Shown here: positions 1 through 64,000 of the stretch, one piece after another | Position numbering within the stretch: position 1 is the stretch's first letter | How the letters are laid out: every line of letters begins with the position of its first letter | Sequence record: MF158044 | DNA: 64,000 nucleotides | Direction: 5' to 3' (one strand) | Source: Shigella phage Sf18 | Translations under genes and position numbers: made by a program | Notes under the pieces: generated by a model | Seen by the model: the letters and a program-made list of their open reading frames with translations, nothing else | The model's database searches: none | Told to the model about the DNA's origin: nothing

Positions 1-2
1 CA

Positions 3-860
3 ATGTTTAAAAAGATTGAAAACTTTTATGAGAAAACATTGGACGAAAGAACTGTAACTCAATTCAAAGATAAGTTTATTTACACAAGTCTATTGAAATC
101 TATCACAGATGAGTTACAATTATTAGAGGATATCAGTAATCAGTTATATACTGAAAGAAATATTCGTGTAGGTGTTGGCACACAACTTGATAACATCGGG
201 GCTTTGATTAAAGTCCCTAGACCTATTGGTGCTGATGATGACACTTACAGAGCTATCCTCTACATTCAAATTTTCTTAAGACGTTCTGACACCACACCAA
301 GCTTCTTACAAAGAGCTGTTATGACTCTTTACAACGCATCATTCAGCCAGATTTTTGAGCACATTACGCCAATGACTGGTGGAATTGTTATCCGTGTAAA
401 CACTCGTAATAACGTGTTAGATACAGCATACACACTTTCTAAGATTGCTGCAACAACTATTGGTTCAGCAGTTATCCTTAGAGATGTTACCTTAAATGGT
501 ACTGCTTGGACTCCTGTAGAGGTTGCTGATTCATCTCTGGCAATTACTGATGAGAACAATAACTGGTTTGTAACAAACACTAACAAGGGTCTTATTACGA
601 ACAACACAGGTGGCTCTCTAGAAGCAAATAAATTAGGTAGTTTTGCAGATGCAGGTGTAAGGGATGGTTATGTAAGAGTGGATAAAACTGGTGGAAGTAC
701 CAGTAAAGATTATTTAAAAGTCAGCAAAACAAACAATAGCAACGACTATTTCATTGCTGGTAAAGAAACAGTAGCAGGTGGTGATTATGGGATTATGGCA
801 GAAGTCGCCCAAATCGTCAAAGGCAGAAAAGATAAATCTCAACAAGAAGGAAGTTCATAA
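3..860 (+). CDS. tail/baseplate-associated structural protein (possibly 5'-truncated at window edge)
   Basis: 285-aa ORF opening 2 nt from window start, directly upstream of two tail-fibre genes; no catalytic motifs; call by synteny only. Confidence 0.35.
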
Positions 861-1159
861 TGTCTCTTTCATGGTCTACAGATACAGTTGATGCTGATGG
901 TAACCAGCTTAAAGTTTTACCACCTCCAGAAATTCAAGCCACTGGCCTATTAAGGGGTGAGCCTATGGGTCGTCAGTGGTTTAACTATATTATCAACTAT
1001 TTGCTTAACAAAGTAAATGGTACGGTTGGAGAGGTTCGTTCATTTGCTACGGAGCAACCTGATTTAGTTTCCAATGGTTGGGAATTAATTGACACAGTAA
1101 CAGGAACTGCACCCACTAGCACGACTAACCTTTACACATACGAATATAAAGGGAGCTAA
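860..1159 (+). CDS. hypothetical protein in tail-fibre module
   Basis: 99-aa ORF, start overlaps upstream stop (TAATG); sits between structural genes. Confidence 0.35.
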
Positions 1160-1161
1160 TA

Positions 1162-2337
1162 ATGCCAGTAGGTGAAATTCAAATTAGTGCATTGCCTCAA
1201 GCCTCGTTGCCTATTGATTTAAGTGATATCTTTCACCTTAAGCAAGGTATTGAGGATAAACGATGCACACTTGAGCAATTACTTGCTCCACACGCATCTT
1301 TAAGAAATAACCCACACGGTGTTACAAAGGTTCACGTAGAACTTGGTAATGTTGTTAACGCACTCCAATTAGTGGCTGCTAATAACTTGTCAGACGTGGT
1401 TAGTGTTGAAGAGGCTAGGCAGAACCTTAATATTCTATCAAGTGATGAAGTTAATGCTCTTATCCAGAATCACATTAATGACAAGAATAACCCTCACAAC
1501 ACTAACAAGATTCAAGTAGGTTTGTCTAATATTCAAAACTGGACATATTCAAACTCTTACTCTGAAGACGCTGATAAGTATGCTACTGCAAAAGCTGTGA
1601 ATGCTTTATATAGAGCTATCCAGAATAGCTATCCAATCGGTACTATTCATTTGTCAGTTAACCCTGCAAACCCATCTACATATTTACTTTGTGGTGGTAC
1701 TTGGGAGTTAGTTTCTAAAGGAAGGTCTCTTGTCGGTTATGACACAGATACAAGACCTGTAGAATCAGTATTTGGTTCTGCTACTGTAACACTTACACAA
1801 AATAACATTCCAAGTCACACACACTCTGTATTACTAACTGGTGGTGGACACTCCCACAATGCAACAGTAGTAATTTCTAACTTTGACTATGGGACTAAGA
1901 GCACATCAAGTTTTGATTATGGTTCTAAGGCCACAAACGACTCTGGAAGCCACGCTCATAACGTTAATGGTTCTGTAAGCAGTGCTGGTAGTCACAGCCA
2001 CAGGATTCCATTGAGGGGTTCTGACAGGGGTGGTGTGAATGCTATTACGGCAACGGCTGATGCAGGTGTTGGTAATGCGTCATATACAGACTTTGATGGG
2101 GTTCACACACATACCTTCAACGTTAATTCTTCAGTTGGTGGTAACCACTCTCACAGTGTGTATATCGGAGCACATGGACACAGTGTTGCAATTGGTTCAC
2201 ATGGACACTCAGGTACTGTGACAGTTCAATCTTCTGAGCACACTCACTCAGGTACAACTGGTGCATTTGGTGCTGGACAAGCATTTAATATTGAGCAACC
2301 TTCTTATGTTGTATATGTTTGGAAGAGAACTGCGTAA
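1162..2337 (+). CDS. tail fibre protein with His-x-His repeat tip
   Basis: Good SD (GGGAG); N-terminal NPHxxTK.QVGL repeats typical of phage fibres; C-terminal run of HxH motifs (HTHS, HSHN, HAHN, HSHR, HTHT, HSHS, HGHS, HGHS, HTHS); ends WKRTA. Confidence 0.65.
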   Translation: MPVGEIQISALPQASLPIDLSDIFHLKQGIEDKRCTLEQLLAPHASLRNNPHGVTKVHVELGNVVNALQLVAANNLSDVVSVEEARQNLNILSSDEVNALIQNHINDKNNPHNTNKIQVGLSNIQNWTYSNSYSEDADKYATAKAVNALYRAIQNSYPIGTIHLSVNPANPSTYLLCGGTWELVSKGRSLVGYDTDTRPVESVFGSATVTLTQNNIPSHTHSVLLTGGGHSHNATVVISNFDYGTKSTSSFDYGSKATNDSGSHAHNVNGSVSSAGSHSHRIPLRGSDRGGVNAITATADAGVGNASYTDFDGVHTHTFNVNSSVGGNHSHSVYIGAHGHSVAIGSHGHSGTVTVQSSEHTHSGTTGAFGAGQAFNIEQPSYVVYVWKRTA

Positions 2338-2382
2338 TTATTTTATAAGGGGCTACACAGCCCCTAGAAAGAGGATTTATAA

Positions 2383-4761
2383 ATGGCTGAATATAAGCTA
2401 AGTGAGCTAAACAGTATTGATACAGTTCGCTCAGAAGATTTACTTCACCTAAGAATTATCAAAAGGTCTGATATGCTAGGTGATGAAGACCGTAAAATGA
2501 CCTATGCAAATTTCCTTGCCTCTTTCAAACTAGAAAGATTCTTACAACTAACTGGTGGGGATATGACAGGGAATCTTGGCATCGTCAAATTAAGATACGG
2601 TGGAAAAGACTTATTAGACCCAACAGGTTCTTCTGAGGTTATTCTCGGTGACACTGCCAAGACCTTTAGAATTAATGCAAGTGCTTTAAGACTAACTGTA
2701 AATGATGCCACAAGGTCTGCAACAGTTTACCACACACTTAATAAACCATCTCCTAATGAATTAGGTATGAGAACTAACACTGAAAATGATGCAAGATATG
2801 CTATGAAAGAAACTGAAAATACTTTCTTGGCAAGACAAATCATTAATATCAACGGTGTTGGTTTAACACTTAAAAGTATCTTACCAGATGGTGGAGCATA
2901 TATTGAAGCAAGAGACTCAAATAATGCTTTGAGATTCACAGTTGGTAACTTGACTTCTGGTACTGATGTTACATTAGTTAACAGCAAAGGTGCTACGTTG
3001 ACTCTTGGTACAAACTCTGTTAGTGTTGACAAGAACTTTGAAATCAATGGTCAGGTTCAGCCTAATAACTGGAATAACCTTGATGCAAGATTCTTTACAC
3101 AGACTGCTGCTGACCAGAGATTTGCAAGACTTAATGCAAGTAATAACTTTGTTGGGGTTAACAACTTCAACGGGAAGACTTATGTTATTGCAGATAGTAA
3201 TGCACTTAACTTAAGAGCGGCTACAGAGAATGCTGCATTATTTATGCGTGGTTACAACAGTGCTGGGACAGGTGCTTGGTATGTGGGTCAACCAGATGGT
3301 ACGCAGTCTGAGATTGTTTTAGCAAACCAGATGACAAATGTTAACTTGAAAATTGCTACAGAGTTTTCATTTAACAAAGCTATCAACGTAACTGGTCAGG
3401 TAAAACCAAGTGACTTTGCAAACTTTGATACAAGATATGTTCCAAGCTCTTTAACGAACGTTCTTGCAAGAACTAATGCTGCAAACGTTTTTACTAACCC
3501 ACAAACTATTGTTACTACAGATGCTGCTTTCACATTGCAAAGTGGGACAGCTAATTCATCACTGTATATTGTTGGCGCTAATGCAGACGGCAACAGACGT
3601 TGGTATATTGGTAACGGTGAAGGCAGTAGGCCAAATTCTCTGTTCCTGTACAACTATTCAAGTGGTGGTGTACAGTTAGAAATTGCTGACACTTTCATGT
3701 TCAACAGAAGCGTATCAGTAACTGGTCAGGTTCAGCCTACAGATTGGACAAACTTCGACTCAAGATACTACACACAGTCTGCTGCAAACTCTAGATATAT
3801 GTTATCTGGTGTATCTGGAACTGGAACCGAAGTCGGTGATGCAACAGGTATTGCTTGGAATGCAAAAACAGGTTTGTACAATGTTACAAGTGCAAGTGGT
3901 GGTTCAACTCACTTAGTTTACCAAATGTACCTTGGAATTGGCGCATCCACACCTTCTGCACAGCTTAGGTTCGAATACAAAAATGGTGGAATCTACTATA
4001 GAACAGCAAGAGATAGTTTTGGCTTTGAAGAGTCTTGGGCTAAAATCTATACAGATAAGGCTAAGCCTACACCTTCTGAACTTGGTGCTTACACCAAGGC
4101 TGAAGTAGACCAACGTATTGCTTCTGCTGTAACTGATTCTACAGACCTCAAGAAAGTGTATCCAGTTGGTATTGTGACGTTCTTTGCTTCTAATGTCAAC
4201 CCAAATACAGCTTTCCCAGGCACTACTTGGACTTACTTGACAGAGGGTGCAAACAGAACCATTAGAATCGGTTCTGCAAATGGTTCCGATGTGAAAGGGC
4301 TTGGTGGTGCTGATACAGTTGCATTAAGTGTTGGTCATATCCCTGCGCACACTCACAGCTTCTCTGGAACAACCACTACCTTTGATTATGGAACTAAGTA
4401 CACAGACGCTCAAGGTGCTCACGACCATGACAGAGGTAACATGGAAATCTCTGGTGACTTTGGTTTCTTCAGAAGTGACGCAAACAGCTTTTATACAGCA
4501 AGTGGGGCGTTTGCTATCTCAGGTTCACAAGCCTCTAGAGGTTATACTGGTTCACAGTTCACTTATGGTACACCAGTTAACTTCTACGCATCAAGAACTT
4601 GGACAGGGAGAACAAGTTGGGTAGGTGCTCACGGTCACGGTGTAGGCATTGGTGCTCACAACCACACATTCAGTGGTAACACTGGTGCAACTGGTTCTGG
4701 TACAGCATTCAGTGTTCTTAACACTTACATTAAATTAATGGCTTGGGTAAGAACTGCATAA
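2383..4761 (+). CDS. long tail fibre protein
   Basis: 792 aa; GGDMTGNL motif; three internal repeats of (V/N)(T)GQV.P.D..NFD.RY; C-terminal HxH block (HTHS, HDHD, HGHG, HNHT); ends WVRTA like preceding gene. Confidence 0.7.
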   Translation: MAEYKLSELNSIDTVRSEDLLHLRIIKRSDMLGDEDRKMTYANFLASFKLERFLQLTGGDMTGNLGIVKLRYGGKDLLDPTGSSEVILGDTAKTFRINASALRLTVNDATRSATVYHTLNKPSPNELGMRTNTENDARYAMKETENTFLARQIININGVGLTLKSILPDGGAYIEARDSNNALRFTVGNLTSGTDVTLVNSKGATLTLGTNSVSVDKNFEINGQVQPNNWNNLDARFFTQTAADQRFARLNASNNFVGVNNFNGKTYVIADSNALNLRAATENAALFMRGYNSAGTGAWYVGQPDGTQSEIVLANQMTNVNLKIATEFSFNKAINVTGQVKPSDFANFDTRYVPSSLTNVLARTNAANVFTNPQTIVTTDAAFTLQSGTANSSLYIVGANADGNRRWYIGNGEGSRPNSLFLYNYSSGGVQLEIADTFMFNRSVSVTGQVQPTDWTNFDSRYYTQSAANSRYMLSGVSGTGTEVGDATGIAWNAKTGLYNVTSASGGSTHLVYQMYLGIGASTPSAQLRFEYKNGGIYYRTARDSFGFEESWAKIYTDKAKPTPSELGAYTKAEVDQRIASAVTDSTDLKKVYPVGIVTFFASNVNPNTAFPGTTWTYLTEGANRTIRIGSANGSDVKGLGGADTVALSVGHIPAHTHSFSGTTTTFDYGTKYTDAQGAHDHDRGNMEISGDFGFFRSDANSFYTASGAFAISGSQASRGYTGSQFTYGTPVNFYASRTWTGRTSWVGAHGHGVGIGAHNHTFSGNTGATGSGTAFSVLNTYIKLMAWVRTA

Positions 4762-4847
4762 TTACCTTGTTGACTAACTGTCAAGATGGTGTTAATATTT
4801 CTTAGTAGGTATTCTCACCATCTTGGCTCAAGAAGTAAGGTGATTAA

Positions 4848-5042
4848 ATGCCAACCATTCTAGCAATCCTCATGAAAAACCTTGGGGCATTCTTTTGGAA
4901 GCTTCTTTTTTCTCTTCTCAGTGAATACATGATTGAAAAAGTGTTCTTTAAGCTTGCAAGATACCTTGCGAGTAAAACAGATACACCTATTGATGATGAA
5001 TTTGTAGATACCTTGGAAAAGGCTTTTAAAGGTGAGAAATAA
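4848..5042 (+). CDS. small membrane protein
   Basis: 64 aa, hydrophobic N-terminal half, SD AAGGTG upstream. Confidence 0.35.
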   Translation: MPTILAILMKNLGAFFWKLLFSLLSEYMIEKVFFKLARYLASKTDTPIDDEFVDTLEKAFKGEK

Positions 5043-5416
5043 TGAAGTGGCTTGAAGATGCTTTTAAGAATAATATTGGTGCAATCGTTGTAGGTATTTT
5101 CAGTGTAATTGGTATGTACACTACAATGCAGGTCTCTGATGGTAAACAGGAAGTGTCTATCACAAATAAGTTACAACAGTTGGATGGTTACTCAAAAGGT
5201 AACTATTCAGCTATTCGTGACTTACAATCTGATATGAAGCTCCTACAATTAGGGATGGAGAACCAGAAAGTTCAGCTAGAGAATGTTAAGGGAGAAAACG
5301 CTAAGTTGACTAAGACCCTTGATAAGTTCTCTGACAGTGTTAACAACTTAGCACAATCTGTATCAGCTTTGCAAGCAATTACAGAACAAAATACCCAAAG
5401 CACTAAAAAGAAATAA
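5042..5416 (+). CDS. membrane-anchored coiled-coil protein
   Basis: 124 aa; N-terminal TM helix (IGAIVVGIFSVIGMY) then heptad-like polar region; ATGA overlap with upstream ORF. Confidence 0.4.
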   Translation: MKWLEDAFKNNIGAIVVGIFSVIGMYTTMQVSDGKQEVSITNKLQQLDGYSKGNYSAIRDLQSDMKLLQLGMENQKVQLENVKGENAKLTKTLDKFSDSVNNLAQSVSALQAITEQNTQSTKKK

Positions 5417-5420
5417 TTCT

Positions 5421-5448
5421 AAGGCTCCTTTTTACGGGAGCCTTTTTT
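5421..5448. terminator. bidirectional intrinsic terminator between convergent genes
   Basis: AAGGCTCC-loop-GGGAGCCTT hairpin followed by TTTTTT on + strand; lies between + strand ORF ending 5416 and - strand thyA ending 5453. Confidence 0.45.
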
Positions 5449-5452
5449 GTTT

Positions 5453-6352
5453 CTACTTACCTACTGATAAAGGTGCTTCAATCTTACCAGCATGTTTATA
5501 CCCTTTCAACCCACCTAGGAAGTCATCTGCTGTCATATGTCTCAAATCTTCAAGAGACTTTAAATCTTGATGAATTTCAAACTTAGGTGCTGGAAACTCT
5601 TCATTGCCAAGAAGCTGAAAAACCTGCGACATATGGTTCTGATAGATTTGAGTATCACCATAAGTCCCTACCAGATATCGCGGTGTATATCCCGTCAGTT
5701 TACACAACACCTCCAAGATAAAGGCATAGGAAGCAATGTTAAATGGTAACCCTAAGAACGTATCACAAGAGCGCTGATACCATTTCAAATCCACCTCATT
5801 AGTATTCGAGATGTAAATCTGAAAAAGTACATGGCAAGGTGCTAATGCCATATAGTTACTTGATATATCTGCTGCATTCCATGCGTTAACGAGCATGTAA
5901 CGGTCTGTAGGAGACTTTCTCATCTTCTCTACAAGATTACTCAACTGGTCTACAACAACTCCACCATGACCTTCGTAGGCTCTCCATTGGACTCCATAGA
6001 TTCTTCCTCCAGCGTCCTCCAGCCAATCATTCTCTGTAGCATAGGTTGTTTTCAACCAACGTTTAAAATCATCTGTCCAGATAGTCCAACGCTCTCCGTC
6101 GTTCTCTCCCCAAGTTCTGTAACGCAAATGGCCTAGTTGGTTTTCACCGTTCATAAACCATAATGCTTCACCGAGGACTTGACGCATAAATGTTTGTTTT
6201 GAGGTGATTAATGGAAATCCACTACGCATATCAAAACGGAACTCAGGTGGAGCAAAGGTCGAAATCACTGAGCCAGTTCTGGTTTTACGCAACTCACCAA
6301 CTGATAAAACATGGTTTAAAATAGCTTTGTAGCTTACATCTGCTTGTGACAT
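5453..6352 (-). CDS. thyA: thymidylate synthase
   Basis: 299 aa; conserved ThyA blocks (FPLIT.K, WNAADI, ALAPCH active-site Cys, DTFLGLPFNIASYA). Confidence 0.9.
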   Translation of the reverse strand: MSQADVSYKAILNHVLSVGELRKTRTGSVISTFAPPEFRFDMRSGFPLITSKQTFMRQVLGEALWFMNGENQLGHLRYRTWGENDGERWTIWTDDFKRWLKTTYATENDWLEDAGGRIYGVQWRAYEGHGGVVVDQLSNLVEKMRKSPTDRYMLVNAWNAADISSNYMALAPCHVLFQIYISNTNEVDLKWYQRSCDTFLGLPFNIASYAFILEVLCKLTGYTPRYLVGTYGDTQIYQNHMSQVFQLLGNEEFPAPKFEIHQDLKSLEDLRHMTADDFLGGLKGYKHAGKIEAPLSVGK

Positions 6353-6353
6353 A

Positions 6354-6899
6354 TTAGAAACGTCCTCTTACTTGTGGAACATAGGTATCAAAAACCACAG
6401 ACTCATCTTCTGAGGGTTTGGACTGTACTTTAGCAAATAATTCTGTGTCATACAAGTACTGGAAGAAACCCTCATAAGGTAGCTTGACAGTAGCCTCTTC
6501 AGTAACTTCCTTAATAACACTGTGGAAAACTACGTCAGCATACGGCAAAGCTGAGATTAAGATATTGGCTCCACCGATTACTAAAACATCTTCATCAATA
6601 GAGCTATCAATATACTTCAGGAAAGCCCCAAAAGCTTCAGGCTTAACTCTTGCTTTACAATGAGAGTCATCTTTAAAATCCAGACCATAAAAGTCAAGAG
6701 AGTTTGTCAAGACAATGTTCTCACGGTTTGGCAAAGGCTTGCTCCCAAGAGTCTTCCAAGTTTCGCTACCCATCAAGACTAACTGGTTAACAGTCTGCTT
6801 CTTAAACTCTGCCATATCTTGTTTATTACGAGGCCAAGGCATTCCAGTAGCTGTGCCAAACTCCCCGTTAATACCACTTGCAAAAATTAACTTAATCAT
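6354..6899 (-). CDS. dihydrofolate reductase
   Basis: 181 aa; DHFR-like N-terminus (IFASGINGEFG..GMPW) and GG dinucleotide-binding region (LVIGGANI); adjacent to thyA as in T4 td/frd. Confidence 0.75.
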   Translation of the reverse strand: MIKLIFASGINGEFGTATGMPWPRNKQDMAEFKKQTVNQLVLMGSETWKTLGSKPLPNRENIVLTNSLDFYGLDFKDDSHCKARVKPEAFGAFLKYIDSSIDEDVLVIGGANILISALPYADVVFHSVIKEVTEEATVKLPYEGFFQYLYDTELFAKVQSKPSEDESVVFDTYVPQVRGRF

Positions 6900-7168
6900 T
6901 TTGTAAATCCTTTGATAATGAACCAGTTCAGAACACGCTTCACAATCCTGTTTGGATGGTAAATAAGGTGGGGTTGTGGTTCATAACTTCCATAAGCCCA
7001 AAAAGATAAAATCTTTCCACATCCACAGCAACGGGTGTACTCTTCAGCGATGTTGCCAGAGACAATCTCTGAAACTTCACCTTGGAAGTTCTCACCTCCA
7101 CAATGGCAGCATTTAACTGGCTCACCATCATTCATGTAACACTGTGATACTCCGCTTAAGATTTTCAT
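6896..7168 (-). CDS. Cys-rich zinc-ribbon protein
   Basis: 90 aa with CCHCGG and CCGCGK cysteine clusters; ATGA overlap with DHFR. Confidence 0.4.
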   Translation of the reverse strand: MKILSGVSQCYMNDGEPVKCCHCGGENFQGEVSEIVSGNIAEEYTRCCGCGKILSFWAYGSYEPQPHLIYHPNRIVKRVLNWFIIKGFTK

Positions 7169-7680
7169 TTTTTGTTTACCTTAAAAGTACGTTCAAATTT
7201 TAGTATGAAATCAAGGTCATCAACTTCACTTGACAAAAAATCTTCAAAGTGTTTTGGAACAAAGTCTAAGAAACTCATAGAACCAAAGTCACCTGTCAGT
7301 TTGATAGTGCCTTGTTCATACTCAGCAGTTACTACATGACCACCTTCAGTCTGCTTAACAATCTCTACAATATCAGCTATGAAGATGTTTAGCAATGCTT
7401 TAAAACTTCTTGGATACTGTGTATCTGAGTACAGTTCAATACTTGGCTCCAGATTAACTTCAATAGAACGGCTATCCCGTAGCTCTGGAGTAAATAAGTG
7501 AGCAGGAAGAACACACAGAGAGTCAGCAGTGTCTTCATCAATGAACTCAATAGTTCCTGCATCATAGTTAGTGTCAATCAAGAATGTCTTCTCAGTATGA
7601 TTTGTGGACTTCATATGCTCAGACAACATTGATTTCAAGAACTCTGCTTCAGGCTGGCAAAGGGTAATTCCAATTTTCAT
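7165..7680 (-). CDS. hypothetical protein
   Basis: 171-aa ORF, operon-like packing, no recognisable motif. Confidence 0.4.
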   Translation of the reverse strand: MKIGITLCQPEAEFLKSMLSEHMKSTNHTEKTFLIDTNYDAGTIEFIDEDTADSLCVLPAHLFTPELRDSRSIEVNLEPSIELYSDTQYPRSFKALLNIFIADIVEIVKQTEGGHVVTAEYEQGTIKLTGDFGSMSFLDFVPKHFEDFLSSEVDDLDFILKFERTFKVNKK

Positions 7681-7681
7681 G

Positions 7682-8185
7682 TTAAACCTCTACAAAAGTA
7701 TCTTTGTCATTATCGTACTTGAAGAATTTTATACACTTTTGTGTATTCCAGTCAACCTTTTCATCATAAGCAATACCTTTTGCTACACGCTTTCCAATGG
7801 TCTGTATAATGATTTCACGGAGCTTTCCATACTCCTTCCAAGGTCTTGAGCCAATAGTTATATTATATTTGTTATAGCTATCAATTGCTTGTTCGTTATA
7901 GCGTATCTCCATAGGACTTGCAGGTTTGTACAGATGGGGTAGTAAATTCCAACCCATATGACCTTCTTCTTTGGCTAGTTCTAGTTGGTGAAGATATTCA
8001 TTCAACCGTCCATCTTCCTCAAGCCACCTGTGAAGTGTCTGCAAGCCTAAGATGTTGTTGTTAAAGTGTGATGCACGTTTCACAGAACCTAAATCACAAC
8101 GATAATCTGACTTTGGTAGTGACAGTATGCTGCCTTGCAATACACTGTACCCAAAGTATAAATTGAGTTTTAAGGGAAGAGACAT
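7682..8185 (-). CDS. hypothetical protein
   Basis: 167-aa ORF, no recognisable motif. Confidence 0.4.
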   Translation of the reverse strand: MSLPLKLNLYFGYSVLQGSILSLPKSDYRCDLGSVKRASHFNNNILGLQTLHRWLEEDGRLNEYLHQLELAKEEGHMGWNLLPHLYKPASPMEIRYNEQAIDSYNKYNITIGSRPWKEYGKLREIIIQTIGKRVAKGIAYDEKVDWNTQKCIKFFKYDNDKDTFVEV

Positions 8186-8529
8186 TTGATATCCTCATTT
8201 TTAAACACAAAAGTTGTGTAGTTGTGACCATCAACATCTAACCAGACAGCCTTAACATCAACACCATCTAGGTTCTCTGACAACTCTTTGATGAAGTGGT
8301 CTCGCACCTTTTTAGCACTTGTAGTTTCAAGTTTGATGTTAGAGATTGCAGAGCCAATTGCCATATAACCTCTTACACGGTTTGCTTCAGTATGTTTCAT
8401 ACCACCAGTTGTGTAAACCTCTTTCAAGGTCTCCAGAATTGCATTACCATAAAGCTTCTCTGCTGGAGTTGGTTTACCATAGAAGCCAATTGCAAAGTTA
8501 TCGTTAAAGATTGCATTTTCACGTTTCAT
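8170..8529 (-). CDS. hypothetical protein
   Basis: 119-aa ORF, no recognisable motif. Confidence 0.4.
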   Translation of the reverse strand: MKRENAIFNDNFAIGFYGKPTPAEKLYGNAILETLKEVYTTGGMKHTEANRVRGYMAIGSAISNIKLETTSAKKVRDHFIKELSENLDGVDVKAVWLDVDGHNYTTFVFKNEDIKCLFP

Positions 8530-8530
8530 A

Positions 8531-8830
8531 TTAATCTGCCAGCCTTAAGTTAAAGTTTACACCAAGTTTTGTACAAGCATTAAGCATGTACTCTAAAGAA
8601 ATCTTCTGAGGGTCGTTAATGATATTTGACACACGACTCTGTGAGATTTCACAAACAGTTGCTACTTGAGCCTGAGAAAGTTTTAGCTTCTCAATCTCTT
8701 TAGAGAATCTGAAAGATACAAAGTCTTTCATCTCTTCTATATCCATTGGACAGACATAACTCTCCATTTCAGCCTCTCTATCAGCCTCCCAAGAATCTTG
8801 AGGTGCATATGGGTCAAAGACTTCATTCAT
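8531..8830 (-). CDS. HTH (XRE-like) DNA-binding protein
   Basis: 99 aa; acidic N-terminus then helix-turn-helix-like segment QAQVATVCEISQSRVSNII. Confidence 0.4.
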   Translation of the reverse strand: MNEVFDPYAPQDSWEADREAEMESYVCPMDIEEMKDFVSFRFSKEIEKLKLSQAQVATVCEISQSRVSNIINDPQKISLEYMLNACTKLGVNFNLRLAD

Positions 8831-9026
8831 CTTTCTTTCTCCGTTTTCGAGAAGTGTCTATTAACGAATCAAGATTAGTTGCTCTGACGTTTTCACGAGT
8901 CCCATTAATGTAGTTATCTAAAGACTCTACAACGGTTGCAAAATCATTAGCCCAAACTCTGTAAATAACTACTCCGTCATCATCGACCACTTCACCATAG
9001 TCTGTTCTACAGATGTTCTTCTTCAT
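8823..9026 (-). CDS. hypothetical protein
   Basis: 67-aa ORF overlapping upstream stop; basic C-terminus. Confidence 0.3.
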   Translation of the reverse strand: MKKNICRTDYGEVVDDDGVVIYRVWANDFATVVESLDNYINGTRENVRATNLDSLIDTSRKRRKKDE

Positions 9027-9028
9027 GA

Positions 9029-9409
9029 TTATAAACCCATGCAGTGACGATTTTCAATAAAGTATTGAACACCTTTGAAAGACTCACGCATAAAGTTGTC
9101 TTTCACATCTTCTACAGTCTCAATACCTTTGCTATCAAGAAGGTCAACGTTCTGAGTAACCATCTCATCTGCTAATCTGTCATAGTAATCTCCCATAAAA
9201 TGGTAGTTGTAGTCAACCATCTTATCAGTCATTTCTTGAACAGTCTGAGCAGACAACGGTTTAGTCAACTCTCCAGCATTTGATGCAATTTTCTGTACAA
9301 TCTTACAAGATTCTAAAGCAACACCACTAAAGTTTGCTTCAGGCATCTTCATAGCCACTGCACTAAAACTCATACCAAGAGCAATGACACCAACAAGTAA
9401 CTTTTTCAT
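9029..9409 (-). CDS. secreted/periplasmic protein with signal peptide
   Basis: 126 aa; N-terminus MKKLLVGVIALGMSFSAVA is a classic Sec signal; strong SD TAGGAGGTAG and own promoter upstream. Confidence 0.45.
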   Translation of the reverse strand: MKKLLVGVIALGMSFSAVAMKMPEANFSGVALESCKIVQKIASNAGELTKPLSAQTVQEMTDKMVDYNYHFMGDYYDRLADEMVTQNVDLLDSKGIETVEDVKDNFMRESFKGVQYFIENRHCMGL

Positions 9410-9439
9410 AACTACCTCCTATATAAAATTTTGTATACA

Positions 9440-9478
9440 TTTGAGTATAAAAATAAGCTATAACACCTGACTTGTCAA
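9440..9478 (-). promoter_or_regulatory. sigma70-like promoter for signal-peptide gene
   Basis: On - strand TTGACA, about 17-nt spacer, AT-rich -10, about 60 nt upstream of the 9409 start. Confidence 0.35.
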
Positions 9479-9485
9479 CAGATTT

Positions 9486-9744
9486 TATAGCTTATTTGGC
9501 AGATTTTTTATAAGGCTACTGCCATCCTTCCGCACCCGACCTGACCTCGCCCAACCTTACCTGACTGAACCACACCCGACCAAACATCACTTAAAAACCC
9601 TTTTCAAAGACTCTTAAGTGATGTAATCGAATTTTTATGTAGCTCCGATTAACTACCCATACCTAACCCCACCTTGCCACACCGAACCAGACCAAACCCA
9701 GCCTCATTAAAAGACCCTTTTAAAGACCTTTTAAAAAGGAGCCT
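9486..9744. repeat. composite repeat module A (pentamer NNACC tracts plus two hairpin modules)
   Basis: Two tracts of about 10 tandem 5-bp units with ACC every 5 nt; inverted repeat CATCACTTAA-N19-TTAAGTGATG; palindromic TTTTAAAAG-rich block; paralogous to 10886-11170. Confidence 0.6.
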
Positions 9745-9758
9745 CCGAAGAGGCTACC
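9734..9758 (-). terminator. intrinsic terminator
   Basis: On - strand AGCCTC-UUCG-GAGGCT hairpin followed by T-run, immediately downstream of the 9767 gene end. Confidence 0.45.
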
Positions 9759-9766
9759 TAGTCAAC

Positions 9767-10207
9767 TTAGAAAGGTTTTCTACGTTGCTTGTTAATGTTA
9801 GCTTTCATGGCAGCTAAATGGTTTTGCTGTTCAATCAGTCGTGAACGTTCTTGATGACTAAGTGCCATAGTGTTCACATTCTCAATCGCTTGAGTGGCTT
9901 GTTTTAAAGCACGACCAATCTTACTAGACATTTTACGTTTTGCAATAGTTGCTTGATGTTTAGGTTCCACCACACGATAACCAACACCCATTGAAGTGAC
10001 CAGATAAATCTTCTCTTCTTTAAGAAGCTTCTCAATAAACTTCTCAAGTCGATTTAGGCGTGTAAGTGCGTAAGCTTTCATTTCATCTTCGTACTTAACA
10101 ATGTCACCTTGATAAGTCGGCTTCACAATACCTAAGAAGGTGTCCATCTCAGAGTGTGATACAGTATCACCGTAACTGAACTTTGCTGCTAATGCTTTTG
10201 TATTCAT
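9767..10207 (-). CDS. hypothetical protein (cassette gene 2)
   Basis: 146-aa ORF; flanked with 10210-10812 by paralogous repeat modules. Confidence 0.4.
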   Translation of the reverse strand: MNTKALAAKFSYGDTVSHSEMDTFLGIVKPTYQGDIVKYEDEMKAYALTRLNRLEKFIEKLLKEEKIYLVTSMGVGYRVVEPKHQATIAKRKMSSKIGRALKQATQAIENVNTMALSHQERSRLIEQQNHLAAMKANINKQRRKPF

Positions 10208-10209
10208 AA

Positions 10210-10815
<606 letters not shown>

Positions 10816-10885
10816 TTAGTTGATTGTTAAGTTGTTTGTAAAGAACCCTCAACAGAAGACTCTTTAGAAACTTGGTAGATTTTTA

Positions 10886-11170
10886 ACGTGGCTACTACCA
10901 TCCACCCTTACCTCACTTTACCTAACCTGACCTTACCAGACCCAACCGGACACTACCCTACCTAGCGAAACCTCATTAAAAGACCCTTTTAAAGACCTTT
11001 TAAAAAGGTGAGTCTCATTTTAATGTAGCTGAGACTAACTACCCTCACCAAACCGGACCAGACCCAACCCAGCCATACCAGACCATACCACACCCAACCG
11101 AACCGAACCTTACCGAGCATCACTTAAAAACCCTCTTAAAAGACTCTTAAGTGATGCTGGTGAGTACCCG
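10886..11170. repeat. composite repeat module B (paralogue of module A)
   Basis: Same components as 9486-9744 (NNACC pentamer tracts, CATCACTTAA inverted repeat, CCTCATTAAAAGACCCTTTTAAAGACCTTTTAAAAAGG block) but with the two hairpin blocks in swapped order. Confidence 0.6.
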
Positions 11171-11377
11171 TTGGTTTATGCTGCTCAGTATACTCACCAA
11201 ATTTTCTATGTCAACAACTTTATATTAAAAATTCTCTGACTACTGCATTTACTACAAATGATAACAGAGTAAGGGCTAAGGCTGATTTGTATGTTATGCT
11301 TAACAGTTTACTTATGAAGTAAGATAATGATAAAACAACAAAAACAAACAGGATAATTGCGCTAAACATGCTAACCT

Positions 11378-12478
11378 CTATTCATAATCTCGTATAACAA
11401 GCCCAACAGGGAACTGTAAAGACCCCTTACGAGTCATCTTCTGGAACTGAACCGTTAAAGGCTTCCCGATAAACTCTTCAGGATGTTCAGCAAGATACTT
11501 TTTCTTCTCGTGTGTAGTTTTCCATGAAACATCTACAAAGACGTTAGGAAGAGTCTCTACAACGAACTTACCATGACCACGTTTATCAGTCTTTACACCA
11601 GTTACTTTAAATTCCTGTGTGTGCATCTTCTTGTGCTTAATCAGGAAGTAAGAGCGATGACCACACTCATAGAACGAATCTGGTGAGATTGACCGATACA
11701 TTGCCCCTTCAAACTTGAGTTTAACCCAGTTGTCATGAGCATTATCAAATTCTTCCCAAGAGTTAACACGGATTGTCTGAACAGGTACAACCCTGCAAGC
11801 ATCACCGAGTTCAACGATTGGTGAATTATCAATAACTTCACGACGCTCAGGCCAAGATTTAGTCTTGTCACAGATATCATACCAGTAGAATTTAAGAAGG
11901 TGACGGTCTGGATTGTCAGCATTCTTAATCATAGATACAATATCTTCCAAGTCCCAACCATGAGCATAAATCTCCCCGTCGAAATCCTCAACATCTTTGT
12001 GCAGTTTCAGCATAAGAAGAACATCAGGAATCAACTCTACAGGAATGTTGTATACCGTGTTCTCACGAGAATATGCCGTAAAACTTTCTGAGTCAGCATC
12101 TCTTGAAATCCTGCAACGAACACCATCAAGTTTAGGTTGAGCATCGGCAGGGAATACCAGATACTTCTTGTGACTTATCTTGGAAGCATCCTGAGCAAGC
12201 TGTACACCAACCTTCTCAACATTCTCTGCTTCAGATTTTGTGTAAGCATATCCTTTACGGTCAACCTGCTTCTTGTACTTAGCAGCAACTTCAAAGAGAG
12301 CTTGCTGTTCAGCATTACGCTCATTCTTTTTACCGATGTTCTTAGGTTCTGCTGTGTACTCTTCAAACATCATCTTGCCATTTTCTTTACCATAAGTTGT
12401 GACGACTTTATCACCTACAGCAACACATGACCAGACGTTGAAAGAACCATCTTTATTTTGTTTGTACAGAATTGTCAT
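11378..12478 (-). CDS. ATP-dependent DNA ligase
   Basis: 366 aa; adenylation motif KLDGVR (KxDG) and downstream nucleotidyltransferase-like blocks. Confidence 0.8.
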   Translation of the reverse strand: MTILYKQNKDGSFNVWSCVAVGDKVVTTYGKENGKMMFEEYTAEPKNIGKKNERNAEQQALFEVAAKYKKQVDRKGYAYTKSEAENVEKVGVQLAQDASKISHKKYLVFPADAQPKLDGVRCRISRDADSESFTAYSRENTVYNIPVELIPDVLLMLKLHKDVEDFDGEIYAHGWDLEDIVSMIKNADNPDRHLLKFYWYDICDKTKSWPERREVIDNSPIVELGDACRVVPVQTIRVNSWEEFDNAHDNWVKLKFEGAMYRSISPDSFYECGHRSYFLIKHKKMHTQEFKVTGVKTDKRGHGKFVVETLPNVFVDVSWKTTHEKKKYLAEHPEEFIGKPLTVQFQKMTRKGSLQFPVGLVIRDYE

Positions 12479-12681
12479 TTACGTTTCCCACCAATTTCTA
12501 CATCAATAACTTGTGTGTCTCCACAAACATCAAACTTATGAATGATATTCTCTACAGTGTAAGTCCAACCATCAATCCTTACCCATTCACCTTCTCGTGG
12601 CACTATTGGGTTACGTTGTGCTACAGTTGTAGTTGAGTGAACAACGTCATACTTATAGATAAAATTTACCAGAACCTGCAT
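12475..12681 (-). CDS. hypothetical protein
   Basis: Start moved to internal Met (MQVLVNF) preceded by GGAGGAT SD; avoids overlap with upstream lipoprotein gene. Confidence 0.35.
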   Translation of the reverse strand: MQVLVNFIYKYDVVHSTTTVAQRNPIVPREGEWVRIDGWTYTVENIIHKFDVCGDTQVIDVEIGGKRK

Positions 12682-12682
12682 A

Positions 12683-12928
12683 TCAATATCCTCCATCAAA
12701 AACTGTGGTGTGTGACTGACTATTCTTCCCATACTTGTAAGAAGTTGTAGTCTGAGAATTTGGGCAGCGAACTACAATAACATCCCTGCTAATGGCATCA
12801 CCATTAAGCTTATAAATCTTGCAGTCTTGCATTTCTGGAGGAAGTCTGTAAGAGGCATCCTTATTCTCATAAGAAGGGTTGCACCCCACCAGTAAGACTA
12901 CTAAAGCTGGTATCAATAATTTTAACAT
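12683..12928 (-). CDS. small lipoprotein
   Basis: 81 aa; signal peptide ending in lipobox LLVGC (MLKLLIPALVVLLVGC). Confidence 0.4.
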   Translation of the reverse strand: MLKLLIPALVVLLVGCNPSYENKDASYRLPPEMQDCKIYKLNGDAISRDVIVVRCPNSQTTTSYKYGKNSQSHTTVFDGGY

Positions 12929-12938
12929 TTTAAACCTC

Positions 12939-13190
12939 TCAATAAAATAAGTCTGAAGCTTTTGAATTTACAGGATTCAAAGAACCTTCGTAATGTTCTT
13001 CATAACCCTCTTGGCAGATATTATACAGTTCTTTGAATCGGGTTTCATCAACTGGTTTAACATCTTTCTTAGCGCATAAGAAGAGATACCAATCATACCC
13101 CAAATCCCTGCACCAAGCCTCTGAGACAAAAGCTATTGATTTGTCTTCGCTCTTGAAGATTGCTAAAGCTTCTTGCTCTTTATTGCTCAC
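12939..13190 (-). CDS. hypothetical protein
   Basis: 83-aa ORF, no recognisable motif. Confidence 0.35.
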   Translation of the reverse strand: MSNKEQEALAIFKSEDKSIAFVSEAWCRDLGYDWYLFLCAKKDVKPVDETRFKELYNICQEGYEEHYEGSLNPVNSKASDLFY

Positions 13191-13323
13191 GATACTCTAC
13201 CTCTCTAAAAGTTTTATGGTAATAGATTTTGTAGTAAGCTATCTCGTTACTTTTAACATTTGTTTTAAGAAGAGTCCAGTCATAACCTTCACCAACTCTT
13301 CCCCAAATGCTATAAAGTTTCAT
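13180..13323 (-). CDS. hypothetical small protein
   Basis: Start moved to internal Met (MKLYSIW) with GGAG SD; the longer track ORF would overlap the upstream gene. Confidence 0.3.
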   Translation of the reverse strand: MKLYSIWGRVGEGYDWTLLKTNVKSNEIAYYKIYYHKTFREVEYREQ

Positions 13324-13501
13324 TAAAGATACTCCATCCAGTTTTCTGCCAAGGTTCCCCCTTGTACCATGCAGCCATTGGGTAACCCATTTCACATACA
13401 ACCTTTCCGTCTTTTATTTCAAAGAACTCATCAGATGTGAAATTTTCATTTCGAACTTTCTTGCCCTGTTTCATAGCTTCGAGAGCTTCTTCGTATGTCA
13501 T
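13310..13501 (-). CDS. DUF2829-like small protein (possible Tad2-like anti-Thoeris sponge)
   Basis: 63 aa starting MTYEEALEAMKQGKKVRN, matching from memory the N-terminal signature of DUF2829/Tad2 proteins; GGAG SD; track start is a TTG extension. Confidence 0.35.
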   Translation of the reverse strand: MTYEEALEAMKQGKKVRNENFTSDEFFEIKDGKVVCEMGYPMAAWYKGEPWQKTGWSIFNETL

Positions 13502-13707
13502 TTTTGGTGTCTCCAAAATTCGATGTCAATAAGTTCCTGTGCAATACTCTTCAGATTCCCTTTCAAGAAAACCTTTTCAGAGTTAGGTAGGCTTGCATTA
13601 TCAATGAGTCTATTCATTCTGTCAAAAAGAGTTTTCTTCCGATTCTTGATAGTCTCTTTTGAAGCACCTTGCATCATGGCAAGATGAGTTCTTCCACGGT
13701 GGCTCAT
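13498..13707 (-). CDS. hypothetical protein
   Basis: 69-aa ORF, ATGA-coupled to neighbours. Confidence 0.3.
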   Translation of the reverse strand: MSHRGRTHLAMMQGASKETIKNRKKTLFDRMNRLIDNASLPNSEKVFLKGNLKSIAQELIDIEFWRHQK

Positions 13708-13904
13708 AGACGTTCACCTTTAAGGTAACCTGTCTTATCCTTGATAATCTTACCTCCAGCAATAAAAATATCAACCTTGCGAAGATTTTCATTAGAAAGC
13801 TTGAGGTGCTTATGGCTACTGCAAATGATGATGCACATAGTCTCAATCTCACTTTGAGAATATCCAGCACATTGCAGTTGAACTTCAATTTCTGAAATAG
13901 TCAT
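13704..13904 (-). CDS. hypothetical protein
   Basis: 66-aa ORF immediately downstream of DNA polymerase. Confidence 0.3.
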   Translation of the reverse strand: MTISEIEVQLQCAGYSQSEIETMCIIICSSHKHLKLSNENLRKVDIFIAGGKIIKDKTGYLKGERL

Positions 13905-13965
13905 ACAAGTCTCCTATACAATATATAGTATAAGGTACTCTTCCATGAGCACCTTGTCAACACTA

Positions 13966-16665
13966 TTAGTGGACTTCAAGCCACGATTTACCAACTTTCC
14001 CTGCACCTGTGACCAATGTCTCTTTTCTTAGCCCAAGGTTCTTAGATGCTTGACCATAATACCAGTCAGTTACTGCTTTCACATCTGCTGTCATGCTCTC
14101 TGGACATTCCCAGCTTGTTTCATCGTGGTAAGCACAGAGTAAGCGAGCACCAATAGCTGGTTTACGACCATTCAACTTCATCAAACCTTCGTCAATCATA
14201 CGACGACATGCAAGGTTGATTGCTTCATTCTGAACTTGTGCTTCTGAACCCATCAGCAAATAGTTCAAGAGTTTGTGTGGAGACTTACACCACAGCCAAG
14301 CCCCAGCAACCTTCACAAAACCACCTTTAGAGATTGCAGCAGTTTTACCAAACACCTCTTCAAGTGCTTTCTTAGTTGCTTTGAAATCAGCTTCCAAGTT
14401 GTCTAACAGTTTCTTAATCTTCGGCAAACGCACAAAGTAAGTCTGCTTAGTCAATGCACCTTCCTGAGTAGTTGCTGCTTTAATTGTCTTGGCAAACTTC
14501 TCATCACCTGCACCGAACAACAAAGCATAGATACCATTCTTAGCTTTCTTACGTCCCTTGCTAATCTCATGAAGAAGATTCTCATCCTGAGTAGCACGAC
14601 AAGTCAAGATATCTTGCTCATCATTAAGGCTGAAGTAGATACTGTTCAGAGTGTGAGCATCAGTCCCTGAGTAAACTACGTACAAATCGTTTTCAGAGTC
14701 GTAACGCAGATACTTGTCAATCTCTGGATTCAGATACTGGTCAAAGTGTTTACAGTAGTATCTTCCATCCTCTTGACGGACAAACTCAATCTCTTCTTTA
14801 CCCTCTGTTACCGCTTTGGTGAAGTCTTTATCACCCATGAAGTTACAGAGTAGTACAAGCTGTGCAGAGTTCATATCAACAGATACTACGTTGGTTCCCT
14901 CTTCACAAATCCACACTGCCCTCATTGGCTCACCGTACACGGCAGCACCAGAAGGTACGTTTACAATACCATACTGAGTCATACGTCCAGTAGAAGTACC
15001 AAACACCATTGCACCTGCACTCAAACGACCATCTGGACGAATCTGGTTCAGCCAACCTTTCTCATCATCCTTTGAGTTCTCAATAGTCCTGCGTCGGTGC
15101 ATCAAAGTATAGTACTTCGCAATCTTCTGTCCAAGCTCACCTTCGATTGTATCATAAGAAGACTCTGTAAGCTTTGGTGAAGTCCTAATCAAGCAAGGCT
15201 CAAGCACATCTGTGTACTTCTTAACAGACCAGTTATGCTCAATGTAATAGACACCTTCATGCTCAATGTAATTCAATCCACAACGTTCAACCATCTCATC
15301 CCACTTAGGATGTTTGCGAATCATCTTTTTGTTGTCTTTGAATCTGCAAACCTTGATAGGACGACCATCAGAATCTTTTTTATAGTTCCAATCATCAGGA
15401 ATCCAACCAACGGATTTTAAGTAATCCTTCACCACAGCTACCTGAGTCATTCGTGAAACTTCAAACTCAATTGGTGTAAATGGTGCATCAATCAAACCAG
15501 TGTAGCGACTAGACTCTAACTCAAAGTGATTAACAACGTGAACGTTGTAGTACTTCACAGTTTTCACAGTCTTAACTGGCTTCCAATCTTTACACTTCTT
15601 GCCAATCTTCTCATTCAGTTCATTACAAACTGCACGAGCATCTTTCATTGCTACAAAACCTTCAGGGTACTCTTCTTTTGTGACCGTGTTAGTTGGAGTG
15701 TAGCAGTTGCGCTTCTCAACATTAAAAATCTTTGTGGTTGGCTTACCATATGGCTTGATAGGGTACTGCTTCAACTCACCTTCACGCATCTGTTCACGAT
15801 ACTTTGTCTTAGGGTACTTGGTAATCCTTTTTAAACCGTCAACGTGACCAAATGTATCTACATACTCGTTCCAAGACTTGGCAAATTCTTCACCTGTAAC
15901 TTTACCTTTTGTCTTAATAGTTGGTGGAAGGTGTGGTTCAACCTCAGCAGCCAACTCATTAGTTAACTTGTCAAGCTCTTTAACGTGGAACTGCATAAGT
16001 TCTACATCAGCTTTCCAACCGTTGATAGCTTGCTGACTCATCCAGAAAGATGTTTCTTTAGCTCGCATGTAGGTTTCATAAGTGTCAACACCACACTTCT
16101 TAAGCTTGAGGTACTCATTATCAAGAGCACGTTTAGTTTTGGCGTTAATCTTAATATCTTCTACAACACGAGTAAGAATCTCTGCATTCCAGACACCCCA
16201 CTCTTCAATCTCTGGTTTACGAACACCAACACGAGCACCCCATGCAGCCAAACCATGAGCACCTTTGTAACCTTTTGGTGTAGGTCTATCCATCCACTGT
16301 ACGCGAGATTGGATAAGTGAATCCTGAAAGAAGTCACTCCAAGGCTTGCACTTAGGATTCTCAAAGTTCCACAGGTCAGGTGCAATGTGATTAAACACCC
16401 ACCAGTCATAACCAAGACCATTGTGGATACAAAGACGTTTAGCTTTCAGTGCAAACTCAACACCTTCACGCAGACCACCTTTGATGTATTTTGTATACTT
16501 GTGACCAAGAATAGGCTCATCAGTGAACACCCACACAGCAGGTTCATCACTGTCATCTTTATAGTCTGCGAAAGCCATTACGTGTGCTTTTGTAAACTCA
16601 AGGAGCAACCCATCAGTTTCTGTATCACCAACCAAATGTAATTTTTCGAAATCTACATTGTCCAT
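13966..16665 (-). CDS. DNA polymerase, family A, with 3'-5' exonuclease domain
   Basis: 899 aa; Exo I motif DTETDG; pol motif A (VDMNSAQL), motif B (KKAKNGIYALLFGAG), motif C (YHDE). Confidence 0.9.
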   Translation of the reverse strand: MDNVDFEKLHLVGDTETDGLLLEFTKAHVMAFADYKDDSDEPAVWVFTDEPILGHKYTKYIKGGLREGVEFALKAKRLCIHNGLGYDWWVFNHIAPDLWNFENPKCKPWSDFFQDSLIQSRVQWMDRPTPKGYKGAHGLAAWGARVGVRKPEIEEWGVWNAEILTRVVEDIKINAKTKRALDNEYLKLKKCGVDTYETYMRAKETSFWMSQQAINGWKADVELMQFHVKELDKLTNELAAEVEPHLPPTIKTKGKVTGEEFAKSWNEYVDTFGHVDGLKRITKYPKTKYREQMREGELKQYPIKPYGKPTTKIFNVEKRNCYTPTNTVTKEEYPEGFVAMKDARAVCNELNEKIGKKCKDWKPVKTVKTVKYYNVHVVNHFELESSRYTGLIDAPFTPIEFEVSRMTQVAVVKDYLKSVGWIPDDWNYKKDSDGRPIKVCRFKDNKKMIRKHPKWDEMVERCGLNYIEHEGVYYIEHNWSVKKYTDVLEPCLIRTSPKLTESSYDTIEGELGQKIAKYYTLMHRRRTIENSKDDEKGWLNQIRPDGRLSAGAMVFGTSTGRMTQYGIVNVPSGAAVYGEPMRAVWICEEGTNVVSVDMNSAQLVLLCNFMGDKDFTKAVTEGKEEIEFVRQEDGRYYCKHFDQYLNPEIDKYLRYDSENDLYVVYSGTDAHTLNSIYFSLNDEQDILTCRATQDENLLHEISKGRKKAKNGIYALLFGAGDEKFAKTIKAATTQEGALTKQTYFVRLPKIKKLLDNLEADFKATKKALEEVFGKTAAISKGGFVKVAGAWLWCKSPHKLLNYLLMGSEAQVQNEAINLACRRMIDEGLMKLNGRKPAIGARLLCAYHDETSWECPESMTADVKAVTDWYYGQASKNLGLRKETLVTGAGKVGKSWLEVH

Positions 16666-16924
16666 TTTTACTCCCTCTCAAATCATTCTGGATAATACCC
16701 TACAGCAATTTTCTTCAAAAAGCAAGTTGACAAACTACTTGACAAGGTGTTAGTCTTTTCGAAGTGGGTTTTATCTTAATAGACTCCCTTTATAGATTAA
16801 CTATACAGTTTCTTTAAAAGTCTTAAAAGATTTTTAATAGCTTTTAAAAAGCTTTAAAGTTATATGTATAACATACATAAAGATAAGAGATTAAAATCTT
16901 TATAGATACTTAACAGAGGCAATC
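16666..16924. promoter_or_regulatory. divergent promoter/control region
   Basis: 259-bp AT-rich gap between divergently transcribed polymerase and + strand genes; tandem TTGACA boxes (TTGACAAACTACTTGACAAGG) and clustered CTTTTAAAAG palindromes. Confidence 0.4.
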
Positions 16925-17365
16925 ATGCAGAGGATGTACGTTCACCCAGATATCAATAACCTTGTCCAAGCTTTAGAAAGAGTTGAAGCACTTTACATCG
17001 AGGCTCAGAAGGAGTATGCTTATCAACATCGTCGAATGGTTGATGTTCAGCATGAGATAGAACTATCAAGTGGATATGACGAAGGTTTAAAGTGCTCGGT
17101 ATTTGAGCACATGAAAGAGATATCTTCAGAAAGACGTAAAGCGAAAGACACAATCTTTTTGATAGATACCTTAAAAAATAAGTTGCAAAATGGAACGGAC
17201 TTAGATAGTCTATCCCAACTGCTTCAGGATGCAGAGAATACATGGGACAGAAATTACTTCCCACGGTCTGAAAAAGGGCTTGACTTCTCTTCACAAGAAA
17301 GCTTAAGATTATCACGACTTACTATTAACAAAATGAGAGAGATTAAAGATGAAAACTGTAAATGA
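16925..17365 (+). CDS. hypothetical protein
   Basis: 146-aa ORF, first gene of rightward unit, SD AGAGG. Confidence 0.4.
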   Translation: MQRMYVHPDINNLVQALERVEALYIEAQKEYAYQHRRMVDVQHEIELSSGYDEGLKCSVFEHMKEISSERRKAKDTIFLIDTLKNKLQNGTDLDSLSQLLQDAENTWDRNYFPRSEKGLDFSSQESLRLSRLTINKMREIKDENCK

Positions 17366-18143
17366 GATTCTGGAAGAAAAAGGTATTGACGAAGCATTCA
17401 TGCTGAACACCGTTGAGACTCTTGCTATCATTATGCGTAGCAACTCACTGTCAGGAAAATTTATCCCTGAATCTCTGCGTGTTGTAAAAAACGCTGTAGA
17501 GAATGACGAAGATTTCCGTAAAGAGGTTGAATACCTGCTGTCTAATAAGACTGATGCTCTGAAGACCATCTTCATTGGTGTTGATGCCTTTGCAGCATAC
17601 ATCTTTGATGAAATGTATTCAGGTGGATACATCCAGATTACTGAGAAGGGTATTAAAGAGCTTGATAACATGAGTGATGAAGACCTTCTGAAAGCTATTT
17701 GTACGCCAGTTGCTGCGGTAATGGCATCACTAGAGAAGCGTATGAATGATAAGTCACCACGTTATGCAAAACTGGATTGGGGCTTTGATGAAGTATCTGA
17801 CAAGGCAATTCAGTATGCTGATGAGACAATGAATAAGCTGTCAGAGATTACTAATGGTCTCTCTTTAGACCCTATTCAGGTTAAAGTGACTTCAATGTTA
17901 AATGCTATCTTTAGCATCATGGGTATCCACGCTTTACTTGAAGTTTCAAAGATGTTAGAGTCTGACCCAAGCTTTGTAGAGAGCATGTCACAAGGTGCTC
18001 ATACAGCAGCACTCGGAGAAGTATTTAGTCAAACTGGTGCAGCAGTTCTTAGCACTAAGATTGCAATTAACTTCGGTGAAGAGTTTGTTCAGCAGCTAGA
18101 AGCAATGTCTGAGCGTGAACTCACTGGTTCTAAACTACAATAA
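17349..18143 (+). CDS. hypothetical protein
   Basis: 264-aa ORF, no recognisable motif. Confidence 0.4.
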   Translation: MKTVNEILEEKGIDEAFMLNTVETLAIIMRSNSLSGKFIPESLRVVKNAVENDEDFRKEVEYLLSNKTDALKTIFIGVDAFAAYIFDEMYSGGYIQITEKGIKELDNMSDEDLLKAICTPVAAVMASLEKRMNDKSPRYAKLDWGFDEVSDKAIQYADETMNKLSEITNGLSLDPIQVKVTSMLNAIFSIMGIHALLEVSKMLESDPSFVESMSQGAHTAALGEVFSQTGAAVLSTKIAINFGEEFVQQLEAMSERELTGSKLQ

Positions 18144-18159
18144 TTGTGGCATACCCTTA

Positions 18160-18184
18160 AGCCTCCTTAATTGGGGGCTTTTTA
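18160..18184 (+). terminator. intrinsic terminator
   Basis: AGCCTCC-TTAATT-GGGGGCT hairpin followed by TTTTT. Confidence 0.4.
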
Positions 18185-18200
18185 TTATGGAGTGACTTAT

Positions 18201-18941
18201 ATGAAAAGTGTTATTGCATTTACTGGAAAAGCTCGTTCTGGAAAGGATACGTCTTGCAGCATTGTAAAAAATCTATTGAATGAGGCAGGATACACTGTTA
18301 AAGTGTTTGCGTTTGCCGATAACTTAAAAGCAACTGCTGGATTTATCTTTGACTTAAACTGGCACGACCTATACGGTGATACGAAAGAAACGCCTAAAAA
18401 GTTTAGCTTAGATTTTGACAACCTTAACTCTCGTGTGGCATGGGCTTTCAATATAAACATGAAAAGCAAGGGTATACAAGATGATGCAAAACTTTGTGGG
18501 GAAATCACAGACAGGCTTATCAAAGAGTTAAAGAAAGTTGGTAAACCTACATTGCTTACAAAGCTTGGTTTGAAAAATGAATATATAATTTCCTCAAGAC
18601 AAATACAGCAGGTATGGGGTAGTGAGGTTATCCGTAAAATTCTTGGAGAGCGTTTCTGGATTACAGATTTGGCAGAACGTATTGAAAAATTCTATGGTGA
18701 TTGCGTTAAGAAAAGTCACATAGGTATTGCACTGGTATGTGATTTAAGGTTTGATATTGAAGCTGAGTTCCTTCAAAGCTATGATAGTCAGATAATTGAG
18801 ATTACAAGAAAAGATGCTATTCAGGTGGCTTCCCATAGCTCTGAACGTGGTATCTCCACTAACTTCTCTCGTGATATTATCCAGAATAATGGAACGATGG
18901 AAGAATTAGAGAGCAAACTTAAAACCATTATCAATCTGTAA
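18201..18941 (+). CDS. deoxynucleoside monophosphate kinase
   Basis: Start at internal Met (MKSVIAFTGKARSGKDT) with GGAGTGA SD; P-loop context resembles T4 gp1 dNMP kinase N-terminus. Confidence 0.6.
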   Translation: MKSVIAFTGKARSGKDTSCSIVKNLLNEAGYTVKVFAFADNLKATAGFIFDLNWHDLYGDTKETPKKFSLDFDNLNSRVAWAFNINMKSKGIQDDAKLCGEITDRLIKELKKVGKPTLLTKLGLKNEYIISSRQIQQVWGSEVIRKILGERFWITDLAERIEKFYGDCVKKSHIGIALVCDLRFDIEAEFLQSYDSQIIEITRKDAIQVASHSSERGISTNFSRDIIQNNGTMEELESKLKTIINL

Positions 18942-18944
18942 AAG

Positions 18945-19145
18945 GTGTTGAAGATGAGAGAGAATAACTTTAAAGTAATTGACCACCGTACAGTGGAACT
19001 CTCATCTCTTTCCAAAGAAGTTATGATGGAGCGACTTGAAAGGGTCGCTTCAAGAAGGAAAGAGATTGCAGAAGAAATCCATGAGCTTGATAAGATTGAA
19101 AACGGTCTTAAGGCAGAACTACAACGAAGAGGTGTGAATGGCTAA
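18945..19145 (+). CDS. hypothetical coiled-coil protein
   Basis: 66-aa charged ORF immediately upstream of primase-helicase. Confidence 0.3.
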   Translation: MLKMRENNFKVIDHRTVELSSLSKEVMMERLERVASRRKEIAEEIHELDKIENGLKAELQRRGVNG

Positions 19146-21129
19146 ACAGAGAAAACTGAAAGATGCTGGAACATTTGTAGGTCACTGTGCATGTCCACGC
19201 CCTCAATGTTTATCTTCAGATGCAGGTTCTATATATCGTCATGATGACGGTTCATATTCAATGACATGTTTCAGTTGTGGAAAAGGTTTTCCAGAGTGGG
19301 ATTTTGATAAAGGGCAGATTGTGAGTACTCATACTTCAGGTTCAGAGAATAAAAACCGTACATTTCGTGGTATGGATTTGGATGATGTGAAAGAAAACCT
19401 AGAAGCAATGGATTTAAAAGACAGGAAGATTCCTGCAAAAGTCCTTGAGCGCCTTGGTATTAAAGTTGATATTGATGATAACGGTGATATTGATGCACAT
19501 TTCTATCCAACATACAAAAAAGATGAAGATGGTAAGTTGCAACATGTAGGTTATCGTGTTCGTCACAAATATCCAGATGACTATCACAAAGAGCACTTAC
19601 GTGGGAAGTTGAAAGACTTTTCTGGTGGTGTTGGAGATATTAAAGGTGAACTGGCTATGTTCGGTTCATGGATTGCTCCAGAAGGTGGTAACCGTCTTTT
19701 CATCTGGGAAGGTGAGATGGAATGTGCTACAGCAATCTACATGACTTCTTTAGCAATTAAAGATAAGTCTAGACGTAAGAATTACTGCCACGTTTCTGTA
19801 CCATCTGGTGCTAATGTTAAGTCTATCAAAGAGAACTATCAGTATATTACTTCCTTTGATGAAATCTACCTGTGCTTTGATAATGATGAAGCAGGGGCTA
19901 AAGCAACTAAGGAAGCTGCTGGTATCTTACCTATTGAGAAAGTAAGACTGTTCCAGTATCCTGAAGGTATTAAAGACCTTAGTGAGTGGTGGACTAAGTT
20001 CTTCAAAGACAAAGATACAGTCTTAGAAGGATTTAAACAACGAATCTACAATGCACCTCGTTACTGTCCTGCTGGTATCAAGAACTTTGCAGATGGTTTC
20101 GATGCTATGAAGAATCGTGGTCAGATTCCTTTAATTCCTTTCCCAGATTCTTTCGGGGATTTGAATAAGCTGACTTATGGCGGGTATGGTTTAGGTGAGA
20201 TTACAACCCTTGCTGCACCTTCATCTGTAGGTAAATCTGCATATACTCGTGAGATGATTTACAAAGCATGGAAAGATACTGAGTACAACATCGGTGTGAT
20301 TCCTGTAGAGGATACTTACGAAGAACTTATGGAAATGCTCTGTGCAATCCATCTTAGTAAGCAGATTTCAGAGATTCCTTACGATGAGCGTAATTGGGAT
20401 GAGATTAAGGTTGCACATGCTGAGTTATCAAAAGGTCGTCGTATTCACATCGTAGACCACCAAGGGGCAATTGACCAAGATAACCTGCTGGAGTTTGTTG
20501 ACTATCTGGTTAACAGCCTTGATTGTAAGATTATCATTCTTGACCCTATTACATTGGCGCTGTCACGCTCTGATACAGATGAAGAAGAAGTTCTGTCTGA
20601 GTTACTTCGTCGCTGTAAGCGTTATCAGTATGCTCAGGTAAACGTGTGTCACGTTCGTAAGAGTGCAGGTGGTCAAAAGGCCAACTCTGAAGGTGGTGAT
20701 ATTTCTGAAGAAGATATCAAGGGTTCTGGTGCATACTTCCAGATTTCCATGAACAACATTTTGCTTATGCGTAACAAGGTTGACCCAGACCCTGTTAAAA
20801 AGAACTTGACAAAAATCAAGTTAACAAAATGTCGTCGTCATGGTAAATCAACTGGTATTGCTGGTCACACTTGGTATAATCCAGATACAGGTCGTCTTGT
20901 AAAGGCTGCTGGATGTGGTGTTGATATTGATGGTGCAGCAGAGAATATTCGTCAGCAGTTTGGTATTGGTGAGGCTGAAGACCATTACGATGACTCTATG
21001 CCACACTATGAAGATGTTGATTTTGACCGTGAATCTGGAGAGATTTACACACAAGAACAACGTGAAAGTTCCACCATTCCACCTGTGATTAACGAGGATA
21101 ATGATGACTGTCCGTTCGAAACTGATTGA
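19138..21129 (+). CDS. bifunctional DNA primase/helicase (T7 gp4-like)
   Basis: 663 aa; N-terminal Cys4 zinc finger (CACPRPQC...CFSCG), TOPRIM acidic motif (FDNDEAG), DnaB-family Walker A (APSSVGKS). Confidence 0.85.
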   Translation: MAKQRKLKDAGTFVGHCACPRPQCLSSDAGSIYRHDDGSYSMTCFSCGKGFPEWDFDKGQIVSTHTSGSENKNRTFRGMDLDDVKENLEAMDLKDRKIPAKVLERLGIKVDIDDNGDIDAHFYPTYKKDEDGKLQHVGYRVRHKYPDDYHKEHLRGKLKDFSGGVGDIKGELAMFGSWIAPEGGNRLFIWEGEMECATAIYMTSLAIKDKSRRKNYCHVSVPSGANVKSIKENYQYITSFDEIYLCFDNDEAGAKATKEAAGILPIEKVRLFQYPEGIKDLSEWWTKFFKDKDTVLEGFKQRIYNAPRYCPAGIKNFADGFDAMKNRGQIPLIPFPDSFGDLNKLTYGGYGLGEITTLAAPSSVGKSAYTREMIYKAWKDTEYNIGVIPVEDTYEELMEMLCAIHLSKQISEIPYDERNWDEIKVAHAELSKGRRIHIVDHQGAIDQDNLLEFVDYLVNSLDCKIIILDPITLALSRSDTDEEEVLSELLRRCKRYQYAQVNVCHVRKSAGGQKANSEGGDISEEDIKGSGAYFQISMNNILLMRNKVDPDPVKKNLTKIKLTKCRRHGKSTGIAGHTWYNPDTGRLVKAAGCGVDIDGAAENIRQQFGIGEAEDHYDDSMPHYEDVDFDRESGEIYTQEQRESSTIPPVINEDNDDCPFETD

Positions 21130-21382
21130 TAGTTATCTGAAGGAGGGTTTTGAACCCTTCTATTCAGAAGAAAGTAGAAAAAATTTTGTAAAAGAGTGCT
21201 TGACTAAGATAGAGCAGTTCGGTAAAGTACTCATCAACAAGGGACATGAAGTAAAGTTTGAACACTTATCAAAAGATAATGTTGAGCAGTTTGCATTAGC
21301 GATTGATGGTTTATCTACAGTTTACATCTTTACCTTGACTAATAAACATTTTGAATATGAAATATATCGGAGAGATTCATGA
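21101..21382 (+). CDS. hypothetical protein
   Basis: 93-aa ORF overlapping primase-helicase 3' end. Confidence 0.3.
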   Translation: MMTVRSKLIDSYLKEGFEPFYSEESRKNFVKECLTKIEQFGKVLINKGHEVKFEHLSKDNVEQFALAIDGLSTVYIFTLTNKHFEYEIYRRDS

Positions 21383-21516
21383 AACATTCTAAAGCATTCG
21401 AGAAAGTATTTGGCGATTCCATGAGAGCAACCACTGGTCACTCTGCTGAGTACTATGTACAGAAGCGAGTTCGTACAGGTAAGACGGCTCGTAAAGCAGC
21501 TAAGAAATCTGCTTAA
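21379..21516 (+). CDS. small basic protein (below 60-aa track cut-off)
   Basis: 45-aa ORF found by eye, ATGA-coupled to upstream ORF, SD GGAGAG; Lys/Arg-rich C-terminus. Confidence 0.25.
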   Translation: MKHSKAFEKVFGDSMRATTGHSAEYYVQKRVRTGKTARKAAKKSA

Positions 21517-21601
21517 AGTGTTTGACAAGGGAGTACGAAGTCTGTAAGATTGTACTCCTTGATAGTTGAGTTGAAAGTTAATTTGAGAAAGAGGTATTAA
21601 A

Positions 21602-22462
21602 ATGTCTAAAGTTGTTAAAATGAAAGCTCCGGTAGAGAAGTACAATGGTCAAGAACGTGAGACTCTTCGTTACCTGCTGAAAGATGTTTGGTTCTATTAC
21701 CTGAACACTATTCCACGTCCTCAAAAGGGTAAATCTGTGGATAAGCATTTTCCGGGCAAAGATTGTAACTACAGCGTTTCAATTCTGGCAAAAGATGGTA
21801 ACAAGCTCTTTAAAGAGTTCACCAAGTCTAAAAAGAGTCCTGAAGGTTGGGATAAAGTTACTACAGAGGCTGTTGATGCAGACGACTTCGAAGAGAAGTT
21901 TGGTTGTGAGCCTCCGTTTGAAGCTGACACCTATCACATCCTGAAGGTTAGCCGTTCAGCAGCATATAAAGACGGTGCTGTGTGGTCAGCAAAACAGAGT
22001 TTCCCTGTAATGCTGGTTGAAGAAATCAATGGTAAGCGTGTTGCAGTTAAGCAGCCTATGAAGAAAATCAAGGCAGCAAAATCTGATAAGCACGATGATG
22101 ATAAGACTTACGATGTAATTCATCCAGATATTGCAGTTGGTAACGGCTCATTTGGTAGTGTGATTCTGGCGACTCACTTCTACACATTTGAAGGTAACGT
22201 TCTGACCAAGCCAATTCAGGAACAATTTATCATTGATACTCTGGTTCCTTACACTGGTGGTACTGGTGGTGCTACTGAAACTGAACTGGATGAAGATGAA
22301 CTGGCAATGCTTGGTCTTGCAGGTGTTGAAGACAACGGTGAAATCACTGAAGAAGATGCAAAAGATTCTGGTGATGAAGGTAAAGGTGGTGATGACGATG
22401 ACGACGACCTGCCAAACCCAGATGATGACGACGAAGATGATTTCGAAACTGACGACGAGTAA
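21602..22462 (+). CDS. single-stranded DNA-binding protein (T7 gp2.5-like)
   Basis: 286 aa; strongly acidic C-terminal tail (DDDDDDLPNPDDDDEDDFETDDE); sits between primase-helicase and exonuclease. Confidence 0.5.
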   Translation: MSKVVKMKAPVEKYNGQERETLRYLLKDVWFYYLNTIPRPQKGKSVDKHFPGKDCNYSVSILAKDGNKLFKEFTKSKKSPEGWDKVTTEAVDADDFEEKFGCEPPFEADTYHILKVSRSAAYKDGAVWSAKQSFPVMLVEEINGKRVAVKQPMKKIKAAKSDKHDDDKTYDVIHPDIAVGNGSFGSVILATHFYTFEGNVLTKPIQEQFIIDTLVPYTGGTGGATETELDEDELAMLGLAGVEDNGEITEEDAKDSGDEGKGGDDDDDDLPNPDDDDEDDFETDDE

Positions 22463-22479
22463 TAGTCAGTAACTACTAC

Positions 22480-22510
22480 AAAGCCCTGTACAGACGTATG
22501 GGGCTTTTTC
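22480..22510 (+). terminator. possible terminator/attenuator hairpin
   Basis: AAAGCCC-loop-GGGCTTT followed by T-run, downstream of the SSB gene; loop is long so efficiency uncertain. Confidence 0.3.
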
Positions 22511-22524
22511 GTATGGAGAGTACA

Positions 22525-23565
22525 ATGGAACAATACACCTTAACAAAGCTCCCAGAGAGCGTTACACACGTCTTTATTGACTCTGATAGCATTGCTTACA
22601 AAGGTGCTTGTGTAGTTGAAAAAGCAAAGTACAAGTATGTGAATAAAATCACTGCTGAAGAATCCGATGCTTTTGATAGTGCAAAACTGGCAGCACAATG
22701 GTTGTCTGACCAAAGAGTTTTAACTGAAGAGTTAGGACTTGACTTTGATGAAGATGAATGGGAAAGACAGACTTGGAAGGAGGCTAAGAGTGAAGCTGAA
22801 GCAATTATGGCTACACAGCAAGTTCTTCAGGAGTGGTTGAAAGTCGTTGGTAAAGAACGCAAATGGATGGGTTACCTTACTGAGAAAGGTGTTCACAAAC
22901 ACAAGGATATCAAAGGTCTTGAACACCAATATCAAGGTAACAGAAAAGAAGCTGTAACACCTACACACCTAGTTGCTTGTCGTGAGTATCTTCTGTCACG
23001 ACCAGAGTTTAAGCTCCTAAAGGGGGGCTTCGAAGCAGACTCTATCGTTATTGCAAAAGCTGAGAAGATGGGTAAAAAAGCTGCTCTGATGAGTATTGAT
23101 AAAGACCTTCGTCAAGCTGAAGGAACTTACTGTATTGATATGACTTATGAGAAAGCTCCATTAATTTTCATTGCAGATAATAACGTTGGTGAGATTTGGG
23201 ATTGCCCTATCAAATCTAAACCGAAAGCTAAGAAGACAGTCGGAGTAGGTTTTAAATTCCTCTGCTATCAAGTTGTAGCAGGTGATAATGCAGACAACTA
23301 CTTCGGTTTAAAAGGTGCTGGTAAGGTTGCGGTGATGAATGCACTGGAAGGTAAAACTACCTACAAAGAGTGCTTAGACGCAATCTATGAACTTTATGCT
23401 AAGAAAGAATCTTACACTTATGAATCGTGGGATGGTCAGATTGTGACAAGAACTCCACTAGAACTGATGGAGCAACACTTCTGGATTGCTTATCAAGAAC
23501 GAAATCCTAAAGATGATTTTACGTTTAAAAAATACAATTGGGAGCCAGTTATGAATGAAGATTAA
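22525..23565 (+). CDS. 5'-3' exonuclease / flap endonuclease
   Basis: Start at Met preceded by GGAGAG; acidic cluster FIDSDSIAY near N-terminus and H3TH-like segment GDNADNYFGLKGAGKVAV. Confidence 0.55.
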   Translation: MEQYTLTKLPESVTHVFIDSDSIAYKGACVVEKAKYKYVNKITAEESDAFDSAKLAAQWLSDQRVLTEELGLDFDEDEWERQTWKEAKSEAEAIMATQQVLQEWLKVVGKERKWMGYLTEKGVHKHKDIKGLEHQYQGNRKEAVTPTHLVACREYLLSRPEFKLLKGGFEADSIVIAKAEKMGKKAALMSIDKDLRQAEGTYCIDMTYEKAPLIFIADNNVGEIWDCPIKSKPKAKKTVGVGFKFLCYQVVAGDNADNYFGLKGAGKVAVMNALEGKTTYKECLDAIYELYAKKESYTYESWDGQIVTRTPLELMEQHFWIAYQERNPKDDFTFKKYNWEPVMNED

Positions 23566-24055
23566 AGGATTTGGAAATTGCCATGTTTATGGACATTGGA
23601 TTTCACTGTGCGGGGAAATTGACCCCGCTAACTATTTTGGTTTTGTCTATTTAGTATACTGTAAGAAAACTGGACAATATTATATTGGAAAGAAACAATT
23701 TAATAACGTCACTAAGAAAAAGGTTGCTGGAAAGACCAGACGTAAAGTCGTGACAAAAGAAAGTGATTGGATGACTTACCAAACATCTTCTGAGTACATT
23801 AAGAAGGATATTGAATCTTTTGGTGAAAAAGAGTTTGACTTCTACATCATCCAGACTTACTATACGCGAGGTGGCTTAGTTTATGGCGAAGCTAACCTAC
23901 AGCATAAGTTTGACGTCATGACAAAAAGGATTGACTCTAAGCTTCGACTCTTCTACAATGCGAACATTGCAGCAATCAAGTTTCTTACAAAAGAGACTTA
24001 TGATGAAGCTGAGAAGAGAATCACTAAAATCATGAAACTTAATGAGAGAGTTTAA
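23555..24055 (+). CDS. GIY-YIG homing endonuclease (Seg-like)
   Basis: 166 aa; GIY-YIG-like motif VYLVYCKKTGQYYIGKK, conserved Arg (GKTRRK) and Glu downstream. Confidence 0.5.
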   Translation: MKIKGFGNCHVYGHWISLCGEIDPANYFGFVYLVYCKKTGQYYIGKKQFNNVTKKKVAGKTRRKVVTKESDWMTYQTSSEYIKKDIESFGEKEFDFYIIQTYYTRGGLVYGEANLQHKFDVMTKRIDSKLRLFYNANIAAIKFLTKETYDEAEKRITKIMKLNERV

Positions 24056-24056
24056 A

Positions 24057-24272
24057 ATGTTTAATAAAATCAAAAATGACCATGTTTCTAAAATCCAGAG
24101 TGGCGTAGCAGCACTGAAGGAAACTATCAGCAAAGCTAAGTCAGCTACAGAAGCTGAGATGGATGCTCTGGAATCACAAATTCAACATCTGTTAAGCAAA
24201 CGTGTTGAACTCAAAGAACGAATGGACTATATCGAGTCTCAACAAAAGTTGTTTGAAGATAAGGAGGCTTAA
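24057..24272 (+). CDS. hypothetical coiled-coil protein
   Basis: Start moved to Met after GAGAG SD (MFNKIKN); 71 aa. Confidence 0.35.
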   Translation: MFNKIKNDHVSKIQSGVAALKETISKAKSATEAEMDALESQIQHLLSKRVELKERMDYIESQQKLFEDKEA

Positions 24273-25027
24273 TGTTTAATTCCAGAGAATCCGTAAGAAA
24301 TTGGAATCTACGTTGTGGCAATAATCCAAAAGAACCATACAGCACAGAGTATTGGGAATCACTGAAAAGCCAATCTCTGTGTATGCTTGAAGAAGCTAGA
24401 GAGTTAGTCGCAGCAGTAGAAGCCAAAGACCCTGTTGAGACCCTTGATGCTCAAGCTGATTTACAGTATGTACTTGATGGTTTAATTTTCCTGACACAAC
24501 ATGACCATGATGGTGCTATCAAGGCTGTTTGTGAAAACAACAACCTCAAATACACAGATGACTATCAAGAAGCTCTACAGCGAATGTTTGATATTGAGAA
24601 ACGTACTGGTGATGAATGTTACCTGCGTCAATCAATCATCGAAGGTAAAGAGTGGTTTGCGATTATTCGCAAGTCTGATGGTAAGATTATGAAACAGTCT
24701 AATCTTCCAAAAGTTCAACTTGAAAGTTTTATTGCAGAAGTTGACGCAAAAGAATTATTTGTGGTAACATCTGACACATGCGTTATCTGCCAAGGACTGA
24801 TTGGAAGTCTTGGTAGTCTTGGCATTAAAATCTTTTCTAAAGTTGAACCAATCTCTTCAAAAGCAGATAAAGATTTCTGCCGTGAGAATGGATTATGGCT
24901 TGCGGATATTGTGTACTATGATGGTGAGAAGTTCCATGTAACCTCATATCCGAAATTGAATTATGATGCAATCAACCTCAAGCAGTGGTTGAAAGGAGTC
25001 GGTTATAATGGATTCACAGAACATTAA
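24272..25027 (+). CDS. hypothetical protein, N-terminal MazG-like nucleotide pyrophosphohydrolase fold (tentative)
   Basis: 251 aa; segment EEARELVAAVE...DLQYVLDGLIFL...NNNLKY resembles the EExxE...D helical signature of MazG-type NTP-PPases. Confidence 0.3.
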   Translation: MFNSRESVRNWNLRCGNNPKEPYSTEYWESLKSQSLCMLEEARELVAAVEAKDPVETLDAQADLQYVLDGLIFLTQHDHDGAIKAVCENNNLKYTDDYQEALQRMFDIEKRTGDECYLRQSIIEGKEWFAIIRKSDGKIMKQSNLPKVQLESFIAEVDAKELFVVTSDTCVICQGLIGSLGSLGIKIFSKVEPISSKADKDFCRENGLWLADIVYYDGEKFHVTSYPKLNYDAINLKQWLKGVGYNGFTEH

Positions 25028-25334
25028 TAAAGGTGAAGAAGTGGTGGCAAAAAGCCACTTCTCCAACTACAACCTCTCTATGACAGTGTTTATGAATGAT
25101 TCACTGTTAGACAAGTACGGAGAGAAGCCAGAAACGATTCTGGATAATGAACAAGTGTTAGCAGCAGTGTTGTATAAGTATGGCTTAAATATTGATAAAC
25201 CGTACTCTTACGAGATTTGCCAGCACAGAAATACTTTTGGTAAAGTTGTTGTAGCCCCCCTGTTCATGGGTGTAGAGCGCACAGATGACCAGTGGATTTA
25301 CTTGAAACGAAACTTGGATAGATATCATGTCTAA
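25008..25334 (+). CDS. hypothetical protein
   Basis: 108-aa ORF. Confidence 0.35.
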   Translation: MDSQNINKGEEVVAKSHFSNYNLSMTVFMNDSLLDKYGEKPETILDNEQVLAAVLYKYGLNIDKPYSYEICQHRNTFGKVVVAPLFMGVERTDDQWIYLKRNLDRYHV

Positions 25335-25662
25335 AATTAAAAAGTTAACTAAAGAAGAAATCAAAGCTGGTGAAGAACTAGGCAATGATAAGTTTGGTGA
25401 GACATTACATCATGGTGACTTTGTAATGTACACTGAAGATTGCAAAGGTCGCAGCGATATCAAATTTGGACGAGTTGTCTGCAAAGTACGTGGTAACTTT
25501 TCAATTGCAAGACTTGAAGAAGATATTAGTGAGAAACTTGACATGGCATTCGATGAAGGTAAACGTTACTGGTACATGAATACAATGTCTAAAGGTTCAC
25601 TAACAAAAGTGTCACAGAAGTTCATTGAACTCTGGGAAAGTAAAAAGATTTTTAGCATTTAA
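25327..25662 (+). CDS. hypothetical protein
   Basis: 111-aa ORF. Confidence 0.35.
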   Translation: MSKIKKLTKEEIKAGEELGNDKFGETLHHGDFVMYTEDCKGRSDIKFGRVVCKVRGNFSIARLEEDISEKLDMAFDEGKRYWYMNTMSKGSLTKVSQKFIELWESKKIFSI

Positions 25663-25670
25663 TCTCTAAG

Positions 25671-25693
25671 GGGTCTCTTCGGAGACCCTTTTT
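25671..25693 (+). terminator. intrinsic terminator
   Basis: GGGTCTC-TTCG-GAGACCC hairpin followed by TTTTT. Confidence 0.55.
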
Positions 25694-25713
25694 CACCTGT
25701 AGGATTTAATATA

Positions 25714-27948
25714 ATGATTACTACTATTCGCAAATCAGACGGTACAATCGTACCATTCGAACCAGAACGTTTAAATAAATGGGCTTCATGGGCTGACAAG
25801 AGAGGAATTATCTGGTCAGAAGTTGTAATGGAAGCTATGAAGCGTGTCTATGAAGGTTGTACAACAAAAGAAATGCACCAAGCTATGATTGACGTTTGTA
25901 TTGATAAACAAACTCAAGAGTACTCTGATATGGCTGGGAGACTACTTCTTGGCATTATCTACAAAGAAGCTTTTGGTGGATTTACAAAGGTTCCTCAGTT
26001 ACTTCCATTTGTGATGAAGATGGAGCAGATGGGGCTTTGGGAACACATGGATTACACACCTGAAGAGATTGACTACTTACAAGGTCACATCGTACATTCG
26101 AAAGATATCTCTTATGGGTATGCAGTGCTGAAGCAGTTCCGTGATAAGTATGGAATCCGTGACATTAAAAGTGGTAAGCTGTTTGAGTCTCCACAGTTTA
26201 TGTTCATGGGTATGGCTATGAAAGCCTTTGAAAGACAGCCTAAACAGCGTCGTTTAGATGATGTTATTAAGCTCTACACATATCTATCTGACCTGAAGAT
26301 TAATGCCCCTACACCGTATCTGAATGGTCTGAGAGCTACAAAATCTGGCTACGCTTCATGCTGCCTAATTAAAGCAAATGATACTGCTGAATCTCTTGGC
26401 ATTGCTACAAAAGTAGCTTATGACATGACAACTAAGCAAGCAGGTATTGGTATGCTGATGGAGACCAGAACAATTGGTGATGGAATCCGACAAAACACTA
26501 TTGAGCATATGGGAAAACTCCCTTATTATAAGCTTGTACGTGCTGCTGTAGAGGCTAATAAGCAGAAGAGTCGTGGTGGTTCAGCTAATAACTTCTTCAC
26601 TGCATTAGACCCACAGATTGAGGATTTGCTACGCTTGAAGCACCCTACAACGGTTCCTGCAAAGCGTATTAATGAAATGGATTACTCATTTGGTGCAAAT
26701 GATTACTTCTGGCAATGTGTACAGTACGATACAGATTGGTTGCTATTCTCTTACAAAGATGCACCAAGACTGTATGATATGTTCTACACAGCAAGTGCTG
26801 ATGAATTTGCTATGGCAGTAGGTCACGCAGTTCATACAGGTGTTAAACATAAACGTGTAAAGGCTCGTGAAGTTGCCAAGTTGTTTATCCAGCAACGTTA
26901 TGCTACAGGGCGTATTTACCCGTTCTTTACTAACAACGCAAACTATCATACACCTTTCAAAGAACCTTTGAAAATGTCAAACCTGTGTATGGAGATTGTC
27001 TTACCAGTTCACGGTTTTGAGGATGAAAGAGACCTGTATAGCTACACAGCCAAGAAAGAAGACGGTGAAGTTGCTCTTTGCTTCTTAGCTAGTTTGGTTG
27101 CAGGGAGAATCACAGAAGATGAATACGCTGACGTTGCTTATTATGCTCTTGCAATGGTTGACTCCGTTATTGACCTTATGGATTATCCGTATCCGTCAAT
27201 GCGTAACCATGTTCAGAAACGTCGTTCTGTTGGTATTGGTCTTACTAATGTGGCTCATTACCTTGCGAAGAACTATGTGAATTACTCATCAAGGGCTGGT
27301 AAAACTAAACTTCATGAGTTGGCTGAGATGCACTCTTACTTCTTGCATGAAGCATCTTTAAGACTCGCAAAAGAGCGTGGTGTACCAGAGTACATGCAGT
27401 TTACTAAGTACCCTGACGGTTGGGTTCCACCAAAGACTGCTAACAAGAAAATTGATGAAAAGCACGATGCAAAACTTCGTTATGATTGGGATGACCTGTC
27501 ACATCGAATTAAAGAAAATGGTGGTATTCGTAACTCTGTGTTAGAGGCTTACATGCCTAATGAGAGTTCTTCTCTGGCAACTAACACGACAAACGGCCTG
27601 TACCCTATTCGTGACTTCATCTTAACTAAGAAGTCTGCAACTGGTAACGTTCTGTTTATTGTACCTGACTATGAAGAGTTGAAGTATGTATATGAAATTG
27701 CTTGGGATATTGACACATTTGATATGATTGATTGCTATGCAATTGTTCAAAAATTCACTGGTCAAGCTATCTCTTCAGATTTCTATGTTGACTACTCGAA
27801 GTCTAAGAAGGTATCATTAGAGCAAGCTTTGAAGTACATGATTTATGCAAACCTTGTTGGTTTGAAAACTATGTACTACCTTAACAGTCGTATCGGTGTT
27901 GGTAAATCAGCACTACAAGATGCCTACTGTGAGGGTTGCGGCGTTTAG
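25714..27948 (+). CDS. nrdA: ribonucleotide reductase class Ia large subunit
   Basis: 744 aa; N-terminal ATP-cone-like region, active-site Cys blocks (NLCMEI), C-terminal redox Cys pair (CEGCGV). Confidence 0.9.
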   Translation: MITTIRKSDGTIVPFEPERLNKWASWADKRGIIWSEVVMEAMKRVYEGCTTKEMHQAMIDVCIDKQTQEYSDMAGRLLLGIIYKEAFGGFTKVPQLLPFVMKMEQMGLWEHMDYTPEEIDYLQGHIVHSKDISYGYAVLKQFRDKYGIRDIKSGKLFESPQFMFMGMAMKAFERQPKQRRLDDVIKLYTYLSDLKINAPTPYLNGLRATKSGYASCCLIKANDTAESLGIATKVAYDMTTKQAGIGMLMETRTIGDGIRQNTIEHMGKLPYYKLVRAAVEANKQKSRGGSANNFFTALDPQIEDLLRLKHPTTVPAKRINEMDYSFGANDYFWQCVQYDTDWLLFSYKDAPRLYDMFYTASADEFAMAVGHAVHTGVKHKRVKAREVAKLFIQQRYATGRIYPFFTNNANYHTPFKEPLKMSNLCMEIVLPVHGFEDERDLYSYTAKKEDGEVALCFLASLVAGRITEDEYADVAYYALAMVDSVIDLMDYPYPSMRNHVQKRRSVGIGLTNVAHYLAKNYVNYSSRAGKTKLHELAEMHSYFLHEASLRLAKERGVPEYMQFTKYPDGWVPPKTANKKIDEKHDAKLRYDWDDLSHRIKENGGIRNSVLEAYMPNESSSLATNTTNGLYPIRDFILTKKSATGNVLFIVPDYEELKYVYEIAWDIDTFDMIDCYAIVQKFTGQAISSDFYVDYSKSKKVSLEQALKYMIYANLVGLKTMYYLNSRIGVGKSALQDAYCEGCGV

Positions 27949-28003
27949 TTTGAATAACTATGAGGGTCGTAAAAGACCCTCTAAAATTAACTTGGAGAAA
28001 GGT

Positions 28004-28279
28004 ATGCTAGATTTAATTCGCAATGCGAGAATACGTAGCAAAGATAACTCACTATATTTATTTTATATTCCAAGACGGTCTTTGTATTATATTGCAGACT
28101 TAGACTTAAAAGTTAAGATGCCAGATGGTTCTTGGAAAGAACATATACGATATATTGATTGTTTTAATCCAAAGCAAACATATGCAAGACCACTTGATAT
28201 GTTCAACAAGGACAAATGGGTTGTTATGACAACAACTGAAGCCAGAAACTTTCTAGATACAGGAATCTTACCAGAATGA
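28004..28279 (+). CDS. hypothetical protein inserted between nrdA and nrdB
   Basis: Start at Met with GGAGAAAGG SD; 91 aa; position matches the nrdA-nrdB gap occupied by mobE in T4. Confidence 0.35.
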   Translation: MLDLIRNARIRSKDNSLYLFYIPRRSLYYIADLDLKVKMPDGSWKEHIRYIDCFNPKQTYARPLDMFNKDKWVVMTTTEARNFLDTGILPE

Positions 28280-29349
28280 TTAACCCACATCCAATTTTCT
28301 TAGGCGGTGAACGAAAAACTTTCGATTCACTGAATAAACACTATCCAAAAATCTTTGAACTGTATAAGCAGCAGAAAGCACAAGACTGGTCTGAAGATGA
28401 GTTCCCATTTGAACAGTCACGTTTAGACTTTGAGAGTGTCCCTCAGTCAATGTCTGGTGTAATGCTTGAGATTCTGAAATGGCAATGGGAAGCAGATACA
28501 CAGGTTGCTAAGAGTTTAGCTTTTGCCTTTGCACCATTCATCTCTGATGATATCTATGCAACTGCTATCATGAAGCAATCAGAAATTGAGAACCTTCATG
28601 CACTAACTTATTCAGAGATTGTTCGTCAGTGTATCAAGAACCCTGAAACAATCCTTGATGAGATTAACCAGAATGCTGCTGTTCAGGACAGATTGAAGAC
28701 TGTGAACAGAGCACTGGCAGAATTACTTGACGAAGGTATTAACTATCGTTTAAGCTATGTTCGTCAAGAGTTAATGGAGAAAGACCCTTTACACTTCCAC
28801 AAAGTAATCTTGAAAGGTCTCTTTGCAGTAACAGCACTTGAGGGTATTTCCTTCATGGCATCCTTTGCATGTACCTTTGCACTTGATGCACAAGATAAAT
28901 TCCAAGGGATTGCACAAGCAGTACAGAAAATTATGCTTGACGAAATCATTCACACAAAGATTGATATCGAAGCATTAAAAGAAACTTTGAAAGATGAAGA
29001 GTGGCAAGAAGCTTTCCGTCAAGTACTCCCAGAAATTAAAGTAATTCTGGATGAAGTAGTTGAAAGTGAAGAGAAATGGTCTTATTATATCTTCTCTGAA
29101 GGACGTGCTGTTGTAGGTTTGAATACAAAACTTCTTCACGAATGGGTTTACTACAACGCTGCTCCATTGTATGATATGTTTGGTATTCCAAGAGACTTTG
29201 TAGCTCCTAAAGAACCACCTTTGAAATATATGATTAAGAAGATGGAAATTGATAAAGAGCAAAACGCTAACCAAGAACAACAAAATGGTGCGTACCTTTT
29301 GAATACTGTTGTTGATGATTTAAATTCAGGATTTTTAGAGGTTCCTTAA
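28276..29349 (+). CDS. nrdB: ribonucleotide reductase class Ia small subunit
   Basis: 357 aa; ferritin-like fold with E/H di-iron ligand blocks (EIENLHALTYSEI; LDEIIHTK). Confidence 0.85.
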   Translation: MINPHPIFLGGERKTFDSLNKHYPKIFELYKQQKAQDWSEDEFPFEQSRLDFESVPQSMSGVMLEILKWQWEADTQVAKSLAFAFAPFISDDIYATAIMKQSEIENLHALTYSEIVRQCIKNPETILDEINQNAAVQDRLKTVNRALAELLDEGINYRLSYVRQELMEKDPLHFHKVILKGLFAVTALEGISFMASFACTFALDAQDKFQGIAQAVQKIMLDEIIHTKIDIEALKETLKDEEWQEAFRQVLPEIKVILDEVVESEEKWSYYIFSEGRAVVGLNTKLLHEWVYYNAAPLYDMFGIPRDFVAPKEPPLKYMIKKMEIDKEQNANQEQQNGAYLLNTVVDDLNSGFLEVP

Positions 29350-29591
29350 TGACTTATGTAATTTACTCAAAAGATGGATGCCCACAGTGTGTGACTGCTA
29401 AGAACTTTGCTCAGGCTCGTGGCTTAGACCATGTTGTAAGAATGCTTGGGAAAGATTATGAGCTAAGTGACCTGATGGATATTGCAAAGATACCTGTTCG
29501 TCAGATGCCTTTCATTATGAAGGTTGAAGACAATGAAATGAAACCTGTTGGAACACTACAGAACTTTATGGCAGAGGTGAATAATGCTTAA
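29349..29591 (+). CDS. nrdH: glutaredoxin-like protein (NrdH-type)
   Basis: 80 aa; CPQC redox motif in SKDGCPQCV; directly downstream of nrdB. Confidence 0.6.
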   Translation: MTYVIYSKDGCPQCVTAKNFAQARGLDHVVRMLGKDYELSDLMDIAKIPVRQMPFIMKVEDNEMKPVGTLQNFMAEVNNA

Positions 29592-29784
29592 ACGTTTATG
29601 GGATGGTTTTGTTGAAGATGCTCCGATGATTGCTCTGGCATTCATGGTTACTAGCCTGTTTACTGATTTAAAACAAGGTGCTCTATTTGGAGCTATGCTA
29701 GTATGGGTTATCTTTGAGATATTAGATATCAAACATGATTTGAGTGGAAAGCTTAAAAAGCTTATTGAAAAGTTTTCTAAGTAG
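29584..29784 (+). CDS. small membrane protein
   Basis: 66 aa with hydrophobic core (MIALAFMVTSLF...AMLVWVIF). Confidence 0.3.
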   Translation: MLKRLWDGFVEDAPMIALAFMVTSLFTDLKQGALFGAMLVWVIFEILDIKHDLSGKLKKLIEKFSK

Positions 29785-29795
29785 AATTAATATAA

Positions 29796-29818
29796 GGGTC
29801 TCTTCGGAGACCTTTTTT
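29796..29818 (+). terminator. intrinsic terminator
   Basis: GGTCTC-TTCG-GAGACC hairpin followed by TTTTTT; same stem as terminator at 25671. Confidence 0.55.
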
Positions 29819-29833
29819 GCATTAGGAGTCAGA

Positions 29834-31978
29834 ATGGTTAAAGTACAAATTATTAAGAAAGACGGTTCACTGGAAAACCCAAATGTAAATAAAATCGTCG
29901 AAGCAGTTACCAAGTCAGCTAATAGAGTTGGCTACAAAGAGTTACCACTAGAAGTTATCCATGCTCTTGAATCAGCCTTTATGAGACTGCTTGTCAGAGC
30001 AACTAATCAGAATGCTATGCTCATCTCTGTAGATGATGTTCACAGTATTGTGGAAGGAACTCTGGCAGAGGTAAACCATGAAATCTATGAGTCATATTCA
30101 ACCTACAGAAACTATCGTAAAGAGGTTGCACAGAATTGGGATGAACTTTACCAGAAAACTAAAGACACACTCTTCTTAGGTGACCGTGAGAATGCTAACT
30201 TTGATAGTAGCTTAATCTCTACAAAAGGTTCAATCATCCGTGGGTATCTGACAAAAGAAATCTTTAAGCAGTATCACTTGACACCAGAAGAAGCAAGTGC
30301 TATTGAAGATGGTTTCATTTATATCCATGACTTAAGAGATTTAATCTTCGGTGGTATTAACTGTTGCTTGTTTGACATTGGAAGCGTCTTGAAAGGTGGT
30401 TTTGAAATGTCCGGCATTGAATACTGCGAACCAAAGTCTGTACTTTCAGCTTTACAGGTTATTGGTGACGTTGTACTCTCAGCAACTGCACAGCAATTTG
30501 GTGGATTTACTATCCCAGAGATTGACAAGGTTCTTGTGCCATATGCTAAGAAGTCTTTTGAGTATCATCTGGAGAAAGCAAAGCAGTATAATATCACAGG
30601 GAGAGGTGGTGCATACCACTATGCTAAAGAGCAACTCCAGATTGAACTGACCCAAGGTTTCCAATCTCTGGAAATGAAGCTAAACACTGTCCCTTGCAGC
30701 CGTGGTGACTTTGCATTTACAACATTAACATTTGGTTTACTTGAACCAGATATGGCTAGTGAAGACAACCGATTGCAATTTATGATTGCGAAGACTATTC
30801 TTGATGTGAGAATGAATGGTCAAGGTAAGTCTAAGAAGCCTGTTGTATTCCCTAAACTGGTTTACATTTATGATGAGACAAGACATATGCTAGACCCTTG
30901 GCAGGGAACTCTTTATGACAAAGCTATTGAGTGCTGTTCTAAAGCTATGTACCCAGACTTCTTAAGTGTTTCTGGTCATGGTTCTGTTGCAGAAGCTTTT
31001 GAGCGTTCAGGTGCAGTCATCTCTCCAATGGGTTGCAGAGCTTTCTTATCACCATATTATGATGAAGATGGTAAAGAGTTCTACACAGGGCGAGCAAACA
31101 TTGGTGCAGTATCTCTTAATCTGCCAATGATTTACAAGTATTCTGAAGAGAATTGTTTAGACTTCTGGACAGAACTTGACAAGTATCTTGAGATGATTAG
31201 AAGCTTCCATAAAAAACGTTATGAGATGATTGCTAATATGCCAGCAAGCTCTAACCCTCTAGCATTCACACAAGGTGGTTTGTATAAAGGTCATAAGAAG
31301 CCAACTGACAAGATTGGTTGGGATACTGTGAAATCTTTTACAGCCTCTTTTGGTGTCACTGCATTGGATGAGTTAACAGTACTTGCACAAGGTAAAAGAT
31401 TACATGAGTCAGACGGTGATATTGCAAGTAAGGTTTTAAACTACCTGAATGGCAAACTGGAGCAGTTTAAACAGGAAGATGGTTTCTTGTATGCCCTCTA
31501 TGGTACACCTGCTGAGAGCCTTTGTGGTACGCAATTGAAGCAGTTTAGAAACATGTTTGGAGTTGTTAAAGGTGTATCTGATAAAGAATACTTTACAAAC
31601 AGCTTCCACATGAATGTTGGTGCAGATATTACACCATTTGAAAAGCAAGACTTAGAAGAACCTTTCTTCCATGCTTGTAATGGTGGTCATATCCAGTACG
31701 TTCGTATTGCTAATCCAGAGAATCATAAAGCTATTAGGGCTTGTGTGACAAGAGGTATGGGTAAAGGTTTCTATCAAGGTGTTAACTTTGACTTGGCAAT
31801 CTGTGAGAATTGTGGTCACCGTCCAAGTGCAGATGTTGAATTGTGTCCTAAGTGCAACTCACACGATATCTCTGTGATTAACCGTGTTTGTGGTTATCTT
31901 GGCTGGACTAAGATTAAAGGTACTTCCAGAATGAATGATGCAAAAATTGCTGAAATTCAGGATAGAAAATCTATGTAA
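29834..31978 (+). CDS. nrdD: anaerobic ribonucleoside-triphosphate reductase (class III)
   Basis: Start at Met with GGAG SD (MVKVQIIKKDG); C-terminal Cys4 cluster (CENCGH...CPKCN) and glycyl-radical motif RVCGYLG. Confidence 0.9.
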   Translation: MVKVQIIKKDGSLENPNVNKIVEAVTKSANRVGYKELPLEVIHALESAFMRLLVRATNQNAMLISVDDVHSIVEGTLAEVNHEIYESYSTYRNYRKEVAQNWDELYQKTKDTLFLGDRENANFDSSLISTKGSIIRGYLTKEIFKQYHLTPEEASAIEDGFIYIHDLRDLIFGGINCCLFDIGSVLKGGFEMSGIEYCEPKSVLSALQVIGDVVLSATAQQFGGFTIPEIDKVLVPYAKKSFEYHLEKAKQYNITGRGGAYHYAKEQLQIELTQGFQSLEMKLNTVPCSRGDFAFTTLTFGLLEPDMASEDNRLQFMIAKTILDVRMNGQGKSKKPVVFPKLVYIYDETRHMLDPWQGTLYDKAIECCSKAMYPDFLSVSGHGSVAEAFERSGAVISPMGCRAFLSPYYDEDGKEFYTGRANIGAVSLNLPMIYKYSEENCLDFWTELDKYLEMIRSFHKKRYEMIANMPASSNPLAFTQGGLYKGHKKPTDKIGWDTVKSFTASFGVTALDELTVLAQGKRLHESDGDIASKVLNYLNGKLEQFKQEDGFLYALYGTPAESLCGTQLKQFRNMFGVVKGVSDKEYFTNSFHMNVGADITPFEKQDLEEPFFHACNGGHIQYVRIANPENHKAIRACVTRGMGKGFYQGVNFDLAICENCGHRPSADVELCPKCNSHDISVINRVCGYLGWTKIKGTSRMNDAKIAEIQDRKSM

Positions 31979-32047
31979 GTAGTTGACAAGGTGGTGTAGG
32001 TCTTGATAGGCTTACATCACCTTTTTTATTGAGTATGGAATTAACGT

Positions 32048-32305
32048 ATGAGCTATGATTTTTGGCCTAAATTTTGGTTATGGTTTCTTGGGATTGCATT
32101 AGTAATTCTGATAGGTTTTGCTGTGTATGACAGTTACCACACTAAGCTTTGGATGACTGCAAACCATTGTCAGCAAACGTCACAGAGTAGAAATTACCTA
32201 TACTATATGACAGTCATATCAGGCAACACTACAATCATCGTCCCACAAATCGGGACAGAGTACCTGTATGTTTGTGATAACAACCAAACAATATGGTGGT
32301 ATTGA
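32048..32305 (+). CDS. small membrane protein
   Basis: 85 aa; N-terminal TM segment (FWLWFLGIALVILIGFAVY); weak SD. Confidence 0.3.
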   Translation: MSYDFWPKFWLWFLGIALVILIGFAVYDSYHTKLWMTANHCQQTSQSRNYLYYMTVISGNTTIIVPQIGTEYLYVCDNNQTIWWY

Positions 32306-32401
32306 TGATGATTAAGACATTCTTGTTAGTCACCTTAGTAGGCTCTGTCTTACTAGGTTTCTTGTTAGGGCTTTTATACAACACATTGAAAGGAAAGAGA
32401 A

Positions 32402-32794
32402 ATGACTAAATTAAATAAAAATCAAATGAACTGGCTTAAAGACTATGCTTTAGAGTGTGGCTCTTGTGAGAAAACTCACAGAAAATACTCAGAGTTTTAC
32501 ATAGCATGTACCCTTTTAATAACTGATTCTGTTATTGATGATGCAAAGGATGATGACATTGAACTCCCTGCGGAGTTGAGTGATAAAGTCTTAGTAGTAA
32601 CTGGAACATGGTCAGATTCATATGGTACAGAGATTGGTGACCTGTCATTCTACAGCATTGAACAAACAATGAATCCTAAGTACGTTGCTTTGATGACTCG
32701 TGCTCAGGAAGATGAACTGCTTCAGGAATTTATTAAAGAGCATTGTGAAGAGTACGTCACAAAACATGTAAGTTTTGAAGTTGAGGTGTGCTAA
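32402..32794 (+). CDS. hypothetical acidic protein
   Basis: 130 aa, SD AGGAAAGAG; stop overlaps nrdG start (TAATG). Confidence 0.4.
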   Translation: MTKLNKNQMNWLKDYALECGSCEKTHRKYSEFYIACTLLITDSVIDDAKDDDIELPAELSDKVLVVTGTWSDSYGTEIGDLSFYSIEQTMNPKYVALMTRAQEDELLQEFIKEHCEEYVTKHVSFEVEVC

Positions 32795-33279
32795 TGAACT
32801 ACATGGAAATACGAAAATTCGATACAGCAAACGGGGAAGGTGCTCGTGTCAGTCTTTTTGTAGCTGGCTGCAAGCATCACTGTGAAGGTTGTTTTAACAA
32901 GGAATCTTGGAAGTTTAATGCTGGTAAAGAGTTTACTTATGCAAACCTTTATGGCATTATGCAGATAATGAATGATGATGGAATCAGTGGTCTATCTATC
33001 CTTGGTGGAGAGCCACTTGATGATAGGAATGTTCAGACAGTAACAAATATCTGTAAGCGGATTAAAACCGTATACCCAGACAAATCTATATGGTTATGGA
33101 CAGGTTACCAGCTACATGAAAAAATTAACTTAGAAGTGATGAAATATGTTGACGTGGTAATAGATGGCAAGTATGATGCTTCTAAACCAACACACAAACC
33201 ATATCGTGGGTCTGACAATCAAATACTTTGGAGAAAAGAATATGGCTGGCAAGGCGACTGTCAATGGAGAGCAGAATAG
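32794..33279 (+). CDS. nrdG: anaerobic RNR activating protein (radical SAM)
   Basis: Start at ATG after GAGGTG SD (MNYMEIRKFD, like E. coli NrdG MNYHQY); Cys cluster CKHHCEGC. Confidence 0.85.
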   Translation: MNYMEIRKFDTANGEGARVSLFVAGCKHHCEGCFNKESWKFNAGKEFTYANLYGIMQIMNDDGISGLSILGGEPLDDRNVQTVTNICKRIKTVYPDKSIWLWTGYQLHEKINLEVMKYVDVVIDGKYDASKPTHKPYRGSDNQILWRKEYGWQGDCQWRAE

Positions 33280-33304
33280 AGCGGGTTTTCGAAGAGGTGA
33301 GATT

Positions 33305-33562
33305 ATGACCATCTCTTGCAATAGCTCACTGTTTGGAGAGTATAAGGTTAACCCTAACACTCTTGAAGATTGGCAGAAGTACACAAAGAGTCTTTTTGAT
33401 ACAACTGGATTAGACGCTTTAAAAAAGCTTGCAGAAGTTGAAGTTTTCAGAGTAAAATATAAGTCACACATGTCAAACTTCTACGCAACAAATATTGTTG
33501 AAGATGACAAAGTGGTTTCCGTAACAGAAGAAGAACTGAAGCAGTTCTGTATTAAACTTTAA
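33305..33562 (+). CDS. hypothetical protein
   Basis: Start at Met with GAGGTGA SD; an alternative start at 33242 (MAGKAT) also has a GGAG SD. Confidence 0.3.
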   Translation: MTISCNSSLFGEYKVNPNTLEDWQKYTKSLFDTTGLDALKKLAEVEVFRVKYKSHMSNFYATNIVEDDKVVSVTEEELKQFCIKL

Positions 33563-33579
33563 TAGAGAGAGATATTAAA

Positions 33580-33843
33580 ATGGGAATTTTTTCAAACATG
33601 AAAGCAGGTTTCTTAGCAGCTCTGGCAAAAGCAGCAGCTATCGTTTCAATGACTGGTAAGCAGGTTGGAGTAGACGCTTCAGCAGTTGCACAGGTTCTTG
33701 CAAGCCAGATTGAACAGCAACCTTACATCCATGTTGGACGTGGTAAAGGTGGTAAGAAGCAAGCTCATCGCCAAACTGGTGCAGCAGCAATTAAACGTGC
33801 AGCTAAAAAAGCTCGCAACCGCAACCGTAAACGTAGCAAGTAA
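33580..33843 (+). CDS. small basic protein
   Basis: 87 aa; Ala-rich N-terminus, Lys/Arg-rich C-terminus (KRAAKKARNRNRKRSK) suggests nucleic-acid binding. Confidence 0.4.
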   Translation: MGIFSNMKAGFLAALAKAAAIVSMTGKQVGVDASAVAQVLASQIEQQPYIHVGRGKGGKKQAHRQTGAAAIKRAAKKARNRNRKRSK

Positions 33844-33854
33844 GGATTATTAAA

Positions 33855-34166
33855 ATGGAAAAGATTTATAACACTCGTAAAATTCAGATTTCTATCCTGT
33901 GCCAGTTTATGGCTGATAAACACAACTCCCACTATTGTGGTACAGGTTTCCTTACTCTAGGTGGTGGCTACATTAGCTTCAAAGAAGCTGTGAAGATATA
34001 TAATGAGCACCCTGAAGATGATAAAGAGTTAAAACAACTGAAGCTTACTTATGACAAGAAGCGTAAGAAAATCATTTGTTTAAACAACCTTATCAAGCCA
34101 ACTGAAAACGTTTATGATGCAATTGGTGAAGAAGGTTTCTTAAAAGTCTTGAAAATAGCTCAGTAA
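33855..34166 (+). CDS. hypothetical protein
   Basis: 103-aa ORF with SD AAGGA. Confidence 0.4.
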   Translation: MEKIYNTRKIQISILCQFMADKHNSHYCGTGFLTLGGGYISFKEAVKIYNEHPEDDKELKQLKLTYDKKRKKIICLNNLIKPTENVYDAIGEEGFLKVLKIAQ

Positions 34167-34218
34167 ACGTATATGATTAGGGAACTGTAAAAGGTTCCCT
34201 TTTTATTTTGGAGAAATC

Positions 34219-34734
34219 ATGTACCATTCAAATCTGAAACGTGCTGCTGCAATGTCTGTTCTTCGTCTTGATTTTGATGAGCGTCAAGAGTTCATCGAGT
34301 CACATCAGTATGACCCCTCAAATTCTAATCACATGGTGCTTTGGAACCGTGGTAAGTTCCGTGATAGTGCCTTGTTCCAGTACTACCCTCATTACACTAT
34401 TGACAACCTCTATGAATACTGCGTTGTCAAGAACACTATTGCAACCCTTAATAAGCTTTGTAGATATTCTGGAAAGAAAGCTTTCACATTAGGCCACCAT
34501 AAGCCCGTGACAAAAGGTGGAGAGCACCATTGCTCTAACTGGTTTATCCAGACTCAAGAGGATAACCAGAAGCAGGGAGAGAAGCTTCCAGAAGCCCCTA
34601 AGATGACTTGGGAAGAACAGAAAGCATATCTTAAAAATAATATGCCACCAATGCTTGACAGAGAATACGCATTTCTGGCAATATCACTCTTGTTGAAGCT
34701 TGAGACAGTTTATGAGGCAACTTATCATGGCTAG
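34219..34734 (+). CDS. HNH endonuclease
   Basis: 171 aa; HNH signature GHHKPVTKGGEHHCSNWFIQTQEDNQKQ (HH...GG...N...N..K). Confidence 0.55.
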   Translation: MYHSNLKRAAAMSVLRLDFDERQEFIESHQYDPSNSNHMVLWNRGKFRDSALFQYYPHYTIDNLYEYCVVKNTIATLNKLCRYSGKKAFTLGHHKPVTKGGEHHCSNWFIQTQEDNQKQGEKLPEAPKMTWEEQKAYLKNNMPPMLDREYAFLAISLLLKLETVYEATYHG

Positions 34735-35005
34735 AGAACAATGGGATATCAAAGAGCTTATTAGCGAAGCTGGAAATGGTAGTGAGATGTATATGATACG
34801 TGGTCACGTCCCAGATGCACTTGCTATTGAGATGATAGACCACTACTCCAACGGATTCTATAAAGAGTTTGGAGAGCCAAATATTGAACGTACTTGGACA
34901 AAACCAGTACCAGACGGAACAGGAAACTGTTCAGTTATCTACCACATTGTAGACCCAAAGAAATGTAAATCAGCTATGGCTGTAACATTTGTAACTTTTG
35001 ACTGA
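34727..35005 (+). CDS. hypothetical protein
   Basis: Start moved to Met (MAREQW) with GAGGC SD. Confidence 0.3.
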   Translation: MAREQWDIKELISEAGNGSEMYMIRGHVPDALAIEMIDHYSNGFYKEFGEPNIERTWTKPVPDGTGNCSVIYHIVDPKKCKSAMAVTFVTFD

Positions 35006-35017
35006 GAGAGAGATATT

Positions 35018-35899
35018 ATGAAAACTACTATTCGAGTTCTACTTAATTCAAATTCCAAAGGTTCTCATCAAGAGACCTTCAACATTATCCAGTTCCCTTC
35101 TGGGGAGATTGGTGGTAACTTCTCAGAAGACTTAGTAGACTTTGCTGAACATGCTGCTGGTAAGATTGAAAACGTAATATTCACTGTACAAGGTTATGAC
35201 AAAGACACACTCTTTGCATTGGCTATGGCTAAAGAGGCTATTGACCGTTTGATTCCTCAGAAAGCAACCATGAAAACTGTTCTTTTTGGATTCTTACCAA
35301 ATGCTCGCTATGACCGTCACATGTTTAAAGGCGATTCAGCAGCACTTAAAGTCTTTGCAAATCTTGTAAATGCTATGGGGTTTGATGCAGTATGTGCTCT
35401 GGATACTCACAGTAATGTAGCAGAGAACTTGTTTAAGTGCTTCTACAACATCCCTCAAAAAGAGGCAGCAGTCCACTTTGCAAGTGACCCACGCATTGAT
35501 TACTTAGTGGCTCCAGATGCAGGTGCAGCTAAGAAGACTGAAGAGGCTGCTAAAGAGGTTGAGAAACCTTATATCACAATGGCAAAGGTACGAAACCTGA
35601 AAACTGGTGAAATCACTGGTATGCGAATCCTTGATGATGTAGACTTAACAGGTAAGACTGTTATGATTCTGGATGATATCTGTGATGGTGGTCGAACCTT
35701 TATCGAGGCTGCAAAGTATCTTCGTGAAGCTGGAGCAGAACGTGTAGAGCTTTATGTTACTCATGGGATTTTCTCTAAAGGTGTTGAAAATCTTCTTGAC
35801 AATGGCATCGACCATATCTACACTACAGACTCACTAGGGGATGAAAAAGACCGTGGTCTTTCCCACTTCTCACAAGTGACAGTAGCAAATATTGAATAA
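35018..35899 (+). CDS. ribose-phosphate pyrophosphokinase-like protein (Prs family; candidate ADPR-pyrophosphokinase)
   Basis: 293 aa; two PRTase-type lobes with phosphoribosyl-binding loop (VMILDDICDGGRT); directly upstream of NadV-like gene. Confidence 0.75.
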   Translation: MKTTIRVLLNSNSKGSHQETFNIIQFPSGEIGGNFSEDLVDFAEHAAGKIENVIFTVQGYDKDTLFALAMAKEAIDRLIPQKATMKTVLFGFLPNARYDRHMFKGDSAALKVFANLVNAMGFDAVCALDTHSNVAENLFKCFYNIPQKEAAVHFASDPRIDYLVAPDAGAAKKTEEAAKEVEKPYITMAKVRNLKTGEITGMRILDDVDLTGKTVMILDDICDGGRTFIEAAKYLREAGAERVELYVTHGIFSKGVENLLDNGIDHIYTTDSLGDEKDRGLSHFSQVTVANIE

Positions 35900-35943
35900 C
35901 AACTTTAGGGGCTGAAAAGCCCCACTTTGAGAGAGATAAAAAG

Positions 35944-37761
35944 ATGACTAAATCAATCTATGCAGTACCAGCAGGTCTTAATGCAGATGCTTATAAAGCG
36001 GGTCATATCTATCAGTATCCAGATGCTACACAGTATCTTATGTTGAACTTAACACCTCGTGGAGATAAATGGTTTAACTCTCCGTTAGAGATTGATGGTG
36101 TTGTAGCTTTTGGTATTCAGCGTTTTGTAAAAGACTATCTGGTAGACCACTGGAATGCAACGTTCTTTGAACGTGATAAGAAAGAAGCCATTGACGAAAT
36201 CTTGGAAATCATGAATGGTGTCCTTGGTGCAGATGCTATTGGTCGTCAACATTGGGAAGAACTTCATGACTTGGGTTACCTGCCTGTTGAAGTCTACTCT
36301 GTAGAGGAAGGTACAATTGTCCCTATGCGTGTCCCGATGATTGTCTTCAAAAACACTGTAGAAGGATTCCATTGGGTAGCTGGTTATCTTGAAGATGCTT
36401 TCTCTGCTGAAATCTGGAAGGCTTGTACGATTGCAACTATTGCACTGCATTACAAACGTATCTGTAAGCAATGGGCTGATAAGACCTGTGACAATGACTT
36501 CCATTTACCTTGGCAGTGTCATGACTTTGCAATGCGTGGTATGTCTGGCTTCACAGATGATGCGTTTAACGCAGTAGGTCACCTGACAAGTTTTAAAGGT
36601 ACTGACAGCTTCCCTGCTGTATATACAGCTAAACGTGCATATGGTCAGTTTATGAATGTAGGTGAGATTGGTAACTCTGTCCCAGCTACTGAGCACTCTG
36701 TGATGTGTGCAAACATCTCATGGAACAGTCTTAACAAAGAGGTAAGTGATTGGCATCTATCGCATTCTGACAACTTACTTGATGCAATGCGTTGGCGTGG
36801 TGAGGTAGAAACTTTCCATCGCCTTCTGACAGAAGTTTACCCAACTGGTATTGCAAGTGCCGTATCAGATACTTACAACTTCTGGCGTACTGTTACACAG
36901 ATTCTGCCAGAGCTACGTAATGTAATTCTGAATCGTGATGGTAAGTTGGTAATTCGTCCAGACTCTGGAGACCCTGTTCACATTGTTACAGGTTACAAAG
37001 CCATTGAATGGGAAACTGCTAAGTCAATGTTCTATAAGCACATGAAAGAGCTTGCACCGAACAATACACATCTGCATGACACAATCTTGAATTGTGAAAT
37101 GTCTGATATTGGCTTTGGGTTCTCTGCTTGGCTAATCTCTGAAGGTTATGAGATGGTTGTTGATAAAGAAGATTTTGAATCTGCTGATACAATCAACCTT
37201 ATTACTGCTCAGAAGACTGGACAGTTTACTGTGAAGCGTATGCTGACAGCAGAAATTGACGGAGCTATCCACACGCTGTATAACATCTTTGGTGGCACTG
37301 TTAACTCCAAAGGGTACAAAGTACTGGATGAGCACATTGGGCTAATCTACGGTGATTCTATCACTCTGGAAAGGGCTAATGATATTCTGTCACGTCTTGC
37401 TGATAAAGGTTTTGCAAGTTCTAACGTAGTGTTTGGTGTAGGTTCATACACCTATCAGTACCTGACTCGTGACACCTTTGCATTTGCTGTTAAAGCAACT
37501 CTTGCACAGATGGATGGTCAAGAAATTATGCTGGCTAAAGACCCTAAAACTGACAGCGGTCTTAAGAAGTCTGCTTTTGGTGGAGTTGTCCCTATGTGGG
37601 ATGGTGACAAGCTGGTAGCTGTAGATGGTTTTGGCTTTGCAGAGTTTGAAGGTGCAATTGACAATTGTCATAGTGCTTTGAAACTGGTATTTAGCAACTC
37701 GCAACCTTATGGTTACGTTAACCTGCGTGATGTTCGAAATACTATTGACAAGCAACTTTAA
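35944..37761 (+). CDS. nadV: nicotinamide phosphoribosyltransferase family protein (NadV/Nampt-like)
   Basis: 605 aa; Nampt-like N-terminus (AVPAGLNADAYKAGHIYQYP) and conserved core (GDSI, VFGVGSY blocks). Confidence 0.8.
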   Translation: MTKSIYAVPAGLNADAYKAGHIYQYPDATQYLMLNLTPRGDKWFNSPLEIDGVVAFGIQRFVKDYLVDHWNATFFERDKKEAIDEILEIMNGVLGADAIGRQHWEELHDLGYLPVEVYSVEEGTIVPMRVPMIVFKNTVEGFHWVAGYLEDAFSAEIWKACTIATIALHYKRICKQWADKTCDNDFHLPWQCHDFAMRGMSGFTDDAFNAVGHLTSFKGTDSFPAVYTAKRAYGQFMNVGEIGNSVPATEHSVMCANISWNSLNKEVSDWHLSHSDNLLDAMRWRGEVETFHRLLTEVYPTGIASAVSDTYNFWRTVTQILPELRNVILNRDGKLVIRPDSGDPVHIVTGYKAIEWETAKSMFYKHMKELAPNNTHLHDTILNCEMSDIGFGFSAWLISEGYEMVVDKEDFESADTINLITAQKTGQFTVKRMLTAEIDGAIHTLYNIFGGTVNSKGYKVLDEHIGLIYGDSITLERANDILSRLADKGFASSNVVFGVGSYTYQYLTRDTFAFAVKATLAQMDGQEIMLAKDPKTDSGLKKSAFGGVVPMWDGDKLVAVDGFGFAEFEGAIDNCHSALKLVFSNSQPYGYVNLRDVRNTIDKQL

Positions 37762-37775
37762 AACAGTATGATAAG

Positions 37776-37798
37776 AGGCTCCTACGGGAGCCTTTTTA
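37776..37798 (+). terminator. intrinsic terminator
   Basis: AGGCTCC-TACG-GGAGCCT hairpin followed by TTTTT. Confidence 0.55.
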
Positions 37799-37814
37799 AT
37801 TTGTGGAGAAGAGT

Positions 37815-38030
37815 ATGAGATTTAACACGGATTTATTTTATACAGATAGCACTGGATTCTTTGGGGGATATTGTGTAGCATCTTGGCAGCTATGGTTCTC
37901 AGAAGAGTACAGAGGTGATATGCAGGTTTTTGTAGAAGATTATAAGTTTCCTGCAAAACCTACTAAACGCCAGATTAGAAAGCTTCGCAGAGAGTTTCGT
38001 AAAACTTGCAAAAGGATTAACAAACTATGA
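37815..38030 (+). CDS. hypothetical protein
   Basis: Start at ATG after GGAGAAGAG SD (track begins at upstream GTG). Confidence 0.35.
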   Translation: MRFNTDLFYTDSTGFFGGYCVASWQLWFSEEYRGDMQVFVEDYKFPAKPTKRQIRKLRREFRKTCKRINKL

Positions 38031-38362
38031 AAATTAAACAGATGAATGTTAATTTAATCATTGAAGAACGTTGGGAAAACATCAAGCGCCCTGAAGATGG
38101 CCATAAGTTTATCAATGAACTGTTTCAAGCAGCACAATCAGAGTTAGCTTCTGAGATTTATACAACGGTTACTTTGAAGGTCTATATCAAAGGTCTTCCA
38201 CAGAACCATCAAGAAGCTCTTGATTTGTTTCAAGAAAGGTTTTACAATCCAAACAAAAAGATACTTGAGAATAGTTTTGCAGTATCTTCGAGTATTGTTC
38301 ATGACAGGAGTTTTGTCCTATTCAGAACTATAGGAGATAAGGTATGCAAGGTTATTGGTTAG
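38027..38362 (+). CDS. hypothetical protein
   Basis: 111-aa ORF, ATGA-coupled. Confidence 0.35.
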   Translation: MKIKQMNVNLIIEERWENIKRPEDGHKFINELFQAAQSELASEIYTTVTLKVYIKGLPQNHQEALDLFQERFYNPNKKILENSFAVSSSIVHDRSFVLFRTIGDKVCKVIG

Positions 38363-38523
38363 AAATTGTTCTTTCACTCGGTTGTATAGTTGCTATTGCA
38401 GTGTTACTATGCAAGTACTTCTCAGAGACTGAACCTTGTGATGAGTGTGAAGGTTCTGGGGTAGTTGGTATAGGGCATTGTTGCCCTTACTGTAATGGAA
38501 CTGGAAAGAAATTTAAAAAGTAA
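38344..38523 (+). CDS. small membrane protein with DnaJ-type zinc-finger motif (below track cut-off)
   Basis: 59-aa ORF found by eye; TM helix (LEIVLSLGCIVAIAVLL) then CDECEGSG...CCPYCNGTG; SD GGAGATAAGG. Confidence 0.3.
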   Translation: MQGYWLEIVLSLGCIVAIAVLLCKYFSETEPCDECEGSGVVGIGHCCPYCNGTGKKFKK

Positions 38524-38585
38524 CTTGACAGTGGCATCTATAAAATTATATAGTTTGCCACATCGACAACTAAGGAGATATTCTT

Positions 38586-40958
38586 ATGCGCATGGTAAAT
38601 GACCACGCAACGGTAATTAAAAGCTCAAGTACACTGGAAACCTCTCAGGCTCAGATTAAGATGACACCTGAAATGTTCAGTCTTCTAAGCTCAGGTGTTT
38701 ACACATATAAAGAACGTGCTGTAATTCGTGAATTGTCATGTAACGCAGTAGATGCTCACATTGATTCTGGTAACGTTGATAAACCTTTCTTGGTTCACTT
38801 ACCAACTCGTTTCGAGCCATTCTTTGAAGTTCGTGACTTTGGTACAGGGCTGACTCATGATAAAGTTATGAAACTTTACATGACCTATGGAGAATCTACA
38901 AAGAACGATTCAAACGACTACATTGGTGCTATGGGTATCGGTTCAAAGTCACCTTTTGCAATTGCTCAGTCATTCACTGTATCAAGCTATGTTGATGGTG
39001 TAGTTAACAAATACTCAGTTTACCTTGAGAATGGCATCCCTCAAGTAACTAAGTTGACTACTAACCCAACTACAGAGCCAAATGGTTTAGCTGTTCGAGT
39101 AGCGGTATCCGATAACCGTATCAACAAGTTTCATGAAGAAGCGAGCAATGTATACTCGTACTTTAAAGTTAAGCCAGAGTGTAATGTTGAGTACTATGAC
39201 ATTCTTGAAGCAATGACTTCCATTTCTCGTGAAGATGGTGTCTATGATGCAATGAAGTACAAAGAGAACTGGCGTTCAAATAGTAACAGTGTCCATTTCA
39301 ATGTAATCATGGGTAATATTGCTTATCCTGTTGAAATGGGTGAGTTGCTTGGTTCAGAGTTTACAAGCATTCTGCCTCAGTTCTTCCGTAGTGCTGTAGA
39401 CCTTGTTAACATCTACATGCCAATTGGTTCAGTGGCTATTGCTGCATCTCGTGAAGCATTGCAGATGAATGAGACCACTAAGACCAAGATTGTTGAAGCT
39501 GTGAAGAAAATCACTAAGACAATCGTAGAAGATGTGGTAAAAGAGATTGCTAACAAGCCAACTCTGATTGATGCTGCTCAAGCCTATGATACCATGAGGA
39601 AGGAGGCTCGTGAAATCTTTATTCACGTCCAAGATTCTCTGGAATGGCAAGGCCAGAACTTGAAAAAGCTTGAACAAAAACTGTTAGGTATCCGTCGTGG
39701 TCAGTTAACTGAAGCAGATGGTTCTCCATCATTCTTGAAAGATGATGCAGGTAACTTGAGGCTTGACAAAGATGGTAATCCAGTTCCTAATATTGGTAAT
39801 CTGTATGAACCTGTAGCATACTACAAGTACAGCAGTCTGGAGAACCGTATTCGAGCAACTTCAGCAACTTATTCACAAGATTCAGCAATGTTTAGTATCT
39901 TTGGTGCAATGAGTAAAGATAAGTTGAGCAACTATTTGTTCCTTATCAATGACCGTCGAAACAAGAACGGGTCTGAGAAGACAACTGGTAAAAACCAGAT
40001 TATCCGTGGAGCTTGCCGTGACCGTGAACAGGAAGACTCTAACTTCCGTCGCTACAACGGTATTGCTTTCTTGTTCAGCAGTCAGCAGCAATTCGATGAG
40101 TTTGTAGATTTGCATATGCTTGACAAGAGTCTGTTAAGTGTGCATACAATGTCATCTAAAGAGCACCACTATGAGAAACGTACTATTGTACGTGGTGTTG
40201 TAAAACTGTATAAAGCATTTATATGTCCAAATACCGACATAATTCGCTATACAGAGGTTAAAGAGAACTTTGATGAGATTGAAGAACCACAACTGTATAT
40301 CAAAGCACAGAGTGATGAAGTGATTGGTGGAATCTTCTCATGTTCACCAGAACGTGCTGCAACGTTGATGACAGAGTTAACTGGACAGTCAGTTTATGTC
40401 TTCCGTAAAGCCAACTGGAAAAAGATTCCTGAAGATTGGACAGAAGTCAATGAACAAGTATTGAAAGATTTTATTGATGCCACACATTGGATTGAGTATC
40501 ATCGTTTCTTGACTCACCAGTATATGACAAATAATCACGATATCACTGATTGTAATGTTATTTCTCGAAACTTTACGTTTGCTGATAAGCGTAAGTCCAG
40601 AGGCCACATTTACAGTAAAGATTTTAAGAAGACTATTTTCTTAGAAGGGAATGAAGAAGCTATAGAAGCAATGTTTGGACGCTTGGCATACACTGCTGCA
40701 CCAGTTGCTTACAAAGATATTACCAGCACTCTTGATACCATTCGTAGGAATATGAGAGGTTCTTGTAAGCCAAGAAAGGTTCTGGATAACGCTAAGAAGC
40801 GTCTTGAAAGCAAGTTCAAAGATTACTTTGAGAAACGCCGTAAAGAAAACTTCTTGCTTTCTAATCTGGATTGGAATAAAGTATCACCAGTCGAAGTTGG
40901 TAAGTTCTTAGGTTTTGATACTAAGAGCATTCCAGAAGACACTGTATGCTGGGATTAA
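38586..40958 (+). CDS. rIIA: rIIA-like protein
   Basis: 790 aa; N-terminal GHKL/Hsp90-like ATPase signature (RELSCNAVDAH...DFGTGL...GIGSKSPF); size and pairing with downstream gene as in rIIA/rIIB. Confidence 0.6.
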   Translation: MRMVNDHATVIKSSSTLETSQAQIKMTPEMFSLLSSGVYTYKERAVIRELSCNAVDAHIDSGNVDKPFLVHLPTRFEPFFEVRDFGTGLTHDKVMKLYMTYGESTKNDSNDYIGAMGIGSKSPFAIAQSFTVSSYVDGVVNKYSVYLENGIPQVTKLTTNPTTEPNGLAVRVAVSDNRINKFHEEASNVYSYFKVKPECNVEYYDILEAMTSISREDGVYDAMKYKENWRSNSNSVHFNVIMGNIAYPVEMGELLGSEFTSILPQFFRSAVDLVNIYMPIGSVAIAASREALQMNETTKTKIVEAVKKITKTIVEDVVKEIANKPTLIDAAQAYDTMRKEAREIFIHVQDSLEWQGQNLKKLEQKLLGIRRGQLTEADGSPSFLKDDAGNLRLDKDGNPVPNIGNLYEPVAYYKYSSLENRIRATSATYSQDSAMFSIFGAMSKDKLSNYLFLINDRRNKNGSEKTTGKNQIIRGACRDREQEDSNFRRYNGIAFLFSSQQQFDEFVDLHMLDKSLLSVHTMSSKEHHYEKRTIVRGVVKLYKAFICPNTDIIRYTEVKENFDEIEEPQLYIKAQSDEVIGGIFSCSPERAATLMTELTGQSVYVFRKANWKKIPEDWTEVNEQVLKDFIDATHWIEYHRFLTHQYMTNNHDITDCNVISRNFTFADKRKSRGHIYSKDFKKTIFLEGNEEAIEAMFGRLAYTAAPVAYKDITSTLDTIRRNMRGSCKPRKVLDNAKKRLESKFKDYFEKRRKENFLLSNLDWNKVSPVEVGKFLGFDTKSIPEDTVCWD

Positions 40959-40965
40959 AAATAGT

Positions 40966-40994
40966 TTGACAGGGGCTGAAAAGCCCCTTAGAAT
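40966..40994 (+). promoter_or_regulatory. sigma70-like promoter with hairpin in spacer
   Basis: TTGACA, 17-nt spacer GGGGCTGAAAAGCCCCT (perfect GAAA-loop hairpin), TAGAAT; 44 nt upstream of the rIIB-like start. Confidence 0.45.
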
Positions 40995-41037
40995 ACGAAC
41001 CACTAAGTAATTTTAAACAACAAAGAGAGATATTGAA

Positions 41038-42159
41038 ATGACTACTAAGACTAAAGCACAAATCGACGCAGAAATCTATGCACTGGTTAAAGAAGGTAAA
41101 CTGACCAAAACTGCAATTGCTCTGAAGTATAACACTTCAACCCGTTCAGTAGGTCGTGCTGTAGAGCGTCATGAAGCAACACTGCTGTCAGGGAAAACCA
41201 AAGCAAAACCTGCAAAGACTCTGAAAGATATTGCAAAGAATGCTAAGAAAGCTAAAGCGACCAAGAAAGTATCTAAGCAGAAACCTGTTGCAAAAGCTGT
41301 TAAAGAAGCAGTCAAAGCAGAGCCTGTAAATGCTCTGCATGAAGCAATGCAGAATAACAGCCAGATTGAATACATGATTACTGGTGATTCTGTTATCATG
41401 ACTTTCGGTGCAGAGTCTGAGATTGTTGAGTCAACTCATCCTAACTACACTGATATTGTAATGGCTGTTGTTTCAGGTGAGTACAAGAAAGCTTTTGAAC
41501 TGATGAACATTCGCAAGTCTATTGAGAACTTCACTCAAGGTGCTGTAACCATCAAAGGTGACAACCTGTATTACGGTGCTGTTCAGATGCGCTCAACTCT
41601 GGTAGACCGTATTCTGGATATGATGAAGAAAGGTGATAATGGTTTTGTTCGACTGATTGAATTCTTTGAAAAACTGATGGAAAACCCATCAAAAGATTCT
41701 GTAGAACAACTTTGGGGCTTTGTATCACACCTTGATGTTGAAATTGATGAAGAAGGTTATATCATCGGCTGGAAGAAAGTCACAACTCGTGGTGGTAAAC
41801 TGTTTGACTCTCGTACCTGCAAAGTTCCAAATGATTTGGGTAACATTGTAGAGATGCCACGTTGGATGGTTGATAATAACCGTCATGTAACCTGCTCTCA
41901 GGGTCTGCACGTTGGTGCTTGGGATTATGTAACTAGCTTCTCTGGTGACACTATCCTGAAAGTTCGTGTTCATCCTCGTGATGTTGTTTCAGTACCAACT
42001 GACTACAACGACATGAAAATGCGAGCTTCCCGCTATGAAGTTGCAGCGATTGTAAATAGTCGCCGTGAAGTCATCAAAGAGTGGGATGGTTCAGAAGCAC
42101 TCCACGTAGTTGTAGGTACTGCTGGTGAACTGATTTCTCAGCGTAAACGTGAAGTTTAA
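41038..42159 (+). CDS. rIIB: rIIB-like protein
   Basis: 373 aa; call rests on position immediately downstream of rIIA-like gene and size; no independent motif. Confidence 0.4.
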   Translation: MTTKTKAQIDAEIYALVKEGKLTKTAIALKYNTSTRSVGRAVERHEATLLSGKTKAKPAKTLKDIAKNAKKAKATKKVSKQKPVAKAVKEAVKAEPVNALHEAMQNNSQIEYMITGDSVIMTFGAESEIVESTHPNYTDIVMAVVSGEYKKAFELMNIRKSIENFTQGAVTIKGDNLYYGAVQMRSTLVDRILDMMKKGDNGFVRLIEFFEKLMENPSKDSVEQLWGFVSHLDVEIDEEGYIIGWKKVTTRGGKLFDSRTCKVPNDLGNIVEMPRWMVDNNRHVTCSQGLHVGAWDYVTSFSGDTILKVRVHPRDVVSVPTDYNDMKMRASRYEVAAIVNSRREVIKEWDGSEALHVVVGTAGELISQRKREV

Positions 42160-42176
42160 TAAGTAAATTCCTAAAG

Positions 42177-42199
42177 GGGCTGCTTCGGCAGCCTTTTTT
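42177..42199 (+). terminator. intrinsic terminator
   Basis: GGCTGC-TTCG-GCAGCC hairpin followed by TTTTTT. Confidence 0.55.
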
Positions 42200-42260
42200 A
42201 TTTGAAAAATGTGCAGGTTAGTGTATAATTGTCTGCATGTTTAACAAAATAGGAGTGCAA

Positions 42261-42809
42261 ATGAAGAAATTTGTTTTAGGTTTGTGCTTATTCTTTACAG
42301 CACATTTAGCTACAGCATCTGACTGTCCAGAGCTTACAATCAGCCAGAAAGTTAATATGTTAAAAGCATATAACTATGGCGAAGGGCAGATGGGAAAAGG
42401 TTGGGGAATCCCTTTAGCAGCTATAGCCTTACAAGAGTCACAATTAGGTGTCATGTTAGAAAATAAAAAGACTCATGATTATGGTGTTTTCCAGAATCAC
42501 TTGAAGACTGTTGTAAAGCGTAACAAGGTATCTCCAAAGGTTGCTAAGAAGAAGCTAGTAAGTGACTTCCATTACTCAGCGAAAGAGGCTCATAAAGAGC
42601 TATTATTCTGGACTAAGGTTCATGGCAACCCAGATGGAAAGTACTCTATGAAGCGTGTCCTAGCTTCTTATAATGCTGGTTACAAATACAAGATTCCAAA
42701 GGCTAGACAATACTCTCAAGATGTGTACAATAACATGAAACTGCTTGCTCAATGTGAGTTTGCAACAAACATTAAAAAGGTAAAATATGAGCGAATCAAA
42801 ACAATTTGA
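42261..42809 (+). CDS. secreted lytic transglycosylase-like protein (GH23/SLT-like)
   Basis: Start at Met after AGGAG; signal peptide MKKFVLGLCLFFTAHLATA; E-S motif (ALQESQLG), G-x-x-Q (YGVFQ) and YNAG (LASYNAGY). Confidence 0.5.
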   Translation: MKKFVLGLCLFFTAHLATASDCPELTISQKVNMLKAYNYGEGQMGKGWGIPLAAIALQESQLGVMLENKKTHDYGVFQNHLKTVVKRNKVSPKVAKKKLVSDFHYSAKEAHKELLFWTKVHGNPDGKYSMKRVLASYNAGYKYKIPKARQYSQDVYNNMKLLAQCEFATNIKKVKYERIKTI

Positions 42810-43482
42810 CATGGTTCTGTGTCATGCTTATGATATTAAGCCACTTGATTTAGATATCAGTTCTGCAAGTTGGTCAGATATTACTAAAGCTGACTTTGCA
42901 GATACAGCAAGAAATGTTGTATGTAGTTTTGAAGACTTTCATTCAACAAAGACACAGGTTCCTTGTCAGGATTTGCTAACAGGTAAAACTGTGTATGTTG
43001 GTCGTAACAGCCTTATCTTGGTTGCAAAGAACTTGGAAGAAAAACGTAAAATGGTCTTAGCAGACATTGACGGTGTTCTTACAAGCTTTAATAAGGAGCT
43101 TAATGCAACTCTGCTAACTGATGGTACTTACTCACAGTACACTGATTTGGTAGAATCTTGCAGAGCTAAACCAACATATGTTTTTAACATTCTGTGTGGT
43201 ATATCAAGAAATGCTGATATAGGATTCTTAACTGCTCGTGGTGAATCACAAAGAGTTGTCACACATCTTTTCCTGAATGAGAATGTAGACAGTGATTTCC
43301 TACTGTTTATGCGTGGATTTGGTGACAATGAGATTAGTGCAGAAAGTTTGAAAGTTCGTATGCTTCAGTCTTGCATTCTACCTTACTATGATGTAGTATG
43401 CTTTATAGAAGATACAGTGAAGAACGTGGCAAAGGTAGAAAGAATCTTACCACACATCAAAACAATGCTTGTTAAAAACTGA
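42787..43482 (+). CDS. hypothetical protein, possible HAD-family phosphatase
   Basis: 231 aa; motif VLADIDGVLT resembles HAD motif I (DxDG[TV]); otherwise unassigned. Confidence 0.3.
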   Translation: MSESKQFDMVLCHAYDIKPLDLDISSASWSDITKADFADTARNVVCSFEDFHSTKTQVPCQDLLTGKTVYVGRNSLILVAKNLEEKRKMVLADIDGVLTSFNKELNATLLTDGTYSQYTDLVESCRAKPTYVFNILCGISRNADIGFLTARGESQRVVTHLFLNENVDSDFLLFMRGFGDNEISAESLKVRMLQSCILPYYDVVCFIEDTVKNVAKVERILPHIKTMLVKN

Positions 43483-43493
43483 GAGAGTAAACC

Positions 43494-43958
43494 ATGCAAA
43501 ACATTATTACAGTAGCTATCGATGCTTCCGGTAACAAATCACAGGTAGTTCGTGAGATTATCAAGAGTAATTTCGATGGTAAAATCTTTCGTGCAGTAAA
43601 CGTGAAAGCTGATGGTAACATTCGTGAGTATCGTGCAATGTTGAATGTCACAAAACACGTTAAGGGTGTCGGTTCAACTACTGCTCATAAAGAAAATCTG
43701 ATGACTATCTATGATATGGGTATGGCTTCAGAGTTAGGTGCAAAAGGGATTGTACAATCCGGTGCTCCTTACCGTTCTTTCAATCTGGAAACTGCTCTTA
43801 TGCTTTCCTTTACAAGTGGTTCTCAAACTACCACTTACCTCTTCACAGATACTGCAACGGTTTCTGCGATTAAGGACAATACCATTAAGGCTGGCGTAGC
43901 TGCCGCTTCAAAAGCCTCAACAATGGCAGCAAATGTCCTTGCGAAAGTTCTTGGTTAA
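43494..43958 (+). CDS. hypothetical protein
   Basis: 154-aa ORF, SD GAGAG. Confidence 0.4.
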   Translation: MQNIITVAIDASGNKSQVVREIIKSNFDGKIFRAVNVKADGNIREYRAMLNVTKHVKGVGSTTAHKENLMTIYDMGMASELGAKGIVQSGAPYRSFNLETALMLSFTSGSQTTTYLFTDTATVSAIKDNTIKAGVAAASKASTMAANVLAKVLG

Positions 43959-43969
43959 AGTTATTATAG

Positions 43970-43992
43970 AGGCTCCTTCGGGAGCCTTTTTC
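43970..43992 (+). terminator. intrinsic terminator
   Basis: AGGCTCC-TTCG-GGAGCCT hairpin followed by TTTTT. Confidence 0.55.
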
Positions 43993-44010
43993 ATTTCTAG
44001 GAGAAGTTAA

Positions 44011-44358
44011 ATGACGTTTAAAGAATTTTGTCAAGCAGCTTTTGCAATCATTTTCTTAACAGGTGTTGGTGCTTGGGGAGGCTACACTTACAAGACCAGC
44101 CAAGTTAATGAAAAGGAGTTAACTAACCAGAGACTTGTGAGTGTTGCTAAAGATGCTTATCAAGAGGGTTTATCAAATCTTAGCTCCAATTACAAAAATG
44201 ATTTGAAAGATGTGCTTGCTAAAAACAAACACACCAAAGAGGTATTGAACTATGAAAAAACTAAGACAGTCTTTATTAATGATTGTGCTACTGAGCCTTA
44301 TGTCAGGGTGTTCAACGAACAAAGTGAACAGTACCTTCAAAAACTCCCAAGTAAGTGA
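44011..44358 (+). CDS. type II membrane protein, candidate i-spanin
   Basis: 115 aa; single N-terminal TM (AAFAIIFLTGVGAWGG) then polar, partly helical domain; overlapped at 3' end by a lipoprotein ORF in another frame. Confidence 0.35.
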   Translation: MTFKEFCQAAFAIIFLTGVGAWGGYTYKTSQVNEKELTNQRLVSVAKDAYQEGLSNLSSNYKNDLKDVLAKNKHTKEVLNYEKTKTVFINDCATEPYVRVFNEQSEQYLQKLPSK

Positions 44359-44518
44359 GAGTGACAAGTACACTCAAGAAGAAGCACGGTATGAGGTTAA
44401 AGGTACTAAAGGTGAAGACCTTGCAAGTGCTCTTGAGTTTTATCGTGATGGTTACTATGAATGTACTATTAAGGCAAACAATTTAATTGATATGATTTTG
44501 TTAGGGAATAAGCAGTAA
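44252..44518 (+). CDS. lipoprotein, candidate o-spanin
   Basis: 88 aa; signal peptide with lipobox LMSGC; own SD AGAGG; overlaps preceding ORF by 107 nt out of frame. Confidence 0.35.
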   Translation: MKKLRQSLLMIVLLSLMSGCSTNKVNSTFKNSQVSESDKYTQEEARYEVKGTKGEDLASALEFYRDGYYECTIKANNLIDMILLGNKQ

Positions 44519-44787
44519 TGACAGAGAAGAATGAAACATTTTTTGTGGAAGGTTATCTTCTGTTACCAAGACCAAGTAACACTTACATGAGATTTGACAT
44601 TATGCCAACGGTTATGGATGATGTAACTTGTCACATCTTTATGCAGGGTGTTTCTGCACAACTTAAACATGTTGGAAGAGATTGCAAAATACGTGTTGAC
44701 AACCATCCTGAAATCAACGAGAATCACTACACATGGTTCGGGGAAGATTCTAAAGAAATCTATGCAGTCCTTAAAACGAGGAAGTGA
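44518..44787 (+). CDS. hypothetical protein
   Basis: 89-aa ORF. Confidence 0.35.
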   Translation: MTEKNETFFVEGYLLLPRPSNTYMRFDIMPTVMDDVTCHIFMQGVSAQLKHVGRDCKIRVDNHPEINENHYTWFGEDSKEIYAVLKTRK

Positions 44788-44796
44788 GGTTTAGTG

Positions 44797-45123
44797 ATGC
44801 AACTAGATGGTAAGAATTATGTAGCCGTCTTTTCAGACGGTGAGAAAGAAATTGGTACAGCACAAGTCTGTCACAGTGGTAAAGAGTTTCTCTATGGGGT
44901 TGTTGCATTCATTGGTACTCGTGGAGATATGAAATCTTTTAAAGATTGTGTTGACAAGCTTGAAGAATCCATAGAGAATCATTGGTGTCTGATATGGCTT
45001 AATGCAGAGAATGTTAAAGAACGCTATGCAAAAGTTGGTATCCATATTGAAAGCATCGAACATGTTGACCTGTTTGAGCTAACTGAAAAGGTGATGTATG
45101 AAAGCAATTCTGGTAAGAAGTAA
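44797..45123 (+). CDS. hypothetical protein
   Basis: Start at ATG after GAGGT SD (track begins at GTG). Confidence 0.35.
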   Translation: MQLDGKNYVAVFSDGEKEIGTAQVCHSGKEFLYGVVAFIGTRGDMKSFKDCVDKLEESIENHWCLIWLNAENVKERYAKVGIHIESIEHVDLFELTEKVMYESNSGKK

Positions 45124-45334
45124 AGTTACACGTCAAGTGTTAGTAGGGGCTATATTTGTTGGACGGGATGAGGTAATACCATTCATGAACCCCTTGATTC
45201 ACTACAACTTCAAGATAGGGGATTTTAAACACTACCTGAATCCTCTGCTTACAAGATTAAGCTTAGAAGAGTTTAAGTGTAATTACTCTTATGAAGGTGA
45301 TACATACTTCCAAGAGGTAATATCAAATGGCTGA
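45098..45334 (+). CDS. hypothetical protein
   Basis: 78-aa ORF. Confidence 0.3.
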   Translation: MKAILVRSKVTRQVLVGAIFVGRDEVIPFMNPLIHYNFKIGDFKHYLNPLLTRLSLEEFKCNYSYEGDTYFQEVISNG

Positions 45335-45527
45335 TTTCTGCACTAAGTGTTCTGTTGAGATGTTTGGAAAAGACACAGGGGACTTAAAAGGCCTCTTTAC
45401 AAAAGCAGAGTTTGAAGCTGGTTCAGCAATGCCAGTAATCTGTGAAGGTTGTGGTGCTTTATGGGTAGACCATGAAGGTAACCGAGTTAAACCATCTGAA
45501 GATAACGAACGTTGGGAGCATTACTAA
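45327..45527 (+). CDS. small zinc-ribbon protein
   Basis: 66 aa with CxxC...CxxC (CTKCS...CEGCG). Confidence 0.35.
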   Translation: MADFCTKCSVEMFGKDTGDLKGLFTKAEFEAGSAMPVICEGCGALWVDHEGNRVKPSEDNERWEHY

Positions 45528-45528
45528 T

Positions 45529-46323
45529 ATGGGTATCGTAAAAATTATTAAAGGTGATATCTTTAAAGACTTTGATGGTAAGAAATTTGATATCATTGGT
45601 CACGGTTGTAACTGCATGAACTTGATGGGTGCAGGTATTGCAGCAACAATTGCTAAACGCTACCCAAAAGCTTATGAAACTGACGCTGAAGTTTATGCTA
45701 CAGTAGGTGGTGAAAATCATAACCCTAAGCATCTAATGCTTGGTAACATCTCTGTAGCACGTTTTAAGCAGGGTCGAATTGCTAACCTTTACACTCAGGT
45801 TATCACTGGCAAAGATGCACGATACAACGCCTTAGAAGCAGCTTTACAGCGTCTTAACAACTACTGTAAAGTTAATCAACTTAAGAAAGTTGGGCTTCCG
45901 ATGATTGGTGCAGGGATTGGTGGTCTTGATAGCATGGCTGTACTGTCCATTATCAACCAGACTATGAAGGATGTTGACGTTTATATGTATGTCTATGAAG
46001 ATAAGATGTACAGTCAGTTGACTAGTCCTGTTACTGGTTGGGAGAACTTCAGTGAGCCTCAATACTTTGATGGTGTTGCTGTGGTAGGCAAGGATAAAGT
46101 TACCCTCAAGGTGAAGCGTAATGGCAAGGTACACACCAGTTACCCTCCGGTTGAGAAGTACAATCGAAGTAACGCTCAAGTTACCCACCCGTTACAAGGT
46201 CACCACCACAGAGCGGTAACGTTTAGCGATGATGCAAGTGTATATATCAATGCGACTACAGAAGAGTTTGCAGAAGATTATATCACACATGAAAACGTAA
46301 ACTATGTTGAAGCACGTAACTAA
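45529..46323 (+). CDS. macro-domain protein (ADP-ribose binding/hydrolase family)
   Basis: Start at Met (MGIVKIIKGDIF); macro signatures GDIF, DIIGHGCNCMNLMGAGIAATI, VGLPMIGAGIGGL; C-terminal 120 aa unassigned. Confidence 0.55.
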   Translation: MGIVKIIKGDIFKDFDGKKFDIIGHGCNCMNLMGAGIAATIAKRYPKAYETDAEVYATVGGENHNPKHLMLGNISVARFKQGRIANLYTQVITGKDARYNALEAALQRLNNYCKVNQLKKVGLPMIGAGIGGLDSMAVLSIINQTMKDVDVYMYVYEDKMYSQLTSPVTGWENFSEPQYFDGVAVVGKDKVTLKVKRNGKVHTSYPPVEKYNRSNAQVTHPLQGHHHRAVTFSDDASVYINATTEEFAEDYITHENVNYVEARN

Positions 46324-46391
46324 TAAGTTACCCAGATAAACATAGACAAGCCCTCCAAAGTTTGAGTTTAAAATCTCAGGTAAGGGGGGCT

Positions 46392-46576
46392 TTTTCATTT
46401 TAAATTTGTGCAGGTATAGTTGCATAGAACTCTGGACAGATTTCTTTAGCTGAACTCCAAAGGGAAAATTCATTTCAAATTTGTGCAGGTTTAGACTCCA
46501 AAGGGATTTTTCATTTTCAATCTGTGCAGATGCAGTTGGACTCCAAAGGGAAAATTCATTTTCAGTTTGTGCAGGT
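46392..46576. repeat. tandem array of four ~42-bp repeats with TTTGTGCAGGT core
   Basis: Units (CTCCAAAGGG)(A/T)TTCATTT(Y)MARTYTGTGCAGRT at about 46392, 46466, 46507, 46552; followed by C-rich tract 46596-46630; related motif upstream of SLT-like gene at 42203-42230. Confidence 0.55.
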
Positions 46577-46749
46577 AGGTAGCTGTAGGAAACCAGCCCC
46601 ACCACCCCCTCTTACTCCCCTTCCTCCCAAAAGTCAAGAGAAAAATTTGTAGAGAACTCAAAAATAATTCTTGACTAGATTCCTGTTTTAGTGTATCCGC
46701 ATACGTGCGTTCTATTCACGAAGCATCGAAAATATTTTTAAAAATTTTG

Positions 46750-46778
46750 TTGACTTCATAAATCCAGTCTTATAGTAT
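46750..46778 (+). promoter_or_regulatory. type-B early promoter (first of array)
   Basis: TTGACT, spacer, TATAGTAT, then ATTTGCATCAACGGGAAACATCCC and conserved leader AACAATCCTAAACTGGAG. Confidence 0.4.
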
Positions 46779-46827
46779 TTGCATCAACGGGAAACATCCC
46801 AACAATCCTAAACTGGAGAATCTAAAA

Positions 46828-47034
46828 ATGTTATATCAACGTGAGTTAATGATTGTTGACAACAACAAAACAAATAAACGTCGTTTCTATATGCTAATTT
46901 GTGATGTTTGGCAACGTATCTCAGAAAAGGATTTTGATGAATATGTTGATACGTCAATCAGGTCTGATTGTTATTTGACAACTCACACAAGGCATTACAC
47001 AAGGCATACAGCCATTTATTACTATAACGTTTAA
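46828..47034 (+). CDS. small hypothetical protein (array gene 1)
   Basis: 68 aa; preceded by conserved leader CCTAAACTGGAGAATCTAAAAATG. Confidence 0.45.
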   Translation: MLYQRELMIVDNNKTNKRRFYMLICDVWQRISEKDFDEYVDTSIRSDCYLTTHTRHYTRHTAIYYYNV

Positions 47035-47045
47035 AAGGCTTGACA

Positions 47046-47204
47046 ATGGTTAAAGAAAACGATGTAATACAATACAAAGATTTAGACGGATACCCAAAAA
47101 TTGGTAAAGTCTTCTATCTCTATAAGTCTGCTATGGGTAATGATTGTATAGCCCTTACAAATGGCGACAAAATAACCATGAAAGATTTTATAAAAATTAA
47201 TTAA
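47046..47204 (+). CDS. small hypothetical protein (below track cut-off)
   Basis: 52-aa ORF found by eye; stop TAA fused to the type-A cassette; weak SD. Confidence 0.25.
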   Translation: MVKENDVIQYKDLDGYPKIGKVFYLYKSAMGNDCIALTNGDKITMKDFIKIN

Positions 47205-47293
47205 ATAAAGTGCTTTACATGGGGTTTAAAAGCTAGTATCTTAAGCCCCCAGATAAAGAGCTTTACCAACAATCCTAAACTGGAGAATCTAAA
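47205..47293 (+). promoter_or_regulatory. type-A cassette copy 1
   Basis: TTTACA-N17-TATCTT promoter-like hexamers embedded in 9-bp hairpin GGGGTTTAA/TTAAGCCCC, then CCCCAGATAAAGAGCTTTACCAACAATCCTAAACTGGAGAATCTAAAATG. Confidence 0.5.
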
Positions 47294-47674
47294 ATGAAAT
47301 ATCGTGCGCCTAAATTTATCAACAAAGAAAACTTTCGTAGTATCTTAGAGGAAACTATGAAAGAAAACTTCAAAGGAAAAATAATTGTTGTTCACGCTTA
47401 CAATTTTAAGTATGATGTTAATGGTAACCGTATTAACCACTACAAAGCTACTATGCTTGACGGTACATTATCCGGTGAAAAAGCTATCATAAATGCTATT
47501 GCAGGACGTGGTAAAACTGTGATACGCTGTGAAAAAAGACGCTATCAAGGCGGTAAATATGGGTATGAAGATGCAATGTACCATCTTGATAAAATGGGGT
47601 ATGATGTAGAGAAAGCTGGAGTATCTCAAACTATTGGTAGTGACGGCTACGTTACAGTTTTCAAAATTAACTAA
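47294..47674 (+). CDS. small hypothetical protein (array gene)
   Basis: 126 aa; conserved cassette leader and SD. Confidence 0.5.
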   Translation: MKYRAPKFINKENFRSILEETMKENFKGKIIVVHAYNFKYDVNGNRINHYKATMLDGTLSGEKAIINAIAGRGKTVIRCEKRRYQGGKYGYEDAMYHLDKMGYDVEKAGVSQTIGSDGYVTVFKIN

Positions 47675-47765
47675 ATAAAGTCCTTTACATGGGGTTTATA
47701 GTTAGATAAGATAAGCCCCAGATAAAGAGCTTTACCAAACAATAACCTAAACTGGAGTATCAAAA
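47675..47765 (+). promoter_or_regulatory. type-A cassette copy 2
   Basis: TTTACA-N17-TAAGAT with hairpin GGGGTTTAT/ATAAGCCCC; leader variant CCTAAACTGGAGTATCAAAAATG. Confidence 0.5.
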
Positions 47766-48023
47766 ATGGCTACTATCAAAAACATCATTGTATCTGCAAA
47801 ATCTCGTGATGACGCTCGCGCAACTGCTAAAAAACTAAATGGTAAAGTGGTTGACAACGGAAAAGAATCTGCTGTAAGATGGGGCGTAAAATGTGATAAG
47901 GAAATTACTTTAAAACGTAGTTCCTATGACCTTTTCAAAGGTGTAAAAGCAATCGGTAGAACTAACGTCTACACGAAGAAAGGTTATAAAATGCACTTAT
48001 CATTAACTGACAATTTAATCTGA
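47766..48023 (+). CDS. small hypothetical protein (array gene)
   Basis: 85 aa, basic; cassette leader. Confidence 0.5.
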   Translation: MATIKNIIVSAKSRDDARATAKKLNGKVVDNGKESAVRWGVKCDKEITLKRSSYDLFKGVKAIGRTNVYTKKGYKMHLSLTDNLI

Positions 48024-48114
48024 TAAAGTGCTTTACATGGGGTTTATAGTTAGATAATATAAGCCCCAGATAAAGAGCTTTACTAACCAATAGTCCTAAA
48101 CTGGAGAATCTAAA
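48024..48114 (+). promoter_or_regulatory. type-A cassette copy 3
   Basis: TTTACA-N17-TAATAT with hairpin; conserved leader. Confidence 0.5.
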
Positions 48115-48627
48115 ATGAATTTTGTTGAAGCTACCTTTGAAGTCCAAAAAGAAAAATTCACTATCATCTATGAAGCTGTTAATATTTGTGAAGCATCCCA
48201 TTGTGTGGAGAATTGGAAGTTTACCGATGAGCACAAAGGCGGGGTTACAATCAAACTTAAAAATCCAGAGCGTAACGGGTACAAATATGCAATTCCACAG
48301 CATTACAGCCTTTCACAATTGATGAGTGATTATGCTAAACAAGGCCGCGAAAATCCATCTATAGAGGCTTACAAGAGCTTACAAGATGAATTACAAAGAG
48401 ATTTAGAGGCTAACAGCTACGTGCTATTTGCAAAGGTAGAAGATAAAGAAGGTAATACAGTATTAAATAGCTTTTCTCTTGCTTATGGCTTCGATTGGTG
48501 CTATCTTGACGGGGAAGATTTAGATTCACGATTAGAAGAGGAAGTGTCGAACTCCGATGGAGAATCTGAAGTAATGGAACGTTTAGAAGCCTTGAAAGAT
48601 TCTGTTATGAATATCTTTAATATCTAA
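48115..48627 (+). CDS. hypothetical acidic protein (array gene)
   Basis: 170 aa; cassette leader; acidic C-terminal third. Confidence 0.5.
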   Translation: MNFVEATFEVQKEKFTIIYEAVNICEASHCVENWKFTDEHKGGVTIKLKNPERNGYKYAIPQHYSLSQLMSDYAKQGRENPSIEAYKSLQDELQRDLEANSYVLFAKVEDKEGNTVLNSFSLAYGFDWCYLDGEDLDSRLEEEVSNSDGESEVMERLEALKDSVMNIFNI

Positions 48628-48711
48628 AAGTGCTTTACATGGGGTTATCAAGTTGATAAGATAGCCCCAGATAAAGAGCTTTACAAACAATCCTAAACTG
48701 GAGAATCTAAA
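48628..48711 (+). promoter_or_regulatory. type-A cassette copy 4
   Basis: Hairpin variant GGGGTTATC/GATAGCCCC (compensatory change keeps pairing); TTTACA-N17-TAAGAT. Confidence 0.5.
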
Positions 48712-49008
48712 ATGTTTATTGCCGCAAACGTTAGAACTAAATTAAGCCAGCTATTAAGTAATATCCAATTCATTGAATCTATGCGCCGTACATCTGAAGC
48801 CGTAGAGTGGTATCATGGAAAGATTAACAAAAAGGAAGTAATAATTTGTGTATGGAACTTTTGTAAAGAATACAAAAAACCATTGCTTCAGGTTGATATC
48901 TATGATAACACTAATAAGTCATCGATTAAGACCACTAGAGATATGGTTGATTCATATGAAATTAGTCACACTGGTAAACTATTCCACAAAGGTAAAAACA
49001 AATGTTAA
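48712..49008 (+). CDS. small hypothetical protein (array gene)
   Basis: 98 aa; cassette leader; stop overlaps next start (ATGTTAA). Confidence 0.5.
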   Translation: MFIAANVRTKLSQLLSNIQFIESMRRTSEAVEWYHGKINKKEVIICVWNFCKEYKKPLLQVDIYDNTNKSSIKTTRDMVDSYEISHTGKLFHKGKNKC

Positions 49009-49349
49009 TCACATACGTTGCAATTTTTATCTCTATTGTGGCGCTCTATAAAGCCTTACAAGCGCACAGTATAGCTAATAAGGCACTTACAAGGGATTTA
49101 AAAATAAACCTTGTACGGGGCTTTCTAGAGCGTTTAAGCTTAGAACAATTGAAACGCTTAGAGATGAGCTTTCGATTCAAAGCAGAAACATACCGGATTG
49201 ATAACATCCTAGACGGGGATTTTAAATTAATCAGTGATTATGACATACTTCTTGAGTCAATTCAAGATATAAACCTGAAAGATTATTATATCGTGATAGC
49301 GCAAGAAATTAATAAAAAAGAGCTTGCAATGCAGAATCAAAACAAGTAA
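49002..49349 (+). CDS. small membrane protein (array gene)
   Basis: 115 aa; N-terminal TM (ITYVAIFISIVALY); last 11 codons (KKELAMQNQNK) lie inside a type-B promoter and are shared with ORF 52598-52738. Confidence 0.45.
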   Translation: MLITYVAIFISIVALYKALQAHSIANKALTRDLKINLVRGFLERLSLEQLKRLEMSFRFKAETYRIDNILDGDFKLISDYDILLESIQDINLKDYYIVIAQEINKKELAMQNQNK

Positions 49350-49352
49350 AGT
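49324..49352 (+). promoter_or_regulatory. type-B promoter overlapping gene 3' end
   Basis: TTGCAA-N17-TAAAGT; the TAA of the -10 hexamer is the stop codon of ORF 49002-49349. Confidence 0.45.
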
Positions 49353-49629
49353 ATTCATCAACGGTACTAATGACGGTCGAACTTTGAACGTAACTTTAAA
49401 ACACTATATAGACGGTGTATTAAACTTTGAAGAGTTAAGAGCAGAACAGCACCTATTAGATTGGCAAGTAGCAGGTTTACAAAAAACCGCCACAGGATAT
49501 GGAAAGAAAATTCCTACATCTTGGAAAGTTCGATACCTTGGAAAGTTACGCAGAATTTATCAAGATGTTTACAGTAATAGCGGCGTAAGTTACATTATTG
49601 TTAGTGGTAAAAAATTGTATTTAGTCTAA
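49324..49629 (+). pseudogene. ORF without canonical start or leader (possible 5'-truncated gene)
   Basis: 101-aa frame open only from TTG at 49324; no in-frame ATG and no CTAAACTGGAG leader; begins inside the type-B promoter; ends at a normal type-A cassette. Confidence 0.25.
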
Positions 49630-49718
49630 TAAATTGCTTTACATGGGGTTATCAAGTTGCTAAGATAGCCCCAGATAAAGAGATTTATCTAAAACTAACC
49701 TAAACTGGAGACTAGAAA
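49630..49718 (+). promoter_or_regulatory. type-A cassette copy 5
   Basis: Hairpin variant GGGGTTATC/GATAGCCCC; leader variant ACCTAAACTGGAGACTAGAAAATG. Confidence 0.5.
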
Positions 49719-50126
49719 ATGACTAATGTTAATCACAAAGAAGTTGCAATTTTGAAAGCACGTTTGACCATTAACCGCATCAACATTGTAACATCAGCAG
49801 CACCAGACGAAACACTACATAATATCATCGGTAAAATTCAGGGCGCAGTAGTAGACACAAAACAGCTTAAAGAATCCTTGCAAGATGTAGCAGCAGGAGC
49901 TATAATTGACGGTGCTCAATATGAGATGAAGGAAATGCTGTCAAAGTCAAAAGTAATGAATAAAGAACTTGACTTGAAAATGTTTAGATTTGCTGTTAAA
50001 GTGTGGCTATGTGTTGATTTTGATGCAAACTTTGCAATTGCTGATTTCTTTGCAACATGGTTACAGCGTAACTTACCGGTTGAAGTTTTCCGTGAAATCT
50101 GCGATGCAATTTATTCAGAAATTTGA
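49719..50126 (+). CDS. hypothetical protein (array gene)
   Basis: 135 aa; cassette leader. Confidence 0.5.
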   Translation: MTNVNHKEVAILKARLTINRINIVTSAAPDETLHNIIGKIQGAVVDTKQLKESLQDVAAGAIIDGAQYEMKEMLSKSKVMNKELDLKMFRFAVKVWLCVDFDANFAIADFFATWLQRNLPVEVFREICDAIYSEI

Positions 50127-50155
50127 TTGACACTGCAAAAGCATAGTAGTAAAGT
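50127..50155 (+). promoter_or_regulatory. type-B early promoter
   Basis: TTGACA-N17-TAAAGT starting on the base after the upstream stop codon; followed by conserved leader. Confidence 0.5.
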
Positions 50156-50198
50156 ACTCATCAGACAACGAAACAACCCTAAACTGGAGATTCAAAAG

Positions 50199-50447
50199 AT
50201 GAAAACAAAAACACAACTCAAAAGTATGATGAAAAATGGTTTTCTCGATGATGTATACAAAGAATGTAGACGGTATGGGGAAATAAAAAGTAATTTCGAT
50301 TTTGAGTACACGTATACAGTGAATTTCAAAACTAACGAACGAAAAACAGACCTTGTAACTGAGATTCAAATAGAATACAAAGATTTATTATGGACTTTTG
50401 AACTTGTAAAAGGTTTATGCACATCGGCAGGTTATAAAAACATCTAA
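50199..50447 (+). CDS. small hypothetical protein (array gene)
   Basis: Start at internal Met (MKTKTQLK) after CTGGAGATTCAAAAG; the track N-terminal extension would translate the promoter. Confidence 0.45.
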   Translation: MKTKTQLKSMMKNGFLDDVYKECRRYGEIKSNFDFEYTYTVNFKTNERKTDLVTEIQIEYKDLLWTFELVKGLCTSAGYKNI

Positions 50448-50532
50448 AAGTGCTTTACATGGGGTTTATAGTTAGATAAGATAAGCCCCAGATAAAGAGC
50501 TTTACCAACAATCCTAAACTGGAGAATCTAAA
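50448..50532 (+). promoter_or_regulatory. type-A cassette copy 6
   Basis: Consensus copy: TAAAAGTGCTTTACATGGGGTTTATAGTTAGATAAGATAAGCCCCAGATAAAGAGCTTTACCAACAATCCTAAACTGGAGAATCTAAAATG. Confidence 0.5.
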
Positions 50533-51090
50533 ATGAAATGCTTTCATGGTACTACACAAGAAAACTTTGTAAACCTTATCAATGGCGGTGATAAACCATC
50601 AGGAGCTTGGAATTGCTCTGATATGGATGGATGTTTTTACGTCTACCCTGTTAACAAGTTCTATGATGTAGAGAATCTGGATGACGAACAAATCACAGAT
50701 GAAGGTATTAGAAACGCGCTTGATAGCGCAAGCATTACAGCAGCCTATCAAATGAAGTCACAAAAGCTTGTTATCTTGGAACTGGATATTCCAGAAGATG
50801 ATTTACAAGATGACTGGAGCTGTGAGAACATGAGCGACGTAGCAAGCTTTACAGAATATTTCGATAAAGAATGGATTAAAAAGGTTTACACAACTGAATT
50901 TAATGCTATGTATGCGCCTTTCTTTGTCCCTAACCTAAACAATAGAAATTTAGGATATGTACCAGACGAACTACGCAACATTGCAGAAATAGTCCAACGT
51001 AGTGATGGGATGAGCAATGTATATTGTGATATCTTTGACACCATGCAATGCAACGTAACAGAAACGGTTATAAACGACTTAACAGCATAA
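50533..51090 (+). CDS. hypothetical protein with ADP-ribosyltransferase-like N-terminal motif (tentative)
   Basis: 185 aa; N-terminal CFHGTTQENFVNLI resembles the HG[ST]...N..I signature of H-Y-E class ART folds (PARP/Tpt1-like), followed by Tyr cluster FYVYPVNKFY; cassette leader. Confidence 0.3.
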   Translation: MKCFHGTTQENFVNLINGGDKPSGAWNCSDMDGCFYVYPVNKFYDVENLDDEQITDEGIRNALDSASITAAYQMKSQKLVILELDIPEDDLQDDWSCENMSDVASFTEYFDKEWIKKVYTTEFNAMYAPFFVPNLNNRNLGYVPDELRNIAEIVQRSDGMSNVYCDIFDTMQCNVTETVINDLTA

Positions 51091-51153
51091 ACCATAGAAT
51101 CACACCAGTTCACTAGAAAAGCCCCGCACAGGGGCTTACAAGAGGCTTAAAAC

Positions 51154-51384
51154 ATGCTTACTACAATCTATCTTATTCTATCTATCTGCAATGGTTCACA
51201 GTGTGACTTTAAAGGTTTAGAAGAGTTTACAGGTAGCGAAAATAATGCTATTGTTGCCTGTCAGATAGCAAGGCAAGACTACCCAACATCGGATGATATC
51301 CAATGTTACTATAAGTCAGAAGATGATGAAGGTATTTACTTTGATAGTGTGAATGGTGAATATGAGATTCTTATAGAAAAGTAG
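51154..51384 (+). CDS. small hypothetical protein (array gene)
   Basis: 76 aa; SD CAAGAGG; preceded by GCCCC-GCACA-GGGGC hairpin. Confidence 0.4.
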   Translation: MLTTIYLILSICNGSQCDFKGLEEFTGSENNAIVACQIARQDYPTSDDIQCYYKSEDDEGIYFDSVNGEYEILIEK

Positions 51385-51413
51385 TTGACACTGAAAACGC
51401 AAGAAAGTAAAGT
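51385..51413 (+). promoter_or_regulatory. type-B early promoter
   Basis: TTGACA-N17-TAAAGT immediately after upstream stop; then ATTCATCAACGGGAAACATCCC and leader. Confidence 0.5.
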
Positions 51414-51462
51414 ATTCATCAACGGGAAACATCCCAACAATCCTAAACTGGAGATTCAAAAA

Positions 51463-51684
51463 ATGTTGCAAGTTCTTAACGTAAAAACCATTGATTTTAA
51501 ATTCTCAAATGTTCGTCGTACCTATTTACAGCCGTTTAGTAAACCTGTTAGGATTCCCAACGATGACGCTAAAAAGTTGATTGATGAAATTCTAGCTAAT
51601 GGCGGTTATCTGGCTAGTCATAAGCAGTATAATGATGAGGATGGAAGCCTGATAAATGAGTTTACATATTATTACTACAAATAA
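51463..51684 (+). CDS. small hypothetical protein (array gene)
   Basis: Start at internal Met (MLQVLNVK) after CTGGAGATTCAAAAA. Confidence 0.45.
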   Translation: MLQVLNVKTIDFKFSNVRRTYLQPFSKPVRIPNDDAKKLIDEILANGGYLASHKQYNDEDGSLINEFTYYYYK

Positions 51685-51775
51685 CTAATAAAGTGCTTTA
51701 CATGGGGTTTATAGTTAGCTAAGATAAGCCCCAGATAAAGAGCTTTACCAACAATCCTAAACTGGAGAATCTAGA
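51685..51775 (+). promoter_or_regulatory. type-A cassette copy 7
   Basis: TTTACA-N17-TAAGAT with hairpin; leader CTGGAGAATCTAGAATG. Confidence 0.5.
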
Positions 51776-51973
51776 ATGTTATCACTGATGCAAAAACTTT
51801 CTACCTTGTGGTGTTTAAAAGGTGTAGAGTGTAACCTTAACATGGAAGGTTCAAAGATAGACCTAAAAATAGTATACAATGGAGAAATACTATTCTCACA
51901 GAATAGCAGTCATCCACACTTCAAAGATAATGCAATTATGGCCGTGAATAATCTGATGGATAGAATTTATTAA
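51776..51973 (+). CDS. small hypothetical protein (array gene)
   Basis: 65 aa; cassette leader. Confidence 0.45.
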   Translation: MLSLMQKLSTLWCLKGVECNLNMEGSKIDLKIVYNGEILFSQNSSHPHFKDNAIMAVNNLMDRIY

Positions 51974-52058
51974 AGTGCTTTACATGGGGTTTAAAAGCTA
52001 GTATCTTAAGCCCCAGAGAAAGAGCTTTACCAACAATCCTAAACTGGAGAATCTGAAA
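51974..52058 (+). promoter_or_regulatory. type-A cassette copy 8
   Basis: Hairpin variant GGGGTTTAA/TTAAGCCCC; -10-like TATCTT. Confidence 0.5.
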
Positions 52059-52400
52059 ATGGCCTATGTAACAATTATCACCGATAAAGAAAATTCGTCA
52101 TGGTCTACCCAAGTTAACGACAAAATGAAACCTATGCAGTGTCTCAAGTACTTTGAGCAATGGAACAGGGGAGAAGATGTAAGCCCCTTTCAAGTGATGC
52201 AGATTGTACATGTTGACAATGAAGGGAATAAAACTACCCTTAACACTGAATACTATGCTACACGTTTCGAAACTCGCAAATCAGCTATGCAGGAGTTAAG
52301 AGAAAAGGGATATAGTCACATTGCCGCGCTCATTTGGTCTGATTTGCTTAAAAAACAGTCATTAACCTATGTTAAGCCAGAAAAAATCTTTATAAGCTAA
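52059..52400 (+). CDS. hypothetical protein (array gene)
   Basis: 113 aa; cassette leader. Confidence 0.5.
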   Translation: MAYVTIITDKENSSWSTQVNDKMKPMQCLKYFEQWNRGEDVSPFQVMQIVHVDNEGNKTTLNTEYYATRFETRKSAMQELREKGYSHIAALIWSDLLKKQSLTYVKPEKIFIS

Positions 52401-52597
52401 TCAACAACTTATAAAAAATCTTTTGAAAAACTATTGACAATGCCCCTTGACAAGTGTAACTTTGTTCGAGGGGGTTTATCTAAAAGGGGTTAACTTAATA
52501 GATTCTTTATAGATAAGCGTAAAAAGTACTTGCAAAGGTCTAATCATATCTATATAGTATCTTCAAAAGGCAACTTCCTAAACTGGAGAATCACTAA
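52401..52597 (+). promoter_or_regulatory. intergenic control region with stacked promoter-like boxes
   Basis: TTGACAATGCCCCTTGACAAG (two -35-like boxes) and TTGCAA-spacer-TATATAGTA, then leader CCTAAACTGGAGAATCACTAAATG. Confidence 0.35.
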
Positions 52598-52738
52598 ATG
52601 TTAGATATCATTAAAAACCCTATCCTTTGCGGTATGATTGTTTCTGTTGTGTTGCCATTAGCAATGCTCATCATTGGTGAAATCTCAGATAAACTTTTTG
52701 ATAAAAAACTACTTGCAATGCAGAATCAAAACAAGTAA
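52598..52738 (+). CDS. small membrane protein (below track cut-off)
   Basis: 46-aa ORF found by eye; TM core (ILCGMIVSVVLPLAMLIIG); conserved leader; C-terminal KKLLAMQNQNK encoded by the type-B promoter sequence. Confidence 0.4.
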   Translation: MLDIIKNPILCGMIVSVVLPLAMLIIGEISDKLFDKKLLAMQNQNK

Positions 52739-52741
52739 AGT
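52713..52741 (+). promoter_or_regulatory. type-B promoter overlapping gene 3' end
   Basis: TTGCAA-N17-TAAAGT; identical over about 45 nt to 49324-49362; followed by hairpin GGGGAGG-GAGA-CCTCCCC and leader. Confidence 0.45.
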
Positions 52742-52802
52742 ATTCATCAACGGGGAGGGAGACCTCCCCACTAAACAAAATTCCTAAACTGGAGAATCTA
52801 GA

Positions 52803-53330
52803 ATGAATAAGTTTAATGCTGTTAATGCAATCCGTAGCCGTGAAGTGATGAGCAAGCCTTGTAAAGATACTTGGGAATTTACCTTAAAGAGCAAAGTTTT
52901 TGCAGTTATCACAAAAGGGGAAGATAAGCAGTTTTATGTACACCGACCAAATGTAAAAGCGGTAACAGCCAACAACTTTATGGGGGCTATTTCTCTTATT
53001 CTGAATGATTATATGGCTATAGTCGCAGAAATTCACGAAATGGCTATTAAGGCAACTAAAAACGAGTTAAACCGCTTTAAAATGGCTTATGAGCGCTCTA
53101 TTAAGTCCCATAATCTTTTTATTGCAATCCACTATACAGGCATGTATGCTATGGGAACGGGTAACCAACAATACCCACTCTATGAAGTGGAAAACATCTT
53201 TACAAGTGACTACCCAACAACTAATTTTAAAATTACGTTAGGGGAAGCATTAAATAGGGGAATTAGGCTTTACGAACAATCTTTAAAAAACTTAGAAAAT
53301 TCCCTTGACGAAATCATCACAAATCTATAA
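52803..53330 (+). CDS. hypothetical protein (array gene)
   Basis: 175 aa; cassette leader. Confidence 0.5.
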   Translation: MNKFNAVNAIRSREVMSKPCKDTWEFTLKSKVFAVITKGEDKQFYVHRPNVKAVTANNFMGAISLILNDYMAIVAEIHEMAIKATKNELNRFKMAYERSIKSHNLFIAIHYTGMYAMGTGNQQYPLYEVENIFTSDYPTTNFKITLGEALNRGIRLYEQSLKNLENSLDEIITNL

Positions 53331-53333
53331 AGT
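53305..53333 (+). promoter_or_regulatory. type-B early promoter
   Basis: TTGACG-N17-TAAAGT, with TAA as the upstream gene's stop; then CTTATCAACGGGGAGGGAATGACCTTCCCC hairpin and leader. Confidence 0.45.
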
Positions 53334-53390
53334 ACTTATCAACGGGGAGGGAATGACCTTCCCCAACAATCCTAAACTGGAGACTAGAAA

Positions 53391-53654
53391 ATGAATAATC
53401 AAGAAATCACTATCCTGTTACAAATCGGTACTGACAAAGAAGATATCCAACTTTGCAAACGTATTGAAAGTGATTGGTTCAACGGTGAAATCATCGCAGA
53501 ATCTTATGAAGTAGTCGGATTCATGAATGGTGAAATTGTAAGCCATTTCGGTTTAACTAAATCTGAAGCCGTTGCAAAGTATGACGTTTTATCTTGTGAG
53601 ATTCTTACAAAATACAATGAAAAAAGACTTGCAACTTATGCAGCAATGAATTAA
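53391..53654 (+). CDS. small hypothetical protein (array gene)
   Basis: 87 aa; leader CCTAAACTGGAGACTAGAAAATG. Confidence 0.5.
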   Translation: MNNQEITILLQIGTDKEDIQLCKRIESDWFNGEIIAESYEVVGFMNGEIVSHFGLTKSEAVAKYDVLSCEILTKYNEKRLATYAAMN

Positions 53655-53657
53655 TAT
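53629..53657 (+). promoter_or_regulatory. type-B early promoter
   Basis: TTGCAA-N17-TAATAT, with TAA as the upstream stop; then TTTCAACGGGGAGGGAGACTTCCCC hairpin and leader. Confidence 0.45.
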
Positions 53658-53719
53658 TACTTTCAACGGGGAGGGAGACTTCCCCACTAACCTAAATTCC
53701 TAAACTGGAGAATCTGAAA

Positions 53720-53971
53720 ATGGCTACTATCCACGCAACTGTTAACAATTTTGGCTTCCATGTATTAGATGTTAAATTTGATATGGTTGGAACTGGCGAT
53801 GTTTTTGGCATGGTTGATATGTGTCTAAAAGCAACTATTCAGGACTACAATCAATCTGAGTGGTTCTGGAAAGAAGTAAAACAAGAAGTCTTAAAGGATG
53901 GCAAATCCTCTTACTATTGGGGTGATTCTCTTATCACGCTTTACTATGAAGTTGACGGCTTCAATAACTAA
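53720..53971 (+). CDS. small hypothetical protein (last array gene)
   Basis: 83 aa; cassette leader. Confidence 0.5.
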   Translation: MATIHATVNNFGFHVLDVKFDMVGTGDVFGMVDMCLKATIQDYNQSEWFWKEVKQEVLKDGKSSYYWGDSLITLYYEVDGFNN

Positions 53972-54012
53972 CAAGTCGCCGCAACGGGGCAAATAGCCCC
54001 AGACACCTTTAC

Positions 54013-54035
54013 AGCCCCTTAGATGGGGCTTTTTT
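54013..54035 (+). terminator. intrinsic terminator closing the rightward unit
   Basis: AGCCCC-TTAGAT-GGGGCT hairpin followed by TTTTT; a second hairpin CGGGGC-AAATA-GCCCC sits just upstream. Confidence 0.55.
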
Positions 54036-55581
54036 ACGTCTTCCTAGAATCTTACCATTGATTCGATAGAATCTATCCCATACATTTAGAATAATAACTC
54101 TATAGCTTACTCTATATCCTCTTATCAAATCAACTTAAATATAAGCCCATAACCCGAAAGGGAAGGGCAATCCCTAAAACGCTCTATAACGCTCTATACG
54201 GGCTTATCATCTCATCTTAAGCAATCATATTAACCTGCTCTTAAAAGCCCTTTATAGAGCTTTCTAGAGCCTTAAAAGAATCTTATAAGGGTATAAGCTT
54301 TATTATCTCGTTAGTATCTTGTGAATGGTTAAACAGGGGCTTGATAATAGCTTTAAAGTATGTTATGGAGTCTTCAAAGTAACGTAAAAGAACCTTAAAA
54401 GTAACGTAAAAGTTAGCCCCCTTTACATTCTCTTAACAAAATCTTAACAAATGCTACATAGTTATGCTTGTTAGCCCCTTGTTAAATCCTTGTTAGAGGT
54501 ATGTTAAGAGCTTGTTAGCCTCTTTGAAGTCCCTGTATAAGCCCCTAGAAAGCCCTATAAAGAGCTATACAGGTAGTTGGGGTGTAGTTACTAGGGAGAA
54601 CCTTAGAAGAGGCTATATAGAGCTATACAGAGCTTTTAAGAGGGCTTTATAGAGAATCACTAAGAAGGGAAGGGAACTATAGACCAAGAGATAGTGACCA
54701 TGTTAATAGCTTGTTAAAAAGGTTTAGAACTTGTTAGCACCTTGTTAATTATCTTAACAAAATAACTCTTAAGATTTAACTATTTAGCAACTTATAAGCA
54801 ACTTGTTAGACCCTTGTTAGTAGTGTTACAGACTGGTTAAGCTCTTGTTAGTTCTGTTAAGAGGCTGTTAAGAACTTTGAAGAGATGTTAAGAGCTTGAG
54901 AGAGTTGTTAAGAGATTGTTAATGATATTTTAAGATTTTGCAAAGGGGATGTTACAGGGCTGTTTAGGGCTACCAAGCAGATATACACCCTAAGTAGATA
55001 TTTTTCAGATTCTCCAAAGACCCTAAAAAGTAACCTACCTAGTCTATTTTATAAAAATTTTATAATTCTGAATAACTATCTATACACTATCTTATATAAA
55101 ACAGGAATTAACAGGCTTATAAGATACCTTGTTAGTACCGTGTTAGACCTTGTAGGATAAGCCTAAGAGGTTGATTCTTAAGAACAACCGAATCAACTAG
55201 AAGGGAATACCTGTTTAGTGTTATATAACAGTCTATATAGAGGCTTAGTAATACCTAGTGATTCTGCTATATAGGGTACTATCGTTTACCTAGAGATTAA
55301 GATGGCTATAGGGGCTTCTAAGGGGCTAGGAAGAGGTTAGGAAGGTGATTGTATAGGGTTGATTAATGGTAGGCTTAGAAGGCTTTATAGAGGGCTATAT
55401 AGAGAGCACTATTTAGGGACTAAGAGGTTATATAGATACTATATAATACTATATAGAGATGATGCTTAGAGAGGGTGTTTAGAAGGGTATAGATATTTTA
55501 TCACATATCATGGTGACCCAAGATGAACGGAGTGAATCCCAAATTTTATAAAAATTATAAATTTCGTAAATTTTACTCAAT
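54036..55581. repeat. ORF-free repeat-dense region (candidate origin, packaging or terminus region)
   Basis: No ORF of 60 aa or more on either strand across about 1.6 kb; dense short degenerate repeats (CTTGTTAG, GTTAAGAG, TATAGAGC, TTAGAAGG, AGTAACGTAAAAG x2) and AT-rich palindromes ATTTTATAAAAAT. Confidence 0.6.
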
Positions 55582-55602
55582 AAAAAGCCCCAATTAAGGG
55601 GC
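55582..55602 (-). terminator. intrinsic terminator closing the leftward unit
   Basis: On - strand GCCCC-TTAATT-GGGGC hairpin followed by TTTTT, directly after the stop of the 55612 gene. Confidence 0.5.
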
Positions 55603-55611
55603 TGTATAGTT

Positions 55612-56283
55612 TTACATCACTTCACTAAGCATAGTTTGCAATGAAGTTTTAGAAGTCTGGAAGAAGTGTGTGAACCCATTATGACGTTCTCTTACCTGAA
55701 TCATTATCTGGTCACCCTTAATCGGGTGTGAACTAATATGGTATTCATTCATGTTCAGTACAACACCCAAACCATCTATAATGTGTCTGAGTATGTCATA
55801 TTCAACAAATTCTTCTTTACCTGTGACCTTGATACAAACACCCTTGTTAGTTCTTTTAGGGTTTATATCTTCCATAACCAGCATTTGTTGTCCACCAAGA
55901 GAAATCATAGAGAACTCTTTACGGTTCTGCTGCTTAACATACATCTCGAGTTTCTTCAAAGTATCTTCATAGAACGGGTAAGACTTCTTGACAAAGATAC
56001 CTTCAAGTGGCTCTTTACCTGTTAGATTTCTACGATAATTCATCCGATGAATAAGACGATACAGGTCACTTTTCTCATCTTTGGTAAAGTGTCTGTCTAC
56101 ATCTTTAACACTAAATGTGATATAATTACTCTCAAGTTCAAACTTTTTCATCTCTATCAAATCCTTAAAGCATTTCTTAGTAATCGCTTCCCATTCTTCG
56201 GAGTTCTTTCTCTTCCTCTTCAGATGGGGAACCATATCTGCTAAGTTCTTCCAACTCTTCTTCAGTAGGTGTCCCATAATCAC
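55612..56283 (-). CDS. hypothetical protein
   Basis: 223-aa ORF, last gene of the leftward unit. Confidence 0.4.
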   Translation of the reverse strand: MIMGHLLKKSWKNLADMVPHLKRKRKNSEEWEAITKKCFKDLIEMKKFELESNYITFSVKDVDRHFTKDEKSDLYRLIHRMNYRRNLTGKEPLEGIFVKKSYPFYEDTLKKLEMYVKQQNRKEFSMISLGGQQMLVMEDINPKRTNKGVCIKVTGKEEFVEYDILRHIIDGLGVVLNMNEYHISSHPIKGDQIMIQVRERHNGFTHFFQTSKTSLQTMLSEVM

Positions 56284-56714
56284 ATCTTAAGTTTGAAAGT
56301 GTTTTTACCATTGACCTGAATATACCCATCATTTTCAACTATCCAGTGTGCGGTTGAGAATGCACTATATGCGTTTGCTTCACCATAACCAAGGAACTTA
56401 CCATCACACATACTTTCAATATGTATTGTGCCTACTGGTTCACCTGTATCAACGGTTTCTACAATATAGAGTGTGTTTAGCTTTATGGAACTAGCCTTAG
56501 TCTCTTCTTTGAAGCGTTCAGGTAGAGACATATCAAGCCCTTCAGTTATTACAGATTGCATGTAAGCTTCTGAACACTCCCAGATAAAGCTATGAAGAAG
56601 AACCTTTGCAGCATGTCTTGAACAACCAAGGTCTTCGACGATATCTTTATACATATCATCTTTAGTACCGTTGTTAAGCAAAGCTTTACGCACTACCTCT
56701 TTAACATTCTTCAT
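56280..56714 (-). CDS. hypothetical protein
   Basis: Start moved to internal Met (MKNVKEVV) with GAGGA SD; the longer track ORF overlaps the upstream gene by 65 nt. Confidence 0.35.
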   Translation of the reverse strand: MKNVKEVVRKALLNNGTKDDMYKDIVEDLGCSRHAAKVLLHSFIWECSEAYMQSVITEGLDMSLPERFKEETKASSIKLNTLYIVETVDTGEPVGTIHIESMCDGKFLGYGEANAYSAFSTAHWIVENDGYIQVNGKNTFKLKM

Positions 56715-57003
56715 CTTTCCAATCCTCATCTCTCTCAATTTGAAACTCATCAGGTAACTCTGCAATAGCTTTCAAGTAATAAGCTTCTTGAATACTGCAA
56801 AGTTCTTCATAACCACCATTCATAAGCCAGTTGTAACCAGCAGGTACACCATTATCATCGCAGAACCCTGTGTAGAACATTGCTTTATGAATCATGTTAA
56901 GTGGCTTGTAAGCAACTTCAACGATGTAGAAAGTGTTATCTTTCCAACCACCCTTTGGAGGATGGATACCTTTAACACCTCTGGATTGTGGAGTCATAGT
57001 CAA
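56701..57003 (-). CDS. hypothetical protein
   Basis: 100-aa ORF. Confidence 0.4.
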   Translation of the reverse strand: MTMTPQSRGVKGIHPPKGGWKDNTFYIVEVAYKPLNMIHKAMFYTGFCDDNGVPAGYNWLMNGGYEELCSIQEAYYLKAIAELPDEFQIERDEDWKDEEC

Positions 57004-57443
57004 CCTTTAGAAATTTTTATATCAATGATATTCAAAAGTGCTTGTCTAGATAACTTACCAGATTTTAAGTATGGAAGCAATGGTTCTAGTGCATTATCAA
57101 TCTTAACAGACATTTCTAAGATTTCTTTTGCAATATCTTCTTGAAGGATACTGTATGTGCAAACCCCACTTACATCTTTCTCATCAAACATTGCAATCTG
57201 GATATCAAAAACTTTGTGGTCAGCATGTGCTATGCCTCTGTACAAGAAGTTTTTATCAAACGTGATAATCTCCCCGCACTTAAATGTCATTCCTTTATCA
57301 CCTTCACCAATGATGAAATCATTAGTGAGTTCTACTGAGAATGGATAACGGCCTTGTTCAATGTTTCTGACTGTACCAAATGCTACACGCTCTCTCGTTG
57401 CATAGTTTACAAGCTCTACTACTTCATACTTCTTAAGTTCCAT
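57000..57443 (-). CDS. hypothetical protein
   Basis: 147-aa ORF. Confidence 0.4.
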   Translation of the reverse strand: MELKKYEVVELVNYATRERVAFGTVRNIEQGRYPFSVELTNDFIIGEGDKGMTFKCGEIITFDKNFLYRGIAHADHKVFDIQIAMFDEKDVSGVCTYSILQEDIAKEILEMSVKIDNALEPLLPYLKSGKLSRQALLNIIDIKISKG

Positions 57444-57485
57444 TTTCGCTACCTCTAAACAGGGGCTTTTACACCCCTTGACAGA

Positions 57486-57695
57486 TTACTCTTCAGCAGA
57501 TTCTTTATCTTTCTTTGAAGAAGTCTTTTTATCTTTCTTCTTAGTCTCAGTTGCTGCAATAGCAATGTCAACAAGCTGTGCTAAGTCAGATTTAATCACT
57601 GTTACTGGTTGTTCGTTGTAGAAACCTTTCTCAAGGTACTCTTTGAACTCTTCCAGAGTGTTAAAGCCAAAAGGCTTGACAGGTGTTCTAATCAT
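57486..57695 (-). CDS. small hypothetical protein
   Basis: 69 aa; Lys-rich C-terminus (KKDKKTSSKKDK). Confidence 0.35.
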   Translation of the reverse strand: MIRTPVKPFGFNTLEEFKEYLEKGFYNEQPVTVIKSDLAQLVDIAIAATETKKKDKKTSSKKDKESAEE

Positions 57696-57765
57696 TTACC
57701 CTCCGAGATATCTTTTAAGATTTTCTGGTTAATCATTTCCGCAATAGCATAGCGGATACAAATTA

Positions 57766-58272
57766 CTAAAATTTTAGGTTGCATTCTTTACTTACCTCTT
57801 CAAACTTACTCTCAAACTCTACAATCTTCTTCTTGTAAGTCGTCATTCTCCAATATGAAAGTATGATACCAACTATTGGCAGTACAAACAAGTACCAAAT
57901 CTCAGAAATCTTCTTCTCAGCTTGGTTAAAGGTTAAATCTTGCATGTACACACTTCCAAAAGAGATGATACAAATCATAGCAAGAACTACAGAGACCATA
58001 ATTGCTAGACCTGCCCATCCTCTGGTGTTATACTCAGCATTTCTACGCTTATTTTCAAGATTGATAAGTTCATTGTAGTCTGCTGAGAAGTCTCTGTAGA
58101 AAGCTTTCAAGTACTCTCTGCTGTAACCTTCAAAGCATCCTGTGCCAAACCAATTTTCACCTCCGAAGTGTGAAATAGTTCCTGCGTCACCGTTTGCTTT
58201 CACAATCTTGAAAGATACATGGTGCTTAGATTGCTCATAAGAAATCTGGTCTCTTGAATCTTCATAAATCAT
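57766..58272 (-). CDS. membrane protein
   Basis: 168 aa; two predicted TM helices (LAIMVSVVLAMICIISFGSVY; LFVLPIVGIILSYW). Confidence 0.4.
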   Translation of the reverse strand: MIYEDSRDQISYEQSKHHVSFKIVKANGDAGTISHFGGENWFGTGCFEGYSREYLKAFYRDFSADYNELINLENKRRNAEYNTRGWAGLAIMVSVVLAMICIISFGSVYMQDLTFNQAEKKISEIWYLFVLPIVGIILSYWRMTTYKKKIVEFESKFEEVSKECNLKF

Positions 58273-58487
58273 TGTTCAATCCTCTTTAATCGTGCATTCC
58301 ACTCTCTATCAATCATTCTCTGGAATGTCTTACCTCTGGGAGTAACGTTCTTAAGTGATTCTTCAGTACATACTAAGATATCACCTCTGGCAAACTTGCC
58401 ATAACACTGTTTAGTCTTCTTAGCTCGTCTGTACTGCTCAGAAACAGAGAGCTTCCAGTATTCACCTAAAGTTGTAAACTTTTTCAT
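58269..58487 (-). CDS. small hypothetical protein
   Basis: 72-aa ORF, ATGA-coupled. Confidence 0.35.
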   Translation of the reverse strand: MKKFTTLGEYWKLSVSEQYRRAKKTKQCYGKFARGDILVCTEESLKNVTPRGKTFQRMIDREWNARLKRIEQ

Positions 58488-59299
58488 TCTTTCACCATTG
58501 CGTTGTAGAATTGCCTTTGAATCTCTTCAGCAATCTGATAAGGTGTGAAACCAGCTTTTAACATCATTCTTACTGTGTACTCAATGTCATTCTTATTAAC
58601 CACATGGTCTGTGACACTGATTGCTTCTTTTAACTCTTCCACATTCTTTTTAGCATCTTCACAAGCGCTGGTCAACATGGAGTTAAATTTCTTTTGTGGT
58701 GTAGTCCAAGCATGACTATGTGGATTTGCATCACAGAAATACTTGAAGTAATCTCTGACGTTATCTACAACCAGAGTTTGATGACCGTCCTCTTTAGTTG
58801 TGTATCGAGACTCTTGCTCAGGTAAGTCTGCAAGTCTGTGTGTAGGAGCCTCAATAGTAACATCAATCGTTCTAACCTTTGGAGTTACCTCTTTCTTCAG
58901 AGTCGGAGTTGCCTCAAAAGTTGCCTTTTCAGTTTCTTCTTCATCCCCTACCACAGTATCTTGTAAAGAAATACCCAGAAGCTTTCTGAAGCTTCCTGTG
59001 AAGGTTAAGTTTTCAATATCAGTGGTCGAATAGACTTTACCAGCCCATAAGTGTGCTTCTGGACCAAGTGATGTTGCTGGATAAATCTTGAAATGTAATG
59101 TCTTCATAGGTCGGAAGTACACAACCCCGCTATCAGACACATACGTAACAAATGCCTTAGTTCTTTGGGCTGGTGAAGCCTTTACATAAATGTAAATTGT
59201 GTCTGTCTCTTTAACTTTAACCATTTTATCTCTCCAATAAAAAAAGGGAACCACCTTTCGATAGCTCCCATCATACAAAATTCTAGATATTACTGTCAA
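58484..59299 (-). CDS. hypothetical protein
   Basis: 271-aa ORF. Confidence 0.4.
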   Translation of the reverse strand: MTVISRILYDGSYRKVVPFFYWRDKMVKVKETDTIYIYVKASPAQRTKAFVTYVSDSGVVYFRPMKTLHFKIYPATSLGPEAHLWAGKVYSTTDIENLTFTGSFRKLLGISLQDTVVGDEEETEKATFEATPTLKKEVTPKVRTIDVTIEAPTHRLADLPEQESRYTTKEDGHQTLVVDNVRDYFKYFCDANPHSHAWTTPQKKFNSMLTSACEDAKKNVEELKEAISVTDHVVNKNDIEYTVRMMLKAGFTPYQIAEEIQRQFYNAMVKE

Positions 59300-59889
59300 G
59301 TATATTTTCTAGGCAGTAATTTACTTTTTCTGCTTCGAACATCTTCAAGGATAGCTATGAAGTCATCAGAAGCACCCTTCCAAGGGCTGAAGTTTGGGAT
59401 ATGCTGACGAATAGCTTCAATAATCGTCTTCATTCCTGTGTTCTTCATCCACCAATCTGAGCTTGAAGCAGTCATAACAAAGAACTGCTCATCATCGGTT
59501 AAGATGACCTCTTTAGTGAATGGGGAAGTGTACGTAGTGATAACTGAACCACCATTCATGTAATATGTACGCTTGTGGACTTTATCAAGCATATCATGTA
59601 GGTCACCAAACAGTTTCACAACCTCTTGGTGGTTAATGTCTTTCTCAAGGTCTAAACGATACTTCAGAAGTGCTTCATCAACTTCTTTAGATGAGAACTT
59701 AAAGTACTGTACATCTTCAATGATACATGCAGAGATGTTGTTCACATCCATAGTCAATTTGACAACTTTTGCTGGTGAGTTAATGTTTGGCTGGAACGCA
59801 GCAAGCACACCCTGAACATTACCGTAGTGTTGGACTAATGCAACTTGTGGAGAATCAACTCCACCCTTTTCTTTAATGTGTACACTCAT
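59296..59889 (-). CDS. hypothetical protein
   Basis: 197-aa ORF. Confidence 0.4.
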   Translation of the reverse strand: MSVHIKEKGGVDSPQVALVQHYGNVQGVLAAFQPNINSPAKVVKLTMDVNNISACIIEDVQYFKFSSKEVDEALLKYRLDLEKDINHQEVVKLFGDLHDMLDKVHKRTYYMNGGSVITTYTSPFTKEVILTDDEQFFVMTASSSDWWMKNTGMKTIIEAIRQHIPNFSPWKGASDDFIAILEDVRSRKSKLLPRKYT

Positions 59890-59890
59890 A

Positions 59891-60241
59891 CTATAACTTC
59901 CTCACTAAATACTTTTTAAGTGGTGTCTTTGGTTTTTCAAAGACCTCAATAGAATCTATTTTGATGCCCTCACCACGCATACCTGTGGATTGGTAGATGT
60001 AGAACTCAAGCATCCCTATATTTTTAGCTGGCATATCATGCTTAACAAAGATGGTCACTGACTCTTCACTTTTAAAGATTACTGTACCATCTTTATACAC
60101 AAGCTTATCAGGTTGTTTATAGTCAAGCATATCAAACATCAGAAATAGTCTTTGCTGACATTTGTCCAGCCTTGTTGACAGGGCTTCTTGTATATCTGCA
60201 AAATTCTTATAAACAACGATGTGGAGCTTAAGCATCTGCAT
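59891..60241 (-). CDS. hypothetical protein
   Basis: Start moved to internal Met (MQMLKLH) to limit overlap with upstream ORF. Confidence 0.3.
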   Translation of the reverse strand: MQMLKLHIVVYKNFADIQEALSTRLDKCQQRLFLMFDMLDYKQPDKLVYKDGTVIFKSEESVTIFVKHDMPAKNIGMLEFYIYQSTGMRGEGIKIDSIEVFEKPKTPLKKYLVRKL

Positions 60242-60521
60242 ATTCTCTGACGAAGAAGTAGTTGATTTTGTTATCAGATACCAGAAGGTCATAGCAAGTA
60301 ATTTCGAACTTACTCTTTTCAGCATCATAGCTTGTGTATGGCTCGGAAACTTGCTTTGTTGACACTTTTGGGTTATTAGGGTTTAAAAGGCCACCATAAA
60401 GTTTCTTAATGGCCTTTGTCACCACACTCCAGATAACATCATCAGTGAGTTCTTCGTACAGGTCAAACTCAGCTTCATAGCTGAAGTCATTAATTGGAAA
60501 GATAACCTGTACTTTACTCAT
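60228..60521 (-). CDS. hypothetical protein
   Basis: 97-aa ORF. Confidence 0.35.
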   Translation of the reverse strand: MSKVQVIFPINDFSYEAEFDLYEELTDDVIWSVVTKAIKKLYGGLLNPNNPKVSTKQVSEPYTSYDAEKSKFEITCYDLLVSDNKINYFFVREYADA

Positions 60522-60522
60522 A

Positions 60523-60903
60523 TCAAACTACCTGTGTAACTTGCAACGCTTCTGTTACGGAGATATCACCGACTTTTTCTTCTTTGATGAAGGTGAAAGT
60601 TAGAAGGGTTGGTTCTGAAACCTCATCTTCCAAAGGTACACCATTCAGTTCATCAAAGATAGCCTGTGTAGTCCAATCTTCCTGACCGTCTGGGTAGTGG
60701 TAAGCATATTTGTGAAAATTCAGGTCAAACCATCCAAAAATTGGACAACCATCTGCATCATCACCACGGTATGATAGTATGCTACCTGACTCAAACTGCA
60801 ATTTCAGTCTTCCATTGTCTTGGAAAATAATTGCTTTTGCAAAATCACCAGACTCATCTAAATCGTGACCGGATGTGTCAACCAATACATCAATCTTATT
60901 CAT
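60523..60903 (-). CDS. hypothetical protein
   Basis: Start moved to internal Met (MNKIDVLV) with GAGAGAGG SD. Confidence 0.35.
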   Translation of the reverse strand: MNKIDVLVDTSGHDLDESGDFAKAIIFQDNGRLKLQFESGSILSYRGDDADGCPIFGWFDLNFHKYAYHYPDGQEDWTTQAIFDELNGVPLEDEVSEPTLLTFTFIKEEKVGDISVTEALQVTQVV

Positions 60904-61306
60904 AATAACCTCTCTCAGCTTTCTCAATTTTATCCAGAAGTTTGATACACTCATTGTTATGGTATGTAGCCTCACTCTGGTGTAACTTCTTCTTCTGCTC
61001 AAGTAGAAATTTATAGTAACCTGATAACTGCTCTCTTGTCAAGGGGTGTTCTGAAATAATATCAAGAGAACTTTCACCTAAAGGTGAGAACATACCATTG
61101 TCATCCACGTTGTACAGTTCACCAGCAAAGAAGCCTTTGTTAGCCATTGTGATAGGTGAGCGTTCAATGACCTCAACAACAAACTTTGTGAGCACCTTGT
61201 CACCCATAGTAATCAACTTGGTTCCTGCAATACGAACCTTCATACCACTTCTTGTGTACTTGAAAGTACCATTATCATTCGCCCAAAGCTTCATAGTTTT
61301 CTCCAT
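60896..61306 (-). CDS. hypothetical protein
   Basis: 136-aa ORF immediately downstream of the terminator after the endolysin. Confidence 0.4.
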   Translation of the reverse strand: MEKTMKLWANDNGTFKYTRSGMKVRIAGTKLITMGDKVLTKFVVEVIERSPITMANKGFFAGELYNVDDNGMFSPLGESSLDIISEHPLTREQLSGYYKFLLEQKKKLHQSEATYHNNECIKLLDKIEKAERGYYE

Positions 61307-61312
61307 AGAAAT

Positions 61313-61335
61313 AAAAAAGGCTCCCGAAGGAGCCT
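61313..61335 (-). terminator. intrinsic terminator after endolysin gene
   Basis: On - strand AGGCTCC-TTCG-GGAGCCT hairpin followed by TTTTTT. Confidence 0.5.
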
Positions 61336-61344
61336 CTTAATCTA

Positions 61345-61815
61345 CTATTTTGGATAAACAGCGTCAAGGTAAATCTTGGCTTCCAAACTACGTCTATTTT
61401 GTAGACCCTTGGAAGTTACTTTTTGACCATTCACTGTAATCTTGTTCCACCACTGCATAGCTTCTGCACAACCAGCTTTGTTACCAGCATTGTGACGCTT
61501 GATAAAAGTTGAATCCTGCATAGCACCGATGCCAATGTTGTAAGTCTCTACAACAAGTGCGTCAAATTCGTTCTGCGTAGTTGGAACCTTAATTGCTCTG
61601 TTTACTGCACCTACATAGTTCTCAACATCTGCAAGGAGATATTGTTCAGCTTGCTCGGCAGTAATCTTCATCCCCATCGTAACAGGTCTTCCGTTGATAC
61701 GAATTGTACCATAACCAATTGTAGGGATTCCAGCAGAGTCTTTATAGGCTTCTAAACGAAGCCCTTCAAAGAACTTAATGGCTTCTAAGCCTTTACTTGA
61801 GAGTTGCATTATCAA
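61345..61815 (-). CDS. endolysin, T4 e-type lysozyme (GH24)
   Basis: 156 aa; catalytic-region signature FEGLRLEAYKDSAGIPTIGYG and downstream blocks typical of phage lysozymes. Confidence 0.7.
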   Translation of the reverse strand: MIMQLSSKGLEAIKFFEGLRLEAYKDSAGIPTIGYGTIRINGRPVTMGMKITAEQAEQYLLADVENYVGAVNRAIKVPTTQNEFDALVVETYNIGIGAMQDSTFIKRHNAGNKAGCAEAMQWWNKITVNGQKVTSKGLQNRRSLEAKIYLDAVYPK

Positions 61816-62696
61816 CCTCCTACTGCGTTAATAACCACCTTGGCAGATTGGGATGTGATTGAGCCACCTACACCAGTTACAACACAAGAGTAAGTACCTT
61901 CATCATCAGCTTTAGAAGTCGGTGTCTTTTCATATGTTGCAGATGTTGCTGAAGGGATATCTACATCATCTTTCTTCCACTGATAACCAGTTGCACCAGT
62001 GGCTACGATGCTAAGGGTGAGTGTATCTCCCTCTGTAATCTCTTGGTTAGTAGGTTGCTGTGTAATCACAGGCAGTGCATTCACAGTTACTGTGGCAGCG
62101 TTGGAATTAACACTTGAGCCACCTTCACCAGAAACTACACAGGTGTATGCGCCAGCATCAGTAGGGACTACGCCATTCTTAGTATATGTTGCAGAGGTTG
62201 CTCCAGAGATGTTTGATGCACCTTTCTTCCACTGATAACCAGTTGCACCAGTAGCAACAACTGAAAGTGTAAGTGTTCCACCCTCGTTAACAGTTTGGTC
62301 AGTTGGCTGCTGTGTAATAACTGGAGGTGTGATTGCATCCTTCAACTTTGCATTAAGCATGGAGAAAGGTTTAACCCTTGCCAACCATTCACAATAAACT
62401 GTGTCAACATCCTTCCCATTGATGATTGCATACTGCAAGTCCATGAAGAAGTCAGCAGTCCTCATCTGAGCACCAACTGAATATAAAAGTTCTTCACTAA
62501 ATGGAACTGTGTAGTCTGGTGTGTAATTGAAGTCAGTAACTTCTGGAATATCAGACTCAGGCCACGGTGAGCTATATGTCAGAGGCAGAACGGCCTCTTG
62601 ATACTTTCTGAAGTCGTATCTTTTGCCAGCTTTAACATTCGCTACAAAGTCTTTAACGAACTCTTTAAAATCTGGATATGTCTTTGCTTTAATCAT
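61812..62696 (-). CDS. Ig-like domain protein (possible virion decoration protein)
   Basis: 294 aa; N-terminal domain paralogous to the upstream ORF; two C-terminal Ig-like repeats (PVITQQPT...YQWKK...G.Y.C.V). Confidence 0.45.
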   Translation of the reverse strand: MIKAKTYPDFKEFVKDFVANVKAGKRYDFRKYQEAVLPLTYSSPWPESDIPEVTDFNYTPDYTVPFSEELLYSVGAQMRTADFFMDLQYAIINGKDVDTVYCEWLARVKPFSMLNAKLKDAITPPVITQQPTDQTVNEGGTLTLSVVATGATGYQWKKGASNISGATSATYTKNGVVPTDAGAYTCVVSGEGGSSVNSNAATVTVNALPVITQQPTNQEITEGDTLTLSIVATGATGYQWKKDDVDIPSATSATYEKTPTSKADDEGTYSCVVTGVGGSITSQSAKVVINAVGG

Positions 62697-63061
62697 TTCT
62701 TAGCCTCTAATCTTGCATTTAGTCTAAAATAACCTTTGTGCTGCGGTGAAACATCACCTACAACAACTCCGTCAATCTTATAGCCTTTACCCATCACATA
62801 TTGAATATCCATCAAAAATGTACCAAGACCAACGATATGAAACATTGGGTAAAGAAGTTCTTCAGTATCTGGTAGAGGAATTTTAGGTGTGTATTCGGAA
62901 TATGTTTCGGTAGGGTTGATATCCTTCTCAGGCCATTTGCTATCACGCCATGTTAAGGGTGTCGGAAGTACATCATCAAGATTATACCTGTCACCTTCTT
63001 GAACACTTTGGACATAAGATTGTAGGAAGCAATAAAAGTCTTTTCCACTCTTTGCCTTCAT
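62693..63061 (-). CDS. hypothetical protein, paralogue of N-terminal domain of 61812-62696
   Basis: 122 aa; aligns by eye with the neighbour's N-terminus (KAK..DF...VQ.V..G.RY...LP..L...WPE.DI...YTP...P..EELLY...F.MD.QY). Confidence 0.4.
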   Translation of the reverse strand: MKAKSGKDFYCFLQSYVQSVQEGDRYNLDDVLPTPLTWRDSKWPEKDINPTETYSEYTPKIPLPDTEELLYPMFHIVGLGTFLMDIQYVMGKGYKIDGVVVGDVSPQHKGYFRLNARLEAKK

Positions 63062-63075
63062 TATCTATCCTTAAC

Positions 63076-63097
63076 AAATAAAAGGGGCTTTCGCCCC
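63076..63097 (-). terminator. intrinsic terminator
   Basis: On - strand GGGGC-GAAA-GCCCC hairpin followed by T-run, between 63105 gene end and 63061 gene start. Confidence 0.45.
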
Positions 63098-63104
63098 ATA
63101 AAAC

Positions 63105-63695
63105 TTAAGCCATAGTCTTAAGCATGTTTTTAAGTTTTTTGAGATTCATTGTCTCATCCAACTTAAATCCAAATCCATTGACGTACTCAATGAAATCAGA
63201 TTTCTTACTCAGAGATAACGCATAGTTCATGTCGAAGTCATTACTTGGAGTGGACTCTGGAGAGGTGTTCACATCGAAAGAAATCTCTGTGGAAGTATCT
63301 TCAGACTCTCTGAGGTTATCAATCACAACACATGTGTAGTTTGCTGGAGAGAATGATGTTGAACCAGCTACATAACTGTATTTAGCATTGTGGATAAGAT
63401 TTGAGAATACTTTGAAGAATGTTTCTGAATCATGACACACCAGTTTAAATTCACTATTAGCACCTAAAGACATAAGTGAATATGGGCTTTCACCATCAAT
63501 GTTATAATCTGGGTTCATTGACTGAACAGTAACACGCATCAAGTTATTTGCAATTGTTTTCTGTTTAAATGAATTAGGTACGTAGTGCATACCTCTTTCA
63601 CATTGATTGACCAACTCTTTAAGAAGGTCATCAGAATATGGTGAAGTGATTGATACAGACCCATCACCATTATAATTAAAACTCACGTTTAACAT
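63105..63695 (-). CDS. hypothetical protein
   Basis: 196-aa ORF. Confidence 0.4.
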   Translation of the reverse strand: MLNVSFNYNGDGSVSITSPYSDDLLKELVNQCERGMHYVPNSFKQKTIANNLMRVTVQSMNPDYNIDGESPYSLMSLGANSEFKLVCHDSETFFKVFSNLIHNAKYSYVAGSTSFSPANYTCVVIDNLRESEDTSTEISFDVNTSPESTPSNDFDMNYALSLSKKSDFIEYVNGFGFKLDETMNLKKLKNMLKTMA

Positions 63696-63922
63696 TTATC
63701 AGTTCTCCTACGATTGATAATCTTGCTGCAATAGAGAAATGAAGCAAATTCACTGGAAGAAACCATTAGAACCTGTTCACTAGATTGAGCTATTGCTCTG
63801 AAATACATACCAGTTAGTGCATCATAGTGCTTATTCTTTCCAATTGAAGTGATATACCCATGACTCTTTGCAGTTTGGTATAAATCAATAATATCTGTGA
63901 TTTCTAGTTGGGAGCTACACAT
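63689..63922 (-). CDS. hypothetical protein
   Basis: 77-aa ORF. Confidence 0.35.
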   Translation of the reverse strand: MCSSQLEITDIIDLYQTAKSHGYITSIGKNKHYDALTGMYFRAIAQSSEQVLMVSSSEFASFLYCSKIINRRRTDKC

Positions 63923-64000
63923 AAATAATCCTCTTGTCGTCTATAATTTTGAAAGTATAGGTACAAACCAATTTCAGAGGATTTGTAATAGAGTAATTCT

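What the first reader, a model, noticed from the sequence alone, without database searches (positions are those of the whole stretch)
1162..4761. Two consecutive tail-fibre genes share a His-x-His repeat tip and a W-x-R-T-A terminus
Both fibres end with clustered HxH motifs (nine in the 391-aa protein, at least four in the 792-aa protein) and both terminate in W(K/V)RTA. HxH arrays coordinate metal ions in the T4 gp37 needle domain, so this is likely a metal-stabilised receptor-binding tip. The shared C-terminal module on two different shafts suggests module exchange or a duplicated tip with distinct specificities.
Basis: partly seen in the sequence, partly recalled or inferred. Interest (0 to 1): 0.4.

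Follow-up and report, generated by a model that had tools for sequence, protein, structure and literature searches.

The report
Two phage fibres with gp37-type tips

Summary
Observation confirmed. The 391-aa ORF (1162-2337) has 9 HxH motifs, the 792-aa ORF (2383-4761) has exactly 4, and they end in WKRTA and WVRTA. The window is a Mooglevirus, 98% identical to Shigella phage Sf15/Sf13. The ORFs are Sf14 gp52 and gp53, the two virion fibres seen by cryo-EM.

Interpretation largely supported. The short fibre's C-terminus matches the solved T4 gp37 tip (2XGF) at E=9e-25. All seven Fe-coordinating HxH motifs of gp37 align with HxH in it, and it has two more. The long fibre's four align with four of the seven.

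W-x-R-T-A is not special to these fibres. It is the last strand of the gp10/gp37 collar fold, into which the needle and head are inserted.

The two modules are old paralogues (28% identity), not a recent duplication. Exchange happens at the level of the head: heads 76-77% identical sit on short- and long-fibre scaffolds whose collars are about 37% identical. T4-like heads and the long fibre's 67-aa head also occur on other scaffolds.

This architecture, including the HxH needle in both fibres, was published for the sister genus (Bas63, Sci Adv 2025) and equated there with Sf14 gp52/gp53. Metal binding itself remains inferred. Already known; low interest.

The parts
1162..2337 (+). Gene for the short tail fibre (391 aa; orthologue of Sf14 gp52 and Bas63 STF gp26)
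   Evidence: ORF. 95-98% nt identity to Sf13/Sf14/Sf15 tail fibre genes. phrog_2097 tail fiber, E=6.6e-131. Sf14 gp52 is 391 aa, found in the virion by MS and docked as a 430 A fibre (PMC11821841).
1162..1617 (+). Short fibre aa 1-152: baseplate-binding N-terminus and short shaft, with two NNPH..TK.V.L.N repeats
   Evidence: 88-99% conserved among relatives. Repeats are visible in the translation. The role is taken from the Bas63 description of the N-terminal baseplate-binding domain.
1618..1815 (+). Short fibre aa 153-218: N-terminal part of the collar (Gp10_C-type) domain
   Evidence: Pfam PF21939 Gp10_C matches 155-390 onto profile positions 4-139 of 139, 63.7 bits against a cut-off of 27. 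Aligns to T4 gp10 and gp37 collars. AF2 pLDDT 84-92.
1816..2001 (+). Short fibre aa 219-280: ascending needle strand with 4 HxH (219, 230, 264, 278) and two FDYG(T/S)K units
   Evidence: HxH 219/264/278 are in register with gp37 883/915/929.
2002..2103 (+). Short fibre aa 281-314: head (spatial tip), putative receptor-binding cassette
   Evidence: Aligns to the gp37 tip region 932-959 (PMC6957217). Hypervariable in sequence and length (29-58 aa) among about 40 orthologues while the HxH count is conserved. 23% identity to Michonne against 91% for the N-terminus.
2104..2247 (+). Short fibre aa 315-362: descending needle strand with 5 HxH (315, 329, 338, 347, 360), including a tandem 27-nt HSVxIGxHG repeat
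   Evidence: (repeat D7). HxH 315/329/338/347 are in register with gp37 966/980/989/998.
2248..2337 (+). Short fibre aa 363-391 plus stop: return strand that completes the collar fold, ending WKRTA
   Evidence: Matches the end of the Gp10_C profile. Aligns to T4 gp10 ...YITVYRWIRIA and gp37 ...NYIVRLA. W387 and R389 are invariant in 44 sequences. AF2 pLDDT 86-90.
2383..4761 (+). Gene for the long tail fibre (792 aa; orthologue of Sf14 gp53 and Bas63 LTF gp27)
   Evidence: ORF. phrog_4277 tail fiber, 1341 bits, full length. Sf14 gp53 is 792 aa, found in the virion by MS and docked as a 630 A fibre.
2383..3807 (+). Long fibre aa 1-475: baseplate-binding N-terminus and shaft with three gp37_trimer (PF20744) repeats
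   Evidence: Pfam PF20744, 3 stretches, E=1e-44. DNA repeats D1/D2 spaced 345 and 330 nt. The third repeat (aa 371-475) is a mosaic patch, 47% identical to ESh19 while the flanks are 98-100%.
3808..4143 (+). Long fibre aa 476-587: Mu S-fibre-like domain (Pfam gp37_C, PF12604)
   Evidence: Pfam E=1.3e-21. Matches 8JU3, Mu tail fibre S, at E=5e-22.
4144..4347 (+). Long fibre aa 588-655: N-terminal part of the collar (Gp10_C-type) domain
   Evidence: PF21939 matches 590-790 onto profile 3-138 of 139, 28.6 bits against a cut-off of 27. Aligns to A's collar.
4348..4428 (+). Long fibre aa 656-682: short ascending needle with 2 HxH (656, 680) and one FDYGTK unit
   Evidence: In register with gp37 883 and 915.
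4429..4629 (+). Long fibre aa 683-749: enlarged 67-aa head cassette (RGNMEISG...ASRTWTGRTS), putative receptor-binding site
   Evidence: Unrelated to A's head (15% identity). The same cassette type occurs on an A-type scaffold (P0049) and on small fibres P0190, P0189 and P0205. 17% identity to Michonne against 83% for the N-terminus.
4630..4665 (+). Long fibre aa 750-761: short descending needle with 2 HxH (750, 759)
   Evidence: In register with gp37 980 and 989.
4666..4761 (+). Long fibre aa 762-792 plus stop: return strand completing the collar, ending WVRTA
   Evidence...KLMAWVRTA is identical in the long-fibre homologues of alignment A5.

Best explanation
Genes 1162-2337 and 2383-4761 encode the short and long tail fibres of a Mooglevirus (Ounavirinae). 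Each presumably forms a homotrimer. Each ends in a T4 gp37-type receptor-binding module. In this module a gp10/gp37-type collar domain is interrupted by a long insertion. The chain runs outward as one strand of a six-stranded trimeric beta needle, forms a small head at the far end, and runs back, finishing with the last collar strand (W-x-R-T-A). Every HxH motif points two imidazoles into the three-fold axis, so three chains give a six-His octahedral metal site. By homology this predicts up to 9 stacked sites in the short fibre and 4 in the long one, against 7 Fe in T4. These sites rigidify the needle and are needed for folding. The head (aa 281-314 in the short fibre, aa 683-749 in the long one) is the variable, exchangeable cassette that contacts the receptor, probably LPS core for at least one fibre. 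The two heads are unrelated, so the phage carries two specificities. Shown here: homology, motif register, domain topology at the sequence level, head hypervariability and head exchange. Taken from the literature: virion location of both proteins. Inferred: trimer, metal binding and metal identity, and receptor contact by the heads.
For: Identity of the proteins: (Sf14 gp52/gp53, MS-confirmed, docked into cryo-EM density). Homology to the solved gp37 tip: E=9e-25; E=3.5e-5; profile, E=2.6e-24; A against gp37, 50% identity over 120 aa. Motif register: (7 of 7 gp37 Fe-site HxH aligned in A, 4 of 7 in B). Topology: the Gp10_C profile is matched end to end across the 155-390 and 590-790 spans, so the needle is an insertion; terminus aligned with gp10 and gp37. 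PMC6957217 says gp37 D11 is an insertion into collar D10, and that H929 and H931 are Fe ligands whose Ala substitutions abolish plaque formation. Same architecture in the sister genus: PMC12609058 describes collar, HxH needle and head in both STF and LTF of Bas63, with the chain doubling back, and equates them with Sf14 gp52/gp53. Head as specificity determinant: HxH count is conserved while heads vary. Regional identities are 17-23% in heads against 83-91% in N-termini versus Michonne. Heads 76-77% identical sit on scaffolds with 37-38% identical collars, against a background median of 18%. T4-like heads occur on both scaffold types. Receptor class: the Henu12 (97% to Sf15) resistant mutant lost adsorption and carries a waaH LPS-core insertion.
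Against: No metal, trimer or receptor was tested. The AF2 monomer model is poor across the needle and head (pLDDT 40-59), and Foldseek gave no significant hit. T4 gp37 needs the chaperones gp38 and gp57A, but no gp38-like gene is in the window (best tblastn E=1.3), and the Sf14 authors found no Mu-type chaperone either, so folding may differ. The Sf14 paper suggested receptor contact may be more proximal than the tip. The Henu12 resistant mutant also carried an OmpC indel and other mutations, so LPS core as receptor is only suggestive.
Confidence: 0.85

Rival explanations
1. The shared C-terminal module arose by a recent tandem duplication of one fibre tip within this phage lineage, followed by divergence.
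For: The genes are adjacent and on the same strand, with the same module order: collar, FDYGTK, HxH, W-x-R-T-A.
Against: Identity is only 28%. A is more similar to T4 gp37 than to B (96 against 69 bits). No DNA similarity exists beyond 28-42-nt patches at 74-82%. Both fibres, with both modules, are present across Ounavirinae including Felixounavirus. B-type modules are closer to prophage fibres of Photorhabdus, Erwinia and Klebsiella (43-47%) than to A.
Confidence: 0.07
2. The HxH motifs are a repeat or compositional feature of a beta-structured fibre and do not bind metal in these proteins. Alternatively they bind a metal other than iron, for example Zn as in T4 gp12.
For: Metal was never measured for any Ounavirinae fibre; the Bas63 fibre density was too poor for side chains. 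From general knowledge, T4 gp12 uses an HxH (H445/H447) for Zn. One search places the gp12 HxH starting at H445 two alignment columns from the gp37 H929 column.
Against: All seven Fe-ligand motifs of gp37 are in register with A's motifs. In alignment A4, H347 and H349 are invariant and H219, H221, H317, H338 and H340 are at least 90% conserved, while the surrounding residues vary. HxH counts stay high across orthologues. The 'no metal' version is unlikely. 'A different metal' cannot be excluded and would not change the mechanism.
Confidence: 0.08
3. The mid-module segment is not the distal tip. [quoted passage not shown]
For: A statement in PMC11821841 based on sequence position and their AlphaFold trimer.
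Against: In T4 gp37, and in the Bas63 fibres, the chain doubles back at the head so that the mid-sequence segment is the spatial tip. The Gp10_C profile is split by the insertion. Variability and cassette exchange map to exactly this segment.
Confidence: 0.05

Closest known systems
Shigella phage Sf14 gp52 and gp53 (Mooglevirus; Subramanian et al., Commun Biol 2025, PMC11821841)
   Same: Orthologues: same lengths (391 and 792 aa), same gene order, 95% nt identity over the region. Both are virion fibres of about 430 and 630 A.
   Different: Essentially nothing at the protein level. That paper did not mention the HxH arrays in the fibres (it discusses HxH and iron only for the central needle gp47), and it read the gp37/C24-like segment as lying mid-fibre.
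Escherichia phage Bas63 STF gp26 and LTF gp27 (Felixounavirus; Sci Adv 2025, PMC12609058)
   Same: Same two-fibre system and the same C-terminal collar, HxH needle and head module in both fibres. The chain doubles back and the tips are hypervariable.
   Different: Motif counts differ: Bas63 has 7 (STF) and 6 (LTF, one of them HHxH), while this phage has 9 and 4. The long fibre here carries a larger 67-aa head on a shorter needle.
T4 gp37 receptor-binding tip (PDB 2XGF; Bartual et al. 2010)
   Same: Homologous collar, needle and head. All 7 Fe-site HxH are in register with the short fibre, FDYGTK units are shared, and the terminal collar strand is homologous.
   Different: The collar here is of the Gp10_C type ending W-x-R-T-A, whereas gp37 ends IVRLA. 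There are two extra HxH layers in A and three fewer in B. The heads are unrelated. The module sits on a single-protein fibre attached directly to a simple Mu-like baseplate. No gp38-like chaperone is found in the window.
T4 gp10 C-terminal domain (PDB 2FKK; Pfam PF21939)
   Same: Best Pfam match for both collars. The terminus ...VYRWIRIA is very like ...VYVWKRTA.
   Different: gp10 has only a short insertion with no HxH array, and it is a baseplate protein rather than a receptor-binding fibre.
T4 gp12 short tail fibre (collar plus head with one Zn bound by H445/H447)
   Same: Same collar superfamily. It has one HxH metal site, and it plays the 'short fibre' role alongside a long fibre.
   Different: Only 16% identity in alignment A1. 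It has a single site rather than an array, and a different head.

Membership tests
T4 gp37-type receptor-binding tip (collar-needle-head, 2XGF) | Significant sequence similarity to gp37 residues about 800-1026 | tested here: met
   A: E=9e-25 and BLASTP E=8e-28. B: E=3.5e-5 alone. A profile of B-type modules: E=2.6e-24.
T4 gp37-type receptor-binding tip (collar-needle-head, 2XGF) | HxH motifs in register with the seven Fe-coordinating HxH of gp37 | tested here: met
   gp37 883/915/929/966/980/989/998 correspond to A 219/264/278/315/329/338/347. B 656/680/750/759 correspond to gp37 883/915/980/989 (on alignment A1).
T4 gp37-type receptor-binding tip (collar-needle-head, 2XGF) | Needle and head are an insertion within the collar domain, and the C-terminal strand returns to the collar | tested here: met
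   The Gp10_C profile is matched from position 4 to 139 across A155-390, and from 3 to 138 across B590-790. The terminus aligns with the gp10 and gp37 termini. This is a sequence-level test only; the 3D topology of the needle was not resolved.
T4 gp37-type receptor-binding tip (collar-needle-head, 2XGF) | Intertwined homotrimer with a six-stranded needle and octahedral His6 metal (Fe) sites | not testable with these tools
   Only monomer AF2 is available. The needle and head came out at pLDDT 40-59, and Foldseek was not significant.
T4 gp37-type receptor-binding tip (collar-needle-head, 2XGF) | Hypervariable head that determines the receptor | tested here: inconclusive
   Hypervariability and cassette exchange are shown. 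Receptor binding by the head was not tested.
T4 gp37-type receptor-binding tip (collar-needle-head, 2XGF) | Dependence on the gp38 and gp57A chaperones | tested here: inconclusive
   There is no gp38-like sequence in the 64-kb window (best tblastn E=1.3). The rest of the roughly 88-kb genome and gp57A were not examined. The Sf14 authors report no homologues of the Mu tail fibre chaperones gp50/gp51.
Pfam PF21939 Gp10_C | Score above the curated gathering threshold (27 bits) | tested here: met
   A scores 63.7 bits. B scores 28.6 bits, which is marginal.
Pfam PF07484 Phage tail collar domain | Pfam match to the Collar model | tested here: not met
   PF07484 is not among the matches at E<=1 for either protein. 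It is present in more distant homologues such as P0066-P0120.
Ounavirinae short and long tail fibre pair (Sf14 gp52/gp53, Bas63 gp26/gp27) | Orthology, length, and gene order wedge-(99-aa ORF)-STF-LTF | tested here: met
   95-98% nt identity to the Sf13/14/15/17 fibre genes. The flanking genes are the same in ESh19, Silverhawkium and Michonne. Lengths are 391 and 792 aa, as in Sf14.

The most novel reading that the evidence does not exclude
The 67-residue head of the long fibre (RG.MEI.G ... ASGAF ... ASRTW.G.TS) is a distinct receptor-binding head family with no solved structure, mounted on a gp37-type needle cut down to four metal layers. Heads of this and other types are portable cassettes. 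They move between the short- and long-fibre scaffolds of Ounavirinae, T4-like long fibres and small prophage or tailocin-like fibres, always recombining at the flanking HxH layers, with needle length (4 to about 11 layers) varying independently. If so, the HxH layers would be natural, predictable splice points for engineering host range in this whole fibre superfamily.
Probability: 0.4. Interest if true: 0.35.

Novelty: already known. Interest (0 to 1): 0.15.

Why it matters
It matters little as a discovery. These are published virion proteins, and the collar, HxH needle and head design of both Ounavirinae fibres is already in the literature. There is some practical value. The sequence-level map (collar, ascending HxH, head, descending HxH, return strand) gives exact boundaries for head swapping in Shigella and E. 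coli therapeutic phages. It also corrects the impression that the gp37/C24-like segment lies mid-fibre. The evidence that identical heads occur on both fibre scaffolds suggests host range in this subfamily evolves by shuffling head cassettes between the two fibres.

Tried and rejected
1. AF2 monomer model of the short fibre with a 44-sequence alignment. Only the collar and the terminal strand were confident; the needle and head were unusable, as expected for an intertwined trimer. The Foldseek PDB search gave no hit below E=1e-3. The top weak hits were gp10 entries and C24 6OV6, consistent but not evidence.

2. The idea that the long fibre lost two His pairs by mutation to Arg/Asp near the head. 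Rejected: alignment A5 shows the junction H.H.RG.MEI.G conserved in P0049 and P0190, so it is a different head cassette on a shorter needle.

3. Recent duplication or gene conversion between the two genes. Rejected: only 28-42-nt patches at 74-82% identity.

4. Search for a T4 gp38-like chaperone in the window: nothing (best E=1.3). The two small downstream ORFs match only PHROG families of unknown function, and the 124-aa one is annotated as a putative holin in relatives.

5. NCBIfam: no family for either protein.

6. The automatic 'tip' extraction failed for full-length T4 gp37. The T4 rows there are meaningless, so T4 comparisons rest.

7. L002 never reached the script machine, so gp10 and gp12 were handled through align_proteins.

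8. A second structure job, for the long fibre's module, was not run because a monomer model would be equally uninformative.
Full report
**1. What is there**

Window 1162-2337 (+) encodes a 391-aa protein (A) and 2383-4761 (+) a 792-aa protein (B).
- A carries 9 HxH motifs (residues 219, 230, 264, 278, 315, 329, 338, 347, 360). These use 18 of its 25 histidines.
- B carries exactly 4 (656, 680, 750, 759).
- Shuffling each protein reached these counts in 0 of 20000 and 1 of 20000 trials.
- A ends VYVWKRTA and B ends LMAWVRTA.
- The C-terminal regions align (A153-391 with B589-792, 28% identity, E=9e-17).

**2. Whose genes these are**

The 3.6-kb region is 94-98% identical to Shigella and Escherichia phages Sf15, ESh20, Sf13, KPS64, Sf17, Sf14 and 3HA14, and more distantly related to Citrobacter phages Michonne and Mordin. 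All are Mooglevirus, subfamily Ounavirinae, and both genes are annotated as tail fibres.

The Sf14 structure paper (PMC11821841) identifies the orthologues as gp52 (391 aa) and gp53 (792 aa). Both were detected in virions by mass spectrometry and docked into cryo-EM density as two sets of fibres of about 430 A and 630 A. That paper discusses HxH and iron only for the central needle gp47, not for the fibres.

**3. What the C-terminal module is**

- Pfam places a Gp10_C domain (PF21939) over A155-390 and B590-790. In both cases it matches essentially the whole 139-position profile across a span far longer than the profile. The domain is therefore split by a large insertion.
- Against solved structures, A146-363 matches the T4 gp37 receptor-binding tip 2XGF at E=9e-25, with long identical runs (TSSFDYG.K.TN..G.H.H; HSHSV.IGAH.H.VAIGSHGH).
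- B matches 2XGF at E=3.5e-5 on its own. A profile of B-type modules matches at E=2.6e-24.
- In one alignment with the T4 proteins (columns tabulated), the seven needle HxH of gp37 (883, 915, 929, 966, 980, 989, 998) share columns with A 219, 264, 278, 315, 329, 338 and 347.
- A has two additional motifs (230 and 360) at the collar-proximal end.
- B's four motifs share columns with gp37 883, 915, 980 and 989.

[quoted passage not shown] It also states that D11 (882-1009) is an insertion into D10, subdivided into a stem (882-931 and 960-1009) and a tip subdomain. Seven Fe ions are coordinated along the needle, and Ala substitutions at H929 and H931 abolish plaque formation (PMC6957217).

The interpretation as a metal-stabilised, gp37-type tip is supported by homology.

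**4. The W-x-R-T-A terminus**

T4 gp10 ends ...IQPYITVYRWIRIA and gp37 ends ...AFNYIVRLA. Both align with ...IEQPSYVVYVWKRTA in A and ...NTYIKLMAWVRTA in B.
- In 44 A-type and related sequences, the W and R are invariant.
- Among 118 homologues of the B module, the termini are WYRSA (41), WKRTA (27), WVRTA (8), WYRTA (8), WARVA (8) and others.

The terminus is thus the last beta strand of the collar fold, reached after the chain has returned from the head. It is a hallmark of the whole superfamily rather than of these two tips.

**5. Already described**

The cryo-EM study of Felixounavirus Bas63 (PMC12609058) reports the following for its 430-A STF (gp26) and 630-A LTF (gp27).
- The chain doubles back at the head, giving a six-stranded needle.
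- The STF has seven di-His motifs and the LTF six.
- Both tips are the most variable parts.
- The domain organisation is identical to Sf14 gp53 and gp52.

The finding is therefore known biology. What differs here is only the count (9 and 4) and the type of head.

**6. What I could add**

(a) *Conserved needle, variable head.* Across about 40 A-type orthologues, the HxH number is conserved, typically 9 as 4 ascending plus 5 descending. The segment between them is hypervariable in sequence and length, 29-58 aa. Against Citrobacter phage Michonne, the heads are 17-23% identical while the N-termini are 83-91% identical. Michonne-type short fibres also have four or five FD(Y/H)G.K units instead of two, so needle length varies by repeat units.

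(b) *Heads are exchanged between scaffolds.*
- P0014 (A-type) and P0128 (B-type collar, ending AWVRTA) have heads 77% identical, with collars 37% identical.
- P0025 (A-type) and P0126 (B-type, Escherichia phage REP7) have heads 76% identical, with collars 38% identical.
- The background median for head pairs is 18% and the 95th percentile 29%.
- The P0025 and P0126 heads are the T4 gp37 head (YIEAWNGTG.GG...SSYA.SYR.GG). P0025 is 50% identical to gp37 over 218 aa, and almost identical across the head.

(c) *The long fibre's head.* The 67-aa head of B (DRGNMEISG...ASRTWTGRTS) is a separate cassette type. It also occurs on an A-type scaffold (P0049: 56% identical to A overall, with a B-type head) and on small fibres P0190, P0189 and P0205. 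Most B-type modules have 3+3 HxH; this phage has 2+2 flanking the larger head.

(d) *The two heads differ.* The two heads in this phage are unrelated (15% identity), consistent with two specificities.

(e) *Not a recent duplication.* A is closer to T4 gp37 (96 bits) than to B (69 bits). DNA similarity between the genes is limited to 28-42-nt patches. The B module is 43-47% identical to fibres of Photorhabdus, Erwinia, Klebsiella and Pragia prophage-like elements with different shafts.

**7. Mechanism (inferred)**

Each fibre presumably trimerises. Three ascending and three descending strands form the needle. Each HxH layer gives six imidazoles to one axial metal ion, predicting up to 9 sites in the short fibre and 4 in the long one. 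The head at the far end contacts the receptor.

For a close relative (Henu12, 97% to Sf15), loss of adsorption accompanied an insertion in waaH, an LPS inner-core gene, although the mutant also had an OmpC indel and other changes. The Sf14 authors propose outer-core LPS for at least one fibre. Which fibre binds what is unknown.

The Sf14 paper remarks that the C24/gp37-like domain lies in the centre of the fibre rather than at the tip. That is most simply a consequence of reading linear sequence. Because the chain folds back, the mid-module segment is the spatial tip.

**8. Limits**

- Metal binding, trimer geometry and receptor contact were not testable.
- The monomer AF2 model was confident only for the collar and terminal strand, and its fold search was not significant.
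- No T4 gp38-like chaperone is present in the window, but only 64 kb of a roughly 88-kb genome was examined, and gp57A was not tested.

**9. Verdict**

The W-x-R-T-A motif is better read as the collar's closing strand, 'duplication' as ancient paralogy, and 'module exchange' as head-cassette exchange. The architecture is already published for this subfamily and these orthologues. Novelty: already known. Interest: low (0.15).

Noticed in passing
window 3-860 and 860-1159: The 285-aa ORF (phrog_4017 baseplate protein; weak DUF2612) has the same length as Bas63 'wedge 1'. The 99-aa ORF (phrog_4141, unknown function) sits immediately upstream of the two fibre genes, where the Bas63 gene numbering (wedge 1 gp24, LTF-platform gp25, STF gp26, LTF gp27) places the small T4 gp9-like LTF platform, and where Sf14 has gp51 ('homolog of T4 gp11?', not detected by MS). 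This assignment rests on gene order only.
   Followed up: partly
window 3493-3807 (long fibre aa 371-475): The third gp37_trimer repeat of the long-fibre shaft is a mosaic patch. It is 47% identical to phage ESh19, while the flanking parts of the same protein are 98-100% identical. This suggests recombination inside the shaft, as the Bas63 authors noted for LTF beta-helix repeats.
   Followed up: partly
window 1306-1359 and 1486-1539 (short fibre aa 49-66 and 109-126): There are two copies of the motif NNPH..TK.(H/Q)V.L.N..N in the short-fibre shaft, probably the 'triple alpha helix and turn' units described for Bas63 fibres.
   Followed up: no
window 4848-5042 and 5042-5416: Two small ORFs (64 and 124 aa, hydrophobic N-termini) follow the fibre genes. 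They match only PHROG families of unknown function, and the 124-aa one is annotated 'putative holin' in Michonne and Silverhawkium. No tail fibre chaperone gene follows the fibres, unlike T4 (gp38) or Mu. Thymidylate synthase and dihydrofolate reductase follow on the opposite strand (5453-6899).
   Followed up: partly
L005 2695-6288 (Shigella phage vB_SflM_004, MK295205.1): The two fibre genes are annotated as five fragments, probably because of frameshift errors. The last fragment (P0121) has a head that looks chimeric between the T4-like head (WNGTGAGGSKMSS) and the B-type head (ASRTWTGRTS).
   Followed up: no
P0189 (Providencia rettgeri record): A fibre homologue with a B-type 66-aa head is named 'histidine kinase, partial' in its source. 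This is probably a misannotation.
   Followed up: no
L006 2501-3709 and 3755-6115 (Citrobacter phage Michonne): The short-fibre orthologue has four or five FD(Y/H)G.K units (402 aa). The long-fibre orthologue has 7 HxH with an ordinary head of about 35 aa, instead of 4 HxH with a 67-aa head. So needle length and head type differ between the Shigella- and Citrobacter-infecting members of the same genus.
   Followed up: partly

What the first reader, a model, noticed from the sequence alone, without database searches (positions are those of the whole stretch)
13310..13501. Possible Tad2-like (DUF2829) small protein in the early leftward operon
The 63-aa ORF begins MTYEEALEAMKQGKKVRN, which matches my recollection of the N-terminal signature of DUF2829 proteins, a family that includes Tad2, a phage sponge for Thoeris signalling molecules. 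The ORF has a GGAG ribosome-binding site and is coupled to its neighbours. With the Prs/NadV pair this would give two layers of protection against NAD+-targeting immunity. The match is short, the protein is shorter than typical family members, and the call rests on memory of the motif.
Basis: inference. Interest (0 to 1): 0.5.

Follow-up and report, generated by a model that had tools for sequence, protein, structure and literature searches.

The report
Miniature Tad2-fold phage accessory protein
This small phage gene is real and encodes a stripped-down version of the Tad2 fold that other phages use to soak up bacterial alarm molecules, but it belongs to a separate, untested branch that lacks Tad2's known ligand-binding residues, so its target is still unknown.

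Summary
The 63-aa ORF at 13310..13501 (-) is real. It has a GGAG ribosome-binding site and ATGA coupling to the gene upstream. It is Sf17_gp72 of a Mooglevirus and evolves under purifying selection (dN/dS 0.08-0.17). Homologues occur in 461 phage records from at least six phage groups.

The protein nevertheless belongs to a distinct large clade (1775 representative clusters) with its own signature. The gcADPR-contacting residues of Tad2 (W25, N26, S76, T78, D79) are not conserved.

The gene behaves as an accessory gene. It is absent from the near-identical phage Sf14 through a clean 311-bp indel, and in T5-like phages it sits in the first-injected pre-early region.

The most likely function is an oligomeric sponge for an unidentified immune signal. 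Anti-Thoeris activity is unproven.

The parts
13310..13501 (-). Coding sequence of the 63-aa mini-Tad2-fold protein (equivalent to Sf17_gp72, PHROG 3474); the stop codon is included.
13511..13514 (-). GGAG ribosome-binding site, 9 nt upstream of the ATG. It lies inside the 3' end of the upstream ORF.
   Evidence: Read directly from the sequence.
13498..13501 (-). ATGA overlap: the start codon of this gene overlaps the TGA stop of the upstream 69-aa ORF (13498..13707). This is translational coupling, and it is also the left junction of the indel relative to phage Sf14.
13469..13495 (-). Codons for helix alpha1 (residues 3-11, EEALEAMKQ). This is the segment most similar to canonical Tad2. In Tad2 this helix mediates tetramerisation.
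   Evidence: Secondary structure of the model. hhalign confident block. Role of alpha1 in Tad2 from 10.1101/2023.05.01.538930.
13427..13447 (-). Codons for the beta1-beta2 loop (residues 19-25, ENFTSDE). It carries the family-invariant F21, T/S22 and E25. Its position is equivalent to the W25-N26 ligand loop of SPO1 Tad2.
   Evidence: Column frequencies. Alignments. Ligand residues of Tad2.
13334..13369 (-). Codons for the C-terminal aromatic segment (residues 45-56, WYKGEPWQKTGW), including the short helix 50-53. Its position is equivalent to the W73...D79...W85 segment (alpha3) of Tad2.
   Evidence: The alignment has low confidence in this part.
13187..13497 (-). 311-bp presence/absence cassette holding this gene plus the downstream 47-aa ORF (13180..13323, PHROG 2381). 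It is missing from Shigella phage Sf14, whose flanks are 97.5% identical, and it is bounded by (A/G)TGA junctions.

Best explanation
The ORF is a genuine accessory phage gene, patchily distributed and moving between phages as a single gene. It encodes a minimal version of the Tad2/DUF2829 fold: helix alpha1, a three-stranded sheet, a short helix and a final strand. The variable beta2-beta3 insertion of canonical Tad2 is reduced to a two-residue hairpin.

It is a distant homologue of Tad2 and belongs to a separate large clade with its own signature: A6, M10, G13, K15, H/N18, F21, T/S22, E25, E37, G39, W51, G55, W56.

By analogy with every characterised protein of this fold, it most likely assembles through helix alpha1 into a homo-oligomer. 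It would then sequester a small nucleotide-derived host immune signal in an inter-subunit pocket built from the beta1-beta2 loop (F21/T22/E25) and the C-terminal aromatic segment. That would silence a signalling defence system early in infection.

The ligand is unknown. Because the polar gcADPR contacts of Tad2 are not conserved, it is probably not bound in the canonical gcADPR mode.

Shown here: gene reality, purifying selection, fold, distant homology, accessory behaviour. Inferred only: oligomerisation, ligand binding and anti-defence role.
For: - The gene is real and constrained.
- The only Pfam family seen is PF11195, for the query (E 3.7e-5) and for 28 of 143 diverse family representatives, with no rival family.
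- A family profile hits solved Tad2 chains collinearly at both termini (SptTad2 8wjd, E 0.02).
- hhalign gives 89-90% probability and E about 2e-6.
- BFVD neighbours include 60-63-aa proteins annotated DUF2829/Tad2-like.
- The most conserved residues of the clade fall in the loop and segment that form the ligand pocket in Tad2.
- Accessory and anti-defence-like behaviour: the gene is the only one shared between loci of different phage families. It is removed by a precise 311-bp indel in Sf14. It is present in only about 38 records, whereas its flanks occur in 260. In T5-like phages it lies in the first-step-transfer terminal repeat next to the T5.015 homologue.
- The Tad2 family is documented to bind very different ligands in different members: gcADPR, His-ADPR, N7-cADPR, cGG/cGAMP and cUMP/cCMP.
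- Natural tandem duplications of the domain (P0127, P0219) fit a functional unit of two or more copies.
Against: - No ligand, oligomer or phenotype was tested, or could be tested, with these tools.
- The Pfam score is just under the gathering cut-off, and confident sequence alignment is limited to the first 23-32 residues.
- Canonical gcADPR contacts are not conserved. W25 becomes F21 and N26 becomes T22. The S76-Q-T78-D79 segment has no equivalent. W45, the putative W73 equivalent, is W in only 23% of the broad family.
- The insertion that forms the cyclic-dinucleotide pocket in HgmTad2, and helix alpha2 that forms the V-shaped dimer in SPO1 Tad2, are both absent.
- The invariant residues include two glutamates (E25, E37) and the protein is acidic (pI 4.8). 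This is not the positively charged pocket typical of nucleotide sponges.
- None of the fusion partners seen in 143 representatives is another known sponge domain, unlike canonical Tad2, which is often fused to Acb4 or Sequestin.
Confidence: 0.45

Rival explanations
1. One reading: a bona fide Tad2 that sequesters the type I Thoeris signal 1''-3' gcADPR (3'cADPR). Together with the NAD+-rebuilding pair in the same genome, it would give two layers of protection against Thoeris and NAD+ depletion.
For: Tad2 fold and distant homology. An aromatic residue is retained at the W25 position (F21 in 96-97% of the family) and there is a W at the putative W73 position in this protein. A Prs-like + NAPRTase-family pair is present at 35018..37761, and that architecture is NARP1, which counters type I Thoeris.
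Against: N26, S76, T78 and D79 of SPO1 Tad2 have no conserved equivalents. In HgmTad2, the combined substitutions W21A/N22A and S90A/T92A/D93A were used as gcADPR-site mutants. The score is below the Pfam cut-off. Canonical and mini profiles barely detect each other's sequences, with a best score of 21.9 bits. Even canonical-clade members such as ModTad2 do not bind gcADPR.
Confidence: 0.12
2. The fold is used here to bind a macromolecule rather than a small signal. The target would be an RNA or other nucleic acid (as AcrIIA7, a Tad2-fold tetramer, binds tracrRNA) or a host protein or ribosome-associated target. The protein would then block a host function or defence by occlusion.
Against: The window protein has no basic tail and is acidic (net charge -3, pI 4.8), which argues against direct nucleic-acid binding. 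The anti-CRISPR activity of this fold is disputed. The Enterobacterales hosts of these phages are not known to carry type II CRISPR-Cas (general knowledge). No conserved neighbouring gene suggests a partner protein.
Confidence: 0.2
3. A small accessory protein with a function unrelated to immune evasion, such as modulation of host metabolism or phage replication, or a catalytic rather than sequestering role using the conserved H/N18-E25-E37 cluster. In this reading the Tad2 fold is merely a reused scaffold.
For: The function of the whole clade is untested: PHROG 3474 and all neighbouring genes are 'unknown function'. There is a distinct invariant acidic signature not seen in Tad2. The gene sits between the DNA polymerase and ligase genes. 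Precedent exists for sponge-like small oligomers turning out to be enzymes (Acb5).
Against: Every characterised member of the fold is a counter-defence protein. The patchy distribution, the single-gene mobility and the pre-early location in T5-like phages are typical of counter-defence genes. Spatial clustering of H18, E25 and E37 could not be checked because no coordinates were available.
Confidence: 0.2
4. A chance ORF or a decaying remnant with no function.
For: The ORF is very short. It is absent from close relatives such as Sf14 and has a replaced N-terminus in phage vB_SflM_004 (P0008).
Against: dN/dS is 0.08-0.17. Identity is 40-60% across unrelated phage families. There are 1775 representative clusters. 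The fold prediction is confident. An RBS and coupled start are present.
Confidence: 0.01

Closest known systems
SPO1 Tad2 (gp34.65; PDB 8SMD-8SMG, 8WJE), the founding Thoeris anti-defence 2 sponge
   Same: Same core fold and order of elements: alpha1, beta sheet, short C-terminal helix, last strand. Foldseek TM 0.71. Similar N-terminal motif: EALEAMKQGKKV versus EALEVLKQGMQV. An aromatic residue at the W25 position, and a C-terminal 'W...GW-x-I' versus 'W...DW-x-I'. Both are small, acidic, phage-encoded proteins.
   Different: 63 versus 89 aa. The beta2-beta3 loop with helix alpha2 (the V-dimer interface) is replaced by a two-residue D-G turn. The gcADPR contacts N26, S76, T78 and D79 are not conserved. 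Its own invariant E25, E37 and G39 are absent from Tad2. Oligomeric state and ligand are unknown.
HgmTad2 = AcrIIA7 (PDB 8KBI-8KBM, 8WJC)
   Different: HgmTad2 (104 residues in the chain) has a long insertion between beta2 and beta5 that forms the cGG/cGAMP pocket, and it keeps the W21/N22 + S90/T92/D93 gcADPR site. Both are missing here. AcrIIA7 is also reported to bind tracrRNA through basic groove residues, whereas the window protein is acidic.
ModTad2 (PDB 9EIB), His-ADPR and cUMP/cCMP sponge
   Different: ModTad2 has the extended region after beta2 that creates the extra pocket. The window protein has none.
Pfam PF11195 (Tad2-like / DUF2829), including its shortest members (72 aa)
   Same: It is the only Pfam family detected. 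Short canonical members also lack the alpha2 loop. 60-63-aa viral proteins annotated DUF2829 are structural neighbours.
   Different: The score is 24.6 bits against a cut-off of 25, and only profile positions 1-40 of 73 are matched. Canonical short forms keep the R22, GWNGKN, MKTAD and PWLASQTDVLAEDW motifs; this clade has none of them.
PHROG 3474 / PHROG 22208 (unknown function)
   Same: Direct membership: E 3e-33 to PHROG 3474. PHROG 22208 is the 147-aa form with the basic-tail extension.
   Different: These families carry no functional annotation, so membership gives a name but no function.

Membership tests
Pfam PF11195 Tad2-like (DUF2829) | Whole-protein HMM score at or above the curated gathering cut-off (25 bits). 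| tested here: not met
   24.6 bits, E 3.7e-5, only profile positions 1-40 of 73 matched. 0 of 116 close homologues carry a precomputed PF11195 hit. 28 of 143 diverse representatives hit it at E<=0.01. The miss is narrow: 0.4 bit.
Tad2 / DUF2829 fold superfamily | The Tad2 protomer fold: N-terminal helix packed on an antiparallel sheet, followed by a short C-terminal helix and a terminal strand. | tested here: met
Tad2 / DUF2829 fold superfamily | Detectable sequence homology by profile-profile comparison. | tested here: inconclusive
   hhalign gives 84-90% probability and E 2e-6 to 7.5e-6, confident over only 23-32 N-terminal columns. The family profile hits SptTad2 at E 0.02 with collinear N- and C-terminal stretches. 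This supports homology but is below the 90-95% level usually taken as secure.
Tad2 gcADPR sponges (SPO1 Tad2, HgmTad2) | Conserved gcADPR-contacting residues: W25, N26, W73, S76, T78, D79 (SPO1 numbering). | tested here: not met
   The equivalents are F21, T22, W45 and then K47-G48-E49-P50. Across the broad clade, position 45 is W in only 23% and the S-x-T-D motif is absent. The C-terminal residue equivalences rest on a low-confidence alignment.
Tad2 sponges | Homotetramer of two V-shaped dimers, with pockets at the protomer interfaces. | not testable with these tools
   Only monomer prediction was available and no coordinates were returned. Helix alpha1 (the tetramer interface) is retained, while helix alpha2 (the dimer interface in SPO1 Tad2) is absent.
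Tad2 sponges | Tight binding and sequestration, without cleavage, of an immune signalling nucleotide; inhibition of Thoeris, CBASS or Pycsar in vivo. | not testable with these tools
   This needs biochemistry and plaque assays. No paper in the searchable library reports a test of this clade.
Phage counter-defence accessory genes (generic) | A small gene with patchy presence among close relatives, mobile as a single gene, and located in early or pre-early regions. | tested here: met
   311-bp indel relative to Sf14. 38 records hold the gene against 260 for its flanks. It is the only gene shared between loci of different phage families. In T5-like phages it lies in the FST terminal repeat, and T5 itself lacks it.

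The most novel reading that the evidence does not exclude
The clade is a previously unrecognised, very widespread 'mini-Tad2' family. It has 1775 clusters at 50% identity and is present in Ounavirinae, Vequintavirinae, Stephanstirmvirinae, T5-like, T4-like and Chaseviridae phages of Enterobacterales. It would have re-tooled the Tad2 pocket (F21/T22/E25/E37 in place of W/N/S/T/D) to capture, or to cleave via an H/N-E-E cluster, an immune signal for which no sponge of this kind is known. The recurrent basic or SEC-C tails would tether it to a cellular site.
Probability: 0.2. Interest if true: 0.7.

Novelty: new variant of a known kind. Interest (0 to 1): 0.45.

Why it matters
Tad2-family sponges are among the most versatile phage counter-defences known. 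Different members neutralise Thoeris types I, II and IV, CBASS and Pycsar.

A 63-aa minimal version that is common in therapeutic-type coliphages and in Shigella, Salmonella and Klebsiella phages, yet is annotated everywhere as 'hypothetical', would extend that arsenal if it is a sponge. It would also define the smallest functional unit of the fold.

Its altered pocket residues make it a good candidate for finding a new ligand specificity. The natural Sf17/Sf14 presence/absence pair offers a ready-made isogenic test.

If it is not a sponge, that shows fold-based transfer of 'Tad2' annotation is unsafe for this clade.

Tried and rejected
- phmmer of the single protein against PDB sequences gave only chance hits (LIM domains, E>0.3). 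Only the family profile reached Tad2 chains.
- The first word-index homologue search found just 11 close relatives. An alignment seeded with tblastn-derived phage homologues was needed to widen it.
- A global hhalign alignment was unreliable (17.8% probability), so residue equivalences beyond about residue 32 are tentative.
- Reciprocal HMM searches between the mini and canonical sets were near noise (best 21.9 and 14.9 bits). The two are separate families at the HMM level.
- NCBIfam has no model for either the window protein or SPO1 Tad2.
- Neighbouring small ORFs gave no Pfam hits and only 'unknown function' PHROGs. No conserved partner gene was found across phage families.
- TadIV-1 (T4 vs.3) was considered as an alternative identity and rejected. 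It is a two-helix dimer restricted to Straboviridae.
- The AFDB50 fold library was unavailable.
- Oligomer modelling was not possible. The structure tool predicts single chains, accepts only window or the search for homologous proteins sequences, and returns no coordinates. The natural tandem-domain proteins (P0127, P0219) were therefore not modelled.
- The promoter scan was not enriched over shuffles and found no terminators, so it gives no evidence on expression timing.

Full report
**1. Where the window comes from and what the ORF is**

The region 12000..16000 is 99.8% identical to Shigella phage Sf17 (Ounavirinae, Mooglevirus). The ORF at 13310..13501 on the minus strand corresponds to Sf17_gp72, annotated 'hypothetical protein'. 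It lies in a leftward block of small genes between the family-A DNA polymerase (13966..16665) and the ATP-dependent DNA ligase (11378..12478).

- The ATG is at 13501.
- GGAG is at 13514..13511, 9 nt upstream.
- The ATG overlaps the stop of the upstream 69-aa ORF as ATGA.
- The start of the downstream 47-aa ORF (ATG 13323..13321) lies inside the 3' end of this gene, 8 nt upstream of its TAG stop.

The 6.6-kb block contains no terminator-like site, and promoter-like matches are not enriched over shuffles. This fits one long transcription unit but does not establish early timing.

**2. Is it a real gene?**

Yes.
- tblastn finds the protein in 461 phage records, 451 of them covering at least 80% of its length. 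They include Ounavirinae, Vequintavirinae, Stephanstirmvirinae, T5-like Epseptimavirus, T4-like Jiaodavirus and Gualtarvirus, and Chaseviridae.
- An exhaustive profile search of 1.84 billion representative proteins finds 1775 clusters at E<=1e-3 and 395 at E<=1e-10.
- Five Ounavirinae copies give pairwise dN/dS of 0.08-0.17, with dS up to 1.5.

**3. Sequence relationship to Tad2/DUF2829**

- Pfam gives a single hit, PF11195 (Tad2-like). It has E 3.7e-5 and 24.6 bits, 0.4 bit below the curated cut-off of 25, and it covers only profile positions 1-40 of 73.
- None of 116 homologues from the large protein collection carries a precomputed PF11195 annotation. Of 143 diverse representatives, 28 hit PF11195 at E<=0.01, and no other family competes.
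- A profile of the family hits solved Tad2 chains. SptTad2 (8wjd) scores E 0.02, with collinear matches at both the N- and C-termini.
- I recovered SPO1 Tad2 (gp34.65) from the SPO1 genome and collected its PF11195-annotated relatives. Profile-profile comparisons gave 84-90% probability and E 2e-6 to 7.5e-6. The confident block covers residues 1-23/32, that is helix alpha1, beta1 and beta2.
- Plain HMM searches between the two sets are near noise.

The relationship is therefore a distant one between two separate families. It is not ordinary membership.

**4. Structure**

With a 90-sequence alignment, AlphaFold2 gives pLDDT 89.9 and pTM 0.71. The elements are helix 3-11, strands 16-18, 27-30 and 33-36, helix 50-53 and strand 56-58.
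- In Foldseek against the PDB, the top five hits are all SPO1 Tad2 chains (TM 0.71, probability 0.97). Nothing else is credible.
- In the viral structure library, the neighbours outside its own family include proteins annotated DUF2829/Tad2-like, some only 60-63 aa long.
- Canonical PF11195 proteins also exist in 72-aa forms that lack the alpha2 loop.

The small size is therefore not an objection. The fold assignment is the strongest result of this study.

**5. How it differs from characterised Tad2 proteins**

- *Ligand contacts.* In SPO1 Tad2 the gcADPR ligand is held by W25, N26, W73 and D79, with T78, S76, D67 and H71 contributing. In HgmTad2 the gcADPR site was probed with the combined W21A/N22A and S90A/T92A/D93A substitutions, which did not affect cyclic-dinucleotide binding. 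In the canonical alignment these residues are invariant or nearly so.
- *Equivalent positions in the window protein.* These are F21, T22 and W45, followed by K47-G48-E49-P50. Across the broad clade, F21 (96%) and T/S22 (69%) are conserved. Position 45 is W in only 23%, and there is no S-x-T-D motif.
- *The clade's own signature.* It is A6, M10, G13, K15, H18 (N in this protein), F21, E25 (98%), an aromatic at position 26, E37 (98%), G39, W51, G55 and W56. The most conserved residues lie in the beta1-beta2 loop and the C-terminal aromatic segment. These are the elements that build the pocket in Tad2.
- *Missing insertions.* The beta2-beta3/5 insertion is reduced to a two-residue D-G turn. In SPO1 Tad2 this insertion carries helix alpha2 and the V-dimer interface. 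In HgmTad2 and ModTad2 it forms the second pocket, for cyclic dinucleotides and cUMP.

My reading is that the same surface is under functional constraint but with different chemistry. That implies a different ligand or binding mode. The C-terminal residue equivalences rest on a low-confidence alignment, because no coordinates were available for a superposition.

**6. Genomic behaviour**

The gene behaves like an accessory counter-defence gene.
- *Single-gene mobility.* Across nine loci from different phage families it is the only gene shared. Other shared genes were found only between closely related phages.
- *Patchy presence.* Within Ounavirinae, its DNA is found in about 38 records, whereas the flanking polymerase-ligase region is found in 260.
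- *Clean indel.* Phage Sf14 has flanks 97.5% identical to the window, yet it lacks exactly 311 bp (13187..13497). That segment holds this gene plus the 47-aa ORF. The junctions fall at (A/G)TGA, so the neighbouring genes stay translationally coupled.
- *Pre-early position in T5-like phages.* In saus132 and Bas26 the homologue sits in the left terminal repeat, the first-step-transfer DNA that enters the cell first. It lies immediately after the T5.015 homologue. T5 itself has an unrelated gene there.

**7. What is known about the fold's functions**

All characterised members are homotetrameric counter-defence proteins with strikingly varied ligands:

| Protein | Ligand or activity |
|---|---|
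| SPO1 Tad2 | gcADPR |
| HgmTad2 / SptTad2 | gcADPR plus cGG/cGAMP |
| ModTad2 | His-ADPR and cUMP/cCMP |
| Tad2_71 | N7-cADPR and 3'cADPR |
| AcrIIA7 | tracrRNA (activity disputed) |

No paper in the searchable library links Tad2 to Ounavirinae, Epseptimavirus or Vequintavirinae, or tests this clade. A large survey collected Tad2 homologues by requiring HHpred probability >0.9 to PF11195. This clade sits right at that threshold, so I cannot tell whether it was included.

**8. Mechanism and rivals**

I rate the explanations as follows.
- *An oligomeric sponge for an unidentified nucleotide-derived immune signal (about 0.45).* It is supported by the fold, by conservation concentrated on the pocket-equivalent surface, by the accessory and pre-early behaviour, by the documented ligand plasticity of the family, and by natural tandem duplications of the domain (P0127, P0219).
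- *The specific claim of a gcADPR/Thoeris sponge (about 0.12).* It is weak because the defining contacts are missing.
- *A macromolecule-binding role (about 0.2).* Two things keep it alive: the AcrIIA7 precedent, and the recurrent basic C-terminal tails (KGKGHNKLxKxKKK, SEC-C zinc motif, PWYxxGNKR) plus one peptide-deformylase fusion in longer family members. The window protein itself is tail-less and acidic (pI 4.8).
- *An unrelated or catalytic function using the H/N18-E25-E37 residues (about 0.2).* It cannot be excluded.
- *A chance ORF.* This is excluded.

**9. Verdict**

The finding is a new variant of a known kind. It is a minimal, widespread, uncharacterised clade of the Tad2 fold. It is moderately interesting, mainly as a well-defined experimental target with a natural presence/absence pair (Sf17 versus Sf14).

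Noticed in passing
window 35018..35899 (+) and 35944..37761 (+): An adjacent Prs-like gene (PF00156/PF14572) and an NAPRTase-family gene (PF04095). This two-gene architecture is the one described as NARP1 (Adps + Namat), which rebuilds NAD+ from ADPR and nicotinamide and counters type I Thoeris, DSR1/2 and SEFIR. The Felixounavirus Bas63 copy was used as a query in that paper.
   Followed up: partly
window 45472..46323 (+): A 283-aa protein with a Macro domain (PF01661, E 8e-8). Macro domains bind or hydrolyse ADP-ribose derivatives, so this may be another player in ADPR/NAD+-related counter-defence in the same genome.
   Followed up: no
window 24272..25027 (+): A 251-aa protein with a MazG-like PRA-PH domain (PF01503), equivalent to Sf17_gp87. 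It is a nucleotide pyrophosphohydrolase-like gene of unknown role.
   Followed up: no
family representatives P0118, P0120, P0136, P0140, P0209, P0072; P0158, P0165, P0200; P0129, P0135, P0151; L009 1477..1920: Longer members of the family carry three recurrent kinds of short basic C-terminal tail: ...YKGKGHNKLxKxKKK, a SEC-C zinc motif CxCGSGxKxKxC, and ...PKPWYxxFGNKRxIY. This suggests tethering of the domain to an acidic target such as nucleic acid, ribosome, SecB-like protein or membrane. It remains unexplained.
   Followed up: partly
P0259 (211 aa); P0127 (175 aa) and P0219 (200 aa): One representative fuses the mini-Tad2 domain to a full peptide deformylase (PF01327, E 3e-36). Two others contain two tandem copies of the domain.
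   Followed up: partly
window 13187..13497 versus L014 (Shigella phage Sf14) about 1483..1486: A precise 311-bp indel. In Sf14 the ATG of the ATGA junction serves as the start of the gp70 homologue, whereas in the window that gene starts with GTG (13190). The cassette is bounded by the short repeat TGA.
   Followed up: yes
L018 and L019 (phages pEC-M719-6WT.1 and SUSP2) versus window 12939..13190: In Suspvirus-type copies the protein ends ...SIVQDSPKASDLFF. The same KASDLF[FY] ending closes the unrelated 83-aa ORF two genes downstream in the window (…NSKASDLFY). This suggests a deletion or recombination scar that fused the mini-Tad2 gene to the 3' end of that ORF.
   Followed up: no
P0008 (Shigella phage vB_SflM_004, 83 aa): In this phage the first 17 residues (helix alpha1) are replaced by 37 unrelated residues, and the rest of the protein is nearly identical to the window protein (96% over the aligned part). 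It is a chimeric or disrupted copy.
   Followed up: no
L013 7432..7629 (phage saus132) and L003 3001..3201 (Bas26); L015 (T5) 8681..8938: In Epseptimavirus the homologue lies inside the left terminal repeat (first-step-transfer, pre-early DNA), directly after the T5.015 homologue. T5 has the unrelated T5.016 at that position.
   Followed up: yes
L002 1492..1686 (Cronobacter phage EspYZU08): The 64-aa homologue is annotated 'major capsid protein' in the GenBank record, which is an evident mis-annotation.
   Followed up: no
window 13625..13597 (-): An 11/12 match to the sigma-70 consensus (TTGACA-17-GATAAT) inside the upstream ORF, about 96 nt before the ATG of the mini-Tad2 gene. Promoter-like matches in the region are not enriched over shuffles, so its significance is unknown.
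   Followed up: no

What the first reader, a model, noticed from the sequence alone, without database searches (positions are those of the whole stretch)
16666..16924. Divergent control region with tandem -35 boxes and TTTTAAAAG palindrome clusters shared with the repeat modules
The gap between the leftward polymerase operon and the rightward replication genes contains TTGACAAACTACTTGACAAGG and at least four CTTTTAAAAG-type palindromes. The same palindrome family forms a block in the repeat modules at about 9700-9745 and 10970-11012. Recurrent palindromes at three loci suggest binding sites for a dimeric regulator or nucleoid protein.
Basis: seen in the sequence. Interest (0 to 1): 0.35.

Follow-up and report, generated by a model that had tools for sequence, protein, structure and literature searches.

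The report
Conserved early promoter and AT-rich palindrome
The gap between the DNA polymerase gene and the other replication genes of this Felix-O1-like phage is a strongly conserved control region: back-to-back host-type promoters followed by the most AT-rich, self-complementary stretch of the genome, built from short CTT..AAG words whose exact role (RNA hairpin, protein sites or replication start) is still open.

Summary
The window is a Felix-O1-like myophage (Mooglevirus, 99.6% to Shigella phage Sf15). The finding is the homologue of the Felix O1 gene 96/97 gap, which the 2010 genome paper assumed to hold divergent early promoters without finding any.

The string TTGACAAACTACTTGACAAGG is exact at 16727. 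The decamer CTTTTAAAAG is absent from the window. Four degenerate T/A words plus one variant sit at 16812-16859, and this cluster is non-random. The refined family CTTWWAAG occurs 14 times in noncoding DNA against 2.2 expected.

New results:
- The gap core is 89% identical between genera whose third codon positions are 57-65% identical.
- Both TTGACA boxes and four of the words are invariant in 14 lineages.
- The tandem-box promoter has two paralogues per genome, each followed by T/A words and an inverted repeat.
- 16813-16912 is the most AT-rich and least stable 100 bp of the genome.
- The words are the arms of a ~95-nt imperfect palindrome that folds better than shuffles and has compensatory changes at its base.

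Best reading: sigma-70 divergent promoters plus a structured, transcribed leader. Moderately interesting; not a new kind of element.

The parts
16666..16924 (.). Whole divergent intergenic region between the DNA polymerase gene (leftward) and the gene-97 homologue (rightward); 27.8% G+C.
   Evidence: Homologue of the Felix O1 96/97 gap.
16697..16725 (-). Predicted leftward promoter for the polymerase operon. On the minus strand it reads TTGCTT (16725-16720), 17 nt, TAGGGT (16702-16697). Felix and Suspvirus have TTGCTT-N17-TAATGT.
   Evidence: Read. The AAAGCAAG block is invariant in 14 lineages. The consensus scan did not report it, so it is an inference.
16727..16756 (+). Rightward promoter with a duplicated -35 box: TTGACA (16727-32), TTGACA (16739-44), TG (16748-49), -10 TAGTCT (16751-56; 18-nt spacer from box 1). 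Predicted start near 16762.
   Evidence: Both boxes, the TG and TA(R)TCT are invariant in 14 lineages while the bases between the boxes vary. It aligns with TTGACA-N18-TACATT in Erwinia phage and TTGACA-N17-TAATGT in Yersinia phage. The -10 hexamer matches only 3 of 6, so one search did not list it.
16757..16775 (+). Conserved initial transcribed block TTTCGAAGTGGGTTTTATC, shared with the paralogue at 52466.
16775..16797 (+). CTTAATAGA and CTTTATAGAT words. The second is segment X, the left base of the palindrome.
   Evidence: CTTTATAGA with up to 1 mismatch: 64 against 26 +/- 5 expected. Covaries with 16877-16882.
16812..16859 (.). T/A word array: U1 CTTTAAAAG, U2 CTTAAAAG, U3 ATTTTTAAT, U4 AGCTTTTAAAAAGCT, U5 CTTTAAAG. 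U1 pairs with U5 and U2 with U4 in the predicted hairpin.
16788..16882 (+). About 95-nt imperfect AT-rich palindrome that contains the word array.
   Evidence: Fold z-score -2.68 as RNA and -3.36 as DNA, 0 of 200 shuffles as good. Compensatory changes at two base pairs.
16863..16879 (+). Local hairpin or palindrome TATGTAT-AAC-ATACATA (segments Y and Z).
   Evidence: 100% paired with 2 compensatory pairs in 7 sequences and 3 in 14. Lost in the divergent contigs L172 and L173.
16813..16912 (.). Most AT-rich (17% G+C) and least stable 100 bp of the window. The same holds for the homologous stretch of Felix O1.
16898..16907 (+). Second copy of CTTTATAGAT (segment W), which can pair with 16877-16884.
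   Evidence: D6, I15.
16915..16927 (+). Shine-Dalgarno AGAGG and the ATG of the 146-aa gene-97 homologue.
52434..52515 (+). Paralogue of the left half of the gap: TTGACAATGCCCCTTGACAAG, TGTAAC, TTCGAGGGGGTTTATCT, CTTAATAGA, CTTTATAGAT.
   Evidence: Conserved in Felix O1 at 11269.
9705..9739 (.). T/A block of repeat module 1: CATTAAAAGACCCTTTTAAAGACCTTTTAAAAAGG. It abuts a leftward terminator hairpin at 9740-9757.
10974..11009 (.). T/A block of repeat module 2, the same sequence as in module 1.
8531..8830 (-). 99-aa XRE-type helix-turn-helix protein, the only recognisable candidate dimeric DNA binder near the locus (Felix O1 ORF85 'transcriptional regulator').
   Evidence: PF01381, E = 2.8e-8. 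Binding is untested.

Best explanation
This is the conserved early control region of a Felix-O1-like phage.

Shown:
- Two host-type (sigma-70-like) promoters sit back to back.
- The rightward one (TTGACA, 18 nt, TG-n-TAGTCT, with a second TTGACA inside the spacer) belongs to a three-copy promoter family that heads the main rightward transcription units.
- Downstream of it lies a sequence that is about 80% A+T, conserved well above the neutral level.
- Its short CTT..AAG words are mutually complementary and form a ~95-nt imperfect palindrome.

Inferred:
- The promoter transcribes about 165 nt of leader before the first gene.
- The T/A words act mainly as the paired arms of a nucleic-acid structure in that leader.
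- The structure is most probably an AU-rich RNA hairpin set with alternative pairings: segment Z (16873-82) can pair with X (16788), Y (16863) or W (16898).
- This structure would control processing, stability or translation of the replication-gene mRNA, in the way RNase III leader sites do behind the tandem early promoters of T7.

The same DNA may also serve as an easily melted element. These functions are not mutually exclusive.
For: Identity and context:
-, and PMC3185647, which records that polymerase (ORF96) transcripts appear within 5 min and that no promoter had been found in this gap.

Selection:
- The gap core 16715-16860 is 89% identical between three genera, against 57-65% at third codon positions of the flanking genes.
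- The adjacent protein is only 61% identical between the window and Felix O1.
- The boxes, the TG, the -10 and words U1, U2, U4 and U5 are invariant in 14 lineages. All variation in the block falls in predicted loops and spacers.

Promoter:
- It aligns with clearer TTGACA-N17/18-TAnnnT promoters in Erwinia and Yersinia relatives.
- Paralogues lie at 52434 and in the next divergent gap and in Felix O1 at 11269, 21515 (the paper's P41) and 63532.

Structure:
- The palindrome core folds with z = -2.68 as RNA, 0 of 200 shuffles as good.
- The leader of the third paralogue folds with z = -2.49 and has a well-defined centroid that includes the ribosome-binding site.
- Every relative and paralogue has 15-26-nt inverted repeats 31-64 nt apart downstream of the promoter, with different sequences.
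- Columns 119 and 121 of alignment A3 each covary with two partners: T-A to C-G, and T-A to A-T. The counts on 14 sequences are.
- The conserved parts of U1 and U4 end where complementarity to U5 and U2 ends.
- The Suspvirus A-to-G change breaks the 15-bp palindrome but adds a C-G pair to U2:U4.
- CTTAAAAG/CTTTTAAG pairs occur with spacers of 1, 3 and 11 nt.
Against: - No transcript data exist, and the -10 hexamer matches only 3 of 6 (one search did not list the promoter).
- The full leader folds no better than shuffles (z = -1.16).
- The DNA fold is as significant as the RNA fold, so the strand and the molecule are not decided.
- The word helices never vary, so they say nothing for or against pairing.
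- The complete lack of A-U to U-A flips in 14 lineages suggests sequence-specific reading, such as a protein would give.
- Covariation rests on two or three events and could also reflect concerted evolution of repeats.
- The local hairpin is lost in contigs L172 and L173.
- CTTWWAAG words also occur in the 1.6-kb ORF-free region behind a strong terminator, where an RNA role is unlikely.
- The sense-strand bias of CTTAAAAG does not exceed the background A-richness.
- No Rfam family matches.
Confidence: 0.4

Rival explanations
1. Operator array. The CTT..AAG words are double-stranded DNA sites for a small dimeric phage regulator, either the XRE helix-turn-helix protein at 8531-8830 or an unrecognised ribbon-helix-helix-like protein. 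It would bind downstream of the three tandem-box promoters and shut off or tune early transcription, as the omega or MetJ repressors do with arrays of short repeats.
For: - CTTWWAAG occurs 14 times in noncoding DNA against 2.2 expected, while coding DNA is at expectation, and it far exceeds same-composition control palindromes.
- The family is three-fold over expectation in the noncoding DNA of two genera.
- The words are invariant in 14 lineages, with variable spacers.
- Perfect palindromes occur at AGCTTTT-A-AAAAGCT and CTTAAAAG-C-CTTTTAAG.
- In Erwinia phages CTTTAAAG overlaps the -35 box of the proximal promoter (TTGACTTTAAAG).
- An HTH_3 gene is present in the leftward operon.
- Words also occur in probably untranscribed DNA at 54.2-54.7 kb.
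Against: - The geometry is not fixed. The central W run is 2, 4 or 5 nt long in U4 of different lineages, and paired words have spacers of 1, 3 or 11 nt.
- The sites lie +50 to +100 from the start, not over the promoter core.
- U1 lacks its terminal G in most lineages.
- There is no evidence that any protein binds. The HTH protein has no relative with a solved structure.
- Palindromes with arms of 7 nt or more are not over-represented overall: 30 against 22.6 +/- 4.2.
Confidence: 0.22
2. Transcription-activated replication origin. As at the T7 primary origin (tandem promoters followed by an AT-rich stretch) or T4 oriF/oriG (promoter plus unwinding element), host RNA polymerase starting at the tandem-box promoter opens the AT-rich palindrome. 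The phage primase-helicase and family-A polymerase then load there.
For: - 16813-16912 is the genome-wide minimum of G+C (17%) and of duplex stability, and the homologous Felix O1 stretch is that genome's minimum too.
- It lies 45-150 nt downstream of a conserved strong promoter.
- It sits at the cumulative GC-skew minimum, between the divergent polymerase and primase-helicase operons.
- The replisome genes are T7-like: family-A polymerase, a Toprim+DnaB fusion and a ligase.
- As single-stranded DNA it folds with z = -3.36.
- No origin is described for this phage group in the searched literature.
Against: - The GC-skew switch is fully confounded with gene orientation.
- Sequence conservation (93% in 16820-16859) is far more than an unwinding element needs.
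- The same promoter-plus-words design occurs at two other loci.
- The 1.6-kb ORF-free region at 54.0-55.6 kb, with 11 CTTGTTA repeats at 11-bp multiples, looks more like a classical iteron origin.
Confidence: 0.25
3. Compositional by-product. An AT-rich promoter-proximal spacer (UP-element-like or curved DNA) in which T-runs followed by A-runs arise by chance or by slippage, with no specific word function.
For: - The exact decamer is absent.
- With one mismatch the count is not significant.
- T(n)A(n) runs are self-complementary by nature, so inverted repeats come for free.
- The sense-strand bias equals the background.
Against: - Only 3 of 5000 local shuffles reach the observed count.
- The family is three- to six-fold enriched within noncoding DNA after per-segment Markov control.
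- The words are invariant in 14 lineages while neighbouring bases change.
- There is no significant 10-11-bp phasing, so a curvature role is not supported either.
Confidence: 0.05

Closest known systems
Felix O1 gene 96/97 intergenic region (Whichard et al. 2010, PMC3185647)
   Same: Direct homologue: same flanking genes, and about 82% identity over the gap (89% in its core). That paper assumed divergent early promoters here.
   Different: The paper reported no recognisable promoter in this gap. It did not describe the duplicated -35 box, the three-copy promoter family, the CTT..AAG words or the palindrome.
Phage T7 early region (tandem host-type promoters A1-A3 followed by the RNase III leader site R0.3), from my own knowledge
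   Same: Strong sigma-70 promoters in tandem are followed by a long imperfect leader hairpin ahead of the first gene. The phage relies on host RNA polymerase for early genes.
   Different: Here the tandem feature is two -35 boxes 12 nt apart, not complete promoters. The hairpin is much more AU-rich. RNase III cleavage is untested.
T7 primary origin / T4 oriF-oriG (promoter plus AT-rich unwinding element), from my own knowledge
   Same: Promoter(s) immediately upstream of the most AT-rich stretch, with T7-like polymerase and primase-helicase genes nearby.
   Different: Host rather than phage polymerase would be the activator. The sequence is conserved word by word. Two further loci share the design. 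No initiation data exist.
Arrays of short repeats bound by small dimeric repressors (MetJ metboxes, omega heptads), from my own knowledge
   Same: Short (7-10 bp) words in direct and inverted orientation, repeated 2-5 times near promoters.
   Different: The words here are not contiguous or evenly spaced, and they lie downstream of the start. No cognate protein is identified.

Membership tests
Sigma-70 (host RNA polymerase) promoter | -35 hexamer close to TTGACA | tested here: met
   Two perfect TTGACA boxes at 16727 and 16739, invariant in 14 lineages.
Sigma-70 (host RNA polymerase) promoter | -10 hexamer close to TATAAT, 16-18 nt downstream | tested here: inconclusive
   TAGTCT lies 18 nt from box 1 and matches 3 of 6, including the key T1, A2 and T6, with an upstream TG. 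The consensus scan did not list it. The position aligns with TACATT and TAATGT in distant relatives. Box 2 has no usable -10.
Sigma-70 (host RNA polymerase) promoter | Mapped transcription start | not testable with these tools
   No start-site data for Ounavirinae were found in the paper library.
Operator for a dimeric repressor | Palindromic sites of one fixed geometry | tested here: not met
   The central W run of the words is 2-5 nt long. Complementary word pairs have spacers of 1, 3 and 11 nt.
Operator for a dimeric repressor | Overlap with the promoter core or start site | tested here: not met
   In the window the words lie +50 to +100 from the predicted start. In Erwinia phages one word does overlap a -35 box.
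Operator for a dimeric repressor | Cognate DNA-binding protein that binds the sites | not testable with these tools
   A candidate HTH_3 protein is at 8531-8830. Binding is unknown.
Promoter-coupled phage replication origin (T7/T4 type) | Promoter directly upstream of an AT-rich, easily melted stretch | tested here: met
   Genome-wide minimum of G+C and of duplex stability at 16813-16912, and likewise in Felix O1.
Promoter-coupled phage replication origin (T7/T4 type) | Initiation of DNA synthesis mapped there | not testable with these tools
   Needs marker-frequency or 2-D gel data. None was found.
Structured regulatory leader RNA | Folds better than shuffled sequence | tested here: inconclusive
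   Core z = -2.68. Whole leader z = -1.16. The DNA fold is equally good.
Structured regulatory leader RNA | Compensatory base changes | tested here: inconclusive
   2-4 pairs have changes on both sides, and 0-1 of 500 shuffles reach the observed number of cells changed on both sides. These rest on two or three events, and the word helices never vary.
Any described RNA family (Rfam 15) | Match at gathering score | tested here: not met
   0 matches in the whole window. No tRNA either.
Intrinsically phased or curved A/T-tract DNA (nucleoid-protein wrap) | 10-11-bp periodicity of the G/C punctuation | tested here: not met
   Peak power is not above shuffles at 16800-16900 (p = 0.53). By contrast 54000-55600 gives p = 0.024 and 55200-55600 gives 0 of 500 shuffles.

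The most novel reading that the evidence does not exclude
The tandem-box promoter plus the AT-rich palindrome is the replication origin of Felix-O1-like phages. Host RNA polymerase would fire it, and it would be read by a T7-like primase-helicase and polymerase pair. The CTT..AAG words would be specific loading or priming signals, reused at secondary origins and in the repeat modules.
Probability: 0.2. Interest if true: 0.55.

Novelty: new member of a known kind. Interest (0 to 1): 0.38.

Why it matters
Felix O1 and its relatives are widely used typing, biocontrol and therapy phages. Yet the 2010 genome paper states that how their transcription is temporally regulated is unknown, and no origin is described for them.

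This gap offers concrete handles for start-site mapping, footprinting and origin mapping:
- It is the most constrained noncoding DNA seen here.
- It holds an undescribed three-copy promoter family.
- It holds a noncoding-specific word, CTTWWAAG.

The handles are also useful for engineering these phages. It is a refinement of known kinds of elements, not a new principle.

Tried and rejected
- Exact-motif test: CTTTTAAAAG is absent, so the family had to be redefined.
- Helical phasing or curvature: not significant in this gap.
- Sense-strand bias of CTTAAAAG as an argument for an RNA role: 3:1 in the window and 10:1 in Felix O1, no greater than the 2-2.7:1 background of TTAAAA.
- A proximal sigma-70 promoter near the ATG: ATAACA-N18-TAAAAT is not conserved in Felix or Suspvirus.
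- DnaA-box-like TTATCCAGA at 16687-16695: not conserved.
- Late-promoter idea for CTTTATAGA: no such word upstream of the structural genes.
- Link to the iterons of the 1.6-kb region: the dominant repeat there (CTTGTTA) is absent from this gap.
- Scans of IMG/VR:
  - Tandem-box pattern: mostly unrelated promoters, plus the 52434-type copy.
  - TTTAATAGCTTTTAA: 4 near-identical Felixounavirus gaps among many chance hits.
- First rightward gene as a possible regulator: no Pfam hit, and a PHROG of unknown function. The model is all-helical (pLDDT 75), with no fold match below E = 0.1.
- HTH protein against solved structures: no hit.
- Rfam and tRNA scans: nothing.
- General excess of short perfect palindromes: none.

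Full report
**Identity and context**

The window is a Felix-O1-like myophage (Ounavirinae, Mooglevirus). The stretch 16000-17600 is 99.6% identical to Shigella phage Sf15, and 259 phage records match it.

The gap 16666-16924 separates two sets of genes:
- a leftward family-A DNA polymerase (13966-16665, PF00476);
- a rightward set: a 146-aa protein of unknown function, a 264-aa protein, a dNMP kinase and a Toprim/DnaB primase-helicase.

It is the homologue of the Felix O1 gene 96/97 gap. The Felix O1 genome paper (PMC3185647) makes four relevant statements:
- It assumed that transcription starts from divergent promoters there.
- It noted polymerase transcripts within 5 min.
- It reported that no host-like promoter could be found in that gap.
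- It stated that temporal regulation is unknown.

I found no start-site or origin mapping for this phage group in the paper library.

**Check of the observation**

TTGACAAACTACTTGACAAGG is exact and unique at 16727-16747. The quoted decamer CTTTTAAAAG does not occur anywhere in the window (0 matches against 0.2 expected). With one mismatch there are 11 matches against 6.8 +/- 2.6 expected, which is not significant.

The gap really holds five T/A words:
- CTTTAAAAG at 16812;
- CTTAAAAG at 16822;
- ATTTTTAAT at 16830;
- CTTTTAAAAAG at 16841, inside the perfect 15-bp palindrome AGCTTTT-A-AAAAGCT;
- the 8-bp palindrome CTTTAAAG at 16852.

For the family C-T(2-4)-A(3-5)-G and its complement, the counts are as follows:
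- The gap has 4 hits against 0.43 expected from dinucleotide shuffles of the gap itself (3 of 5000 shuffles reach 4).
- It is the only place in the window with 3 or more hits per 100 bp.
- The window total is 49 against 28.2 +/- 4.6 expected.

Enrichment is confined to noncoding DNA:
- Inside noncoding segments, with a per-segment first-order Markov control, the family occurs 27 times against 8.2 +/- 2.9 in this genome type and 27 against 8.7 +/- 2.8 in Felix O1.
- The tightest description is CTTWWAAG. It occurs 14 times in noncoding DNA against 2.24 +/- 1.45 expected (0 of 300 simulations), and 10 times against 6.9 in coding DNA.
- Most same-composition control palindromes give 0-4 noncoding hits. 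The exception is CTAWWTAG with 8, which is the CTATATAG word of the 1.6-kb region.

The sharing with the repeat modules is real:
- The 11-mer CTTTTAAAAAG occurs only at 9728, 10997 and 16841.
- The modules also carry TTAAAAG-ACC-CTTTTAA and ACCTTTT-A-AAAAGGT.

**Selection**

Between three genera (Mooglevirus, Suspvirus, Felixounavirus), identity is as follows:

| Region | Identity |
|---|---|
| Whole gap | 82% |
| Gap core 16715-16860 | 89% |
| 16740-16779 | 93% |
| 16820-16859 | 93% |
| Third codon positions of the flanking genes | 57-65% |

The neighbouring 146-aa protein is only 61% identical between the window and Felix O1.

I added five metagenome-assembled lineages and Sf13 to make an alignment of 14 lineages. 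Invariant in all 14 are:
- AAAGCAAGTTGACA;
- CTTGACA.GGTG.TA.TCTT;
- AGTGGGTTT;
- U1 CTTTAAA;
- U2 CTTAAAAGA;
- U4 CTTTTAA;
- U5 CTTTAAAG.

The 5-6 bases between the two TTGACA boxes, and the spacers between words, vary in sequence and in length by +/-1.

**Promoters**

Rightward promoter:
- It reads TTGACA (16727), 18 nt, TG-t-TAGTCT (16748-56).
- The -10 hexamer matches only 3 of 6, which is why the consensus scan missed it.
- It keeps T1, A2 and T6 and an upstream TG.
- It aligns with TTGACA-N18-TACATT-CTTTTCG in Erwinia phage phiEa104 and with TTGACA-N17-TAATGT in Yersinia phage P778.
- The second box has no usable -10, and its invariance is unexplained.

Leftward promoter:
- It reads TTGCTT-N17-TAGGGT (TAATGT in Felix and Suspvirus) and abuts the first box.
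- This call is an inference.

A new finding is that the tandem-box promoter is a three-copy family:
- One copy is at 52434. It shares TGTnA, TTCGA.G.GGGTTT.ATCT, CTTAATAGA and CTTTATAGAT with the gap.
- One copy is in the next divergent gap, just beyond the right end of the window (Sf15 ~74263).
- Felix O1 has the same three, at 11269, 21515 (the paper's P41) and 63532.
- Each is followed by T/A words. The third gap has a perfect CTTAAAAG-C-CTTTTAAG that is conserved between Sf15 and Felix O1.

**Anatomy of the T/A block**

- 16813-16912 has 17% G+C. It is both the most AT-rich and the thermodynamically least stable 100 bp of the 64-kb window. The rest of the genome and Felix O1 give the same result for the homologous stretch.
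- The words are mutually complementary: U1 with U5 and U2 with U4. Together with CTATAC/GTATA and CTTTAT/ATAAAG they make a ~95-nt imperfect palindrome at 16788-16882.
- This core folds better than all 200 dinucleotide shuffles, as RNA (z = -2.68) and as DNA (z = -3.36).
- The whole 169-nt leader does not fold better than shuffles (z = -1.16).
- Segment Z (ATACATAAAG, 16873-82) can pair with X (CTTTATAG, 16788), with Y (TATGTAT, 16863; the local 7-bp hairpin) or with W (16898).
- Between genera, two positions of Z changed and both X and Y changed with them: T-A to C-G, and T-A to A-T. On 14 sequences, 3-4 pairs show double changes, and 0-1 of 500 shuffles reach the observed number of cells changed on both sides.
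- These are few events. The word helices never vary, so they are silent on the question.

Three further points favour pairing over independent palindromic sites:
- The conserved parts of U1 and U4 end exactly where complementarity to U5 and U2 ends.
- The Suspvirus A-to-G change destroys the 15-bp palindrome but adds a C-G pair to U2:U4.
- CTTAAAAG/CTTTTAAG pairs occur with spacers of 1, 3 and 11 nt at different loci.

Paralogues and distant relatives all carry 15-26-nt inverted repeats 31-64 nt apart downstream of the promoter, with different sequences. The leader of the third paralogue folds with z = -2.49 into a defined hairpin that includes its ribosome-binding site.

**What argues the other way**

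- There is a total absence of A-U to U-A flips in the words over 14 lineages.
- The noncoding-specific enrichment of CTTWWAAG, and its presence behind a strong terminator in the 1.6-kb ORF-free region, point to sequence-specific reading, which a protein would give.
- A candidate exists: a 99-aa XRE-type helix-turn-helix protein at 8531-8830, annotated as a transcriptional regulator in Felix O1, wV8 and UAB_Phi87. Nothing shows that it binds here.
- The origin reading is supported by the genome-wide AT maximum, its place downstream of a strong promoter, the T7-like replisome genes and the GC-skew minimum.
- The origin reading is weakened in three ways: the skew is confounded with gene orientation, the design recurs at three loci, and a better iteron-like candidate lies at 54.0-55.6 kb.
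- Helical phasing of the words is not significant.
- The sense-strand bias does not exceed the background.

**The repeat modules**

- The modules (9500-9745 and 10880-11150) lie between a terminator and the next promoter of the leftward operon.
- They flank two genes that Felix O1 lacks.
- They occur at one to five places per genome, several in many records, and are annotated as DR_4 or repeat_region in some records.
- Felix O1 itself has only a degenerate copy without the main T/A block. That block is therefore lineage-specific and shares words, not position or context, with the polymerase gap.

**Verdict**

| Reading | Confidence |
|---|---|
| Conserved back-to-back sigma-70 promoter region whose rightward, duplicated-box promoter transcribes a structured, extremely AT-rich leader built from CTT..AAG words | 0.4 |
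| Transcription-activated origin | 0.25 |
| Dimeric-regulator operator array | 0.22 |
| Compositional by-product | 0.05 |

The first three readings are not mutually exclusive. This is a new, better-resolved member of known kinds of element. Its interest is moderate and mostly practical, for a much-used phage group whose regulation and origin are unmapped.

Noticed in passing
window 53972-55611: A 1.6-kb stretch without ORFs lies between convergent transcription units. It is packed with short repeats: CTTGTTA(G/A) 11 times at multiples of 11 bp (54467-54511, 54710-54741, 54802-54845), TGTTAAGAG, GCTATA(T/C)AGAG and CTTWWAAG. The G/C punctuation has a 10.5-11.5-bp period (p = 0.024 overall; 0 of 500 shuffles for 55200-55600). 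It holds the second most AT-rich 100 bp of the window. Felix O1 has the same ORF-free region at 12306-13927. The physical ends of a relative (UAB_Phi87, 608-bp terminal repeats) map, by my own coordinate estimate, near the terminase gene, not here. It may be an iteron-type origin or a partition or packaging site.
   Followed up: partly
window 9500-9745 and 10880-11150: The repeat modules consist of ~60-nt runs rich in ACC (GGT-NN on the transcribed strand, roughly a 5-nt repeat), hairpins with the loop GCTACAT(T/A)AAAA, and T/A blocks. They sit between a terminator and the next promoter and flank two genes (9767-10812) that Felix O1 lacks. One to five places per genome match, several in many records, and some records annotate them as DR_4 or repeat_region. 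Function unknown.
   Followed up: partly
window 47205-47293, 47675-47765, 48024-48114, 48628-48711, 49630-49718, 50448-50532, 51685-51775, 51974-52058: Eight near-identical ~85-90-bp cassettes lie between small genes. Each has a promoter-like CTTTACA-N17-TAAGAT/TATCTT whose spacer is itself a GGGG..CCCC hairpin, then AGATAAAGAGCTTTACC, then a conserved ribosome-site context CCTAAACTGGAGAATCTAAAATG. They correspond to the 57-bp direct repeats noted in the Felix O1 paper.
   Followed up: no
window 46324-46827: A 504-bp intergenic region holds four direct copies of about TTCATTT(T)CAAATTTGTGCAGGT, three of them preceded by ACTCCAAAGGGAAAA, followed by a C-rich run and two strong TTGACT promoters.
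   Followed up: no
just right of window end (window 63923-64000 and beyond; L044 24116-24505 minus strand): The window ends inside another divergent gap, the Felix O1 40/41 homologue. It carries the third tandem-TTGACA promoter, a GATATC-containing repeat and CTTAAAAG-C-CTTTTAAG immediately before the first gene. Its leader folds with z = -2.49.
   Followed up: partly
window-wide; exact copies at 16788, 16898, 34857(-), 43401, 49045(-), 52505, 53324(-), 54250, 54645, 55383: The word CTTTATAGA with up to 1 mismatch occurs 64 times against 26 +/- 5 expected. Most exact copies are in noncoding DNA. It is a second over-represented word and co-occurs with CTTWWAAG in the promoter leaders and in the 1.6-kb region.
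   Followed up: partly
window 17349-18143: This 264-aa gene, in the middle of the replication module, is called 'minor tail protein' in RefSeq records and in its PHROG (phrog_4251). The position makes that name doubtful.
   Followed up: no
window 16687-16695: TCTGGATAA is the reverse complement of TTATCCAGA, an 8-of-9 match to the DnaA box. It is not conserved in Mijalis, Suspvirus or Felix O1, so it is probably chance.
   Followed up: yes
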